The notes under the pieces were generated by a model, which made no database searches, was not told the DNA's origin, and saw only the letters and a list, made by a program, of their open reading frames with translations. A stretch of DNA of 63,861 nt, counting the filler, from Hyphochytrium catenoides (Eukaryota > Protista > Hyphochytriomycota), in assembly GCA_900088475.1 (NCBI GenBank). It is 14 parts of 14 records of this genome, joined end to end, with 100 filler letters (N's around TTAATTAATTAA, not from the genome) between each part and the next. Parts side by side here need not be neighbours in the genome. Positions count along the whole stretch, not along the records: positions 1 to 19,030 come from FLMG01000323.1; 13 more parts are not named here. One strand, given 5' to 3'. This document shows, in pieces, positions 1 through 63,861 of the stretch; position 1 is the stretch's first letter; every line of letters starts with the position of its first letter. The position numbers and the translations under genes were made by a program.

Positions 1-3000
1 CAGAACGTCAACATGATAGCTCACAGTTTACATTGCCCGACTTCATTGTGTGAGGATGCCTTTTCTTACGGAGCACACTGAGGGCTAGGCAGTACAGCAG
101 GATGGATGCCTTGTCTCAAAGACTGCAACACTCTTCCTGAGAACGCGACATACACTTGAGGTTCACAGCTTCCTATACTGTAGGGTAAAAAAAGTGGGCA
201 GTGACAGTGAGAAAGAGTGGACATGTGAGGATGCTCGGCCAAGAGTTTGGTCGTCTGTATTAGGAACTGACAGGCCAACGCGTGAGCCAAGGGTTCCATC
301 GTTCTTGGTACTTGTAGAAAAGGAGGGAAGAAAGGGGTGAAAAAAGATGAGGGTCTTTGGTAGTGGTCCCTACCCACCGTGTCCAAAGCTATAGATAGGC
401 CAGTATTCCAACCAGCCTACCCATCCGTCAGAACGGAAATTTATATCGTAGGATTCAAAAGCTGCTGCTGCTTCACGGTTCTTTTCAGGTCTGTTATGAC
501 CGCAGCTCTTGCAAAATACCTTCCAGTAGAAACGTAACGGGAATTATCATAATTATTCCGCATCAAGAGACTGCCTCCATCATTATCAGACCCAAGCCCA
601 AAAAGACCCACAATCATCACCACCCTCCACCATGAAATCTTTCCTGCGTCTTCAATGGAAATATTACCCTTTGTGTAATAATAGTCTCTACTGCCTGGAA
701 ATCTTTCCTTGGAAAGGAAAAGCTTGAGGATTTATTCAGTGCCTGCCACATACCCCTCTCCACATGTGTGGGAGGATAGAGAAAGGGCACATTGACAAGT
801 GCTTTCTAAGATCTAACTAAGATCATGATTGCGTCTTCGTCTGCTCGATGATGATGATGATGGGGAGGCAGGACCTTTGGTTTAAAATTACTCCGTAGCT
901 GCCAACACAGAGGCGAATGTGAACGTGGCTGAGAGCGACCATCAACTCGTCATCTTAGGCTCTCGATCACCCCTTCCTCAATATGAATGCACGCCCAGAT
1001 GTCGAACATACACCTTCTATTTTCCTCATTAATGCTGTTCTATGTCAGAATGTCAGAAAAAGCGGCGATGAACGATCACACAGCTTCATGGGTCTCTGCT
1101 TGGCTCCAACGCTATCGCAAAACTGATTTGTCCGGTCTCAATAGCAATTGTCGTTCAATAGTAGAACTTCAGTAGAGGTTTGCCTACACGGGAAAACAAG
1201 TTGCATTCAGCATCCAACTTGAACTCTTTGCTTATCCTGATAGCTGATGATAGCTCTCGATGACCCTACTGATTTTGTAGTTCAACCAGAGACAACCATC
1301 ATTTAGCGGCATGTAGACCTTTGACCGCTGATGGGTCAACAAATTCCTCCTCAGTTTTCGCGAGTAGAGGTGTTTCGAAGTGCTGATATGCTTTTCCATT
1401 CTGGGAAGGTTGAACAGAATGTTCATCTTCTGGCCCAGAAAGTTCCAGATTATTACTCTGCAATTATTAGTTAAGAGACAGTTGGCAGAAAACGATGAAC
1501 GCATTGATCAGGATTATTAGCACGCAAGCACCAGGTCCCTCTCTTCTTCTCTGCATTGACTCAGTGCTTTCACTCTCCCGTCGCGCTCGCCATCCATCAA
1601 AGGAGCATTCCAATAATATATTGATGGGTACTGCGAGTGGCTTCATATATGTTTAATTAGACGCTGGGCTCAGGGAGGGGAGAGAGCCACTATCGCAGCG
1701 ATAACAACCGCTATTTTTAGTTATGGCAACAAGGGAAGGTTAGCATAATACATGCGTTATCTTGTTGCTATCTAGAGTGGGCCCTGACTACCTTTGCTTC
1801 AAAACAAGGGTCATCTGGCGCCGATCCGTCCCTCTCAACTTCGTCGCGCCGCATTAGGACAGATGTCAAAGTGTTCATCATGTCAGAAGAAAGAGGCTGG
1901 CTAAAGAACTTCACGACGCGGCGGTCTGTTGCCTTTCGGTAGTTAAGAGTGTTCAGGCACCCGCAAGAAGAGACGGATTCTGGTCACTTGCGTAAATAAG
2001 CGCTGCTAAAGACTTTGTCTTGTTAGGGGAAGCTACATAAACACAGAGACGCCGAGGTGTTGCTTATCCTCACCGGGGGTGATGAAGGACATCAACGCGG
2101 CTTTCTTCCTGAAGAAATCTGAGTTAAGTCATGGTAAGGAATGAGAAAAAGATAGCGCGACAGCAGCCGTGTGGTGAACGCCGTGCCCTTAACGGAATGG
2201 TTCCTATTTATCTCGTACGGCCACTGCGTTTCCGGGTTTGCATCTGTGTCGGCCATTCCTCCACGGTACAACAGCAAACGGTCAACAAAGGGGTCCCTAT
2301 ACCTTAACTACTTGTCTAACGTTCTACAAGCTGTGTATCTATGCCACACAAGGGAGTCCCCTTTCACACAGCAGAGAAATCTCAGCGATGTTCCAGGAGA
2401 ATGACTTCACCCCGGAAGTCAGAGACAGAGACACTCAAGCGACTTGTCCGTGTGCACGCCAGGACCTCAGTCCATCGAATGAAGCAACTTGCCCTTGCTT
2501 TCAAACTGATTTGGAGCTCATCATAGCGACTTCAATGACTTAGGGCAGCAATAAGGCATTCAATCAACTGAGAAGGCGCAGCTTTCACACCACTCATTCC
2601 GGCTCTCCGCTGCTTGCAGCCTTCACTCTGGTCCCACTCTCTTTATAAATTTTATTGTCATGCTATCTCTTAGTGCCTGATCTCCCTCTTCTGGCCTCTA
2701 CCACTGCTGTTGCTCCTCGTAGTAATGCTAACACGAAGAGGGAGCTGGCAGCAACAAACCTCTGGCAAACACTATAGAAAGGGCCGTTTCGCTAACGAGC
2801 CGTTAGCGTCCCGTCGTGAAAGGAAGCAATGAGCAGCCAACAGACAAAGCGCAGCCAAGAGCCATCAATGAGCTCTTCTTGCGCGACTAGCTCAGCGCCG
2901 CCACGCATCTCCGCGCCAGCCCGCTGACTATGGTAGGATTGATAAGCTCATGAGCGAGTGCCAGGCGAAGCGTGAGCTGGGAATACTTATAAGCAAGCTC

Positions 3001-3062
3001 ATATTTGAGGACATCTTGAGGGTTTTGGGGCGAAAGATCGAGGATAGAACGCGGATAGAAAG

Positions 3063-6000
3063 ATGAGCGCGAAGAAGTTCGTCGCTTCAGATGGTAAAGA
3101 GTTCAGTAGTAGGGATGAGTGGAGGAAGTACGAGTTTGCTTTGCGCTACACGGTGAAGAACAAGACCAATGAGAAAGTGGTCAGACACCCAGGAGAAATT
3201 GACGGGTAACCTTTGAGTCGATGACCCATAAGCTCATGGAGTCTGTGACTGACTTAGCATAACATATGTTGATATCTTGGTGCAGACAACCTTTCGACCT
3301 TCAGGATTTGGATGGCTGCGAAGTGTTGCTACTTGACCACTGCGACCAGGTTCAAGTTGATAACGTTAAGAATAGCAGGCTCTTTATAGGTGTGTCCGAT
3401 ACAACTCTTATGAGAGCCGTCGCGTACTCACCTCGAGTTCCTTCGCATCAGGACCTTCTTCTGAGAGTGTCTTCATTAGGGATTGTGCTAACTGCACCGT
3501 CACTGTGGCATGGTACGTCTTCTCCTCTCGCTGGTGCCGTCTCGAGGCTGAATACACTGACGCTTGTCCTTCACTGCCATCCACGTTCGCTACTCTAGCA
3601 AGCAGTTGAGGACTCGGGATTGCCATAATCTGACTTTATACCTCTATTGCATGACGGATCCTATCATCGAGACATCCGATGGGATTCAGGTGGCTCCTTT
3701 CAACGGTAGCTTTCCCAAGCTTGACATGGTAACACGCCCTATCCTATCCAAACGCATTGTCAGCCCTTCTAAAAGTTTCTCTTGCTCCACTACAGTGCTT
3801 TACCGCAGCTCGGCTGGATCCCAGAAACAATCATTGGCAGAACGTCTATGACTTCAATGATGAACAAAAGACGGGAAAGAACTGGAAAATCATACGTAAG
3901 GAATCCGTCTAGCAAGATAGATCCTTACAATCTCTTAGCCATTGTCCTTTATAGCTAAACCAGAGCGGGAACAGACTTGGGTCGTCCCTTTCGCGGAGGG
4001 AGCCGCAGGCAAAGATGAATGCATTAATCCTGTCCCAGAAGATGCCGTCTCAACTACCACTGAGGAACAACTACAGGGCTTGACAACTTATGCAATCAAA
4101 CGGTCCCATAAAGAAGGTATCTGGGGTTTCAATGTATTGACCACGCTTCTCCAATCATAATGCTCAATTCCGTTCCGCAGAGCTTCTGGAGTCCAAACAG
4201 GAACATCCACTACCTCCCTCCAAGGCTCCTGCTTCAATGCCGCCCACAATTCCCATCCCGAAGCAAGCAGTACTGTCACAGGCCAAGCCAACGCCATCAA
4301 CAGACGTGGAGCAGGCTCTTCGGAGCTTCAAATGGCGAATAAAGTGGGCACCGAACCTAAGGCTTCTCTACGTCTTTTATCAGCTGGACCATGAGGCCAT
4401 TGAAGAAAGCCTTTATGCCAAGCTTGCTTCCTTTATGATGACAACCTGCAAGGTACTCCACCGAGCCAGTCAAGCTCTTGCGTCCAAGAAAATAAAAATT
4501 TGGTAAGCCTGAAACTGCATGTGTTCATCGTGTCAGGTCTAAGGGCCATCGCCTTTGTTGCTGTCAATAGGTGGGACCCTGTGGTCGAGAAAGACAGGAC
4601 AAGATTAAGTATGCGGCTCCAGTCTACTGACGAACAGTTAGCAGGACTTATCTTAGTCCCAGATGAATTTGTTGCATGTCGACAGATATCCTTATCCACG
4701 ATGCTTTGTCATTCTCTCTGCTTTCCTCGCTACAAATTATGCTTATCCTAATGTGTCTTAACTCCCACACGGCATGGAGGCAGTGGCCCATCCAATTGTA
4801 CCTGCAGGCAATAGCGAATTCGTTGAGATCTCATCCTTTGAGGCACCGCCAATGTCAGTTGCAGTTGCTAACCTTCCCCTCTGAGCTTTAATCGATTGTC
4901 TTTTTAAAATGGCTAACTCTGCTCCTATTGCCTTCCCTCCTTCGAAACTTTTCACCTAAGCTCTCTCTTTCCTTCCGCCCGACTTCAGTTTTGCAAGATA
5001 TTGTCTTCCTTCCTTACTCTTACGATGACCAATTATCGGCATTTCCCTAGGCTGATTGACACTGAGGGGCGCATCTTACCGGAGGTTGAGGACATGGAGC
5101 CCGCCCTTGCATCATATATCAGCCAGCTAGCACTTATGCTTGACGCTTTCGCCCTTCAGCACGGAATAGTAGAAGACTCCTCAAACTCGGAGATCGACGA
5201 GGCAGGGCCCGTTTCAGTTCCAAGTTCCACTCAAGCCTCTCAACAATCTGAGGCTGCTCATGCTCTTGACAGTAGTTCACGCGAGAGGCTCGCCCATGGC
5301 ATGCAACCTCAGAAAGAGCTTAGCTTCCAAGGTACGTGACGAAGTCTCTCTGTCCTACCTAAACACGAACGTCAAGAGGTTTCTTCCGTTCAACTTTCGC
5401 AGCAGGCAGAGGACAGGATGACGACAAGAAGAAAGCAGCAAACCAGATACCTAAAGCAAATGCGTCTTCGACGGCCAAGCAGTTCGTCGCTTCTGATGGC
5501 AAAGCGTTTGACAGCCGGGACGCATGGCGTAAGTACGAGTTTGAGCTAAAGTACACATTCAGGAACAAAACAGACCAGAAACTAGTCCGTTATCCAGGGG
5601 ATGTCGATGGGTAAGGGCATTCAGTTGTACCTCTCACTCACTCCCCCTTTCCAGTCTAGCACGGTATCTTCCTTTCCTCTTACCGCTCTTCACATGTTTA
5701 TGTGTACTCGACCTCATTTTGCAGCTGCTTTACTGCTTCTGAACTCCGATTGACATCACCTCAGCATGGACACAATAACTCATCTCGACTCTCTTGGCGG
5801 AAATCATGACATGCCTTTCTTATAGGCAACCTTTCGACATAGCCGATATCAAGAACTGTGAAGTGCTGCTGCTGGACCATACAGACCAAGTACAGGTGGA
5901 CAATGTGGAAAATAGTACTCTCTTCATTGGGCCATCCTCTGAGTCCGTCTTCTTGCGGAGCTGCTCGGACTGCGTACTTACTATTGCGTGGTAAGAAGCT

Positions 6001-6707
6001 GAAGGAGAGGTAGATCTGGAATCATGTGGTTAAAAAGCGTGCCCGTTCTTTCTAGCAAGCAACTGCGAACACGTGACTGTAAGAACCTAGAGATCTACCT
6101 CTACTCCCAGACAGACCCGATTATCGAGACTTCTAGCAATATGCGCTTTGCTCCCTTCAATGGAGCGTACAATGGATTACGTGAGGTACACTCTAAGCTG
6201 GAAACCTGAACGCTTGCTCCCAATGTAACTCTTTTACATGTGCGACCTTCCCCAGACATTTCGACTGGCACAGCTGGACCCTAACAACAACCATTGGCAA
6301 GCAGTTTACGACTTTAACGACGAGATGAAGACAGGGATCAACTGGCGTCTCCTGGCGGTAGAAGAACGACGTCCTCAATGGACTGTGGACGTACCTAACG
6401 CTGTTGAAGAGTGCATGAACCCTGTACCCGCTGAAGCTGTTTCAACCACCACCCTAGAGCAACAAGAAGGCAAAGCAGGGAAAGGGTGAGGTTTATTTTT
6501 TCTTTCATTAGACTATGCATCCCTTACTGTCTCTTTACACTACTCCAAGGGCACTTTCCCCACCACCCTTACCATCACCGGCACCCTTATCTCTGCGACG
6601 CTGACTCCTTCGTCCCTCATGATAGCTCCAGAATGCAATCCTTTTCACTATCAACCTCCCAGAAGGAAGCTGAAGTTCTTTTGTCAGAGCCCACGTCAAG
6701 CTCGTAA
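3063..6707 (+). CDS. Multi-exon protein with two tandem TBCC/RP2 (XRP2-like, C-CAP fold) domains; putative Arl3/tubulin GAP
   Basis: ATG 3063 MSAKKFVASDGKEF..PGEIDG|QPFDLQDLDGCEVLLLDHCDQVQVD..IG|PSSESVFIRDC..AC|KQLRTRDC..DPIIETS..PFN..NHWQNVYDFN. A second copy starts ~5475 (AKQFVASDGKAF..GDVDG|QPFDIADIKNCEVLLLDHTDQVQVD..KQLRTRDC..PIIET..NHWQAVYDFN). GT-AG introns join the domain exons in frame (e.g. 3206-3285, 3390-3451). Linker exons 4180-5470 and the stop at 6707 are less certain. Confidence 0.85.
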
Positions 6708-6993
6708 CAGTTGCCCACTAACGAGAGTCCATTTGACTTGGACCCACGGATGTTTGCCAAGTCTATATCGTACACTTCCTTTACCGTTCCCTTACTCTTT
6801 TACGTCCCTTGAGGAAAGAGATATGGCGAGATGAAAAGTAAGCGGCGTGGTGTAGGACCTCATGGAATGGGATAGCCCTATTGCAGCAGAGTCACACCTA
6901 TTTCCTATGATTAGGACAAAGTAGGACAACGGGCATCAGAGATAGTAATATTAAGTGAGCTGAGTCATCCTGCCTCCTCTTGCTCATTGTTAT

Positions 6994-9900
6994 TCAGTGG
7001 CGATCTTCGATAGGAACCAATGCTTCCTGTCTGGGAAAGCGCACCCTGCTGGTTAAAGGCTGGTATGCCCGTTTGAGCTTCTGAGTAAATTGATGAACTC
7101 CGTCTTCCTTGCCTGCCATGCGGAAGAGCTGCCGTATCAGGAGATTAACCTTCAAAGTTGGCTCAATTTTTTCCTCCTTCATCGAGAATATAATAGGATG
7201 TACCCCTTCTGGCCTGCCAGCCTGAATGTAGGCGCGAGCCAGAATCTCGTAAGTCGTCGCATCTGGTGATAATTTAGCCCTGCGTGCCAAGCGAATGTAC
7301 TCGTTTACTTGTTCTACATCTCCAGCCTCGCTGTGTGCCTTCATGGCATAGTTGAAGGTCTGAATGGATACATGATGCGCCTTCAAGGCAGCGAACAACA
7401 TTTTCTCAGCTTCTTTCACTGCCCCCGCCATGCCGAGGCCAAACAGGAGAACCCCAAGGAGGTCGGGTGATTCCAAGGCACCTGCATCAGAGAACTTTCT
7501 AAGCATTGCTCCAAAATTGATCTCCTCTCTTTGCTCACGGTCATGACAGTAGTGCTCAATTAAACTCCGGAAGGGCTTCAGCGTTCCTTTCTCGCACGCC
7601 GACTCCACCACTTCAAGCGCTTGCTGATGCTTACCAGCCTTCGCTAGGCTCAAAGCAACACTGGTCCAAGTGGAGGGGGTAAGATGAATGCCCATGCTCT
7701 CAAACTTCTTCATCTGCTCGCTAACTTTAGCAAGGTCGGAAGTATTGCACAAGCCGATAAGTTGGGCCCTATATACTTGATCTGGGACCGTTCCTCCGTC
7801 CGCTGCTATCCTCTCGATGAGCTCAGCTATAAGGTCGGACCTCCCAAACTTAGCATAGCCAGCTGACAAGGCCACAGATAGAGTTTGATCTTCGACAAGC
7901 TTATAGCCTTTGCCCTGCATTTGAGATAGCACTCGCGAGCAATCTGGGAAACGTCCTGCTTGAGCATATGTGGAAAGAAGTGGGCGATAGATCCACCGGC
8001 TCAATTGCAATCTGTGCCAGCTTCCTCTCGTTCTTGATTCCAGCAAATGACAGCCCTCCAGAAACAATGCTTCAACTGCTCCGATAGCCTGAACATCCGC
8101 ATAACCCTGCATAAGCCGGCCGTACATTTTGGCAGTGCGGGATGTGGCACCCACATCCTGTAGTATGGATTCTGCTCTCACAAAGTCCTCGTTCAGTGCG
8201 TAGTATTGGATCACCTCTTCCAAGGTGGAGGCGGTCATTGGAATGCCCTTACTTCCCATTATGGCAAGCTGTCTAGAAACATCGGCCGCATTTCCGCTTG
8301 CTAGAAAGGACATTAACCCACTATTCTCTGTATCATGTTGGAATGGTGTATTTGGTTCAGACGTAGTCTCTTGAAGAACTGCAGATCCGACAGCCGAATT
8401 GGCAGCTTCTTGTACAGCTGCGCCAATAGCTGATTTCTCTAATCCGAACCGCTGGCAGAGGAGATGAAGTAGGTGTGTCTTCAGCTCTTTGCTCTGGATA
8501 GTCCGTAAGACTTGGTCAACCCTCAAGTAGTCTCCCTTCGAAACTCCATCTACGACCGCTTCGAGCAGTCTGTCGGAATGCATAAGTTCACTGCCCCATC
8601 CATCTTTCCCACTTCTGAAATCTTGGGACACTATTCTTAGTTTGTCGTTAGCTTCGAGCATCTGCCGGACTTCTGGGACCATGATGGCCCTTAGCTGATT
8701 GGTATCAAGCCCTTCGCAGGCAGCTGTCATTACGGCAGAAGAGATGGGTACTCCAGCGAGGACAAAGAGCTTCAGTGCTTCAGCAGCAGCTTGGGATGCT
8801 GTCGACCTGGCCAGATGCCGGGCGAAGGAAGGATTCAGGAGGAGTACCTCGTCCTTTTTTATGAAGTCTTGGACAAGGAAGAGTGCCTCCTTCATATTTC
8901 CATTTTTCACAAAGGACAAGAGCATCCTTTGAGCCTGCGGCACGCCGATACTTAGCTTTAGAGCGCGCATTTTCTGCCAGTAATATCGGAATGACCGCGG
9001 TTGCCGTTGCCGTGCTACTGCCTGCAGAATGAGCTCAAAGGTTTCCTGGTCTGGAGCGCAACCCGTACCCTGCATCATGTCGAAGATCTCCCCAGCTTGC
9101 CTGAAGTTCCTAGCCTCTAAAGCTTTTGAAATAACTCGATTGTAAAGACTTGGTTTGGGCTCCATAGATTGCTCCACCATATGGTTGATCAAGCGAAGTG
9201 CTTCATCAATCTTATGCTCTCGAAGGTGACCCTCTACAAGAAGTTCGTAAGATCGCGCCGTAGGTGCAATGCCTGATTCCATCATCTCAGAGAAAAGCAG
9301 CTTGGCGTGGTTGGGTCTACTAAACTCAAAAGCCGCACTACAGAGGTCTTCATACATATCTCGACCGGGATAAATATCATGGTCCTCCTGCATCGTCCTT
9401 AGAAAGTGGTTGGCTATTGCCAAACTTCTGCTGGATTTGCCAGCATGACGAAAAAATACTGCATAACAGTCGCGGTCTATCCCTGCAGGGTAAGATGCAA
9501 ACTCTTTCAGAAGTTTGGCAGCAACGGCAGCATCCATTTTCTCGTTCCCGTGAAGGTGGTGCTCCAAGATCAATTTGAAGACCTTTCGATTGACTAACCA
9601 TTTTCTCTCTCGGAAGTATGGCAAAAGGGTCTTCGTTACTTGTCTCTCATCTTTCCTGAGACGCGACTGAAGCAAACCACTTAGCAGCTTCTCAATGACA
9701 TGACTGTCCTCCAGCCAGGCCAGACTTGTGGAGTCCATCTGCGTAAGCACGTCTATTCCAGCTTGATATTCATGTCTCTTGATCGCCGCCTCGAAGAAGT
9801 TTTTGAACACTGCAGCTAGATCATACTGGCTACCGTTTACAGCCAGCATCATCTTTTGAAGCTTTTTGATCTCCTCATAGGTGATAGGAGCCGTTTCTGC

Positions 9901-11471
9901 AAGTATTGCAGTGATAATGTCGACGGAGTCGGGAGTCAACCTATTCTTCGTTAGCAGGTCTTTTGCAAGGGCCTGCAGAACTTTTCGGTGCCGTGTCCCC
10001 CGCAACTTCTTTATCAAAGGCTGGTATGAGGCTCCATCCGCATTAAGGCCCAATAGCTCCATCTTCTCCAGGGTCACCCAAAGTGTCCCAAGATCAGTCT
10101 CCGAGTCCATTGCAGTCACTATGTGCTGGTGCATAGCCTTGTCTGCTCAGAGGAACGATGAGCAGTGAAGAGTTCAACTATTGCGTAAAGAAACAAAAAT
10201 ACGTACCGATATGATGGCCTCTGGCCTGCAACTTTTCGACGAGACTGAGGCAAAGATTAAGGTTCCCTGTGTTCGTCGCTTCCCAAAACTGATCCAACAT
10301 CATCTCCACTTCCTTTCTTTTGGTGTAGGGCTTAGCGACAAAGCCTAGCTTTTCTACTGTCGCAATGGTGTCAGCAACTTCTTTTTCTGCGGTGGTGTCG
10401 GCATAAGGGCCAAGCGCCTCTTTCATCGATCTCTTGAGTGAAAGGGTGGATGGCTGCAGTCCTACTTCCTTCATATAGCTAAAGACTTTAGACAGATCAT
10501 TGAGTCGTCCTCCTTTGACCAGATGAGTTATCCAAGGCGAGAAGTGGTCGAGTCCTGGCTGGATCCGAAGGCCTACCATCATTCTGAGAGTAGTTTCGAC
10601 TCCTTCTTTTAAGCCCGCGCTGAGTTGAGCTCTCATGAGTTTAACACAAATACCATCTATTCCTTCGCGAAAGCCTGCCTTTGCCATAAGGTGGATGGTA
10701 TAAAGCGCCTCTTCGTAGTTGCCCAATGCTGTCCAAGCTTCTCCAATTAGTTGGAAGGATTTAGCGTCGGGAAGCACTCCTGCACTCGAGAAGAAGATCA
10801 GCATTCAGTGAAGTGCCTGGGCAACATCTTGTCTTACCTGAATAGCGAACCTCTTTCACTAGTTTTTCAGCTAATGTTGGGCCTACTTCACCAAGATTAG
10901 GTGAGCAGAGCAATCGTAGAATTTCATTTAGCTGGGCAGACGATATCCTTGCCGAGGTTTGCATGAAAGCTTCCTGCAGAAACAAACCCGCCTCTGTCGT
11001 CAGACCTTCATTCAGTAAGCTAGACGCGACATTGACGATGTCGTCGGCAGACGGAACCTCTCCTCTTGCCAGCTTTGTGTCATACTGCATTTTGAACCTC
11101 GAACTACCGCCTAACTTGGGCACGATAAGTTTGCGTGGCTTTTTCAGTGCGACAGAGAGGACCCTATCCATCTCGCTCTGTAAGGTCTTCAACTGGGGAG
11201 TCTTTTTATCGAGGATGTCAAGCATTAAGTTATCTAGCTGAGGTGCCACCGTCGAGTACTGAGCTGACCGGGTCTGATAAAAGTGAGGTTGTTTCAGCGC
11301 TTCACCTGATTGGCATAAGGGAACAAGCAACGTAGGCGCAGAGCGCTGCTCCCTTAATTGGTAGAGTCTGAAGTAATGAGGTCTCTGGATAACTTCCAGA
11401 CTTCCTCGGTGATGAGCACAACCATGGTGCCTGAGCACCGTAGAACCTACTCGTAGTCTTCCCTTGAACAT
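6994..11471 (-). CDS. Large pentatricopeptide-repeat (PPR) protein, ~1451 aa, probably mitochondrial
   Basis: Exons 11471-10838, 10779-10207 and 10142-6994 (4356 nt) joined by GT-AG introns. Repeated ~35-aa motifs (M.ESGIAPTARSYELLV, MEPKPSLYNRVI, GCAPDQETFELIL, LSPDATTYEILA). Arg-rich, acid-poor N-terminus. Confidence 0.9.
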
Positions 11472-13279
11472 CGTCGTCACCTAATTCGTGAAAGTCTCCT
11501 TCTCTGACAAGACCCTAAAGATCTTACTCAAGCAATCGCACCCCATTCATTGCACCGGAGGTGTTACTGGGCATGTCTGCATCTAATCAGGACGAGAGTG
11601 CACGAACCCCACGAGTGCAAGGCTTGACAGAAACCCCTTTGGGCTCTCTCACCATCAGCAAGGGTGACACTATCGATGAAGACTGACGCGTGGATACCGC
11701 TACGTATGAAAAGCTCAGACACCGATGACGGGATGAGAGTCAATGCCGATGAGCCAAACCAATGCACACGAAGACGGTGTTCTTGACGATGAAGATCTGG
11801 TCTAGCAGCACGCCCCAATCTTCATTCATCATGAGAGGCGGATGGTGGCGCGAATCGGCCTCTCCTTATCACACCCTGTCCTGTGATGTACACTCATACA
11901 GACAGGGACATCCCAGTCGTGGAGGTCGCTAACGTGCACTCTCTAGTAGTATGATTGTCTCACTGTCTTATAATCAGCATTCGACTTGTCAGCTCTTGTT
12001 CCATCTTTTGCCTACTTGGGACAGAGTTGATGGATGATCCAGGTGCTTGGCAGCTTGGCCCTTCAATCTGTTCTAGAAGGGCACGCGGTTGATGCGCATC
12101 AGGCCTCCTCTCCCAGTCTTAATTGCCAGGTGAGTGCCTGCTTGATGCTCTAGCCGGAGCCAGAGCCCTCCACTTAGTATACGTCCTAACGGGATCTGAG
12201 AATCTGAGGAGTTGGCAAGGACGCATGGCTGTGGAGAGCTCTATTCAGGACTCGCCCGGTTGTTAAGTTAAGACCTATACCCTGCCCCAAACTCTTCTTC
12301 CGGACTGATTACCTCTAACAGCATTGCTTCTTCCGTCGCTGGAAATTGCTCATGTCAGGTCCGGATCTGCTGTGCCGGTCCCACAGCATCGCAAACGAAG
12401 TGCTGGAAGATCCTTTGCTTGTTTTACTCTTTGCTCAACATATATGCGATGACTCTATGTTAGGGCTTGATCGTTCCCCAGATCAAGACCTAGACAATTG
12501 CCGAGTTACCCGTCGAGGATAAGGCGCGACGAGAGGAGATATTCTATTGAAAAGGCCATGTCTGGGTCAGACAAGCTTAATACTACTTCAGTACGGCTCT
12601 ATCAACCCCTCCGCCCCGGCTATCGAGAGAACTGAGTCCCTCATCGCACCGCTGGGAGGATGCATTCTAGAAACCATTGCTCTCTTCATCCTTTTGGTCA
12701 CATCCACTCTAGAGTTGATGATAGAGGTAGACCTCTGTCCGATGAGGCTTAGCAACACCAGGACGAGCTCGTTTAGCAGGTCTCTGCTTGCTCAGGCAAC
12801 GAGTCTACTTCTCATCTCCTCGTCTACCTGAAGAATGAACGAGTCCTGAGGTTACCGAAGATTATCGAGGTTCATTCTCGAACCCACAGAGGGAAATCTT
12901 GTCCTGCCCTTGACGGCCTTTTGCAAGTTGCAGGCCATCCACTGACCGTTACCTCTGAGAGTGGTCATCTGACAGCAGATGGATTGCTGCTGCTCAATTG
13001 GCGAATGCTCTCCAACGTCCATTAGTGCGTGCAGGTTATCTCCATTTTCCTCCAATCAAGACATTCAGTACTTATGACGATCGGTTAAATCTTAGCGTAC
13101 AGTTGGGGATCCATCATATGAGCTTCCATTACTAGAGCACTGTGACGCATATTTCTCTCTGTGACGGATGTTTGTCTCCCAGGGAGATGATCTCATAAGC
13201 ACATGCTAAGGAGTGAATATTATTATCATACACCAGCTTGTAGCACCAGGAAGCCCGACACTGATAATAAATAACATTC

Positions 13280-15716
13280 TTAACGTCTGAAGCCACCTCG
13301 TCCTCCGCCACGCCCACTATTACCTCCTCTGCCTCCTCTTCCTCTGCTGAAGCCTCGTCCTCCGCCTCTACCACCTCGGCCTCCGAACGAAGACGACCCC
13401 ATATTGAAGCGTGGACCTGAACCATTCTGGTGGCTACTGTACTCTCTGGCTTTGACAGTAGGTAGCGTCGAGGGGACGCTGTATGGAGAGTCTCCATCTT
13501 CAAGCAATTTCTTTAGAGTCTTTTGGCCCTCCAAGGGCAAATCGAACACGGCACCTCGGGAATCATCAGTCAACGTCATTCCCTTTACACCGTTCGCCAC
13601 CTCCTCGGAAAAGTCCCTGTTGATGGCATTCCACACATAGCGAGTTGCGAAGATGGTCTGAGGGCTGCTAAATTGGATCGTGACGAAACCTGGGGCACCC
13701 GTAAGCAGAGACTTCCGGAGCAAAGGACTAGTATAACCAGTAATGCAGGCCAAAGCTCCGGATAATGCTGCCACAGCCCCTATTTTGAGACGATTCAGTA
13801 TACATACGGTATCCTTGTAACGAACACATTACAGCATTCTCACCCTTTTCATCAATCAGCCTTTTAGCGACCTCCTCAAAAAGGGGCAGAACCTCCTCAT
13901 GGACGGCCTCGATCTCCTCGGAGGCTCCCCTGGCTGTGGCCTCAATAATCTGCTCAGGCGTCGGTGCCGCTGTATACTCAAACTTGTTTCCAGATCGTCT
14001 TTCAATCTCTTGAAGAGTATCTTTTTGCCTGGTTGTGAATAGAGTCACGCAGACGCCTTTTCGCCCAGCTCTGCCAGTCCTCCCAGACCTATGGATATAT
14101 GTCTCAACATCTGGCTTGCCAGTGAAGTTCGTCTTTGGGGGCTCATTGTTGATAACAAGATCCACTTCCATATCAATACCTCGTGCCGCAACGTCCGTTG
14201 CGATGAGGCACTGGAACTAAATAATAGCGCAAAAGACGGGTTAGTATGAGTTATTTCGCATTATAGAAGATTGTTTCTTTCAATAGAAGGGACTCAGTTT
14301 GCAGTTAAAAAGCTTATTTTTGTTGCAATCATAGACATCATGCAAAATAATGAAGCTCATCATCGTCCCCGTTACACCTCAAAGTGCAAACTGAACACAA
14401 CTACGAGTGTGAGGAAGCAGTGCCAATGATACCTTTCTTTCGCGAAAAGCTTGCATCGTTGTTTCACGCTGGCCTTGAGCAATGTCACCGTGCAGCACCT
14501 GACATTCAAACTTCAAGTCTGAGTTTACTGCCAGCTCGTTGGCCTCTTTCTTTGTCTCCACAAAGACAATTGTCCGACCCTTGCTTCCTCCGCCATACCT
14601 GCATTCCACCGTGCGTTAGGTCTAGCAATGGGATGAAGACGGGAGGGACACAAAAGCACATACACAGATATGAGGTCTCGGATTGTGGCGGGCTTCTGTT
14701 GCCAATGGCAGCTGATGGCTAGATGTTTCACATCCTTTGAAGCTCTTCCTCCATCTTTCTCAACTAGGTCAACGATTTCCTTATCATCCTTCATATACTT
14801 TTCGACCAGCTGGTTGACCCACTGTGGTATCGTCGCTGAGAACAAAAGAGTTTGACGAGGTTTTGTCCCCTGCTCCTGAATTGCCTGGAAAACTTTATCT
14901 ACATCTTCCTTGAACCCCATTTCTAACATGCGATCAGCTTCGTCAAGGATAAAGAACTCAATATCCTGGAGTTTTAAGTTCTTCCTATCCAAGTGGTCCA
15001 GAATTCGCCCTGGAGTACCAACCACAACGTCTATACCCTATCATAGTGACCATTAGCGACTAGGTATCAGCAAGCCTCATGGGGGATGCTCTTACCTGGC
15101 GCATTTCGCGTTCCTGCTTGTCATAAGAGCTGCCTCCATATATTGTGGTTGTTGTTAGGGATGGCCCCGCGGTTTTGAATTCTTCTGCTACTTGCATGGC
15201 CAGCTCACGAGTTGGAGCCATAACAATTGCTCGTGGAGCTCTGCCGTACTTGGTTGCACTCTTACTAAGGAGCTTCTCAATCACCGGCAGTGCAAAGGCG
15301 AGAGTCTTTCCCATTCCAGTACGAGCACGTCCTAGGATGTCTTTGCCGTCATAAATCTTATCGAAGGTAAGGGCTTGAATGGGAAATAAGGCTGAAATCC
15401 CTCTCCCCTCTAAGGCCGTAATGGTCTGCTGACTAAGCCGAAACTGAGTAAGAGGTGGGTTGCCCCCCTCCGCCGTATTTTGTCTCTCCGCAGCATCGAT
15501 GGATCGCGTCCGCATGCGCCGCTTGATGGGACTATCATCTGGCGAAGACGAAGCCTTTCTCTTCTTGGACTTCTTCTCCATGACGACCTCTACGTCGACG
15601 GATTCTGCCCCAGCTGCGGCAACATCCTCCAAGACAGACTTGGACTTCTCCTTCTTCTCTTTTTTCTCCTTCTTTTCCTTCTTCAGCTTCTTCGGCTTAT
15701 CCAATTTTATAGACAT
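13280..15716 (-). CDS. DDX21: Nucleolar DEAD-box RNA helicase of the DDX21/DDX50/RH7 (Gu) type, with GUCT domain and RGG tail
   Basis: Exons 15716-15096, 15037-14664, 14598-14433, 14216-13844, 13779-13280. Motifs [49 protein letters not shown]. Lys-rich N-terminus, RKSLLTG..GAVFD GUCT-like region, RGG-rich C-terminus. Confidence 0.93.
14289..14369 (-). ncRNA. Intronic box C/D snoRNA guiding 18S rRNA 2'-O-methylation
   Basis: Within intron 3 (14217-14432), minus strand reads GGGAC-G-ATGATGA (box C, 14363-14357) ... ATGA (D') ... ATGATTG (C') ... AGCTTTTTAACTGCAA-A-CTGA (box D, 14297-14294)-GTCCC. A 5-bp terminal stem closes it. The 16-nt guide is complementary to the conserved 18S segment TTGCAGTTAAAAAGCT. 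Confidence 0.9.
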
Positions 15717-16161
15717 CGCACCAACTCGTAAAGTCGACTTGTGCCTTTACGCAAACGTGTTCTTGATGGACCAGGTTGTGCCTTTGCGCGGACGGCTTCA
15801 AAGGAGTCTCCTTCTGCGGAGATTGAGTGCAATGACACTGAAACTCGACTTAGGACCTAGCTACTTTAAGCCCTTAGTCTCGTCGCGAGTTACAGCCCAG
15901 GCGATCTCCTAAAGGTTAACCATTGGCTGCTCTTTCCCAGCCGCGAGCAAGGAGTAGGTTCTAAGCAGTACGAGTGAAAGACCAAGCCCGATGTCCAGGT
16001 CCAGAAGTGTCGCTTGATGAAAGCTCAGAATGCACTCGCCAACCACCAACCGATCCCGTTGACCGCTAACCGCTAAGGCCTCTATAAAATCAGACTCAAG
16101 GTTATCGATTTGCGATAACCCTGTGGGTAGTCAAATCAATTCTTATGTTGGGGATTATTTT

Positions 16162-16185
16162 GGGACTTGGGACTTGGGACTTGGG
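16162..16185 (+). repeat. (GGGACTT)n tandem heptamer; canonical G-quadruplex motif
   Basis: GGG-ACTT-GGG-ACTT-GGG-ACTT-GGG in the region between the divergent helicase and GST genes. Confidence 0.7.
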
Positions 16186-16557
16186 ACCACGTCCGGACCA
16201 CAGCAGAGTCTAACGTGCGAGCTGACGTGACATCAGATGGAGCATGCAACAACAATAAAGATACAGCGACAATAATCAAGAGCTTGTTTATGATTCCTGG
16301 GACAGTGCACAAGCATTGGCACAAGCACTAGTAGTGCTCCCCAGAAGTAGGAGGTCAAGACCCTGTCAGGACCCCCTTTCCGCCTCCAGAAGCCCGAAGA
16401 GGATACGATATCCTGATTGCTCATTGCCGTCATCATTGCATTTTCATCTCGTGATTGGCATGCCAAGATAAGCATCCATTAAGGGAACGGCAAGAACGTT
16501 CAACAGGCTCCGTGTTATATTAACGAAGACAATAGGTCAAAACGGTCGCTCCCACTT

Positions 16558-17659
16558 ATGGCAATTCGAATATTCGGCCACGGAATCAGCCAGCCATCAA
16601 GAGCAGGTACTAGCCAACAACAAGCTTGGTTTTAGTAAGAAAACATTGCATGGCCTTATCCTAATCAGGTTTGGGACGCTTCACCCGGTGGGAACTTCTT
16701 GCTGGACTCTCTTTCTTCCTGCAGTGACATGGCTCTGTGCCATCAACAACCTTCCATATGAATTCAAGAAAGTGGACTTGGCGAAGGGCGAGGCAAGGAA
16801 GCCGGATTTTGCCAGGGTAAATCCAGCTCGTAAGGTGCCCGTTATCCAGGATGGCAACTTTACTCTATTCGAGAGGTAGGACTCATGCTGCACAACGTAA
16901 GCAATCATCATTTGAGGTCCTCACCCATCCCTCCGTCATGGACCAATCAGCCACGCAATTATGGCCTACCTGTGTAGCAAGCATGGATGGACCTCGTGGT
17001 ATCCTGAGGATGTTACAAAGCGAGCTTTGGTAAGTATCCTGAGGGCAGTAGTCAAACCTAACTCCAATTTATCGTCAGACGACACCAACAGCTCTGTCGC
17101 TTGCCACTGCTATGCAGGTTGACCAATACCTCCACTGGCATCACATCAATACGCGTCGAATCACAATTGACCTAGTCAGACATGTCGCTTTCAACCCAGG
17201 AAAGCTATCTCGCGACGCCCCGGTAAATAGCTCTCTTTTAGATTCTGAGCCGATATTCTCCGATTGCTAACCTTTATCCACGCCTGTAGGAGCTTGTTAG
17301 GGGCCGTAAAGTGGTGAACGAAGTCCTGCAGCTGCTGGAGACTTTCCTAGAGCGGCAAAGAGGAAGGTATTTGGCGAGTGAGGACCATCCCACTATTGCA
17401 GACCTGGCCTGCTATTGTGAGCTAGATCAGTTGGAGATTCTAGAGCTCTACGACTTCAGCAGCTATCCCAGAGTTACAGACTGGATGTCTCGAATGAAGG
17501 TAGAGAGCTAAACTCTTTTCTAGATACCGTCTAGTGCAATTAAAAGCTCAATGTCACTTTGTTGTGGGTATGCAGAAACTGCCGGAATATGAGGAGCAGC
17601 ATGGATCTCTTTTCAAACTTGCGCAAATTTTGAAGCAAGCTGACGCCTCCAAGCTCTAA
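16558..17659 (+). CDS. Theta-class glutathione S-transferase with C-terminal SKL (PTS1)
   Basis: Six exons: MAIRIFGHGISQPSRAV|TWLCAINNLPYE..VNPARKVPVIQDGNFTLFES|HAIMAYL..WYPED..RAL|VDQYLHWHH..|..PTIADLACYCELDQL..RMK|KLPEY..DASKL*. SQPSR and DQYLxWHH are theta-GST hallmarks. Confidence 0.92.
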
Positions 17660-18983
17660 CAGCCCGGGCGTAACCCACCATGGCTTAAACATTTTGCACA
17701 AGTCTTCTCTACGTGATGAGCACCGTACAGGGAACATAGCTGGAGATCCGTAGGATGTACAGACATGATAAAAAAGCAGATACGGAGGCTGGTTCTTCCC
17801 TTTTAGACGTAGTGCCACCTACCCAATTTTCTCCGTTACCTACTACTCAGTAATGCAGCCTATCATGCCAGGGGAAGTGTCTATGATTGCTTTGTCCGTC
17901 AAAAAAAGATTCCACCAACTTGGGAAGTGGTTCCTCCTGACACGTGGTGATTAGTTCTTACATGTCTGTAAAAGCTACAAGGAAACAACGAGGAACCATG
18001 ACAGTTGGAAAGGCGCCGTCTGAAAAGGAAAGGGAGCTCATTGTTGGGATGCTTGGTTCTGCCTCTACTAATCGTCTTTTAGAGCTTCAGAACTCAAGCA
18101 GGAAGCTTTCCAGAGGATTAAAGGACTCTAGGAATGTACCAGTACTGTACTTCTTGGTCTACCCAAGACCACTAGTAGTGCTCAAGAATTACACTGATCA
18201 TCTAACCAGGTTAACTCACCTGCAGTCAGCCCCCTGGTCAAGGGCAATATTCGCGTGGCAGGAGCGATTTGATATTGAAGTGCTCATGCCACATACCTTT
18301 TCCACTAATCTGGTTAACCGCTAAGGCACCTACTTGGGTTTCTGTCTGTGGCAATAGAAAGGTTCAGTAGTTGCGTTACTGCCACTTTCCTCCAACGGCC
18401 GCTAACGCCATTTTTTCGGGTACGTGGCACTATCCTCTTCCCAAGAATTACTTGTCGGGTTTCCTATGGGTCATTTGATGGCGAGCAACTGGGTCACCCA
18501 GTGAAGAATGAACAGCTGAATGAACCAGTGATTGCTTCCTTCTGTCCCTACAAACACTAACCTTACGACGTCGTACGATGTTATGATGGTGGGCAGCGTG
18601 TGAAGCTCAGGCGTAGTCTGTGCTTGTGAAAATCTATGAGCCTACCAGCTGCAACTGGCTGCTCTAGAACCTACAAGGCGTAATCCACATGGCTCACTAC
18701 GTTTACCACCATAAACCTTCCTCCTAACAATCACACTTACTTGCTTAACCGCCATATAGCGGAGTTGACCCTACATGTTGTGTGTGTTGGTGAGAGAGAG
18801 ACCTGATCAGAAGACTTCATCATCCTTCCTCTTCCTGGACCAACTAAGAGTCCCGCAGTTCTAAATGTTATGGGTGGGGGAAGGCGATGACTTTATTGGT
18901 CCTTTTATAGGGGGCAGAGGGCCATCATCAGGAAAAGATAAGAATTCAACCCTTTGTATGGGTCTACTGGGTATGTGCTGTTA

Positions 18984-19030
18984 TTAGAGCATCTCCACCG
19001 GGGGTCTCTATCGCTATCTCTATCGCTATA
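18984..19030 (+). mobile_element. Probable terminus of a PIF/Harbinger (Tourist-like) element
   Basis: TTA followed by GAGCATCTCCA, which matches the Tourist-type TIR and TTA target site. The scaffold ends 33 bp later. Confidence 0.5.
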
Positions 19031-19130
19031 NNNNNNNNNNNNNNNNNNNNNNNNNNNNNNNNNNNNNNNNNNNNTTAATTAATTAANNNNNNNNNNNNNN
19101 NNNNNNNNNNNNNNNNNNNNNNNNNNNNNN
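19031..19130. other. Artificial scaffold spacer N44-TTAATTAATTAA-N44 (first of 13)
   Basis: The same 100-bp spacer starts at 19031, 21265, 23540, 24661, 26644, 27781, 29455, 32519, 39466, 55462, 56869, 60659 and 62103. Its core gives stop codons in all six frames. Confidence 0.97.
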
Positions 19131-19877
19131 AGAGAGAGAGAGAGGAGAGGAAAAAGTGTGAGAGAGAGGAAAGAGAGGAGAGAAAGAAAAGCGAGGTCTA
19201 GCGAGAGAGAAGACGGGAGACACACGGGAAAATAAGTATTAGGGCCTCCGAAGGCAAATGGATGGGGGAGAGAGAAGGGAAGAGATTGACCGAGGTCAAC
19301 AGATCGTAGCGATGGAGAGACGGCGGTTATGGGTACAGCAGATAGCGGCCAGGAGAGAGACAGAGCACGTGTGGATACCTTTCGATAGGCAGCCCGACAA
19401 CGTTATCCACGACTGAGAAGGCAGCCGGTAGCAGGGAACCCTGCAGCTAGACAAGGAGAGAAGGGAGAGAGAGAGAGTGAGCAAGGGAGACAGACACAGA
19501 GAAAGGAGAGAGAAGAGAGACACAAAAGACGAAGACGAGAGTGTGTACGGCACCAGCTGGGTTAAGCGCAGCTGCCTCCATAGACAGAACTCTGGTCTCT
19601 CTTGGTGCCATCAGGGGAGGAAATATGACCTCTAGATGACCTGTGAAGAAAGCCACAAGGATAGAAGAGACTTCCACTCTTTCTCCGTCTTTGAAGTGCC
19701 AATCAAGGCGATCTCTTACATTCGAGCTACTCTCTCATTCCGCTGACGGCGAGCAAGAAGCAAGAGCATTCACGGAAAGAATAGAGAGAAAGAGAGAGAC
19801 AGAGAGAGGCAGCGAGACAGAGAGAAAGAGAGAGAGAGGAAAAGAGAGAAAAAGAGAGAGTGGAGACAACTCTCAAT

Positions 19878-21264
19878 ATGTCATCCCTCAACAGGCCGGA
19901 GGAGGTTCAAAATGAGAATGGCATTGTCTTAAACGTAGATGACGGCAGAGACGTCCAGGAAGAGAGACTTCCAGGCCGTGACATCTCTCTCAGTATTGAC
20001 GGACCTCCACTAGAGAGAGACACTTCTCTCTCTCTCCCTTCCAACGCCCCCACGCAGGAGACAGAAGAAGAGAAGAAGACAGAAGAGAGTAAGGTTCATC
20101 CTCATCACCATCATCATCACCACCGCAAGGGCCACACAAATGGCGAAAAGGAGAAGAAAGGAGAGAGTCCAAAGAGAGAGAAGAAGACCAAGAAGGCTTT
20201 CGTGGCGAACAATAAGCCTAAGAGCTTCTACCGCAGGCCGTGCTTCCTCGTCCTTCTCTTCCTTGCGCTAGGAGGACTGGGCTTCATAGGCTGGTATCTG
20301 TACATGTAAGACTGAGAAGCGTGAGAAAGACTGAGGGAGAAAGAGTTGCTTTTACCAAAAATAGTTAGTGACGAGAGAGACAGAGCAGAAAAGAGTGACC
20401 CGAGGAAAGAAGAGAGATGGCCTCACAAAGGAAAGGCAAGCTGGGNNNNNNNNNNNNNNNNNNNNNNNNNNNNNNNNNNNNNNNNNNNNNNNNNNNNNNN
20501 NNNNNNNNNNNNNNNNNNNNNNNNNNNNNNNNNNNNNNNNNNNNNGAGAAACCAATAGATGAGAGCAACCAATAGAAAAGAGCAAGAGGAGGAGCCAGGA
20601 AGAGACCATTCAGAGGAAGAAAGAGAGAGAAGAGTGGGAGAGACAGATGTTCTTCAAGCTCATGTCTCCGTCCCTCGCCTGCTAGGACGTATATGACCTA
20701 TCACGAAGGACTGGGCTATGGAAAGTTCAAGTTTTACTCCCTACCGTCAGAGACCTACAGTCACTACGGAAAGCCAGTAGCGACGTGGTAAGTCATGGAC
20801 AAAGACAAGGTGGCCATCATCATATGGTTTCTCCCTGGTCTCTCTTTTCTCCCTGGCCTTTCTTTTCTCCCTGGCCTTTCTTTTCTCCCTGGTCTCTCTC
20901 TCTTTCCCTGGTCTCTCACTCTCTTCTTGGTCTCTCTCTCTCTGTCCCCCTGCTCTCTCTCTCCCTGCTCTCTCTCTCTCTCTCTCACTCGCTCTCGCTC
21001 TCTCGCCCTCTCTCTCTGGCTCTCTCTCTGGCTTTATCTTCTTCAAGCACCGCGCTCTCACGCCTACTAGGTCTCTTCTCTTCAGTATCCTTTTGCCTCT
21101 TATTAATGCTTTTTTAGGCTATCTTTCTCCTTGCATCTCTAGGTTCCCTATGTCCTTGCCTATGTATCTGTCGTCTCTCGGTCTCCTTTTACTCACGTCG
21201 CCGCGCTGTTAGGGTTCACGGGAACGGCACAGCTCATTATATGGATAACCTGGTCGGCGGCATC
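19878..21264 (+). CDS. Type II membrane protein of unknown family, 3'-partial
   Basis: MSSLNRPEE.. His tract, KSFYRRP, then TM segment CFLVLLFLALGGLGFIGWYLY. Exons at ~20686-20786 (TYMTYHEGLGYGKFKFYS..) and ~21212-21264 (VHGNGTAHYMDNLVGGI) join in frame via GTAAG..AG introns. Confidence 0.65.
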
Positions 21265-21364
21265 NNNNNNNNNNNNNNNNNNNNNNNNNNNNNNNNNNNN
21301 NNNNNNNNTTAATTAATTAANNNNNNNNNNNNNNNNNNNNNNNNNNNNNNNNNNNNNNNNNNNN

Positions 21365-21674
21365 TAAGGTTACAACACAAATTCGCCTAGAGGCACGCGA
21401 TGTGTCTCGGTTTGTGGTGATACGTCTCGCGTTACAAATTCGAGTTATGTTCATAAAAACCCTTTCGCTTCCGCTCTGACCCCTTTATATCTCCAGAGTA
21501 CACAAACAAAGACCCAAACCCAAAGAAAAAACCCAAACAGTGATTAGTGAAAATCCAAATAGTGAAATTTTGATCACAAACACACAGACAGACACACAGA
21601 CAACACGAAAAAGTCCATTTGTGCTGAAGCCCCTGTGGGTTGAAATGGAGGCTCACCCTTCGGGCTCGCAATTA
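21365..21674 (-). mobile_element. Helentron/HINE (DINE-1-like) element end
   Basis: Minus strand reads TAATTGCGAGCCCGAAGGGTGAGC, then ~50 bp, then a GTCT/GTGT microsatellite. Same layout as 28001-28130. Confidence 0.55.
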
Positions 21675-23639
21675 CACCACATGCCCTATTTCACTGTAAA
21701 CCTATCTGTTTTACATGGACCGGGACTGACCGTTAGCTCCTTCGACCACTGCACAATCATTGTACAGCGCAGTACAACTGCGAACATATCACAGTCTCAA
21801 CATAGGTACCTTCGTACCCGGCTTGACCAGATAGGATACTGGTCCTTGCTGTGTAGAACAGCGATATTGTGCGGATGAACTCCGCCTTCCTTTGATGTCA
21901 TCTTGATAGGACAAGGTCGTCACTCCAGCGCTCAGTTGATCAGAGAAGCAGCAGTCACCAGCAGCGAGTGTGGGTCCATAACCTGATGAAATTTAGCAGA
22001 GGTAGATATTGATGACTTCTGAAGCTCTGTCTAGGTGAACATATAACAAAGGGACTTGATAATAATTATCTGTAAATTGACTCAATGAATGTCTCTCTTG
22101 GTGCTCTGCTGATCATTCTGCGTCTCGTTCCATCCTCCATCTAACAAAGGTTTTTTGCTCAAGGAAGTGGTCTCCTCACATCTCTATTCACCCGTAACAC
22201 AGTTTATACCGGTAACGACTATGTTTCTGAAAGCTAGATGACTATAGAGAGTGATTACTGACAACGGGCATTGTATCACGCAACAAATATCTCTATGACT
22301 GAATATCTTAGGGTCTAGTGATATAGAGATATCCTGATGATTTGACAATGTCATTAGATGAGAGTGCTCTACTTATACGCCCAGCTGGGTCCCACAACCT
22401 AGAGATATTCTGACAATGCCAACTATCGCAATAAGCCCTAACATATTCAGTTATAGAGATATCCTTGTTCAGAACAGTCAGTTCTGAAGGTATCCGGGGT
22501 GCTGACCATAAGCCATAGATATCAACAGGACCAGTTCTTTGCTTCATATCTCGGGGTTTCTACTGGGAGCTGGGAGCTGGAACTTGGGTAGCTAAGCTTC
22601 CCACTTGTAGTCCACATCGCTGTGCCCTCAGACTCCAACAAGACCAACAAGACCACATGATAAGTAGGAAAACAGGGTCCTATAAGCTCTCCATAACTCA
22701 TTCTGACCATAGTAGTAGACCACGGACGTAATCTGAATAAGAGTGTCTTCAAAATCCGACACATTATAACACACTTCTCCTAGAAGTAATACCAGCATGT
22801 CCAAGCAANNNNNNNNNNNNNNNNNNNNNNNNNNNNNNNNNNNNNNNNNNNNNNNNNNNNNNNNNNNNNNNNNNACCTTGAGTGGCCCAGATTTGGGCAG
22901 TCGATAGGAACGACCCTGACTGAGCAATATATATTTGCCTCCTCATCGATCATACAGCTGACGTTTAGCAGGGTTAGACAGATCGATGCGGTATGAACAA
23001 GATGAGTACAGTGCGATAACAAGACCAACTGATGTTCGAGAAAATAGTGAGTCCGAAGAACTGAGATGGGTATGAGAAAGAAAGAGCTCAGACAGCTGCA
23101 GCAGCGAAGTAGAAGAAGAGGCAGGCTGAACCCGGCATCTGCTGTCCCTATTGATCTTGTTGCTTCTAGGCGATGTTAAGGTAAAACAGCATTCCGTTGC
23201 TTGATGGACTAACAGCTGCCTGTTGGGAACAGGCTGGATTGGTTTAAGACAACCATTGTCTCTTCCAGGGTACCAATAGCAGCCGACTGGTTCTGATGAC
23301 GGGAAAGTCAAGGATGAGGATTTCTCTAGACTGTAAGGCGGTGTCGGTATAACTGATGACGGAATTTGAAGTCCGTATACTTGTGGTTACTCTCAACGGC
23401 TGACTCATGCCATAGCCCGTCTTTTCGCTCTCTAAGAAAGTGGTGCCCGATCAATAATCGCAGGTACAACTAATGGGAAAGGAAAGAACAAAGTGTTGAA
23501 TGTTCAGCTTCGACCCTTCACAATAGGGAGTTCGAGCTGNNNNNNNNNNNNNNNNNNNNNNNNNNNNNNNNNNNNNNNNNNNNTTAATTAATTAANNNNN
23601 NNNNNNNNNNNNNNNNNNNNNNNNNNNNNNNNNNNNNNN

Positions 23640-23683
23640 CTCTTCAGAAAACTATCGGGCTCTACGGAGGGGAGTCACAGAGA

Positions 23684-23716
<33 letters not shown>

Positions 23717-23902
23717 GGGATAAGGGAAAGAGAGAGAGGAGAGAGAGAGAGATGAAGGAGAAGGAGAGAGAAAGTTACAGAGAGAGAGAGATGTAGTACG
23801 TTACGCAAAGTGTCCTGCTTTCTTGACAAAGTTTATCAAGAAGAAAGGAGAAGATTGCAGGAAGAAGAAAGGGTGTACGTGGTCCTTCAGGCTGATTGTG
23901 TA

Positions 23903-23936
<34 letters not shown>

Positions 23937-24166
23937 TGAGAGAGAGAGCGAGAGCGAGAGCGAGAGAGAGAGCGAGAGAGAGAGAGAGAGAGAGAGAAGA
24001 GAGGGAGAAAGAGCGAACGAGAGAGGGAGCATCGGGACCAAAAAAGAAACTGGGAAGAAAAACTCACTAAGTTGCTCCTCCAGGTTCTCAATGTTGGCAA
24101 TCGAATGCAGGAGACCTATCGTCCCGCATGCATTCCCTGCAATTGAGGAGAGAGAGACAGACAGAC

Positions 24167-24205
<39 letters not shown>

Positions 24206-24363
24206 GAGACAGAGAGTTACAGAGAGACAGAGATGAAGTTGAAGAGGGATAAGAGAGAGAAAGAGAGCAAGAAAGACGGCTGTTAAGATAGTAAAAAAAT
24301 CACTTCGCCAAACTAAAAGAGCAGGAAAGGTAGGGAAATGTGGGAATGCACAACAGAGCGTAC

Positions 24364-24412
<49 letters not shown>

Positions 24413-24507
24413 TCACCGACTGTTTGCTTGGTGAAGTAGAGGGTATCGCTGACGATCTGTCCCTCAGACTCAATTCTCTCTGCTTCCTGACGGCGATGCT
24501 CCTCTGT
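23640..24507 (-). CDS. Ubiquitin C-terminal hydrolase (peptidase C12, UCH-L3-like), internal fragment
   Basis: Exons 24507-24417, 24136-24068 and 23661-23640 splice to ..EGQIVSDTLYFTKQTVG|NACGTIGLLHSIAN..L|KPDSFLK, which contains the catalytic QTxGNACG motif. Confidence 0.92.
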
Positions 24508-24523
24508 CTGGTCAATATAGAGT

Positions 24524-24559
<36 letters not shown>

Positions 24560-26819
24560 GAGAGAGAAAGTGACAAAGGCTGAATGAGGGAGAGAGAGAC
24601 GAGACGATGAAGAGAGAGCAGCTAAAGTCAAAGTACAAGGGATGAATCAAGAGAGAAGGANNNNNNNNNNNNNNNNNNNNNNNNNNNNNNNNNNNNNNNN
24701 NNNNTTAATTAATTAANNNNNNNNNNNNNNNNNNNNNNNNNNNNNNNNNNNNNNNNNNNNCATTTATGAAAGGAATTTCCAGTTCTTGGCCAGATCAGCT
24801 CGTAGCTTTGTGAAGCTTTTGAGTAAGAGGAAGCTCCTGGAGTCAGTAGTTCTGAGTAATCTCAGTTCATTCTGAGGCGCTCACTCGTTTACAGTGAGTA
24901 CTTAATTAGATGTTGTTGTCCCTGCCTGGCGTATTGATGAAGACATTATTTGGGAAGATTTGCCTCGCTATATCTGCCATAAACAAAATAAGCGGATGTT
25001 GTGGGCTTGGTGGAGGTGATGATCCTTCTCGAAGTCCGCGAATGGCGAGCCCCGATGTTTTGTGGTGGTGGGTGGACTACTTTCGATATTGCCTCCGACG
25101 CCGACGACCTCCTTTCTAAATATTGAATAATCCTGCCGTGTTGATGGCCACTTCCAGGAAGCACACTCAACCAGTTTGGCGATCAACCTGAGGAGATGAT
25201 TTAGAATGTACTCTACATACTGTCGCGTCCGCATCGTCTGGATCTGGCTGCTGGACCACGACGAGACATCCAGCTGAGTAATAACTGGTGGCGGGAGAGC
25301 TAATCACACTACATTTTCTCTTCTTCTGATCTGCCCAAAAACAACAACAAGAGGCTTCTTCTGGAGCTAATTCAACGGCAACCTGCTTTGAAGACCTGGT
25401 GGTACATAATACGAGCCTCTGCGTTACGCGGCAACAGAGCCGCACACCAAGTGGAGTGCTTGCGGTCGATACTATTGCGTGATGATTCACAGACACCCAC
25501 CGCAAGCAAGAAGCTCATAAAAATCTTCGTGGTGCTGCCGCTCTATAAGAAGACAATTTCTATCTTCTTGTCGTTGGAAGAGCTGGTAGGTCCTGTAACC
25601 TTCATCATCAGCATCAGATCCTTTGGAACAGATGGATCTTTGCCCCGCCTTCAACATAGAATTTTAAAGTTCCATTGGCCGCCCGCGATGCCGACAAAGA
25701 GGAACGATCAAAGACAAATACTGTAAATAAAACAACAAAAGATGAAAGATCATCTCATCCACAACATGAAGACGCCCTTCTATTTACAGGACTTTCTTAT
25801 GTCCTATTTTAGTAGTCGTACTTCCAAATAAGAAGAAAGAGGAAGATGAGGAGACCAACCAGAACTGCCAACAAAAAGCGGGTTGTAGTTCTATAGTGCA
25901 GACTGACCGTACGCCGCGTATCATCATAATGTAGAACTACGGCCGTAGGCAAACAAAGCGCAACAAACAAACAGAAAGCAGCACAGACCCGCCCTTATTA
26001 ACTACTTGTAGGAAATGCAGGGAGCATGGCCTATTATTAGAGGGAATTTATACGGTGAAAAGTCGGTCAAACTCTTCACTTTTGGGAATTGGAGGGGGTG
26101 TCCCAATAATTGTGATCACATTTAGAGAGGGGTCAAAACTATCATTTTCTACTGTATGGGGCATTTGTGAAAAGTTTGACCTTCATAATTGGATCATTCT
26201 AGAATACCATANNNNNNNNNNNNNNNNNNNNNNNNNNNNNNNNNNNNNNNNNNNNNNNNNNNNNNNNNNNNNNNNNAAGAATTTTCATAAATGCTGATCA
26301 CAAATGGGTTCCTCTGGTAAATTATACAGCAAACTTGACATTATTGTCTTGGGTTTGATGGCATACCCAGGTACCCATCCTGGTTACATATAGTTATACA
26401 GTAGCATCTCTGTCAAAATTGACATGACGCTTTGGATAACTCACATTTGGGCAGCATCACCGAGGAACAGAACTCCTTGCCTTTTCAGTTCCCTTCAGTT
26501 CCCAGCGCGCTTTCTTTTGTCATTCATGCTATCCTGCGCTGATGATGGCAGCTCTTTGAGAAGTCATCAGATCTTCATTCCGTCGGGGAAGCACCAACAA
26601 AGCATTACCAAGTGCTTCCTAGTGAAAGCGATTACAGGGGGCANNNNNNNNNNNNNNNNNNNNNNNNNNNNNNNNNNNNNNNNNNNNTTAATTAATTAAN
26701 NNNNNNNNNNNNNNNNNNNNNNNNNNNNNNNNNNNNNNNNNNNTCTCTCTCTATCTATCTCTCTATATCTCTCTCTCTCTCTCTCTCTCTCTCCCTCTTC
26801 TCTTGACAGCGTCACATTA

Positions 26820-27736
26820 TAACTGCGAGTTTTCAAGGAGCCATATCCATTGCTCTTGGAGAAGAACAGCTTTTTTGGGTAAGGAGAGAATACCGAAGGA
26901 AGGAAGAAAAAGAGTGCTCGCATCTTCTAATCTGACAAGAGAATGTATGTGAAGTGACAAGGGTCTGCATACAATATAAAGGGTGCACTTGAGACTCCAC
27001 TTCTCTTTTTACAGCTAGCATCTGCTTCTTCAACGCGACTTGCACGTCAAAACGACCAATATGCAACGGGAGGTGCGATAGAGCACTTTCTCTTTGCAAT
27101 ACCGTCAGAATAAGGATTTCCTTTCTTTTCCTCGCTTCTTCCTCTTCGAGGACCGACCTTCCCTTCTGCCTTGCTAATGTTTCCAGCTGAGAAAGGAAGT
27201 GTAACAGAGAGAGTGAGACTTCGAGAGTTGACTCTTGAGTCCGTTATCTTGAAAAGCTAGCAGCATGATGGCCTGTCGTGGAGGACTGCCGGTTGCCGGT
27301 AATGGGAGTTGGTCTTCTTGCTCTACCTATAGTCACTCAGTTCCCTTCCACAAGACCAAATAACTAGGGTTCAGTCTCCACCAGCACAGCTTCCATCTCG
27401 GAACCATCAAACCTGAGAGTGAAAGGTATTAGAAAAATAGATAGGGGAAAGTGGCAATCTAGCCGTCCATCAGGAGAGAGCCAGATGGGCAGATAGACGT
27501 AGGAGAGGGAGAGAGACGTGAAAAGTACGTGCAGCAGCCACCATCTAGGAAACCCGAAAGGCAATGAGTCTATAGGGAACAGGGAACGACTCTCTTCGTT
27601 TCTGTCCTCTCTTCCTCTGCGAGCAACCTTACCTCGCTATGTATTCTGAGAAACTCTGCGTGATCACGAACTCCTCACAGAATTGTCGCCAATGCTCTGG
27701 CACTGTCTGCAAGTACTCTTCCTGCTGAAAGACGAC
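26820..27736 (-). CDS. Multi-exon fragment with dDENN-like segment (possible DENN Rab GEF)
   Basis: Exon 27736-27633 reads VVFQQEEYLQTVPEHWRQFCEEFVITQSFSEYIAR, resembling the dDENN pattern F..E.FL..F..TQ.F..FI..R. Downstream exon boundaries are tentative. Confidence 0.45.
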
Positions 27737-28000
27737 CTGGTGATAGGATGGAGATGAGGGCTAGTGAGAAAGAGAGAAACNNNNNNNNNNNNNNNNNNNN
27801 NNNNNNNNNNNNNNNNNNNNNNNNTTAATTAATTAANNNNNNNNNNNNNNNNNNNNNNNNNNNNNNNNNNNNNNNNNNNNGAACTGTGAGCCTTTTAGAG
27901 CTCTTGTCAGCTTCTGCTCTCAACAGGGAAGCTGGGACGAGCAAGGATTTTGAGAGCAGACCGGACCGACCTCATGACTCCTTGACAATCAGAGAAACCT

Positions 28001-28130
28001 TAATTGGCGAGCCCGAAGGGCGAAGCTTTTTTGTTTAGGTTTTTGCGTCAGGGGGTGCAGAATTTTTTTCCGATTGTTCGTCCGCGTCTGTCTGTCTGTC
28101 TGTCTGTGTATCTCTCTGTCTGTCTGTTCA
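28001..28130 (+). mobile_element. Helentron/HINE (DINE-1-like) element end
   Basis: TAATTGGCGAGCCCGAAGGGCGAAGC (GCCC-GAA-GGGC hairpin), T-rich tract, then (GTCT)n at ~28086-28126. Confidence 0.6.
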
Positions 28131-28152
28131 CAGGTTGTAAATCGTACCCCCC

Positions 28153-28990
28153 CGACGCCAGCAGAAGCTCATCTCAGAAATGAAGTTCAAGAGTCCTTAT
28201 TATATCACGTTTCGCTGGTTTTCTCTTTGGCAAGTAGCTGTGTGGTACGTAAAATATAGTGAACGCCTCAAAACATTCTTCATTGCAAAGGGCCCTTTCA
28301 GCTTCTGAGACGCTCATCCTGGAGGAGGAACTGATCCTGCTACCACTGCCGGTAGGACGCGAATGAAGTTTGGGCAATTCGCCTTACTGCAAGATCAAGC
28401 CGAGCGACATATTAAGGGCAACAGCATGCTGACAAAGGCGGTGTCAGGTCTTTTGGAGCGCGATGATATGATCGAGGTTACCAAGGACGTATCTCGCGTT
28501 AATCTTCAAGCCATGCACTCGGTGGCGTCAATTGTCTCCGAACGCGATGATGCAAGAATACAGAGAAGACAGATGCTGCGCCTCCCATCCTGCCGCTGAC
28601 TATTACTGCACTTCAATTGAATTCACGGAGTTACTGAGCGAGCACGAGGAGAGGCTGAGGCACAACTTCCCGGGGAGCGTGGTTGATCAAGGAACTAATC
28701 GCGAGTTTGAGAAGTTGGTGCGACTGATATCACGTGACTTACAACTGCAATCAGCTCTGACGACAAATCCTCTGAAAGCAACCAAGGTGACTTCAGATTG
28801 TCGTGACGGCCTCTTGATACTCGCTTCCCTAATCTGCTGCGGTTCGCTGCACGGCTGGCCACTGAGATGCCCGGAACAGCAACGGTAGAGGCTGATTTCT
28901 CCGTTTTAACTATGAGAAAGATGAATACCGCTCTGCTCTCACCAAATTCTCTCTCGAGGGGATCTTGCACTAACTCAAGGCAACTTGAAA
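28153..28990 (+). pseudogene. Degenerate hAT-like transposase, C-terminal part
   Basis: Across frameshifts and stops: RRQQKLISEMKFKSPYYITFRWFSL (hAT RW.S motif) ... SIVSERDD ... RFPNLLRFAARLATEMPGTATVEADFSVL / NYEKDEYRSALTKFSLEGILH*, which resembles the hAT dimerisation region. Confidence 0.75.
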
Positions 28991-29734
28991 TATTGCTTCT
29001 TTTTGCTAAAAGAAAAAGTAATTGATTCATCATTGTCATCATTCATCCCCATTTTGCTATTGGTAATTGTTAATAGAGAAAATATGAAGTCAGAAGAACG
29101 ACTATAATATGGTAATAGCAAAAAGAACTTGCTTAAGCCATAAAGAAGCTGCCCATTCCTTTAGTCAGGACACAAGGGCGCGATTGTTCTCTGCTCCTCT
29201 TCACGACCAAACTCAAAGACTTTAGATGCCAAGCACTGTCTCCTGCAAGAGAAGGTGTAGTAGCCAATGGAAAAATTAATGTGGTCTATACTCCCTCTGC
29301 AGCTATGGTAGCCGATGATTGCCTCCTCACCAAGCCTTTACCCGGTCCTCTCTTTCAAGTTCTGCGTCCTTCACCCTGGAGTCCTCCCTCCTTGTACCAG
29401 TACGCTTGCTGTTGAGTGCTACTATGTTCGTTGTCAGTAGTACAGTAGTCACTCNNNNNNNNNNNNNNNNNNNNNNNNNNNNNNNNNNNNNNNNNNNNTT
29501 AATTAATTAANNNNNNNNNNNNNNNNNNNNNNNNNNNNNNNNNNNNNNNNNNNNAGGAAGCTGAAGGCAGCCCTAAAACAACAGATTTGCGGAGTATTGC
29601 TGGCCTTCAGAAATCTTCTGTACTAGTGCACCCCAAATTGACAGACTCAGATGAAATTCACAGCCTATCTGCCAAATTCCAGCTCTTCATCCATAATAAC
29701 AATCCTAAAAAAAACATAAGCTGAACCACCCCTT

Positions 29735-30175
29735 CCTCTCTGTCCTTCAGCCTTCAGTTTCCTTCAGCCTTCAGGTTTTGCTCCCTGTCCTTCAGCCTTC
29801 AGTTTCCTTCTTCAGCCTTCAGGTTTTCCTCTCTGTACTTCAGCCTTCAGTTTCCTTCAGCCTTCAGGTTTTGCTCTCTGTACTTCAGCCTTCAGTTTCC
29901 TTCAGCCTTCAGGTTTTCCTCTCTGTCCTTCAGCCTTCAGTTTCCTTCAGCCTTCAGGTTTTCCTCTCTGTNTCCTTCAGCCTTCAGGTTTTGCACTCTG
30001 TCCTTCAGCCTTCAGGTTTTGCTCTCAGTCGTTCAGCCTTCAATTTCCTTCGGCTTTCAGGTCTTCCTCCCTGTTCTTCAGCCTTCACTATCTCTATATC
30101 TTTCAGCATTCCCTTTCCTCCCTGTTCTTCAGCCTTCAGCGTTTACTTTCCTCGCTGTCTCGTTCAGCCTTCACT
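29735..30175 (+). repeat. CCTTCAG-based minisatellite with 45-bp higher-order unit (left arm)
   Basis: Unit CCTTCAG CCTTCAG TTT CCTTCAG CCTTCAG GTTTTGCTCTCTGT repeated, decaying toward the right. Confidence 0.9.
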
Positions 30176-31409
30176 TTGCTTACTTAAGAAATCTGCCTAG
30201 CTTCTCCGTGAATTCTCTTACCGTGGGCCACAGTCTGGACAACCATTATTGATACATGTCAAAGATTGTAGAACACTGATGAGGTTATTAACATTCAGAA
30301 GACACTGTGCTTAGCTCATACACTACAGACTCTCTAACTACCTTTCTGACAATACTCTATCTGTCTCCATTGTCTCCATCCTCACAACCTCCGCGAGGCT
30401 GCTTATTGCCGGCTTGGCCATAGACAATTCTGTTCTTTATCCCAAGCATCATACAAAAGGATTGACAGCGTCTTCCATTGAAGGCGACAGAATCGCACCA
30501 CATATCCTTAACCGAGCATCAGAATTTAGATCCCGGGAATCGCGACCGACGTTCCGTAATAATCATAAGTTATGTCAAAGGACAAGACCATGAAAGTCTT
30601 AGGAAGGAAAGCGGTTGACTCTCTATCATACAAGAATGTTGCGGTCGGGGGTGATGATTAACATGATTGCCACTGGAGCCCCTGTCGGCATTGTGAACGT
30701 CACAGGGAGGGACGGACTGCTACCTCATCAGAGTTCTACAGTCTTTGTCCTGTGTCAATCTGTTGAACCTAAAAATCACATGCGTCTCTGAGGAGTTGAC
30801 CAAGTCTGGCTTCCTTCCTCCCTTCCTGCATCAGAATGGTGCTTTGCGCATGAACATCGTCGTCATCTTTCATCTAAGCCATGATCCTTATGAAGTCATG
30901 TCTCCTGCCGTTTTATATCTTGACACGGCCCCTCGCTGAGAGAGGCAGGTGGTAATGGATATAGGCTTTAGTGTCAGGCTAAGGGAGTGCAGAGTAAAGA
31001 TGGAGAAGGAGATTGAACTACAACGGAAGACGAGGTCCACAAGCACAATTAGGCTCCAGAGCTGCGAGAAGTGTCTGGCCCCTAATGGCCACAAGGGACG
31101 ACGAAGCAAAAACGAAAGGTGTGGTGAAGGCTAAATTAAGGACGAAAGAAAGATCAGTGACGCAGGGAAGAAATAGGGAAACTTAAGGCCAGAGAAAGTC
31201 AAAGACTGAGGAACGGAATCCTGGTGCGAAGTGAAGAATGAAGACTGAGGAATGGGAGAACGAGGCGGAATGACGGCAGTCAGTAAGCCTGCTGCCAAAG
31301 CAGGAACATGAACGTTTCAAAATTAAGCGAAACAAGTGACGAGTCAACAAGTGACGACTCAAATACAGGTGATGAAAATAGGTAAGTTCGAATAAAGGCA
31401 GAACAAGGC

Positions 31410-32190
31410 GAAGGCTGAAGGAAACAGGAAACTGGCCGATGAAGGACAGAAGGAAAATTCAAGGATGGAGGGAGCCAGAGACGAAATTGAAGGCTGAGGG
31501 ACAGAGAGGAAATTGAAGGCTGAGGGACAGAGAAGAAAACCTGTAGGCTGAAGGACAGAAGAGAGCAAAACCTGAAGGCTGAAGGACAGAGAGGAAATGT
31601 GAAGGCTGAAGGAAACTGAAGGCTGAAGGACAGAAGCCCAAACCTAAAGGCTGAAGGAAAGTGAAGGCTGAGAAACAGAGAGCAAAACCTGATGGCTGAA
31701 GGACAAAGAGGAAAGACCTGAAGGCTGAAGGAAATGGAAGGCAGAAAGACAGAGAGCAAAACCTGAAGGCTGAAGGAAACTGAAGGCTGAAGGACAGGGA
31801 GCAAAACCTGAAGGCTGAAGGAAACTGAAGGCTGAAGGACAGAGAGCAAAACCTGAAGGCTGAAGGAAACTGAAGGCTGAAGGACAGAGTGCAAAAACCT
31901 GAAGGCTGAAGGAAACTGAAGGCTGAAGGACAGGGAGCAAAACCTGAAGGCTGAAGGAAACTGAAGGCTGAAGGACAGGGAGCAAAACCTGAAGGCTGAA
32001 GGACAGGGAGCAAAACCTGAAGGCTAAAGGAAACTGAAGGCTGAGGACAGTAATGAAGAAGGGCGAATGAAGGTGAAGGCTGAAGACCGCTGAACAGTGG
32101 ATGCTGGCAGACAGAGAAATCTGGAGGCTGATGAAGGTCTGAGCAGCAGACTGAAGGGCCACAACGTCGACATTGAGGACTGAAGGACAC
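31410..32190 (-). repeat. Same minisatellite in inverted orientation (right arm, CTGAAGG)
   Basis: ACAGAGAGCAAAAC CTGAAGG CTGAAGG AAA CTGAAGG CTGAAGG is the reverse complement of the left-arm unit. Confidence 0.9.
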
Positions 32191-32620
32191 AAGAAGTAAG
32201 CACGAAATGTCAGTGTCATTTGGAAGGTGAATTTAGAACTGTGGGAAAGGCCGCCGCTGCTGTAGTTCTAAACATGAAGGCAGCCGAAGGCAGGCAAAGG
32301 AAGCTGAAGGAAGTTGAAGGAAAGTGAAGGACAGGTGAATGGGTTGTAAATTATTAGAGGAAGAGGATCAAGAGCTATAGGTAATATGTGCTCTGAGAAA
32401 CGAGAGATGAGGTGAAGTTTGCGGACATATTTGACAACAAGCAGCCGAATTCGGACGATCCTCGATTTTCAAAGGAAACTGAAGGAAGCTGAAGGCAGGC
32501 CGAAGGAAGCTGAAGGCANNNNNNNNNNNNNNNNNNNNNNNNNNNNNNNNNNNNNNNNNNNNTTAATTAATTAANNNNNNNNNNNNNNNNNNNNNNNNNN
32601 NNNNNNNNNNNNNNNNNNCA

Positions 32621-33247
32621 TTCTGCGAGAGGGGTAGTTGTGCCAATGAAGCTTTTACCCAGGCCGCATATCTTACATCAGGGTACTTGGCGACATCAAC
32701 TCCTGCCTACTCGACAGAGCTCACATACCAAGGGGAGATCTTGGCCGACTTCAAGAAAGTCTTTGGGTTTGTTGAAGGAACCAACGATCAAGTTTCGACA
32801 CTCACCTATCATTCTCGAATCCCGGATGACATAGAACAACACGGCGACTTTAGGCCTAAAAACGTGGATGATGCAGAGAAAGCGCTCCTTGAGCTGATGG
32901 AGGATGGCCAAATCGGACTCTACTTCCTGAAAAGACGCGTCCAACAAGTGGACGGTGAATGGGCTAACCAGCACGGACACGTTACGCTGGTAGTACGCTT
33001 GGGGAACTATATCGTTCATATTAACAACCAAGATTGGGACCCGCTCTATACGAGCCTTCCTCAAGCGGTCAAAGTCTATATGAATGCAGTCACTAAAAAG
33101 TCAAAAGGAGATCAAGGATATCTGCATGCAAAAATGAAGCCGGGGGCATGGGTAAGACACCAGGTATACGTCTTAAATGCCAAGATAGCGCCAACGCATT
33201 ATCAGACTCTGCTAGAACTCGCTGGGCATTCTCCACCATCTGCGTGA
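32621..33247 (+). CDS. Papain-fold toxin-like domain (Tox-PL / glutamine deamidase type), 5'-partial
   Basis: The frame is open from the scaffold edge: FCERGSCANEAFTQAAYLTSGYLATSTP ... EKALLELMEDGQIGLYFLKR ... HGHVTLVVRLGNYIVHINNQ. Cys-helix, GH-beta-hairpin and [D/N]xQ occur in Tox-PL order and spacing. Confidence 0.6.
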   Translation, partial: FCERGSCANEAFTQAAYLTSGYLATSTPAYSTELTYQGEILADFKKVFGFVEGTNDQVSTLTYHSRIPDDIEQHGDFRPKNVDDAEKALLELMEDGQIGLYFLKRRVQQVDGEWANQHGHVTLVVRLGNYIVHINNQDWDPLYTSLPQAVKVYMNAVTKKSKGDQGYLHAKMKPGAWVRHQVYVLNAKIAPTHYQTLLELAGHSPPSA

Positions 33248-36200
33248 TAGCTTTCAGTTGCGTAAGGAGCAAGAGACGTCATAGGCAAAGATATTCAATG
33301 GCGTATCCTTGCCGTCTTATCGGAGCCACTCCGGCAACCAGGAGTTAACATACTTCGTATCAAACTGGCCATGGCAGCTTCTTATTATCACTCTCCTCAA
33401 AAACTAAATCATACTGATGCTTCTTAAGCCTCCCGTGGCTGCCTAGCTCAATGCAAGAAGAAACACACAGCGAAGTTCCTTGTTGCGCGTCAGCACTTCT
33501 TTGGTGCCCTGCATAACATCGCCTTTCTTCTTTTTCCAGTGTGTTCTGCATTTTCAAGAATATCTCGCCTTTATTGGTTGTCTCTTCAAATCTTGCAGGT
33601 GACTTCCTCCCACCTTGCTTTTAGCCCTTACCCATTTCATAATCTAATCACTCCTCTTCGCTTCATCGTTCTTGATTGTCAATGCTGTTTTCTAGCTTCT
33701 TCCACCTCTTACCTTCCAACTTTAGACCCCAAGTCTCTGCGGTTCTCGACGCTAATGAAAGTGAAGGACTGTTGCTCACTGTTTTCACCCTTAGCGGTCG
33801 GGAGTCAATCAGAGCTTAAACTGTTCTATTCTCTCTGCCCTGTCTTATTATACTTCTCCTCCTGGTCGGTAGCCCCAGCTCGTCCGTTCTTAGCCGCTAC
33901 GTATCCTATTTCAGAGTTCACGAATCTTCCATCTCCTTGCTTTTATCCTAATCCCTCTATAAGAAGAGAAGGATAGTGAGACTTTTAGCATCAATTCTGC
34001 TCCCTTGAGGCCGTAGGGGCTGCTGCCTCCTAACGCAAGATCCATATAGCTGCCCATCGCCAACGTGCTCACATGATGCTTCCAACCTGTGTCGTTCTCT
34101 TCCAGGAAAGAGCCAACAAGTACCATCGGCAAAGAAGAAAGATCAGTTAATCTGCTCTAACCCCTGCCAACAAGTCTTATTACCCTTCGACACTAGCAGC
34201 TGACTTCGTAAGAGTTGTATCGTTTCTCTCCCTCTTTGCCATGACTATACTAGACTTCATTAAGTGGTTATTGATCATCCGTGTTATCCCTGCGATGGTT
34301 TAGCTGGGGGTGCTATGTGGTTGCGATTAAGAAAGGGAGGCTTTTGTGCTCTTTTCAACGTACATGGCAAGGTACACGGCAAGAAGGTTGAGACGATTGG
34401 CCGGACATAAGGGCCATTGCAGGGTCACTGTTTGTCAACGAAGCTTAAGGGCTGGAAGTTGATTGATGTCACTAGGACGACAGCTCAACTCGGGTTAGCG
34501 GCGTGGAGCAGTGAGGGAGCCGCATATTGCTCCGGATATGGGGAAACTCCTGGCAGGCGGATCGCCTGGTACGGTCGGCGGCCTACTATCATGGATCGGG
34601 CACAAATCTAGATTGGCGACGCCAAAACTCTGGCGATACACCTCAAGCGGATATGAAGAGTCAGGACGACAACAGACACCTCTTACAGGGGGATGAATGG
34701 CTCCGATTGGCTTGAAACGCCTCTCCAGTCGCGTCTTTTCCATTTCATCCTAACAAGATCCATGTATCGAGGCACCCATTATCTTTAATAAAACTCTGAT
34801 CGCCACCTGGCGGTCAAATCCTAACTCTGCAGCATGGTAGAATCAAATCAAGTACCGACCTTCGTCTCGATTGGACATTTAACATAGTATCCGAGTTATA
34901 TCACAGCAACAATGACGGAGATTGAAGATAGCTATATTATAAACAGGTGCAGCAATGAACGGAAGCGCTGCGAGTAACCCTATCAATTATGATGTAAGAG
35001 GTTGGGAGGTCCTTTCACTCTTCAGACAAAGGTAGGAGAGTTGAGAAGGAATAGTAGTGGATAGATGCAGAGCATAAATGAGAGAGCGGAATGATAGACT
35101 CGGAGGAATGACTGATAAGAGCGGCATTTTGTATATTGAAAGAAACAGCTACAACTCATCTCCTTTATTAATAGTTCTCGATGCGAGCGAAGACCCTCGA
35201 TCTGATCGTCTCCTGTCTTCTGTCAGTCCTCCGTCACTGCGTGTCTCCAGCATTGTTGGCTTTCTCTCTCCGATGAGCTGAGGACACCTACATGTAGTAC
35301 CTTCGTCACCCGAGAGAAGGCAAGGAATAGTCATCAGGTCATCTGAATCAAAAGCTCCTCACGGTCTTCAGAGCATGCGCCGTCATTCACACACAAATAA
35401 ATTGGTCCAACCTGTGCAGTAGTGAAGTCCTCCAGTTTCCAGAGCTGGTCAGAGATTTTCTACCAAACGCTGCCATTTACATTCTAGAAGAAGAGGAAAA
35501 TCTACTAGTAGGTTGAGCTTCTCATCAGCTGTTTTCATAAGCTAGTCGAGGGCCACAGTCATCAATCTTAAGAACGACTTGTTCATCGTTTTCTCATTCG
35601 GTACAGGACTGAGTGGCATAATACAAAGAGACTAAGGCGAGGACTAAGATCCAAGGCAGAGACGTACGGACACGCCTATCTTCCTCTATGTAGCTAGCTC
35701 TTCGTAGGCGGGCGCTGCAAGTCAATGGTAGTTCTACTTCTCCATCCGCTTCTTCTAAGAAGCATTCTAGATACTCCGTAGTTGATTGTTGATGTAAAGC
35801 TCGGGTGGTCTCAATGGAGGACGCCATCCGCCTAAGCTGCTGACTTTGCTGTTGATTGACATGTTTTTCTCACTTTCTCAAGGTCCTTTCCGCTCCCCAA
35901 AGGCCAGTTCGAGTAGTTCCTGTTGATGATTGGCAAGAAGGGGCAGAGAAGTGGAGCAGAGGTAAGGGCAGATGGAAGTGTGCATTCTGTCTCTTTCTAT
36001 ACTTATCGGGGTTATCGGCCTAGCTGTGCTACAAAATGCAACGGTCTTCTTCTCTGGGGAAATAACTTAGACCCGGCATAAGCCAGAGTCTGGGGGAGAA
36101 AATGAAGGCCTTCTGTGCTCTTTCTTCATCAGAAGCTTCTGGGCTTCTTTGCTGGACCGTATATCTGCTTCCTCATCACGAGTAGCAACAGAAGAAGTAG

Positions 36201-36955
36201 GATCCTACGTTCCGCTACCGGAGACACGACTTTACTACGTGCATATTATATACTATTTCTTGGGCTACTGCAAAGCGAAGTCCTTGACCTCAGTTCCCAC
36301 CTCCTCAGACTCCTCATGGATGGCCTAAGACGCGGGACACATATTTATTAAGGAGAACACGGAAGGACTTTGGAGTCTGTCTATAAGAGTTAAAGAACCA
36401 TCTATGTAGAATACAAAGAAGACCTAGCTGAGTCTATCGGCAGGAGAGCTAGACATTGGCGACGAACCAGCAGCTTTTTTAGCGCTTTTCCTAGTCCAGC
36501 GAGCGAAGAAGAAGACAGTTCGCCGGTGCAAGGTACGACAAAAGTGATAGATTGCGGTGTCCGCGGTCGGCGGACAACCTGGGGAGTAGCTATCGGCAAA
36601 GTACCTGGACCTGCCACTACCTAGCAATGAGAAACAAGAGAGAGTGCACAGATTGTTGCATTCGCATGGAAAGGTCTGATGCTTGGCAGAGTCCATACCA
36701 GCGAGCTTGAGAGCTGGCAGGCTGTCTATCCAAAATCTCGTTCATTATATCTCTTCTGTCTTCTTCTCTCTATCGGACTCCAACAGTACCTAGTCTAGTT
36801 CTGGTGTGGGTTGCTGCTGGATAGAGCTCCAGCAATGATTGCAGGAGTGGGTCCATTCTGATCGCACTTCTTCGTCGCCCGTCCGATCAATCCTTGCCAC
36901 TAGTAGCACTGCAAATGAACTCTTGACACTAGAGACTGGAGCTTCTGTTGGGAAA

Positions 36956-38256
36956 ATGAGAACTAAGTACAACTATCATACTCTCGTCTTTCTTAGTGGA
37001 AAAAGAAGAAAAGGAGGGTGGCAAACAAGAGTCCCACTCGCTCTTTCGGTGGCCCTGCTCCTGGTCCTCGAAGCGTTTGCTGCACAACCTTCAGCAGCGT
37101 CCCGTTCAACGCATTTGGTGCCTGAGAGCCATCCTCAGACCAATGGATTTCAGACTTCCCAGTTAACATTCATGGAGGATAGCTGTAGGCCCTTAACCTC
37201 TAGGCCAGGGACCATTCAGTCCGGCTGTGGAGTGGATGCAGAACAGCCAAACTTCGATGGTACCCCTCACGGACTAATCGCCTCTGTCACCTGCTTCTAT
37301 AGAAAGCTCGCTGACATTAATCCTTCAGTCTTCGGGGCAAGGAGAGGTTTCCAAGGCAGGAATGGAGAATCCACCGTGCTCACGGGGCTTCAAGTGACCT
37401 ATCGCCAGCCGTTCGGTGCAAGAGTAGAAAAGAACATCACCTATGGAGCAATTGATGACCTTGGGGACCAGAAAGCGGTTCTAGCATTAGGGGAGGGAGA
37501 CTTCCTCGTCTCCTACACGATCACCGCAGCCAATGACGTGGTGGATACTCTACAGCTGAAGACAAGCAAAAACCTGACGCTAAACTGCTTTGATCAAGGA
37601 GCCACAGCGGCAACGCGGAAATTCGTTGGCAATGCCGCCAGCGATAACTTCTACGGAGCCTTTCTTGGCTATGAAGTGACCTCCACCGTCCCCTTACCGC
37701 CGATGGAGAATGGGGACGCAAGAAAGTGTCTGGTACCAACAGGAATCGTGATGCTGGCCCTCCTAGAGTTCCCAGGTGAAAAGCTTAACCTTGACGTCGT
37801 TGCGCCTGTTTACTGATGACATTTATACCGTTCCCCGTGTCTCTATATTTACTCCATCCCTCAGTGTCTTCTTGCTATGGTCTCACCACGGAGGCTGAGA
37901 AGGAAAAGAGCCAGTCACAAGATGACCCAGTCCAAGGTCATGCGAACAAGAACGAGGAAGAAGACAAGGACGGCCAAGACAGGAATAGAAAAGGCTGGAT
38001 TGTTCCTCTGTTGGCTTGCATCGCAGGGGCATGCTTAGCTTCTCTAGTCCTAGCAATAATGTTGCGCCGAAGGCGGCTTCAACGAGAAAACCCTCATCAT
38101 TCAGACGACGTCGAATTTACGGTGACGTCCTCTAGGAACACGGCCTCTGGTGGTTCCACAGCGCCGCCCCTCAAGGTCATTGCCCATCATCAACAAACAA
38201 AACCCAGCGCTACGATGGGGAAATACTATCAGTACAAGCCACAAAGCTTCTCCTGA
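36956..38256 (+). CDS. Type I membrane protein with jacalin-like lectin ectodomain
   Basis: ATG 36956. Hydrophobic signal LALSVALLLVLEAFAA. LTGLQVTY..LALGEGDFLV..VVDTLQLKTSK..FLGY beta-prism-like pattern. Intron 37776-37864 joins EFP|VSSCYG in frame. TM segment WIVPLLACIAGACLASLVLAIML followed by RRRR. Confidence 0.7.
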
Positions 38257-40570
38257 AGAAAAAGTGAGCTGCCGTTACCTTGTTAGGTCTCCAAAACTGT
38301 CATTTGCTATCTCATTGTCAGCCTTCTGTTAATCGCCTCTTTGTTCTCATGTCTCTGTTAAGAACGTCGGTCTATCCCTTCCTGCTGCTTTACGTACTCT
38401 TGTTATGATCATGGCGATTGTTTCTCTTATAAATCAGGAAAGGAACGTGAACTTAAGTGTCTCTAATGAAGTACATAGCTATCTTCTGTCCCGAGAACTA
38501 AGTTGGAGAGAACAGATGTTTGCATTTGGCACCGCATCTTAGCCAACGGTGGCATTGCATTCACTACCTCCGTTCAGTCCCCGCCAACTCTCGGTCCTAA
38601 AAGCATCACGGGGAAAAGATGATGACGACGCTGCATGCGTACCACCACGATTAGAAGAGTACTAATCGCTCACTCCGTATGACGACAAGGATCACTCGTC
38701 TGTCCGGAAGGTGCTTGCTCACCGAGGTTCCGTTGACGAGATGAGCATAACAGAAGAATCCCGATAGTGGTAAGATGATAAACAGATCGGCAGAGCGGCC
38801 TGGGATTTTACCCCCCCGATGTAGATGGACTAATACCGGCAAAGCAGAAAGAGTAATAATAGCATGGCAGGCAGCTGAAAGCTTCCCTAGAAGGTGGAGG
38901 GGAAGAGAACCTTATCCGGTTTTAGGCATGATGGGCAGAGCAGAGCATGCTGAGAGCGTGCTGTTCCCGATAGTGACATAGTGAAGTGTCTCTATGAGGG
39001 GGCTGGTGTGGCCTCTAGGAAGACGGGCAGCCAACCAGGGAACCTCCGCATCTTGCAATGATAAGCTCTCTTTAGCAGAACTCTTTCTAATCCTTAGCAT
39101 GCACCACGTACCGCTTGCCAATCCTCAACCCTCTCTTCTCCATTCTCATGAGGCTGATGACGGCATCAATTATTCGAAAAGAGGCTCCGTTCAAAGGTGA
39201 AGGCTTGCAGTCACTATCCTCCTACCACCAGATCTCGCTAGCGAAGCCAGCGACGCACTGATTTCTCGCAGCCATCTCTGGGCCTGCAGTGCTCTCTGCC
39301 TCCCACAGTGCTTCATTCCGATTCTTTGACTTCTGAGAAAGAAGCAGCAGCATCTCTCCCTGTCCAAGTCTCTGTCTCTCTCGTCGTTCTGTACAGTAAG
39401 TTCCAGGGTTTCGACTCTTTGCGAGATTGCAAATTGCACCCCTGCAAATTGCATGCAAATTGCGTNNNNNNNNNNNNNNNNNNNNNNNNNNNNNNNNNNN
39501 NNNNNNNNNTTAATTAATTAANNNNNNNNNNNNNNNNNNNNNNNNNNNNNNNNNNNNNNNNNNNNAGAGAGAGAGAGAGGGAGAGAAAGAGAAAGAGAAA
39601 GAGAAAAGAGAGAGAGAGGGAGAGAGAAAGAAAGAGAAAAAGAAAGAAGAGCAAAACAAATAGGCTCCAAAGCGTAATAGACACATTAAGTTACTTCTTT
39701 GTTTTCCTTATGACTCCTCCTTTTTATGATAGACTGTACGACTTGAGTTTGTATATTCCTTCAAATAGGGTGATAACAACAGTAAAACAGTAGAGACAAA
39801 ACTGTAGAATTGAATAAATAATATGTAAGAGGGAAAAAGGGAGAGAGAGAGAGCAAGAGAGAGAAAGATGGGCAAATGAGAGAGAGAGAGAGAGACAGAC
39901 AGACAAACAGACAGAGAGAGAGAAAGAGAAAATGGAAGAGAACAAAAGGATGTGGCTCCACGCCTCGTCGTCCTGCAGTACAGAAGCGTGTGGTGGATCT
40001 TTCGCAGAACACGCAGCACTTGTCTTCTCTCTCTATTTTTTCCTCTCTTTACCTATAAGGAAAAAGAGCTCTTTCTCGCTCTATAGTGTCCTCTGGGCCG
40101 TTTAACCTTCTCTTTTCCCATGTTCTTTCCTCTTCGCTCACTTTATCTTAGGCCGGCCCTTGTAATGGAAGGGCCCTTGTAGGTGACACGCGCGAAAAGG
40201 AATCAGCTTGTCTCTCTCTCTCTCTCTCTCTCTTTCTCTCATGCTTCCCTTACTTGTGTCTCTCTCCTCTACACCAATTGGGTGTTCCTGTCTCTTCTTC
40301 TGCTGGCGGTCATCTCTCCTTCTCCAATGCTGTTCGTCGCCAGCTCTGCCACCAAAACGAGGGAAGAGAAGCTTATAAGGCAATTTTCTCCATTTTTGAC
40401 GCTTTGTCAAGCTTGGCAGGAGAAGGAATGGAAGCGAATGGAGAGGAGATAGAAAGACCCCCAGAGAGAGAGAGAGAGAGACGCAGGGACAGAGACAGAG
40501 AGAGAAGAAGAGGAGAGACAGCAAAGAGTGAGGGCCACCGTTTTTTCCACCTCCATAAGATCTTTATGAT

Positions 40571-41130
40571 GACCAAAACCTTTCACCATTCAAAGGAAAA
40601 GGGAAAATGTTCATGATACAACTTAACGTTGGCCCTTTCCCTTTCTTTTCCCTCTCTCTCTCCTTCTCTTTCCCCGCTGTTATTCTTCGTCCTTGCTGAT
40701 GACGGTTGAACAGATGGAGGAAGGTCCTTCCAGGAGGAGGAGCAGGACCGCATCCGACCCCTAAGCCATCATCTCTCTTCGTGCCCGCGCAACAGCAACG
40801 TTAAACCTACCCAGCCCTACTAGAGAGAAAAGAGAGAGAGAAGGAGAGAAAGAGAGACCGAGAAGTAGAGAAAGGGAGGGGGGAGCATGATGCCTGAGAA
40901 GATATAAAAGAAGATAGAAGATAAGAAACCGGAAGAACGGGAGAGAAAATAAAGAGAAGAAGGGAAACCACCCCCACAAAGAGGAGAGAAGAGAAGAGAA
41001 GAGAGAGAAAGGATAGAGAAAGAGAGACCAAAAGCTTTTGCCATTCAAAGGAAAAGGGAACATGTTAATGATGATACTCTCCCCCGTCGCGGTCTCTGTT
41101 GCGTCTTTCTCTTTCTTTTTCTTTTTCTTT

Positions 41131-41201
<71 letters not shown>

Positions 41202-41555
41202 CCGCGCTGCTATTCTCCGTCCCTGCTGATGACGGTTGAACAGATGGAGGAAGGTCCTTCCTGGAGGAGCAGGCAGGACCGCATCCCGACCCCACCAGGC
41301 CATCTCTCTTCGTGCCCGTAACATCACGTTCTTCAAACCCACCCAGCCCTAGAGGAAAAGGGAGAGGGAAAGGAGAGAAAGAGAGACCCAGAAGTGAAAG
41401 AAAGAGGGGAGGAAGCATGATGCCAGAGAAGAAGATATAAAGGAAGATAGATAGATTGTTGAAAGAACGGGAGAGATAAAGAGAAGAAAGAGAAACACAC
41501 CCACAGAAAGGAGAGAGAGAGAGAAAAAGGGAGATAGAAAGAAAGAGAGAGACTC
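40571..41555. repeat. Diverged tandem duplication (~455 bp and ~530 bp copies)
   Basis: CCATTCAAAGGAAAAGGGAA, GCTGATGACGGTTGAACAGATGGAGGAAGGTCCTTCC, CATCTCTCTTCGTGCCCG and AGCATGATGCC each occur twice in the same order. Confidence 0.85.
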
Positions 41556-42259
41556 TCTAAAAAAAACCCTTGCGGGTCCTGGCGGCGTGACTATCTCCTG
41601 CTTCCTGCTCTTGAAGGGGACGAACGTCCTGGAAAAATCAACGAGGCAATAGGGAAGAAACAATAATAAAGAGAACTGAGAGTGAGGTTGAAAATGATAA
41701 GCGAGGGAGGGAGAAGAGAGAAAATTGGACGAAGACTGATGAAAGAGGAGAGCGGAAGAAAAATTGCTTTTGAGAAAGAGAGAACGAGAAAGAGAGAGAG
41801 AGAGAGAGAGGTAAAAAGCGAAGAAGCTGCAAGCTGCTGAAAACAACTGTCTTCTTCTCTCTGTTATTCATCTCTTTCTCTTCGTTGTTGTTGATTGTCT
41901 TGACACTGAAGAGTAGCGTTTCTCTTCTTGTTTTCTCTCTCCTTTTCTCCTTTCTCTCTTTCTCTTTTCTCTCTCTTTCTCTTCCTCTGTGTCTTATCTT
42001 TCTTTCTCTCCCCCTCTCTCTCTCCCCCTCTCTCTCACACTCTCTGTCTCTCTCTCTCTTTCTCTCTCTCTCCTCTCTCTCTCTCTCTCTTTTTCTCCCT
42101 TCATTCTCCCTCTCCCTGGTTTCTTGACATGTTCAAAATAGAACCAGTGTCTGCTTATATCTCTTCTATGCCTGGCAAGATAGACGCTCCTCTCTTCTTC
42201 GGCTACTTCTTTATAAAAGATCCTCTCTCCTTCCCTTCTCTTTCTCTCCTCTCTCCTCT

Positions 42260-42296
<37 letters not shown>

Positions 42297-43725
42297 ATTT
42301 CTCCTGCTTCTATGATATTATATATATATATGCGGTGTCTTCTCTCTCTCTCCTTCCTCTTCCTCCCATACCACTATTTTGTCTTCATTCTTCTCCATCT
42401 CTCTCTACTATCTAGTCTCTCTACTATCTAGTCACTCTCTCTCTCGCTCTCGGTCTCTCTCGCTCTCTCTTTGTTTCTCTTAGGACAATGAGACTCTCTT
42501 CTTTTTTCTTGGAAAAGTTTCACTAGTCTGTCTTGCTCTTCTCATCTCTTCAGGGACCTTCTTTCTCTCTTTCCGTCGAACCCTTCGTCTGCGGTATTTC
42601 CTGGTGGGTTAATAATCTATTGGCCTGACTAGCGATTCGTCCATGTCTTTTTTGTCTTCTTCCTTTTGGCGCTCGCTTGCCTCTCTCTGTCTCTCTCCGT
42701 GTCTCTCTCTTCTCTCTCTCTCTCTCTCATTTCTTCCTTTTCTCGATTTTCTTTCGTCGGTTTCAATGTCAACTGTGTTTGCGCTCTGGTCTTTCACTTT
42801 CTCCCTCGTTTTCTCTCTGACACCCTCTCACTCTCCCTCTTTCTGTCTTTGGAGAGAACCGGTAGAAAGAAGAAGAGCATAGTTTTAGTCCCCCAACTCT
42901 CTAAGATCTCTCTTCTCTCTCTTAACCTTTGGTTCTTACTCTCGTTCTCTCTTCCAATGTGTAAGCTAAGGCTCTATTTCGGTCCACTCTGTCTTGCAGT
43001 CTACATTCAGACGAGTTCTTTCCTTCTCTGTTCGTCTCACTCACTCGCTCCTCTGTCTTTCTTACTTTTCTCCTCAATATGATGATAGTACATGTCCTAC
43101 AGTTCTTCCTTTCTCTCCTTTTCGCTTACTTTCTGATTGCCGCCCTTCCGATTTTCTCTTCTTCCTTGATGTGGTGCTGGTCCTTCCTGACTGGTTCTTT
43201 TCTCTTCTACGGTGTCGTTCTTCCCCTCTCTTTCTTTCCATACTTTCTTTTTCTGTCTTTTCTGTCGTTTTCTCTCTTTTTCTCTTTCTCTCTCTTTCTC
43301 TCTCTCTCTCTTTCCCGTCTCTCTCTTCTTTTTTTTTGAAGAAGAGAAGCTCTTTCATTGTCTCATCAGTCGTCTCTTATTATCATCACCGCTATATCTT
43401 CGTATATTGACAACTGTGATGCCCGTCACTCTTTCTTCCTCGTTCTTCGTCTTGCAGTTGTTGTCTTCCTTGTTATTTCTCTCTCTCTCGATGTGTTTCC
43501 GTTTTCTTCTTCTTTCTTTCCTTCAGAGCGTAGGCTCAGTGTCCCTTTATTTGTTTATTTTCGCTTTTGCTGTTCGCCTCTTTTCTTCTTTCTCTCTTTG
43601 TCTCTTTCTCTCTCTCACTTTGCAATCATCGCTTGCCTCTCCTCTTCCCACTGCTATATTGAGGGAGAGAAGGAAAAACGATAGAAAATATGGATAAGAA
43701 AGAAGTGAAAGAACGCTTGGCTGAG

Positions 43726-43757
<32 letters not shown>

Positions 43758-43880
43758 GAGAAAGAGGACAGAGAGATTAAAATAGTCTGGAGTCTACGCG
43801 CTGACCTTATTTGTCTTCCCTTCTGGGAGAAAGTGCAAGAGAGTGAGAAAGAAAGAGTCTAGGTTCGTTAACTAAGTGCC

Positions 43881-43927
<47 letters not shown>

Positions 43928-44270
43928 CTCTCTCTCACGGCCCTCGTCCCTCTCCCCTCTCTCTCTCCCCGTCCCTCTCTCTCTGACCCCCTCTCGCCCT
44001 CCTCCACGCCTGCCTTTCTGTGTCGCAGAGAAAATCATCTGTTTGTCAAATTTGTCTCGCGTCTCTCTTGCCTTTGATGTCGTTGCTGCTGTGTCTCTCT
44101 TTTGATTTCCCTTCTATTTCCCCTTCTTCTTTTCCTCACTTGGGCTGCTTGCCTTTCTTCCCTGTCTCTCGCCATGCCGCCTCATCTCTTTTGATTATCT
44201 ATAACCTCTCCCTTTCTCTCTCTCTCTCTCTCTCTCACTTCTCTCTCTCTCTTTCTCACCGTCTCTCTCG

Positions 44271-44306
<36 letters not shown>

Positions 44307-45099
44307 CTTTCTTCTACCTTTCTGCCTCGAGGTCTCATTCCCTTCGCTTCGCATCCCTTAGAAATATGTTGGCTCCTTATGAGAGAGTATTGCATTATCC
44401 TTGATGAGTATTTGGAATCCATGGCCTAAGAGCTATATTATTCAGAATAAATACATACCTGTACAGAAGTGGCCCCTAAAGATGGGATAAATGTAACGGA
44501 TGAGAGTCAGTGGAGGAAGAGGAGAGAAAGAGACAGCAGAGAGAGAGACAGACAGACAGACAGACAGCAGAGAGAGGGAGAGGCAGACAGACAGAGAGCG
44601 AGAGAGAGAGAGACAGAGGGGAGAGAGAGAGACAGAAAGAGAATCAGAGAGAGAGTCAGAGAGAGACGAGAGGGAGAAGACAGAGCAGCAAGGAAAGTTG
44701 CTCCAAGCGTAGCTGTGAAGATGCACAAAGAATGGAAATGGAGGAATGGAGAACAACGGGCAACAAGCAAAAAAGAGACACTGAGAGCGGGAGAGAGAGA
44801 GAGAGAGAGGGGGGGAGAGAGAGAAAAAGGAGGGGACACAGAGAATGAAGAGGAGGGACAGAGAGGAGAGAGAGAGGAGAGAGAGAGGAGAGAGAGAGGG
44901 CTGAAAGTGGGCTTCAACCTTAGGCGATAGATGAAAAAGAGGACGGCTGAACTCCTTGACCCTCCCACAATGTTAAGCTGCACTTGCGGGAGGGAGGAAG
45001 AAGAAGGAAGGAATGAAAAGAGAGAAAGAGGAGAATAAGGAGAAGAGGGAAGGAAAGGAAGGGAGAAAAAGGGAGAACGAAATGAATAGGGAAGAGAAA

Positions 45100-45162
<63 letters not shown>

Positions 45163-45507
45163 GAAAGGCTGTGACATGAAGGCGTACGCTTCTTCCATTC
45201 CCGCTTTGTTCTCTCCTTTACTCTATAAATCCCTCTTATTCCCTGGTTACCAGCACTCCTATGCTAACACTAAGGGTTTTTTTTTAACGCTAACTCTCTC
45301 CCTCTCTCTTCTCTGATCTGTCTCTCTTTTTACCCTCTCCCTCCCCACCAACGTCCTCGTCTCTCTCTTCACTCTCTCTCTCTCTCTCTCTTACTGTCTC
45401 TCGTCTTCGCTCCCATTCCTCTCACGTTTTTTTGTCTTCTGTCTCTCGTCCTTGCTGGTCTTCGCTTGTTCCTCCGAGCAGCTGCCAGCCTTTCGATGGC
45501 CTGGCCC

Positions 45508-45584
<77 letters not shown>

Positions 45585-46023
45585 GTCTGCCTCTTAAGAA
45601 TCATTGCAGGAGAAGGAATTAGAGGGACAAAAGAAGAGAGAGAGAGAAGAGGGAGAATTCGGGAGAGAGACAGAGAGAGAAAGAAGGGCGAGGGCAAGAA
45701 GGAAGCACGAAAGAGAAGAGAGAAGGTTGTGTCACCTGGTCATCAGGATACCAAGATACCAGCAGGGAGCCGGGCGACCATGAGAGGGAGCACCATGGAG
45801 CTTCCCTTTTGAAGGAGAGAACGTTGGGACGGACCGGAAAATGTTTTTATAAGTAGGGAGAGAGAGGAGAAAATATAGAGAAAAAGAAAAGGAGAGAGAG
45901 AGAGAGAGAGGAGGGAGAGAGAGTTTTAGAAGTGGAAGTTGACTTTTCGTGAGCCCGAGCCTCGGTTGATAGGAGACTTGTCACCTCAATGCTTCGGGAG
46001 GAGAGAGAGGGAAGAGGAAAAAC

Positions 46024-46055
<32 letters not shown>

Positions 46056-47330
46056 AGAGAGAGAGGAAGGCGGCATGGGAGAGAGAGAGAGAGAGAGAGA
46101 TGACCTTTCGTCCATTTAACTGTTCAAGAGGATACGCCTCTCATTAGCCCGAGCCAACATGTCCTGTTGGGGATCGGTCAGCAGCCATCACAGAAAGCTT
46201 TGCCGGGATGTCTCTATTTCTCTTCTCTCTTTCTCTCCTCTCTCTCTCTCTCCCTCTCTCTCTCCTTCTTTCCCTCTCTCTCTCTCCGTCCTGGTTGTCT
46301 CTTCTGAGGTCAGCGCTAGTGTTCAGAATGGGCTGAGCCCCCGCGGGCCTCTTCTTTTTCTCTTGTTTATCTTCTTCCGTTTCTCTCTGATTCCTCTCTC
46401 TTCTCTCTGCTGTATCTAATAAACTAACTGTCTTTCACTTCTCTTTAGTCCCTTTCTTGGTCTCAGCGACGTTGTTTATCTTTTGCCCTCTTCCCTAAAA
46501 GCTTCGTCATGATGCTCGCAGTCTGGCGCAGTATAAATGATGACAAGAGAGTGAGAGAAGAGAGAGGAGAGAGAGGAGAGAGAGAGAGACAGAGAGAGAG
46601 AAACAACAGAGAGAGAGAAAGAGAGAGAGAAAGAGAGAAATGGCACAGCATAAATGACAAGAGAGTGAGAGAAGGGTGAGCAGAGAGAAAGAAGAGAGAG
46701 ACAGAGAGAGGCAGTGAGAGAGAGAGAGAGAGAAAGAGGAAAGGAGTGAGGCTTCTTGGCGCTGCAGCTTTGATGTGGCGCCTTTTGCCGCCAAACGCAC
46801 TCATTTCCCTCTCTCTCTTCTTGCTTCTCCATCTCTTGCTCCGGTTTGTCTAATCTCTGGTACTCTGTCCTCTGCCTCTGTCTCCCTTCCTCTCTCTCTC
46901 TTCCTCTCTCTCTCTCTCTCTCTGTCCTCTTTCTTCTCTATGCCGCTGCTCTTCCCTCTCTCTTTCTGTCAAACAAAACATTTGTCTCTCATTTCCTGTC
47001 TCTCACATGCTGGCCCTCCATACGATCAGTGTAGGTAGACAGAGGAAGCTACGAGAGAGAGGTACCCAAGAAAGAGAAAGGAGAGAGAGGAAAAAGGAGA
47101 CAGAGGCAGATAACAGAGAGTGATAAGAGACAGAGAGAATGTGAGAGAGAGAGAGAGAGTGAGAGAAACAAAGAGAGAGAGAGAGAGAGTGAGACAGAGA
47201 GAGAGAGAGGATGGCGCTCCGCCCTTTCTGTTCGGTCGTTCCATTTCGAACCCATGGGGCGTCCCTCCTATGTCCCAAGGCAAGAGGCTGAATCATCTCC
47301 AAGAAAAGAGGGTTCTTCTACATAATTTTC

Positions 47331-47368
<38 letters not shown>

Positions 47369-48742
47369 GTCTCTCTGTCTCTCTCTTCTCTCTTGTCTTC
47401 CTCTCCTGACCTCTCTTGTATTCTCTTTATGTCGCTTCTCTCTCTCTCGCTCTTTCTCTCCTCTCCTCTCTCTGTCTCTTTCTTTCTCTCTTTCCTCCTT
47501 TTACCTCTTTTTTCTCTCTCTCTCCCTCTATGAAATCTCTCTTCCTTGTTGTTTCTTTCCTCTTCTGGCCCTCATCACAAACAAGAGCAAAAGATGGCGA
47601 CTTTTTTCGATGCGAGGAGTCCAGAGATGGAGGAAGTGAGACATCTCAAAGATAACGAGAGAGACAGAGAGAAAGAGAGAAAAAATGAAAGCGTAAAAAA
47701 GAAGAGAAAGAGACAGAGAGAGAGAGAAAGCGAGAAATAAATAAGTGGAAGGGGTAAACAGAGAAGGGAGTAAGAGTGCGCGAAGACTTCTATGAATGGA
47801 TAAAAGGAAACAAGGATTTTATCGTTATCTGGTTGTAATATATGGTTTTAATTCTGGGATTTTCAACTTTTATAAGGGACTTTTACTTTTGGTAGAGATA
47901 AAGAAGGGACAGGTAACCTGTATGACTCCATGATAGGCATTTTTATGTAAAGAGAAATTCTTTTATTTGTCTTCGCGCTGTTTCAGGAAAGATTGAATAA
48001 AAGACCATCAAATATGCAAAACACTAAAACTATTTTTATAGAGTTTGTTGTGTGAGTGATGGCATTTTCACCTTTCTCTGGATCCAGAACGCTGCCCAAC
48101 TGAAAATGGTAAGATTAAAGATAAACGTTTTATTTATCCCTGATGAAGGAGCGATCTCGATCGTTCTCCTTTTTGCAAGGTGATTCGAAAGTCGCGTGTT
48201 GTTTGCTTCTCTCACTCTCTCTCACTCTCTCTCTCTCTCTCTCTCGTCAACACTTTCGAACTCACTCCAGCTCGACCATTCGCTCAGCTGCTGAGCGGAC
48301 GAAGAGGAAAGAGGCAGGGGAGGCCTTTGTCCGTGTATCAGGTGGATCTCCATCCGGCCTCTTTCCTGCCGTTCTCTCTCTGTGTGTCTCTCTCTCTCTT
48401 TTGTGGAGGTTTCTGTGAACTTATCTGGTCCCTTCGAAGGAGGAAAGAGGCCTTCCTCTCTATCTCCTTCCGCCCTCTCCCCCTCCCTCCTCCCCGCATC
48501 AGTGACCCTTCGTTCTCGCCCTCAGGTTTGGTCACACTTTCTCCCTTCTTTTCTCTCTCTTCTTTCATCTCTTTTTCCTCTCACACTCTCTCTCTTCTCT
48601 CTTCCCTCTTTCACTCTCTCTCTTTGATTCTTTTTCCCTTTTCCCTCAATCAATGCCCTCGCGACTCCATCTTCTTCTTTTCCACTGTCGCCTCGCTCCC
48701 TCGTCCCTCTCAGTCCCCGGGCTACTGTCATACTCTTCTGTG

Positions 48743-48779
<37 letters not shown>

Positions 48780-49086
48780 CTGTCACACACTGTCGACTTT
48801 TCACTTTTTGCCTCCTCACATCTCTCCTCTGGGTCTCTCTTATCTTATCTTTCGATCATCATCCTCCTCGCTCCTGCAGATTGTTAGCTTGTTGGACGTG
48901 TTATTTCCTTCCTCTCATTCTTTCTCCCTCTTCCTTCTTATCTTTTTCTCTCGGCTCGGCCTTCTCTCTTCTCCACTCTCTCCGTCATTAGTCCTTGTCA
49001 CATACTTCGTAGCTTCTAGTGCGAAACCATTTATGTGATGGAGAGAGCGGACAGAGAGAGAAGAAGAGGAAGAAGAGAGAAAGAGC

Positions 49087-49120
<34 letters not shown>

Positions 49121-49476
49121 ACGACAGCGGTGGTGAAAGTTCTGCACGTGACCGCCGCGAGAAATGAAAGGATACGCGCCATCATCCTTGTCATTCCTCT
49201 CTCTTGTCTACTACCTACATCTCCCTCTCTCTTTCTCTCTTCTTTCATCTGACTCTTCCCAAGTGCCCCGCTCTCTCTTCCATGTCTGTTCATCTCTCTC
49301 TCTCTCTCTCCTCTGGATCTCTCTCCATGGTCCGTATCACATTGCTCTTCTGTTTACCACGTGCACCGCACTTCTTTCTCCTTTCTCTTCCTTTCTCTCT
49401 CATAGTTCAAAGTGCGCCGTACCAGACAAGAAGAAGCTATCGAAGACTCGATTTCTCTCTCTTTTCCAAGAAATTT

Positions 49477-49512
<36 letters not shown>

Positions 49513-49569
49513 CTCCCTCTTTTCTCGTCCACACTTAGCGTTACCTCTTCTTCTTTCTCTCTTTATGAG

Positions 49570-49665
49570 GAACTCACCGGATCTCTCTTTCTCTTGGTAG
49601 TTTGCCTCCATTTGACTGAACTCACCGGATCTCTCTTTCTCTTGGTAGTTTGCCTCCATTTGACT
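49570..49665. repeat. Exact 48-bp tandem duplication
   Basis: GAACTCACCGGATCTCTCTTTCTCTTGGTAGTTTGCCTCCATTTGACT twice in tandem. Confidence 0.9.
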
Positions 49666-49816
49666 CTGTCCTGTCATCTTCTCCCATTCTCTCTTTCTCT
49701 CTCTCTTTCTCTCTCTCCTACTCTTTTCCTGTCTCTCCCTCAAGGCCGAGGAAGGGGTCCATGCCCTTTCTCTCTCTTCTCTCTCCCTCTTCATTACTTT
49801 GGGAGTAGCAACGGAA

Positions 49817-50478
49817 ATGTGGTCGTCTCCCTCCCCAAAAAAGATTGAGACACACAATGTCTCTTCCCTCTCCTCCTATTCTCTCGCTTTCTCTCCTTCT
49901 TCCTCGTCTCTCCTCCAATGGCTCATCATTTTCTCCTCTTCTCTCTCTCTTCTGAGCACTTCCGCCGTGCTCTTACTCTTTTGCCTGCGACGCAGGAAGA
50001 GAGAGAGAGAAAGAGAGAGACGAGGAAACAAGGTCCTTCTCCTCTCCATGACAATAGTTGACTTTATAGCTGCTCTCGCACATGTCGCCGGGTAAGGCTA
50101 TATCTTCTCTGTTCTCTCTTTCCTTTTCTACCTCTCTCCCCCTTGACTACCTGTCCTTTCCTCTTTCCAAGTCGTCTCTCTCCCTCTCTCTCTTTCCCTC
50201 TTTCTCTCTCTTCTCNNNNNNNNNNNNNNNNNNNNNNNNNNNNNNNNNNNNNNNNNNNNNNNNNNNNNNNNNNNNNNNNNNNNNNNNNNNNNNNNNNNNN
50301 NNNNTCTCTTTTCCCTTTATGTCATCTCATCTTTCTCTCTCTTTACCTTACAGTCCCGCCGCAGCCAGGTCATCAGCTTTGTGTACAGCTCAAGGGTTTT
50401 TGCTTCAAGCTACAGACCTCGCGGTAAGAGAGAGAAAGAAGAAGATAGCAAAACATAATAAGAAAGAGAGAGAGAGAG

Positions 50479-50529
<51 letters not shown>

Positions 50530-50575
50530 ACTTGAGAGATGGAGCGAGAGGCACGGGGGGATAAAGTGGAGATAC

Positions 50576-50606
<31 letters not shown>

Positions 50607-50774
50607 CCAATCAGATAAGGAAGCCAGAAGAGGGAAGTGAGCGAAGCGATTATGGAAGATTAATAAAGAGAGAAACAAAGAGAGAGAAAGAGAGAAAGAC
50701 AGACAAGCAATTTGATGTCATGGAGTACCTCACATCCTAATGGTGTTCTCCTTTCCTCTGTCACTCTTCTTCTT

Positions 50775-50845
<71 letters not shown>

Positions 50846-52609
50846 CTTATGTCTCCCTCCCCGGTCTCCAGTCTACCCTGTGGCCTCTGTCTCTCTCTCT
50901 TCATCTTCTGCTTCTTCTCCTCTATAGAAAAAGCCCACCGGAACTTCAGGACTATGAAAAATACTACCATCTACTCTCGTCAGGTCTTCCCTTTCTCATC
51001 TCTCTCTCTCTTCTCTTTCTCTCTCTTTCTCAGTCGGACGAAGAAAGGAATAGAATAGGATCTGAGAAAGAAGAAGAGAGCGTACTGCTGTGGTGCTCTC
51101 TCTCTTCCACTCTCTCCCTTTCTCTCTCTTTCTTCGCGACTTATGTGCCCATCTGGCTCTCTTTCTTCACCACACTCGCTCTTTTCCTTTGGATTGGGAA
51201 GCTCTTGGGACAAGCAGATGAGAAAGGGTGAGTGGCTATCTCTCTTCCTTCGTTCTCTGTCTCTCTCTCTGTCTCTCTCTCTCTCCCCGTCTGTCTTCGT
51301 TGCTTTCTCTCCTCTCCCTTCTCCACCTCGACTTCTTTCTTGCCGTACAGTTTCTCTCTCTCTCCCTGTTCTCCTTCTTCTCTTCCTCCGGCACACTATC
51401 TTCTTTTTGTCTCTTTTGCTAGTGTCACTCATTCTCTCCTGTCTCTCTTCCCTCTTCTTTCTCTTTTCTCCCTCTCTCTCTCTCCTTCTTCAACTTCTCT
51501 CTTCTCTAATCACTCCTGAACTTCTCCTTCTCTTTTTTAAGGAATAGTCCGACGGAGGAATTGAAGAGAGTAAGAAAGAGATTCCAGATAAAGTCTCTCT
51601 CCTATCTCTTTCTCTTTCTCCTCTGTTGGCTCCCCATCACACTGAGTCAACTCTTTCTTCTCTTGGATGAGAGAGAAGCAAAAGAGAGAGGGAGAGCGGG
51701 CGAGAGAGTATTAGCTACTAGGAGAGAAGAAGAGAGAGAAAGAAAGACAGAGGACGAGAAGAATGTCCTCTTTTACCTCTACGTCTTCCAAGCGGTAAGT
51801 GTCGCGCATTTCTCCTCTCCTCTCTCTGTTGCTGTTCTCCGAGTCTCTCTCTCCTTTCTCGGCGCTCTTATCTCTCTCTTTCTCTCTCTGTTCTTTGTCC
51901 TGTAGGGTTCCTTGTATGTGTCTCTCTTTCTCCTCTTGTCTGTGTCTTGCTATCTGTGTGTCTTAGTCTTTTCCTGCTAGCCTTCATGTTCTNNNNNNNN
52001 NNNNNNNNNNNNNNNNNNNNNNNNNNNNNNNNNNNNNNNNNNNNNNNNNNNNNNNNNNNNNNNNNNNNNNNNNNNCTCTCTCTGTCTGTCTCTTGTTCTC
52101 TCTCTTCTGTTGTATCTCTTGCGTAGGGCTTTCTCCCTCTCTTTGGCTTCTTCAAGTCTATCATTTTCTTCTGGTCAGGGTTACTCTGTCTCAAGGGAGA
52201 CCGAACAAAGCGAGGAGAAAAGGAGAGTGAAGAAAAAAAGAGAAGAGAGAGAGGTGAAGTTCCGCGGCCTCTCTCTTCTTCGCCCACTCTCTCCCGCTCG
52301 TTGCTCTCTTCCTTGGACTCCGTCGTGGTAGGAGGAGGAGGAGGAATGCGACTGACAGAGAGAGAAAGAGAGAGAGAGGAAACAATCGCAAGAGGGCCAT
52401 CGGCTCTCTTTTTCTCTTCCTATTTTGCGGACGAAGAAGAGGATGAAGAGGCAGTAGAAGATGAGGAAAGAAGAGGGAGAGAGAAAGGAGCAGGAGAGAG
52501 AGAGGACGCCCTCTCTTCTCTTCCTGTTGTCTCCCGTGACCCTCTCAATAGTGATGAATCTTCTCTCTCTCTCGAAAATATGCACCCAACCCCGTGGATA
52601 AGGGTCTAG
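49817..52609 (+). CDS. Seven-TM G-protein-coupled receptor of the Dictyostelium cAR / plant GCR1 type, ~478 aa
   Basis: Exons 49817-50091, 50354-50423, 50872-51227, 51542-51794, 52127-52609 (1437 nt, phases consistent). TM1 SSSLSLLSTSAVLLLF; TM2 LSMTIVDF; LCTAQGFLLQATDLA|STLW; YEKYYHLLSSGLP; WC; FATYVPIW; FLLCWLP; FQA|GFLPLFGFFKSIIFFW. Confidence 0.85.
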
Positions 52610-52624
52610 GACACAAAATAGCCT

Positions 52625-52660
<36 letters not shown>

Positions 52661-53391
52661 NNNNNNNNNTCCCGTCTCTCTCTCTCTTTTTTTTCTTTTT
52701 CATGAGCTCTCCATATGTCTCTCTTATGCTTCTCCTGCACTCTGTTTGTCTCTCTTCTCCTGCCAACTCTTTCTGCCTTATTTTTGTCATGAGTCCCTCT
52801 TATTTGTTCTCTTCAGACTCTGTCTATTGCTTTTCCCCTTAATCATCCATTCCTAAGTTGAATCCTCTCTCTCTCTCTCCTCTCTTTTTCTCTCTTCTCT
52901 CTCCTCTCGTGCTTTTCTGACTAGCAGAACTCTCATTTGACAGAGATCATAGTGTTTTCATCTAGTACTCCCCTGTCTTTTCTTCGCCCTCTCTTTCCCT
53001 TTCTCTCTCTCTCTCTCTCTCCCCATTCTCTCTCTCTCTCCCTTACTTTCTTTCCTCGTGTGTCCGAGCAGACCGTGTTCTTCCCCTAACATCGCTGGGT
53101 AAGCAATACAGCGGATCACAATCTGCTTATTATGTCCTTTAAACATAAGGTTTTTGTTCTGAAATTTCTCTTGCTCTCTCTCTCTCTCTCTCTCCCTCTC
53201 TCTTTTCCTCTTTGTGCTTCGTCTCTGGTGGTTTCGAAAGAAAAGAGAGTAGTTGAGCAATAAGAGAGAGAGAGAGAAGTAAGAGAGGAGAGAGAGATGG
53301 AGAAATTAGGTCCATTTCTTGCTTGACTCTTTCTCTCTTTGCTGTGCTTCACCCTCACTACTTGGGTAGGACATTTCTTTCATTCCTCTTA

Positions 53392-53444
<53 letters not shown>

Positions 53445-53533
53445 GTTTCTCTCTCTCCGCTCTCTCTTTCTTCACTCTCTCACCTTTCTTCGCCATCTTC
53501 CGTTTCTTCTCGCGCACTCCATGTTCTCCCTTA

Positions 53534-53564
<31 letters not shown>

Positions 53565-53852
53565 GCGTTATAAAGATATAGACCACGAAATTCTATTAGT
53601 GACGGACAAATATAGTAAGAAGTGTAGAGAGAGACAGATGAACATACTAAGAGAGAGAAAGAAAGAGGAGAGCCTCGGACTGTCTTTTGCTCTTCTAAAC
53701 TCTATAAGTCTGTCTCTCTTTCTCTCTCTATTTTCCCAGTGTCTCTCTCTCGCTTCCGAGAATGGCGATAGCAGTGCATGAGAGGCGAAGTAACAAAAGA
53801 AAGAAAGAGAACATATCCACCACCGTGAGTCTCTCACTCACTCACTCACTCA

Positions 53853-53908
<56 letters not shown>

Positions 53909-54010
53909 TTTCATCTCACTCTTGCTTTCTACTAGGATAACATATATGAAGAAAGAGTTGTCTTTGAGGCTTTGCTGACGCTTCTCTCTTTTGTTTTTTG
54001 CTTCACTGTC

Positions 54011-54227
54011 CTAGACTTTGCTCCAAGCGCGCTTGACCTGCAAGAGGAAACGAGGCAGGGAGAGAGAATGAAGAAAGAGAGAGAGAAAGAGAAAAGAAGA
54101 GAGAAAGAGAAAGAAGGAGAGAGAAAGAGAGGGGGAGAAAAGGGGGTAGAGAGAGAGACAGAGATAGAGAGAGGGAGAGAGAGGGAGACAGAGAACGAGA
54201 GAGAGAGCAAAGGAGGAAGAAGGCACA

Positions 54228-54278
<51 letters not shown>

Positions 54279-55461
54279 AAAAGGGATATGGGAGATTTTG
54301 AGAGAGAGAGGAATGTACAGTCCTAAATCTAAAGAGGAAACAAGCCAGAAAGAAGGAGGAAGGAGAGAGAAGTTCTAGTTCTGAGGGAGAAATGACAGCA
54401 AGAGAGACAAGAGGAGCGAGGAGAGCGAAACAGCCAGATGGAAAGAGAGAAAAGGGGAATGGAGCACAAGAAGGAGAAGGAGGCACACACAGACAGAGGA
54501 AGCCAGACTAAAACAGAAAGGAAAAGAGAGAGAGAGAGAGTAGCTGAGAAACTTGGACAAGCAAAGAGAGAGAACCCCTAGAAAGAGGAGCAAAAAGCAA
54601 AATGTCTCACCTCCTCTGATAATCCATCTGAGGACTTTGACGAGAGAGAAGAGAACGAAGAAGAGGAAGAAGAGGTATCGAACTCTGCAAGATAACTCTC
54701 GCTGAGACTGTCTATTTTCTCCTCTCGAGAGACAGAGAGCGACGAGCGAGAGAGAAGAGATCGAGAGAGAAACGATGAATGAGAGAGAAACGATGAACGG
54801 GAGAGAATAGAAGAGCGAGGAAGAGTGGTGCGAGAGGAGGAACGAGGCTGAGAGATGGTAGAGGGAGCGGTAGAGGAGGTGCCAGAGCGAGTGCGAGGAA
54901 GAGAGGAAGAAGAGAGTTTCTCTTTCTCTTGTCTCTCCGTCACAAGTTTCTCTCTCTCTCTCTCTATTTCCGCCAGCGTCGCTCTCCTGATGTGCTCTTC
55001 CTTTATCTTATCCAGGTCCAAATGGCCCTCAAAGTCAGAGAGAGGGGTACCAGGCGTTTGAAGCACGAGAGAGGGAGAAGAGAGAGAGAGAAGAGTCCCT
55101 CTCCCCACTCTTTTCTTGTCTCTCCCGCCTTTCATGTTTCCTCTTTCTCTTCGGTAAGCTCTTCTCTTCCGGTCCAGACACCGCCAGTAGACTCCAGACC
55201 AGTAGAAGATTACAGCGTTCAGGAAGCCAACCAAGGGAACCAGCAGCTGGAGGGGGAGAGAGAGAGAGAGAAAAAGAGAGAGAGAACCAGGGAGACACAT
55301 AAAGCCGTTGAGGTTATGACAACTTCCTTTAAAGGCGACTCTTCTCTTTGCAGTTTCTCTCTCTTCCCTCCTCTTCACCCGTCCGGTGTGCCTCTCTCTC
55401 CTTGCTTCACCATTTCTCTTCTTTTCTCTCACATCTCCCTCTGTCTCTCTCTCTTCTTCTT
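54011..55461 (-). CDS. Second cAR/GCR1-type GPCR, TM7 and Ser-rich tail only (5'-partial)
   Basis: Exon 55246-54611 reads LLVPLVGFLNAVIFYWSG.. followed by a Ser/Arg-rich tail. Last exon 54037-54011 reads VKRAWSKV*. Confidence 0.7.
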
Positions 55462-55599
55462 NNNNNNNNNNNNNNNNNNNNNNNNNNNNNNNNNNNNNNN
55501 NNNNNTTAATTAATTAANNNNNNNNNNNNNNNNNNNNNNNNNNNNNNNNNNNNNNNNNNNNAGAGAGAAGAGAGAGAGAGCGAGAAGAGAGAGAAGTGC

Positions 55600-56560
55600 C
55601 CGTCTTCTTCTTCAAGGAAAGAAGATGCCGCATTCCTCTCGCAATGTTAAATGCTGTTTGTCCGTAGTAACACGCGAGACAGACCCGCACGGGATCTGTG
55701 ATGCCATACTGACTAATGGTGAGAGAGAGAGAGAGACGGAGAGAGAGGAAGAGAGAGAGAGACGAAAAGGGTATAAAGGACAGGTGACCGCGGAGTTTCA
55801 TCAAGCGACGGTAAAAGGCGAAGGCTAAGTCACAATGGGAAGAAAGAAAGAAAGAAGGAAAGAGAGAGAGAGATGGAGAGAGGGAGAAAGAGAGAGAGAG
55901 AGAGAGACCTAGGGAGAGGCTTTGATAGAGAGAGTGCAGGAAAAGAGGAAGGCTGAGGGTAAAGCTAAGCAAGACAAAGGCGCGCTGGCGGAGTAATAGG
56001 TACAGAGAAAGTTTAAGAGTGGAGTAGACCGTGACATGAGGGCAAGAGAGAGAAAGAGAGAGAGAGACAGAGGAAGAGAGAGAGAGACAGAGAGAGAACT
56101 CACGGCAATGCAGTTTTTAGCTCTCTCGGACAATGATCCTCGCAGAAGATTCCTCCGCATGAACGGCAAAAGTGCTGGTAACAAGATAGAATGTCCGTAG
56201 ACAGGGAGAGAGAGACAGAGAGAGAGAGAGAGAGACAGAGAGGGGGGAGAGAGTTGGACAGAACAGAGTTAGAAAGCCCTTTTTGACCCAGTATGAGAGA
56301 GAGACCAAAGAGAGATGAGAGAGGAAGTAATCAATGGATGAAGTGGAGAAAAGAAGAGAAGAGACGATGGGACAAAGGGGAGAGAGAGAGAGAGAGAGAG
56401 AGNNNNNNNNNNNNNNNNNNNNNNNNNNNNNNNNNNNNNNNNNNNNNNNNNNNNNNNNNNNNNNNNNNTTGCAGTCCACGCATTCTGTCCCTGTTTTGAA
56501 TTGAGGACGAGGAAGAAGAGAGGAAATAACGTCCTCACCATCGTCTTCTCTCTTCAAAGA
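55600..56560 (-). CDS. FYVE zinc-finger protein fragment
   Basis: PRPQFKTGTECVDC [gap] | HFCRSCGGIFCEDHC..ALP (56174-56104) | QYGITDPVRVCLACY (from 55712). Confidence 0.85.
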
Positions 56561-56713
56561 GGATGAAGGTGGGAGAGAGGGAGAAAGAGAGAGAAAGAAA
56601 GTGATAAGAACACATACGAAACATCACAGAGAGAGAGAGAAGAGAGACAATGTAGGCGACGGATGACAATGAACCAAAAGGGAATCTGAGGAAAGGGCGA
56701 GAGAACGGGTATG

Positions 56714-56750
<37 letters not shown>

Positions 56751-57424
56751 CTGAAAGGAATCAAGCGAGAGAAAAAGAGAGCGATTAAGCGGGACGGCAG
56801 GAGAGAGAGAGGGACACAGAGACAGAGAGAGCGTGAGACAGACTCACTCCAGATAAACCCTTCTGCAGNNNNNNNNNNNNNNNNNNNNNNNNNNNNNNNN
56901 NNNNNNNNNNNNTTAATTAATTAANNNNNNNNNNNNNNNNNNNNNNNNNNNNNNNNNNNNNNNNNNNNTCTCTCTCTCTCTCTCGGCAACTCTCCGCATC
57001 AGAATCTTGGCCTACAGAACGGATCTGTCCAATAACCAGGTTAACCAATATGGGGATTGGATTAACGTTGTTGGGCACTGTTAGTTCCTACTCAAAGGAT
57101 AGAAATCTAATATGGGTATTATGGGTGAGAGTTGGATGGGTTTATCAAGAGAGAGAGAGAGAGAGAAAGAGAGAGAGTAAGAGAGAGAGTAAGAGAGAGA
57201 GACAGACAGACAGACAGAATGAAAGTGAGAGAGAGAAAGAGAGGGAGAGAGAAAGTGAGAGAGAGAAGAGAGAGAGTGGCAGAGAGAGATAGGGAAACAC
57301 AGAGACACAGAGAGAGAGCCAGAGAGAAAGAAATGAGAGAGAGGCGAGAGAGAGAGACAGAGAGGGGGTGAGAGAGAGAGAGAGAAAGAGAGAGGGAGAG
57401 AGAGAAAAGGCGAGAAAGAGAGAA

Positions 57425-57459
<35 letters not shown>

Positions 57460-57759
57460 AGGGGATGGCATGGAAACCCCATCTTGCTGGTCGTTGGCCT
57501 GTCGGAGACTGAAGAGGCAATGTCACTAGTTCTTTTCCTCTCATAGACACGAGGGAAGGGAGGCGAGCCACAGAAGCCGTCCTGACAAGAAAGACAAGAA
57601 GAAACAAAGAAGTGAGAAAGAGAGAGAGAGAGACTTATTTTCTGAGCTTGTTTTTAATGGGACCTTAGAGAGAAGGCCGTGACAGCAGGACAAAAAGTCC
57701 TTTGGAGAGAGAGAGAGAGAGAGAGAAATGCCAAAGTTTCTCTCCTTTCTCTTCTACAG

Positions 57760-58112
57760 CGGCTGTCGCGGTCGGTAGGAGAGGATGGAGGAGAACGGGG
57801 GCGAGAGAGAGGAGGGAGAAGAGAGAGAGAATCCTTATGAGAGATGGGAGTACCCTCTCCCCTTTCAGCCGAAGAAGGTGAGGAAGAGAAATGTCTCGTC
57901 TCTTCTCTTCCTGTCGTCCTACTCTCTCGTCTCTTAAATCCTCTTACTTCCTCTCTCTTATTCTCTCTTTCTTTCTCTCCTTCTTTCGTTCTTTCTTTTA
58001 TCCTCTCTTTCTCTCTCCCTCTTTCTCTCCTCTGTTATTTTCTCGCTTTCGCGTACTTGAGTCCTCTCTCTCTCTCTTCCCACTCTTCGTGTTATATTCG
58101 CTGACTATCTTC

Positions 58113-58174
<62 letters not shown>

Positions 58175-58611
58175 GTCTCTCCCTCCCCGTCCTTCCTTGC
58201 AGACTCGGGAAGAGAGAGCCATAGAAGATGTAGAAGGGAGGCGGCGTACGATTCGGGGAAAGGAGAGAGAAGGAGAAGAGTCTTCCAGGAGCGTCCGCAC
58301 CGCCGGTAAGACAAAATACCCGCATCTTCTCGTTCTCTCTCTTCTTCGTTTTTCTCACTGTCTCTTTCTCTTTTTCTCCCTCCCTCTAACTTTCTCTCTT
58401 CCTTTCTGTTCTTTCTCCCATTCTTTCTCTCTGTCTTCTCGTCTCCTCTCTCGTTCTCTTGGTGTCGTTCTCTCTCTTGCTCTTGATCCGCTTCGTACTT
58501 TTTGTTCCGTTCGTTGTCTCTCTCTCTTTTTCTCTCCTCGCCGCTGTAGGTTTTACCCTCCTTTTTCTCCTCGCTAGCTTGTCTTCTCCGTGCTAACTAG
58601 CTAACGCTCTG

Positions 58612-58659
<48 letters not shown>

Positions 58660-58795
58660 TTCCTCTCTTTCCTTCCTTCCTTTTTTGTAACTTTCCTTCT
58701 ATTTCTCTCTTTTTGCCTTCTTCCCTCTCTCTCGTTCTTGCCTTGACTACATTTCTTTCTTCTCCTCTTTTTCTTCGATTCCTTCCGTCCCCTCT

Positions 58796-58865
<70 letters not shown>

Positions 58866-59416
58866 CACCCTAGAGTCAGATTGTCCCTTCAACACCGAGT
58901 TCCAGTCTCTTCTGGACTCTCTCTCTGACAGCAAAATATTGAGAGAGGAAGAAGTGTTTGTCCGTCTCTCCTCTCTCGCGCGGGATTTTAGATATACAGC
59001 GCTGCAGTATGGCAGGATCATCGTGTCAGAGAAGCATCTTCCCTACGAAGAAAAGACTATTAAGCCTTGCACGAGGTGAGTCTCTTCCTTTGATAGAAAG
59101 ACAGAGGGTATGGGGAAGGAGAGAAAAGAGAGAGAGAAGGAGAGAGAGGAGTCAAACAGGGTAATCTTTCCTGGAACATTTTCTCCTCTATTCGTGCCTG
59201 AGAGAAACGATTCCTTTACCCTTGCCCTGCTATGGTCTCTCTCTCCTTTTCCTCTTCCTTCACTTTTCCTTTCCCTCCCTCTATTCCTCTCTCTCTCTCT
59301 CTTTCTTTCTCCCTCGGTCTCTCTCTCTCTCTCTCTCTTTCCCATCGCTCTCGTTGGGGCTCTCAACATGAACCAAACTGACCCATCCCCTGACATCCTC
59401 TGTTTTCCCGCTTAAA

Positions 59417-59448
<32 letters not shown>

Positions 59449-60079
59449 ACTCTCTCTTTCTCTTCTCTTTTCTCTCTGTCTCGCTCTCTTCCTTTCTCTC
59501 TCTTCCTGACTTCTCAGCGAACTCGGAGGGCTGGCAGGGGGAGAGAAGTACATCAAGGCGGGCATTCTCTTCAAGTTCGCCATTGACTTCAAAGGCGTCT
59601 ATGGGTCAGACGAGCTGGCGGCGAAGGAGGCAGGACACCAACTGAAAGGAGCAATCGGTGCGTCTCTCTCTCTCTCTTTCTCATCTCTCTCTCTCTCTCG
59701 TCGTTCTCTCTCTCTCAGACAGTTTTACTACTCTCTCTTCCTTTTTTTTCGTCTTTTAGGAGACAGCTATTGAGTAAAAATTTTTCTCTTTGCTTGCGGG
59801 ACAGGAAAGCCTTCTTGTTCTGGTCAAATCCCCTCCCTTTGGTATTCCTCCTCCTCCTCCTCTCTCTTTCTCTCTCTCTCTTCTCTCTCTCTTTTCTCTC
59901 TGGCCAAGCTCACATTATCTCTCTAGGTTTATTCAACACTCAGAAGGCTGGGCAGGAGACTCTCCGCTTTCCTCTGATGATGCTGATTGACTATCTTGGC
60001 CACCGGCTCGTCTCTATGTCTCTCCTTCCCATCACTGACCGTACGCTTCTCTATGGCTCAGCTGACATGGGAAGAACTG
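57760..60079 (+). CDS. CLU-domain (clustered mitochondria family) protein fragment
   Basis: Exons 58874-59075, 59518-59657 and 59927-60079 read FNTEFQSLL..LARDFRYTALQYGRIIVSE..KTIKP|..GGLAGGEKY..ILFKFAID..YGSDELAAKEAGHQLKG|..FPLMMLIDYLGHRLVSMSLLPI..TLLYGS. Upstream exons are tentative. Confidence 0.9.
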
Positions 60080-60089
60080 GTACGACACG

Positions 60090-60129
<40 letters not shown>

Positions 60130-60135
60130 CCTCTT

Positions 60136-60171
<36 letters not shown>

Positions 60172-60895
60172 CCTCTCCCTCTCGCTCCTTCTCGCTTCTT
60201 TGCGTCTTCTTCTCTTCTGATTTTCTGGCTTTCCCTTCCCTGGACTTCCTCTCCTTCTGTAAGTGTCGCCTGTCCCTCTCTCTCTCTCTCTCTCCTTCTC
60301 TCCTCTCTTGTTTCGCTCTCGCTTCTTCTCTTTTTGTCAGGCTTTCCTCTGTCTTTGTGGCCTTGTGTCTTCCAGCAGTCCAAGCTTATCAGTTCCTCTC
60401 TGTTCTGCCGATGTCTTTGGATGCGACTCTGGTCTGACACTCTCTGTCTCTCACTCTCTCTCTCACTCTCTCTTTCTCTCTCTCTCGGTGGGCCTTCTCT
60501 GCCCTTCTCCCTTGTTCTTCACTGCTCACTTATCCCCGCTGTACCGTCGCTTCTCCCATCCGGGCCCTTCCTTTCTGTCTCCCTCTCTCCTTCCTCTCTT
60601 CTATCTTATCTTTCCTTCTCTCTCTCTTTCTTCACTTTCTTTTCTCTCTCTCTCTCTCNNNNNNNNNNNNNNNNNNNNNNNNNNNNNNNNNNNNNNNNNN
60701 NNTTAATTAATTAANNNNNNNNNNNNNNNNNNNNNNNNNNNNNNNNNNNNNNNNNNNNCATTATCGTCGTCCTCTACAAAAGCGAGGCAGGTAGGGGAGA
60801 GAGACCACCGACCTGGAATATCAGAGGTTTGCATTCAGTTTTCCATTTTCTCAGCCTTCATCAAGAAGGAGCATCCACTAGATGCCAGTATACCG

Positions 60896-62102
60896 GTGAT
60901 TATCGAAGCGCGTCGACGAAAATATCTTAACTCTGTAGAGAATTCTGGTCACGTTATGTCGCGGCCGTCTTACGTCAACAAACATCATGATGACAAAGAT
61001 CTCCAGAAAATTTTTCCCTCCACTTCATCAACAACCTGCGGCGGTACTAACCAGCAGTCAAAAGCAGGGTTTTCCCAACCATCATCGCTTGCGACCCACA
61101 ATTTGAGCATCGTTGCAGCGACCCAGGACCTGGATCCCTCGATCGTCAACTCCTGGGGGAAGGAAGGAGGAGGGAACTATGACTATTCTCCTTTCGAGAG
61201 CTTCTTGACGCCTCCGTCTAAGCACGACGTTCAGACAACTCGCTGGAACGATGTAGTATCTCCCGATGACGTAGTACTTCAGCGTCCTGAAAATTCATCA
61301 CTTGGGCTTCCTCAATGCTTCCCTGATCTTTTCAGTGCAAATTATGTCGAGCTGAAGACGGAAGATTGTCTGCCTCCTCCTCTTTCTCCTCCGTCTTCAT
61401 CGTCAGAAGCAGTTTTGCCTCAAGCACTTGCGTATCTCTTTGGTGCGGACCAGACGGCCAATTCTATGGGAGGTTCCGGAAGCGTCGGAACAGAAAGGGC
61501 TAATAATGGTGGTAGCGTTTCTGACAGCTGTCAGACTAGCGGCGCAACCCTCGAAGCTTTCATTACTCCCACTGCTCGTGCTACCATCATCAGCGAACCG
61601 CTGGCGGCTATTGTAGATCCACCCTTGACCCCAAAGATAGGTCAGAAGCGAATGTTTGTCGGAACTAGATGCGGAGAGTCAGTTGCAGTGACCCGACAAC
61701 AGCCACTCTATACTACTACTAGCAACGTAGGTGTATTTCGTGATGGTGGCAACACTTCCGGCGGTACAGAATGTGTTGGGTCAAAACAGAAGAAGGCGCG
61801 ATTAGGCGCGATTACAAAAACGCCATCTAGTCTTTCACCTGAGTTTGGGCCAGGTGTTCGACACTGTAATGGGCAACCAGAGGAAGACGTGGAGAAACAA
61901 TTCTTCAAAGTCGTCAAGGCCATCTATGAAGAGGGCTCGAGATCCTACGATGATGGAGTTTCCGCCAAGCGGCCTTGTCTGGTCTGCCAAGGGACCATTG
62001 TTGCTGGAGTTAGGGTGTACAACCAGCACAAGACCTTGTCGGAATGTACCTCCTACAAACGTAGGAGTCTGTGCTTCGAATGCCTAGGCAAAAAGGTCGG
62101 CG
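60896..62102 (+). CDS. Hypothetical protein, S/P/T-rich with C-terminal Cys cluster, 3'-partial
   Basis: ~400-codon ORF in complex sequence with an NLS-like KQKKAR and CLVC..C..LCFEC near the scaffold end. Confidence 0.55.
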
Positions 62103-63861
62103 NNNNNNNNNNNNNNNNNNNNNNNNNNNNNNNNNNNNNNNNNNNNTTAATTAATTAANNNNNNNNNNNNNNNNNNNNNNNNNNNNNNNNNNNNNNNNNN
62201 NNGGCGGGCGGAATGGGAAATGAGAGTTTGAGGGCAATTCCAGCGGAATCTCTGGGGCAGAGTGAAGCAATAACGCATCTGGCCCTTAGCCAATCACGAC
62301 GAGCCTTTTGATAACACTCGAGTTCCTATGCGCTGTGACGGCTATTATTGTAGATAACACTAGCCGTTTGCGCCACTAGATCTCCTCTGATTGGCTGAAG
62401 CGATGCCATCAAACAGTCCTATGAACGGCTTCAAGAAGTGGCGTGCTCTGTCTTGATATCCTCCGAGGGACTAGGAAGAAGAATGATCATCTCACCTCCT
62501 GACAATTTCCCTGAAGTCTCTTTCAACTTCCTGCCTGCGCCCTTTCATCCTACGTTGAGGCTAATGGATCACTTAGACTTGACTGTGGTGGAGAGTTGTG
62601 CCTCTGCGTGCCCCATGCTCTCATGATGAGCTGGTTAATACAGTAGAGGTGGCAAGAGGTGATAGTAGACTAGAAATCAGGGTAATTAATGAGCAGTTCC
62701 ACAGGATTGGAGCAGTCCTCAATGAAGCAGTAGAAGAAGAAGAAGCAAGAAGATATTAACTCTTTTTCTTTCATCTCATCTTGACCCTCCGAAAAATAGT
62801 GCGTTGCTACCTCCGGTCACTCTCGTTGCCTCCGCCAAACCAGCAGATACCGACGGATGGTGCTGCGATTCTAGGAATAGCTCCCTGGTAGTTTCTCAGG
62901 AGGCTGACTGATGGTTACCTCTTTTCATTTACAGCGTCGTCTCAGGGAAATCCTTGTTCCTAGCGGGGTGCGCTACATACTCCTTCCCACCCTCCCTTCT
63001 TCGCTCTTCCTAGCTCCCGCCGCCGCCCCTCTTTTGTGACCGTATAATGTGGAGTGGGCTTGGCATCTTCATAATCAGATCAAAGGAAACCTTGAGGCTA
63101 GCGTAGTAAGATAGCTGCCGACAGCGCGCCTTCATAAAGTTCTTGCTACTACAGAGCATTTTCCTCCACAAGCGGCTCCAGGTTTGTGAGCATCATAATC
63201 AGTCAGCTTTAGCAGTGCTCTTAGGCGGACAAGCATCCTGAGTGAACTCCCCTTCCTGCAGCATCCTGAAGAAGCAGACGATAAGAAACACAATATCTGA
63301 TCTGTCCTCAGTACTATCCTGTCGAGATCCCCTCATTGTCTTTCATGACGCTCAATAGGATTCATCTGATTAAGCAGGCTTGCATAGTACGCATACATAC
63401 ATACAAAGTAATTTGCAGTTATTATAGCCGTTGGTTTGGCTCGATGCCATTTCAAGTACTGCCCGTTAACCAGTCTCCATGCCGCCATCTCTCGGCGTGC
63501 TGCTGTAGCCCTATCCCTCTTGTATGTATATCTCGCTTAAAACGAAATTTATGAGCCTGTTATACTGCAACTAGGTACAAAGAAGTAGCAGAATACAATT
63601 TGTGGACGAATATCAGACGAAGGCGAGAACACTAGAGCAAAGAAGGAGAAAGCAAAGAAAGGAGGTTATCAAACTACTACTAGTTATTGCTCCTCGGCTG
63701 CCACTTAACGACGGCGTCGGAATTGAGCGAGATAGGATAAAACAAGCAAAACATCAGGGCTTGAAGAGATTTGGGCTGCGTGCGAACTGGTTGTTGGTAA
63801 AGGACAACGTGGTAGGTTCTCTTGCAGCAGCGGGAAGGAGCATCGGAAGGCAACCAACGGG

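What the first reader, a model, noticed from the sequence alone, without database searches (positions are those of the whole stretch)
14289..14369. Box C/D snoRNA in a DDX21-type helicase intron, predicting an unusual 18S methylation site
Seen: this 216-nt intron is over three times longer than the gene's other introns. It holds box C, box D, a GGGAC/GTCCC stem and a 16-nt antisense element, with box D ~77 nt from the 3' splice site and upstream of a TACTAAC branch point. Known (from recall): this 18S segment is targeted by yeast snR47 / human U36 at the first A of UUAAAAAG. Inference: the D+5 rule here selects the C of UUGCAG, five nt upstream, a possibly lineage-specific Cm. The D' element (GCTTCATTATTTTGC) has no target I can assign. 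A ribosome-biogenesis host gene would couple helicase and guide expression.
Basis: partly seen in the sequence, partly recalled or inferred. Interest (0 to 1): 0.75.

Follow-up and report, generated by a model that had tools for sequence, protein, structure and literature searches.

The report
Intronic box C/D snoRNA, shifted 18S target
The long intron of a DDX21-type RNA helicase gene holds a textbook box C/D small nucleolar RNA whose 16-base guide should direct methylation of an 18S rRNA cytidine five bases upstream of the classic U36/snR47 site; that site is missing from yeast, human and plant maps, but a Tetrahymena snoRNA and several uncultured eukaryotes carry the same guide.

Summary
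On the minus strand, intron 3 (14432..14217, 216 nt) of a DEAD/Helicase_C/GUCT/RGG helicase gene holds an 83-nt box C/D snoRNA (14370..14288). The gene's other introns are 58, 65 and 64 nt.

The snoRNA has a 6-bp terminal stem, box C AUGAUGA and box D CUGA. Its 16-nt guide pairs perfectly with 18S UUGCAGUUAAAAAGCU. The 3' end lies 47 nt upstream of the TACTAAC branch A and 71 nt from the 3' splice site.

The guide duplex (-22.6 kcal/mol) beats 99-100 of 100 shuffled guides. The D' element does no better than shuffles on seven eukaryotic rDNA units, so it is an orphan.

The fifth base upstream of box D faces the C of UUGCAG (yeast C614 equivalent). This is not the U36/snR47 adenosine. The RNA fails the SNORD36 threshold (22.7 bits against 30) and lacks the U36 D' guide.

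The site is not unique to this lineage. Tetrahymena TtnuCD9 (Rfam RF02286) has the same guide in the same register. So do at least four or five unrelated snoRNA-like loci in metagenomes.

Published maps or predictions for yeast, human, Arabidopsis, tomato, tobacco, Dictyostelium and Ostreococcus list no methylation at this cytidine.

Expression and methylation were not tested. The organism is unidentified. Verdict: a new member of a known kind, of modest interest.

The parts
13280..15716 (-). Host gene CDS: DDX21/DDX50/RH7-type DEAD-box helicase. It has a K-rich N-terminus, DEAD, Helicase_C and GUCT domains and an RGG tail, in 5 exons.
   Evidence: Pfam on single exons: DEAD 6.9e-23 and 5.4e-18, Helicase_C 9.4e-09, GUCT 7.6e-21. 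Exon/intron model from frames and splice sites. Homologues are named DDX21 by JGI.
14217..14432 (-). Intron 3, 216 nt, GUAUCA...UUAG, phase 0. It hosts the snoRNA.
   Evidence: The acceptor at 14217 keeps [11 protein letters not shown], which aligns with GKFRVLIATDV of homologues. The other introns are 15095-15038 (58 nt), 14663-14599 (65 nt) and 13843-13780 (64 nt).
14288..14370 (-). Predicted mature box C/D snoRNA, about 83 nt.
   Evidence: Boxes, stem and guide read directly. The fold keeps the terminal stem. All sub-threshold Rfam matches that span this stretch end to end are C/D snoRNA families. One of 2 strict C/D architectures in the window, against 0.135 per shuffle.
14365..14370 (-). 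5' arm of the terminal stem, GGGGAC.
   Evidence: Pairs with GUCCCU at 14293-14288: 5 Watson-Crick pairs plus 1 G-U.
14357..14363 (-). Box C, AUGAUGA. It matches the RUGAUGA consensus exactly.
14342..14356 (-). D' spacer GCUUCAUUAUUUUGC. It is an orphan; no significant rRNA complementarity was found.
   Evidence: Best duplexes on 7 eukaryotic rDNA units are -11.6 to -13.8 kcal/mol. Between 62 and 100 of 100 shuffled guides do as well. Only 9-12 bp G-U-rich matches turn up.
14338..14341 (-). Degenerate box D' (AUGA).
   Evidence: Read directly. It aligns to the D' CUGA of the SNORD36 model and to the AUGAU of TtnuCD9.
14326..14331 (-). Degenerate box C' (UGAUUG).
   Evidence: Read directly. It aligns to the C' of SNORD36 and to UAUGAUUACA of TtnuCD9.
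14299..14314 (-). D guide AGCUUUUUAACUGCAA. It occupies positions 2-17 upstream of box D and pairs with 18S UUGCAGUUAAAAAGCU. Position 5 (G at 14302) faces the C of UUGCAG.
   Evidence: Single exact match in the window. 16-bp duplex of -22.6 kcal/mol, beaten by 0-1 of 100 shuffles. In the 18S context AAGUUGUUGCAGUUAAAAAGCUCGUAG, position 1 (A) faces G and position 18 (A) faces C.
14294..14297 (-). Box D, CUGA.
14288..14293 (-). 3' arm of the terminal stem, GUCCCU.
14240..14246 (-). Branch-point consensus UACUAAC. The branch A is at 14241, 24 nt from the 3' splice site and 47 nt downstream of the snoRNA 3' end.
   Evidence: The spacing fits the published optimum of about 50 nt upstream of the branch point (PMC8162545).

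Best explanation
This is a genuine intron-encoded box C/D snoRNA gene.

Proposed biogenesis (inferred): the helicase pre-mRNA is transcribed and spliced. The C/D core proteins (Snu13, Nop58, Nop56, fibrillarin) assemble on the K-turn formed by box C AUGAUGA, box D CUGA and the 6-bp terminal stem. Exonucleases then trim the debranched intron down to an RNA of about 83 nt.

Proposed function (inferred): the 16-nt guide just upstream of box D pairs with 18S UUGCAGUUAAAAAGCU in the pre-rRNA. Fibrillarin then 2'-O-methylates the nucleotide opposite the fifth guide position. That nucleotide is the C of UUGCAG, equivalent to yeast C614, Arabidopsis C618 or human C663. It lies five bases 5' of the adenosine methylated by U36/snR47.

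The D' half, with its degenerate AUGA and UGAUUG boxes, most likely has no rRNA target.

Shown here: the sequence architecture, its position in the intron, the significance of the guide complementarity, the guide register, and the recurrence of that guide register in other eukaryotes.

Inferred only: expression, processing, snoRNP assembly and the methylation itself.
For: - Perfect boxes, a 6-bp stem and a length of 83 nt, in the sense orientation inside the gene's one oversized intron.
- C/D architecture is rare by chance: 2 sites against 0.135 per shuffle.
- The guide duplex is 16 bp and -22.6 kcal/mol, better than 99-100 of 100 shuffles on seven rDNA units.
- Spacing is 47 nt to the branch A and 71 nt to the 3' splice site, matching the optimum for splicing-dependent C/D assembly (PMC8162545).
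- The fifth-nucleotide rule and the usual guide length of 10-21 nt come from the same review.
- All sub-threshold Rfam hits covering the full element are C/D snoRNAs.
- The five extra bases, relative to a U36 guide, are all complementary to 18S. That argues for selection on the shifted register.
- The same guide-to-box register occurs in Tetrahymena TtnuCD9.
- It also occurs in metagenomic snoRNA-like loci: L026 (GUGAUGA, 6-bp stem), L010/L021, L023, and a conserved intronic family of 10 loci. In that family the guide is invariant while the flanks diverge, and a second guide matches 25S.
- Introns of ribosome-biogenesis genes, including an RNA helicase gene, host C/D snoRNAs in Ostreococcus (PMC7671301 Table S3).
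Against: - There are no RNA data.
- No Rfam family reaches its gathering score.
- No orthologous intron was available. The closest protein relatives are at most 56% identical and read straight through the intron site.
- The organism's own 18S was not seen, so presence of the target rests on the wide occurrence of this segment.
- No published methylation map that I could read shows a Cm at this position.
- Boxes C' and D' are degenerate, and the D' spacer is an orphan.
Confidence: 0.8

Rival explanations
1. It is simply the U36/snR47 (SNORD36) orthologue and methylates the canonical first A of UUAAAAAG. On this view the five extra bases only lengthen the duplex.
For: Eleven guide bases (AGCUUUUUAAC) are identical to the SNORD36 consensus. 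SNORD36 is the second-best Rfam hit at 22.7 bits.
Against: - The canonical A would face guide position 10. The box D ruler methylates position 5 (PMC8162545).
- The score is below the gathering threshold of 30.
- The D' guide is unrelated to the U36 guide GAAUUUCUUCAC.
- There is no alternative CUGA closer to the AAC.
- TtnuCD9 and the metagenomic loci keep exactly the shifted register.
Confidence: 0.05
2. It is a decaying or non-expressed snoRNA relic (pseudogene), or a chance look-alike, inside an unusually long intron.
For: There is no expression evidence. Boxes C' and D' are degenerate and the D' spacer is an orphan. No Rfam family is reached.
Against: - Boxes C and D are perfect, the stem is 6 bp, and the 16-nt guide is uninterrupted.
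- The position relative to the branch point is optimal.
- The joint chance of the architecture and the guide is about 1e-7 per window (and my arithmetic).
- The intron is long by just about the length of the insert.
Confidence: 0.08
3. It is a real C/D snoRNP that binds this 18S segment mainly as a folding or processing chaperone, or that has its main target elsewhere through the D' spacer (snRNA, tRNA, mRNA). On this view there is little or no methylation at the C.
For: - The 16-bp duplex is longer than needed for guiding.
- It spans the U36 site and the plant SnoR13 site (U615) region.
- The D' spacer has no rRNA target.
- Non-canonical C/D functions are documented (PMC8162545).
Against: - Long guides of up to 21 nt are normal for methylation guides.
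- The guide register is conserved across unrelated snoRNAs. That is expected if the position of the methyl group matters, and is not needed for mere binding.
Confidence: 0.07

Closest known systems
Tetrahymena thermophila TtnuCD9 (Rfam RF02286; Andersen and Nielsen 2011/2012, PMC3273799)
   Same: The D guide has the same register...UUUAACUGCAAgCUGA there...UUUAACUGCAAACUGA here. The same 18S cytidine is therefore predicted. The degenerate internal boxes are also similar (AUGAU ... UAUGAUU.CA).
   Different: - Only 19.8 bits against a gathering score of 70.
- TtnuCD9 is 55 nt with a 12-nt guide and little terminal stem. This RNA is 83 nt with a 16-nt guide and a 6-bp stem.
- The D' spacers are unrelated (AACAACGCUCGU there, GCUUCAUUAUUUUGC here).
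- The paper's own target table (Supplementary Table S2) is not held, so its stated target could not be read.
SNORD36 / U36 / snR47 / AtU36 / Dictyostelium CD25 / Ot-CDsno3 (Rfam RF00049)
   Same: It pairs with the same 18S segment and shares 11 guide bases (AGCUUUUUAAC). It has the same overall C-D'-C'-D layout. It is intronic, as in vertebrates.
   Different: - Six bases (UGCAAA) lie between the shared AAC and box D, where U36 has a single base. This shifts the target from the A (yeast A619, human A668) to the C five bases upstream.
- The score is 22.7 bits, below the gathering score of 30.
- The U36-type 25S guide is absent.
Arabidopsis SnoR13 (18S Um615)
   Same: It targets the neighbouring position, three bases 5' of the predicted C, in the same 18S segment (PMC8053127 Table 1).
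   Different: It has a different register and target nucleotide. No Rfam similarity to SnoR13 was detected.
Unnamed metagenomic snoRNA-like loci (L026; L010/L021; L023; L008/L022; a family of 10 intronic loci including L007, L009, L013, L016)
   Same: Identical guide GCUUUUUAACUGCAA, then one base, then CUGA. The predicted target C is therefore identical.
   Different: Outside the guide there is no sequence similarity to this RNA. In the 10-locus family the guide sits upstream of the internal D' box, and the terminal boxes are UGACGA / CCGA. Their organisms are unknown.

Membership tests
Box C/D snoRNA (methylation guide class) | Box C RUGAUGA near the 5' end and box D CUGA near the 3' end | tested here: met
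   AUGAUGA at 14363-14357 and CUGA at 14297-14294, both exact.
Box C/D snoRNA (methylation guide class) | Short terminal stem that brings boxes C and D together | tested here: met
   GGGGAC/GUCCCU, 6 bp including one G-U, kept in the MFE and centroid folds.
Box C/D snoRNA (methylation guide class) | Antisense element of 10-21 nt immediately upstream of box D or D', complementary to rRNA or snRNA | tested here: met
   16 contiguous Watson-Crick pairs with 18S, starting at position 2 from box D. -22.6 kcal/mol, with 0-1 of 100 shuffles as good.
Box C/D snoRNA (methylation guide class) | Accumulates as a stable RNA of about 60-120 nt bound by fibrillarin, Nop56, Nop58 and Snu13 | not testable with these tools
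   No RNA run holds the locus.
Box C/D snoRNA (methylation guide class) | The target nucleotide is 2'-O-methylated in vivo | not testable with these tools
   No RiboMeth-seq data for this organism.
SNORD36 / U36 / snR47 (RF00049) | Reaches the Rfam gathering score | tested here: not met
   22.7 bits against 30. Nothing is found at gathering thresholds.
SNORD36 / U36 / snR47 (RF00049) | The D guide places the first A of UUAAAAAG at position 5 from box D | tested here: not met
   The model alignment needs a 5-nt insertion (ugcaa) before box D. Position 5 is a G facing the C of UUGCAG.
SNORD36 / U36 / snR47 (RF00049) | D' guide to the large-subunit rRNA (consensus GAAUUUCUUCAC) | tested here: not met
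   The D' spacer is GCUUCAUUAUUUUGC, with no significant rRNA match.
TtnuCD9 (RF02286) | Reaches the Rfam gathering score | tested here: not met
   19.8 bits against 70.
TtnuCD9 (RF02286) | D guide ...AACUGCAA-N-CUGA, giving the same target cytidine | tested here: met
   The consensus UUUAACUGCAAgCUGA aligns to UUUAACUGCAAACUGA.
TtnuCD9 (RF02286) | Common descent (alignable sequence outside the guide and boxes) | tested here: inconclusive
   Only the boxes and the guide align, and the D' spacers differ. Convergence on the same target cannot be excluded.
DDX21/DDX50/RH7-type helicase (host gene) | DEAD + Helicase_C core followed by a GUCT domain | tested here: met
   Pfam PF00270, PF00271 and PF08152 on separate exons.

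The most novel reading that the evidence does not exclude
The cytidine of 18S UUGCAG (yeast C614 equivalent) is an old and widely distributed 2'-O-methylation site. It is absent from opisthokont, plant and amoebozoan model maps. It is guided in ciliates, in this organism and in several uncultured eukaryotes by snoRNAs that share one guide register. These guides and the U36/snR47 guides may be sister derivatives of one ancestral antisense element, related by a 5-nt shift of box D.
Probability: 0.3. Interest if true: 0.45.

Novelty: new member of a known kind. Interest (0 to 1): 0.3.

Why it matters
It adds a well-formed snoRNA gene, and a concrete and easily testable methylation site, to a eukaryote with no snoRNA annotation that I could find.

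It also shows that a guide for this cytidine recurs in distant lineages. The set of rRNA methylation sites known from yeast, human, plants and Dictyostelium therefore under-represents what eukaryotes use in this junction of the 18S central domain.

The U36-versus-this-guide pair illustrates how moving box D by a few bases can retarget a snoRNA along one rRNA segment.

The helicase host fits the known habit of placing snoRNAs in ribosome-biogenesis genes. None of this changes how C/D snoRNAs are understood to work.

Tried and rejected
- **Rfam at gathering thresholds** on the window and on 14 metagenomic loci: no snoRNA family. The permissive scan of six loci also gave nothing.
  - By oversight, the local Rfam scan of window 1-19030 by reference covered them. 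It reported nothing there.
- **Orthologous intron.** The best relatives of exon 4 are at most 56% identical. Those inspected have no intron at this site. Exact look-ups of two window ORFs found nothing.
- **Viral contigs** scans for the guide and for 18S: empty.
- **D' target.**
  - Contiguous-pairing scans gave only 9-12 bp G-U-rich matches: 25S GCAAAAUAG, 25S UGUAGAAUAA, 25S UAGAAUAAUG, and 18S GGAAUAAUGAA in two loci.
  - Duplex energies on 7 rDNA units were no better than shuffled guides.
  - I rejected all of these as targets. snRNA and tRNA targets could not be tested.
- **Second C/D-like architecture** at 848-932 (+). It lies on a GAT repeat and its guide has no rRNA match, so I rejected it.
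- **Weak snoU82P hit** at 2076-2114. At 39 nt it is too short, and I did not pursue it.
- **Taxon.** Atlas neighbours point to fungi for the PPR gene and to diatoms for the GUCT exon. This is inconclusive.
- **Literature search** for a named Cm at this site (Cm614, Cm663, Cm618): only the unrelated 25S Cm663 turned up.
- **TtnuCD9's published target table** is not held.
- **Contaminant rDNA.** Of the eukaryotic rDNA contigs fetched from genome contigs, those with G+C of 0.52 or more were left unexamined as a precaution. I took no contig for human.
Full report
**What is in the sequence**

The finding lies on the minus strand. The surrounding gene runs from the ATG at 15716 to the stop at 13280.

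Searched exon by exon, it has two DEAD-domain pieces, Helicase_C, a GUCT domain and an RGG tail.

Frames and splice signals give four introns:
- 15095-15038, 58 nt
- 14663-14599, 65 nt
- 14432-14217, 216 nt
- 13843-13780, 64 nt

The acceptor of the long intron is fixed at 14217. That choice keeps [11 protein letters not shown], which lines up with GKFRVLIATDV in homologues. The long intron is 3.3 times the next longest, as claimed.

**Anatomy of the element**

Read 5' to 3' on the minus strand:

| Feature | Sequence | Coordinates |
|---|---|---|
| 5' stem arm | GGGGAC | 14370-14365 |
| spacer | G | 14364 |
| box C | AUGAUGA | 14363-14357 |
| D' spacer | GCUUCAUUAUUUUGC | 14356-14342 |
| box D' (degenerate) | AUGA | 14341-14338 |
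| box C' (degenerate) | UGAUUG | 14331-14326 |
| D guide | AGCUUUUUAACUGCAA | 14314-14299 |
| position 1 | A | 14298 |
| box D | CUGA | 14297-14294 |
| 3' stem arm | GUCCCU | 14293-14288 |

- The stem survives in both the minimum-energy and centroid folds.
- UACUAAC sits at 14246-14240. The branch A is 47 nt beyond the snoRNA 3' end and 24 nt from the acceptor.
- Box D ends 77 nt from the acceptor.
- A review of C/D biogenesis gives about 50 nt upstream of the branch point as the optimum for splicing-coupled assembly. The same review gives the fifth nucleotide upstream of box D or D' as the methylation ruler, with guides of 10-21 nt (PMC8162545).

**Is it more than chance?**

- A strict scan (exact RUGAUGA, CUGA 45-125 nt on, flanking stem of 5 bp or more) finds two sites in the real window, against a mean of 0.135 in 200 dinucleotide shuffles.
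- The other site, 848-932 (+), lies on a GAT repeat and has no rRNA complementarity.
- For an 18S reference I fetched eukaryotic rDNA contigs that contaminate prokaryote assemblies. I used only those with G+C below 0.52 and left the rest untouched as a precaution. I took none for human.
- These contigs were retrieved with a 24-mer that contains the target. Their agreement on the target itself is therefore by construction. Only the flanks (AAGUUG upstream) are independent.
- On seven such rDNA units the D guide forms the same 16-bp duplex at -22.6 kcal/mol. Only 0-1 of 100 shuffled guides match that, and the null median is about -13.7.
- The wide use of primers containing GAGCTTTTTAACTGCAAC for SSU rDNA of protists and sponges supports the generality of the segment. 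So do the U36 guides of animals, yeast, plants, Dictyostelium and Ostreococcus.
- I could not see this organism's own 18S.

**Which nucleotide?**

Counting from box D, the guide positions are 1 = A (facing G, unpaired), 2 = A, 3 = A, 4 = C, 5 = G. Position 5 pairs with the C of UUGCAG.

In the SNORD36 model the guide is GAGCUUUUUAAC-c-CUGA, and position 5 pairs with the first A of AAAAAG. Infernal can align our RNA to that model only by inserting 'ugcaa' before box D.

Published tables equate that A across species: yeast Am619 (snR47), human Am668 (U36), Arabidopsis Am621/623 (U36) and Dictyostelium Am612 (CD25) (PMC8817022; PMC8053127).

The predicted site is the cytidine five bases upstream (yeast C614, Arabidopsis C618, human C663 by offset).

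All five extra guide bases are complementary to 18S. A random insertion would achieve that about once in a thousand, so the shifted register looks selected.

**Family membership**

- Nothing reaches a gathering score.
- SNORD36 scores 22.7 against 30. The U36 D' guide (GAAUUUCUUCAC) is absent and the target differs. Three defining features of that family are therefore tested and not met.
- The top hit, snR60/Z15 (25 against 41), aligns only on boxes and stem.
- The informative hit is Tetrahymena TtnuCD9 (RF02286, 19.8 against 70). Its consensus ends UUUAACUGCAAgCUGA, the same guide in the same register. An experimentally cloned ciliate snoRNA (PMC3273799) thus already predicts this cytidine.
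- Its supplementary target table is not held, and the main text does not name the site.

**Is the site lineage-specific?**

I scanned the metagenome contigs for GCTTTTTAACTGCAANCTGA, a pattern that 18S itself cannot match. It gave 21 loci.

Four have no box C and look like the few chance hits expected (L011, L012, L014, L020). The rest fall into at least five unrelated types.

| Loci | Features |
|---|---|
| L026 | GUGAUGA, 6-bp stem, 79 nt from C to D |
| L010/L021 | AUGACGA, 5-bp stem |
| L023 | AUGAUGA, weak stem |
| L008/L022 | weaker boxes |
| L024 | cut off at the contig end |
| 10 intronic loci from G+C-rich marine contigs | see below |

In the 10-locus family an element of about 85 nt is conserved while the intron around it diverges. 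The 18S guide precedes an internal CUGA followed by CUGAUGA. A second guide pairs 10-12 bp with the conserved 25S segment CAUGUUGGGACC.

The guide for this cytidine is therefore recurrent across eukaryotes.

Conversely, no methylation is listed at this position in:
- the Arabidopsis RiboMeth-seq table, which shows U615 and A623 but nothing between
- the Dictyostelium, yeast and human columns of PMC8817022 Table 1. That table lists only sites methylated in Dictyostelium, so its yeast, human and plant columns are not independent evidence of absence
- the plant, human, yeast and Ostreococcus table. For non-plant species that table lists only sites shared with plants
- the full Ostreococcus tauri predicted-target list, which has 18S.A604 for its SNORD36 orthologue and no C599

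'Unusual relative to model organisms' is fair. 'Lineage-specific' is not supported.

**The D' spacer**

- Contiguous-pairing scans on 63 rDNA contigs give only 9-12 bp matches rich in G-U pairs.
- Duplex energies (-11.6 to -13.8 kcal/mol) are matched by 62-100 of 100 shuffled spacers.
- None of the candidate D'+5 nucleotides coincides with a methylation site listed in the tables I could read.
- I treat the spacer as an orphan. Variable rRNA regions of the organism itself, and its snRNAs and tRNAs, remain untested.

**Host gene and organism**

- A ribosome-biogenesis host is a known pattern. In Ostreococcus, C/D snoRNAs sit in introns of an RNA helicase, an rRNA methyltransferase, Sda1 and RPL9 (PMC7671301 Table S3). 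The coupling idea is plausible but ordinary and untested.
- The organism is coded in the run table.
- Relatives of exon 4 are at most 56% identical and mostly marine.
- Language-model neighbours are fungal for the adjacent PPR gene and diatom-like for the GUCT exon.
- I cannot name the lineage.

**Limits**

- No expression, processing or methylation evidence was obtained.
A whole-window Rfam scan by reference did cover them by oversight and reported nothing there.
- No orthologous intron was found, so there is no covariation test of the stem in close relatives.

**Verdict**

This is a real-looking intronic box C/D snoRNA (confidence 0.8). It is predicted to guide Cm five bases upstream of the U36/snR47 site.

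By Rfam score it belongs neither to SNORD36 nor to TtnuCD9. Functionally it is the counterpart of TtnuCD9. It is a new member of a known kind and of modest interest.

Noticed in passing
L007, L009, L013, L015, L016, L017, L018, L019, L025, L027 (about 85 nt around the pattern match; for example L007:426-595 minus strand): A conserved intronic dual-guide C/D snoRNA family in G+C-rich marine metagenome contigs. Its terminal boxes are UGACGA and CCGA, while its internal D' and C' boxes are canonical (CUGA, UGAUGA). The U-U position of the terminal K-turn appears replaced by C-C in every member. Its second guide matches 25S CAUGUUGGGACC.
   Followed up: partly
window 848-932 (+): A second strict C/D-like architecture (GAUGAUGA ... 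CUGA with a 5-bp stem) overlapping a GAT repeat. Its would-be guide has no rRNA complementarity. It is probably chance.
   Followed up: partly
window 2076-2114 (+): A weak sub-threshold Rfam match to snoU82P (18.8 bits, E 0.62): GUGAUGA ... CUGA within only 39 nt. That is too short for a typical eukaryotic snoRNA.
   Followed up: partly
window 14342-14356 versus 14299-14318 (-): The D' spacer and the D guide share their ends: AGCUU... at the 5' end and ...UGCA just before the box. The D' half might be a decayed internal duplicate of the D half. I did not test this statistically.
   Followed up: no
window 6994-11480 (-): A large pentatricopeptide-repeat (PPR) gene. It has a 1046-aa ORF plus upstream PPR-bearing ORFs, so it is probably multi-exon. 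Its nearest language-model clusters are fungal.
   Followed up: partly
window 3266-3598 (+) and 16646-16879 (+): An ORF with a tubulin-binding cofactor C (TBCC) domain. Separately, an ORF whose translation looks like a glutathione S-transferase N-terminus; that reading is by eye only.
   Followed up: no
L028-L107 (genome contigs): More than 91 contigs filed under bacterial or archaeal species-representative genomes carry eukaryotic 18S rDNA, many with whole rDNA units. In other words, there is eukaryotic contamination in prokaryote assemblies.
   Followed up: partly
L005:1100-1560: The closest marine relative of the helicase exon lies beside long CCCTAA/CCCAAA-type repeat tracts. It has no intron at the position of the snoRNA-bearing intron.
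   Followed up: no
window 15645-15685: The lysine-rich low-complexity N-terminal coding stretch ([10 protein letters not shown]) tripped the reads tool's filter. The tool said this is no evidence of anything.
   Followed up: no
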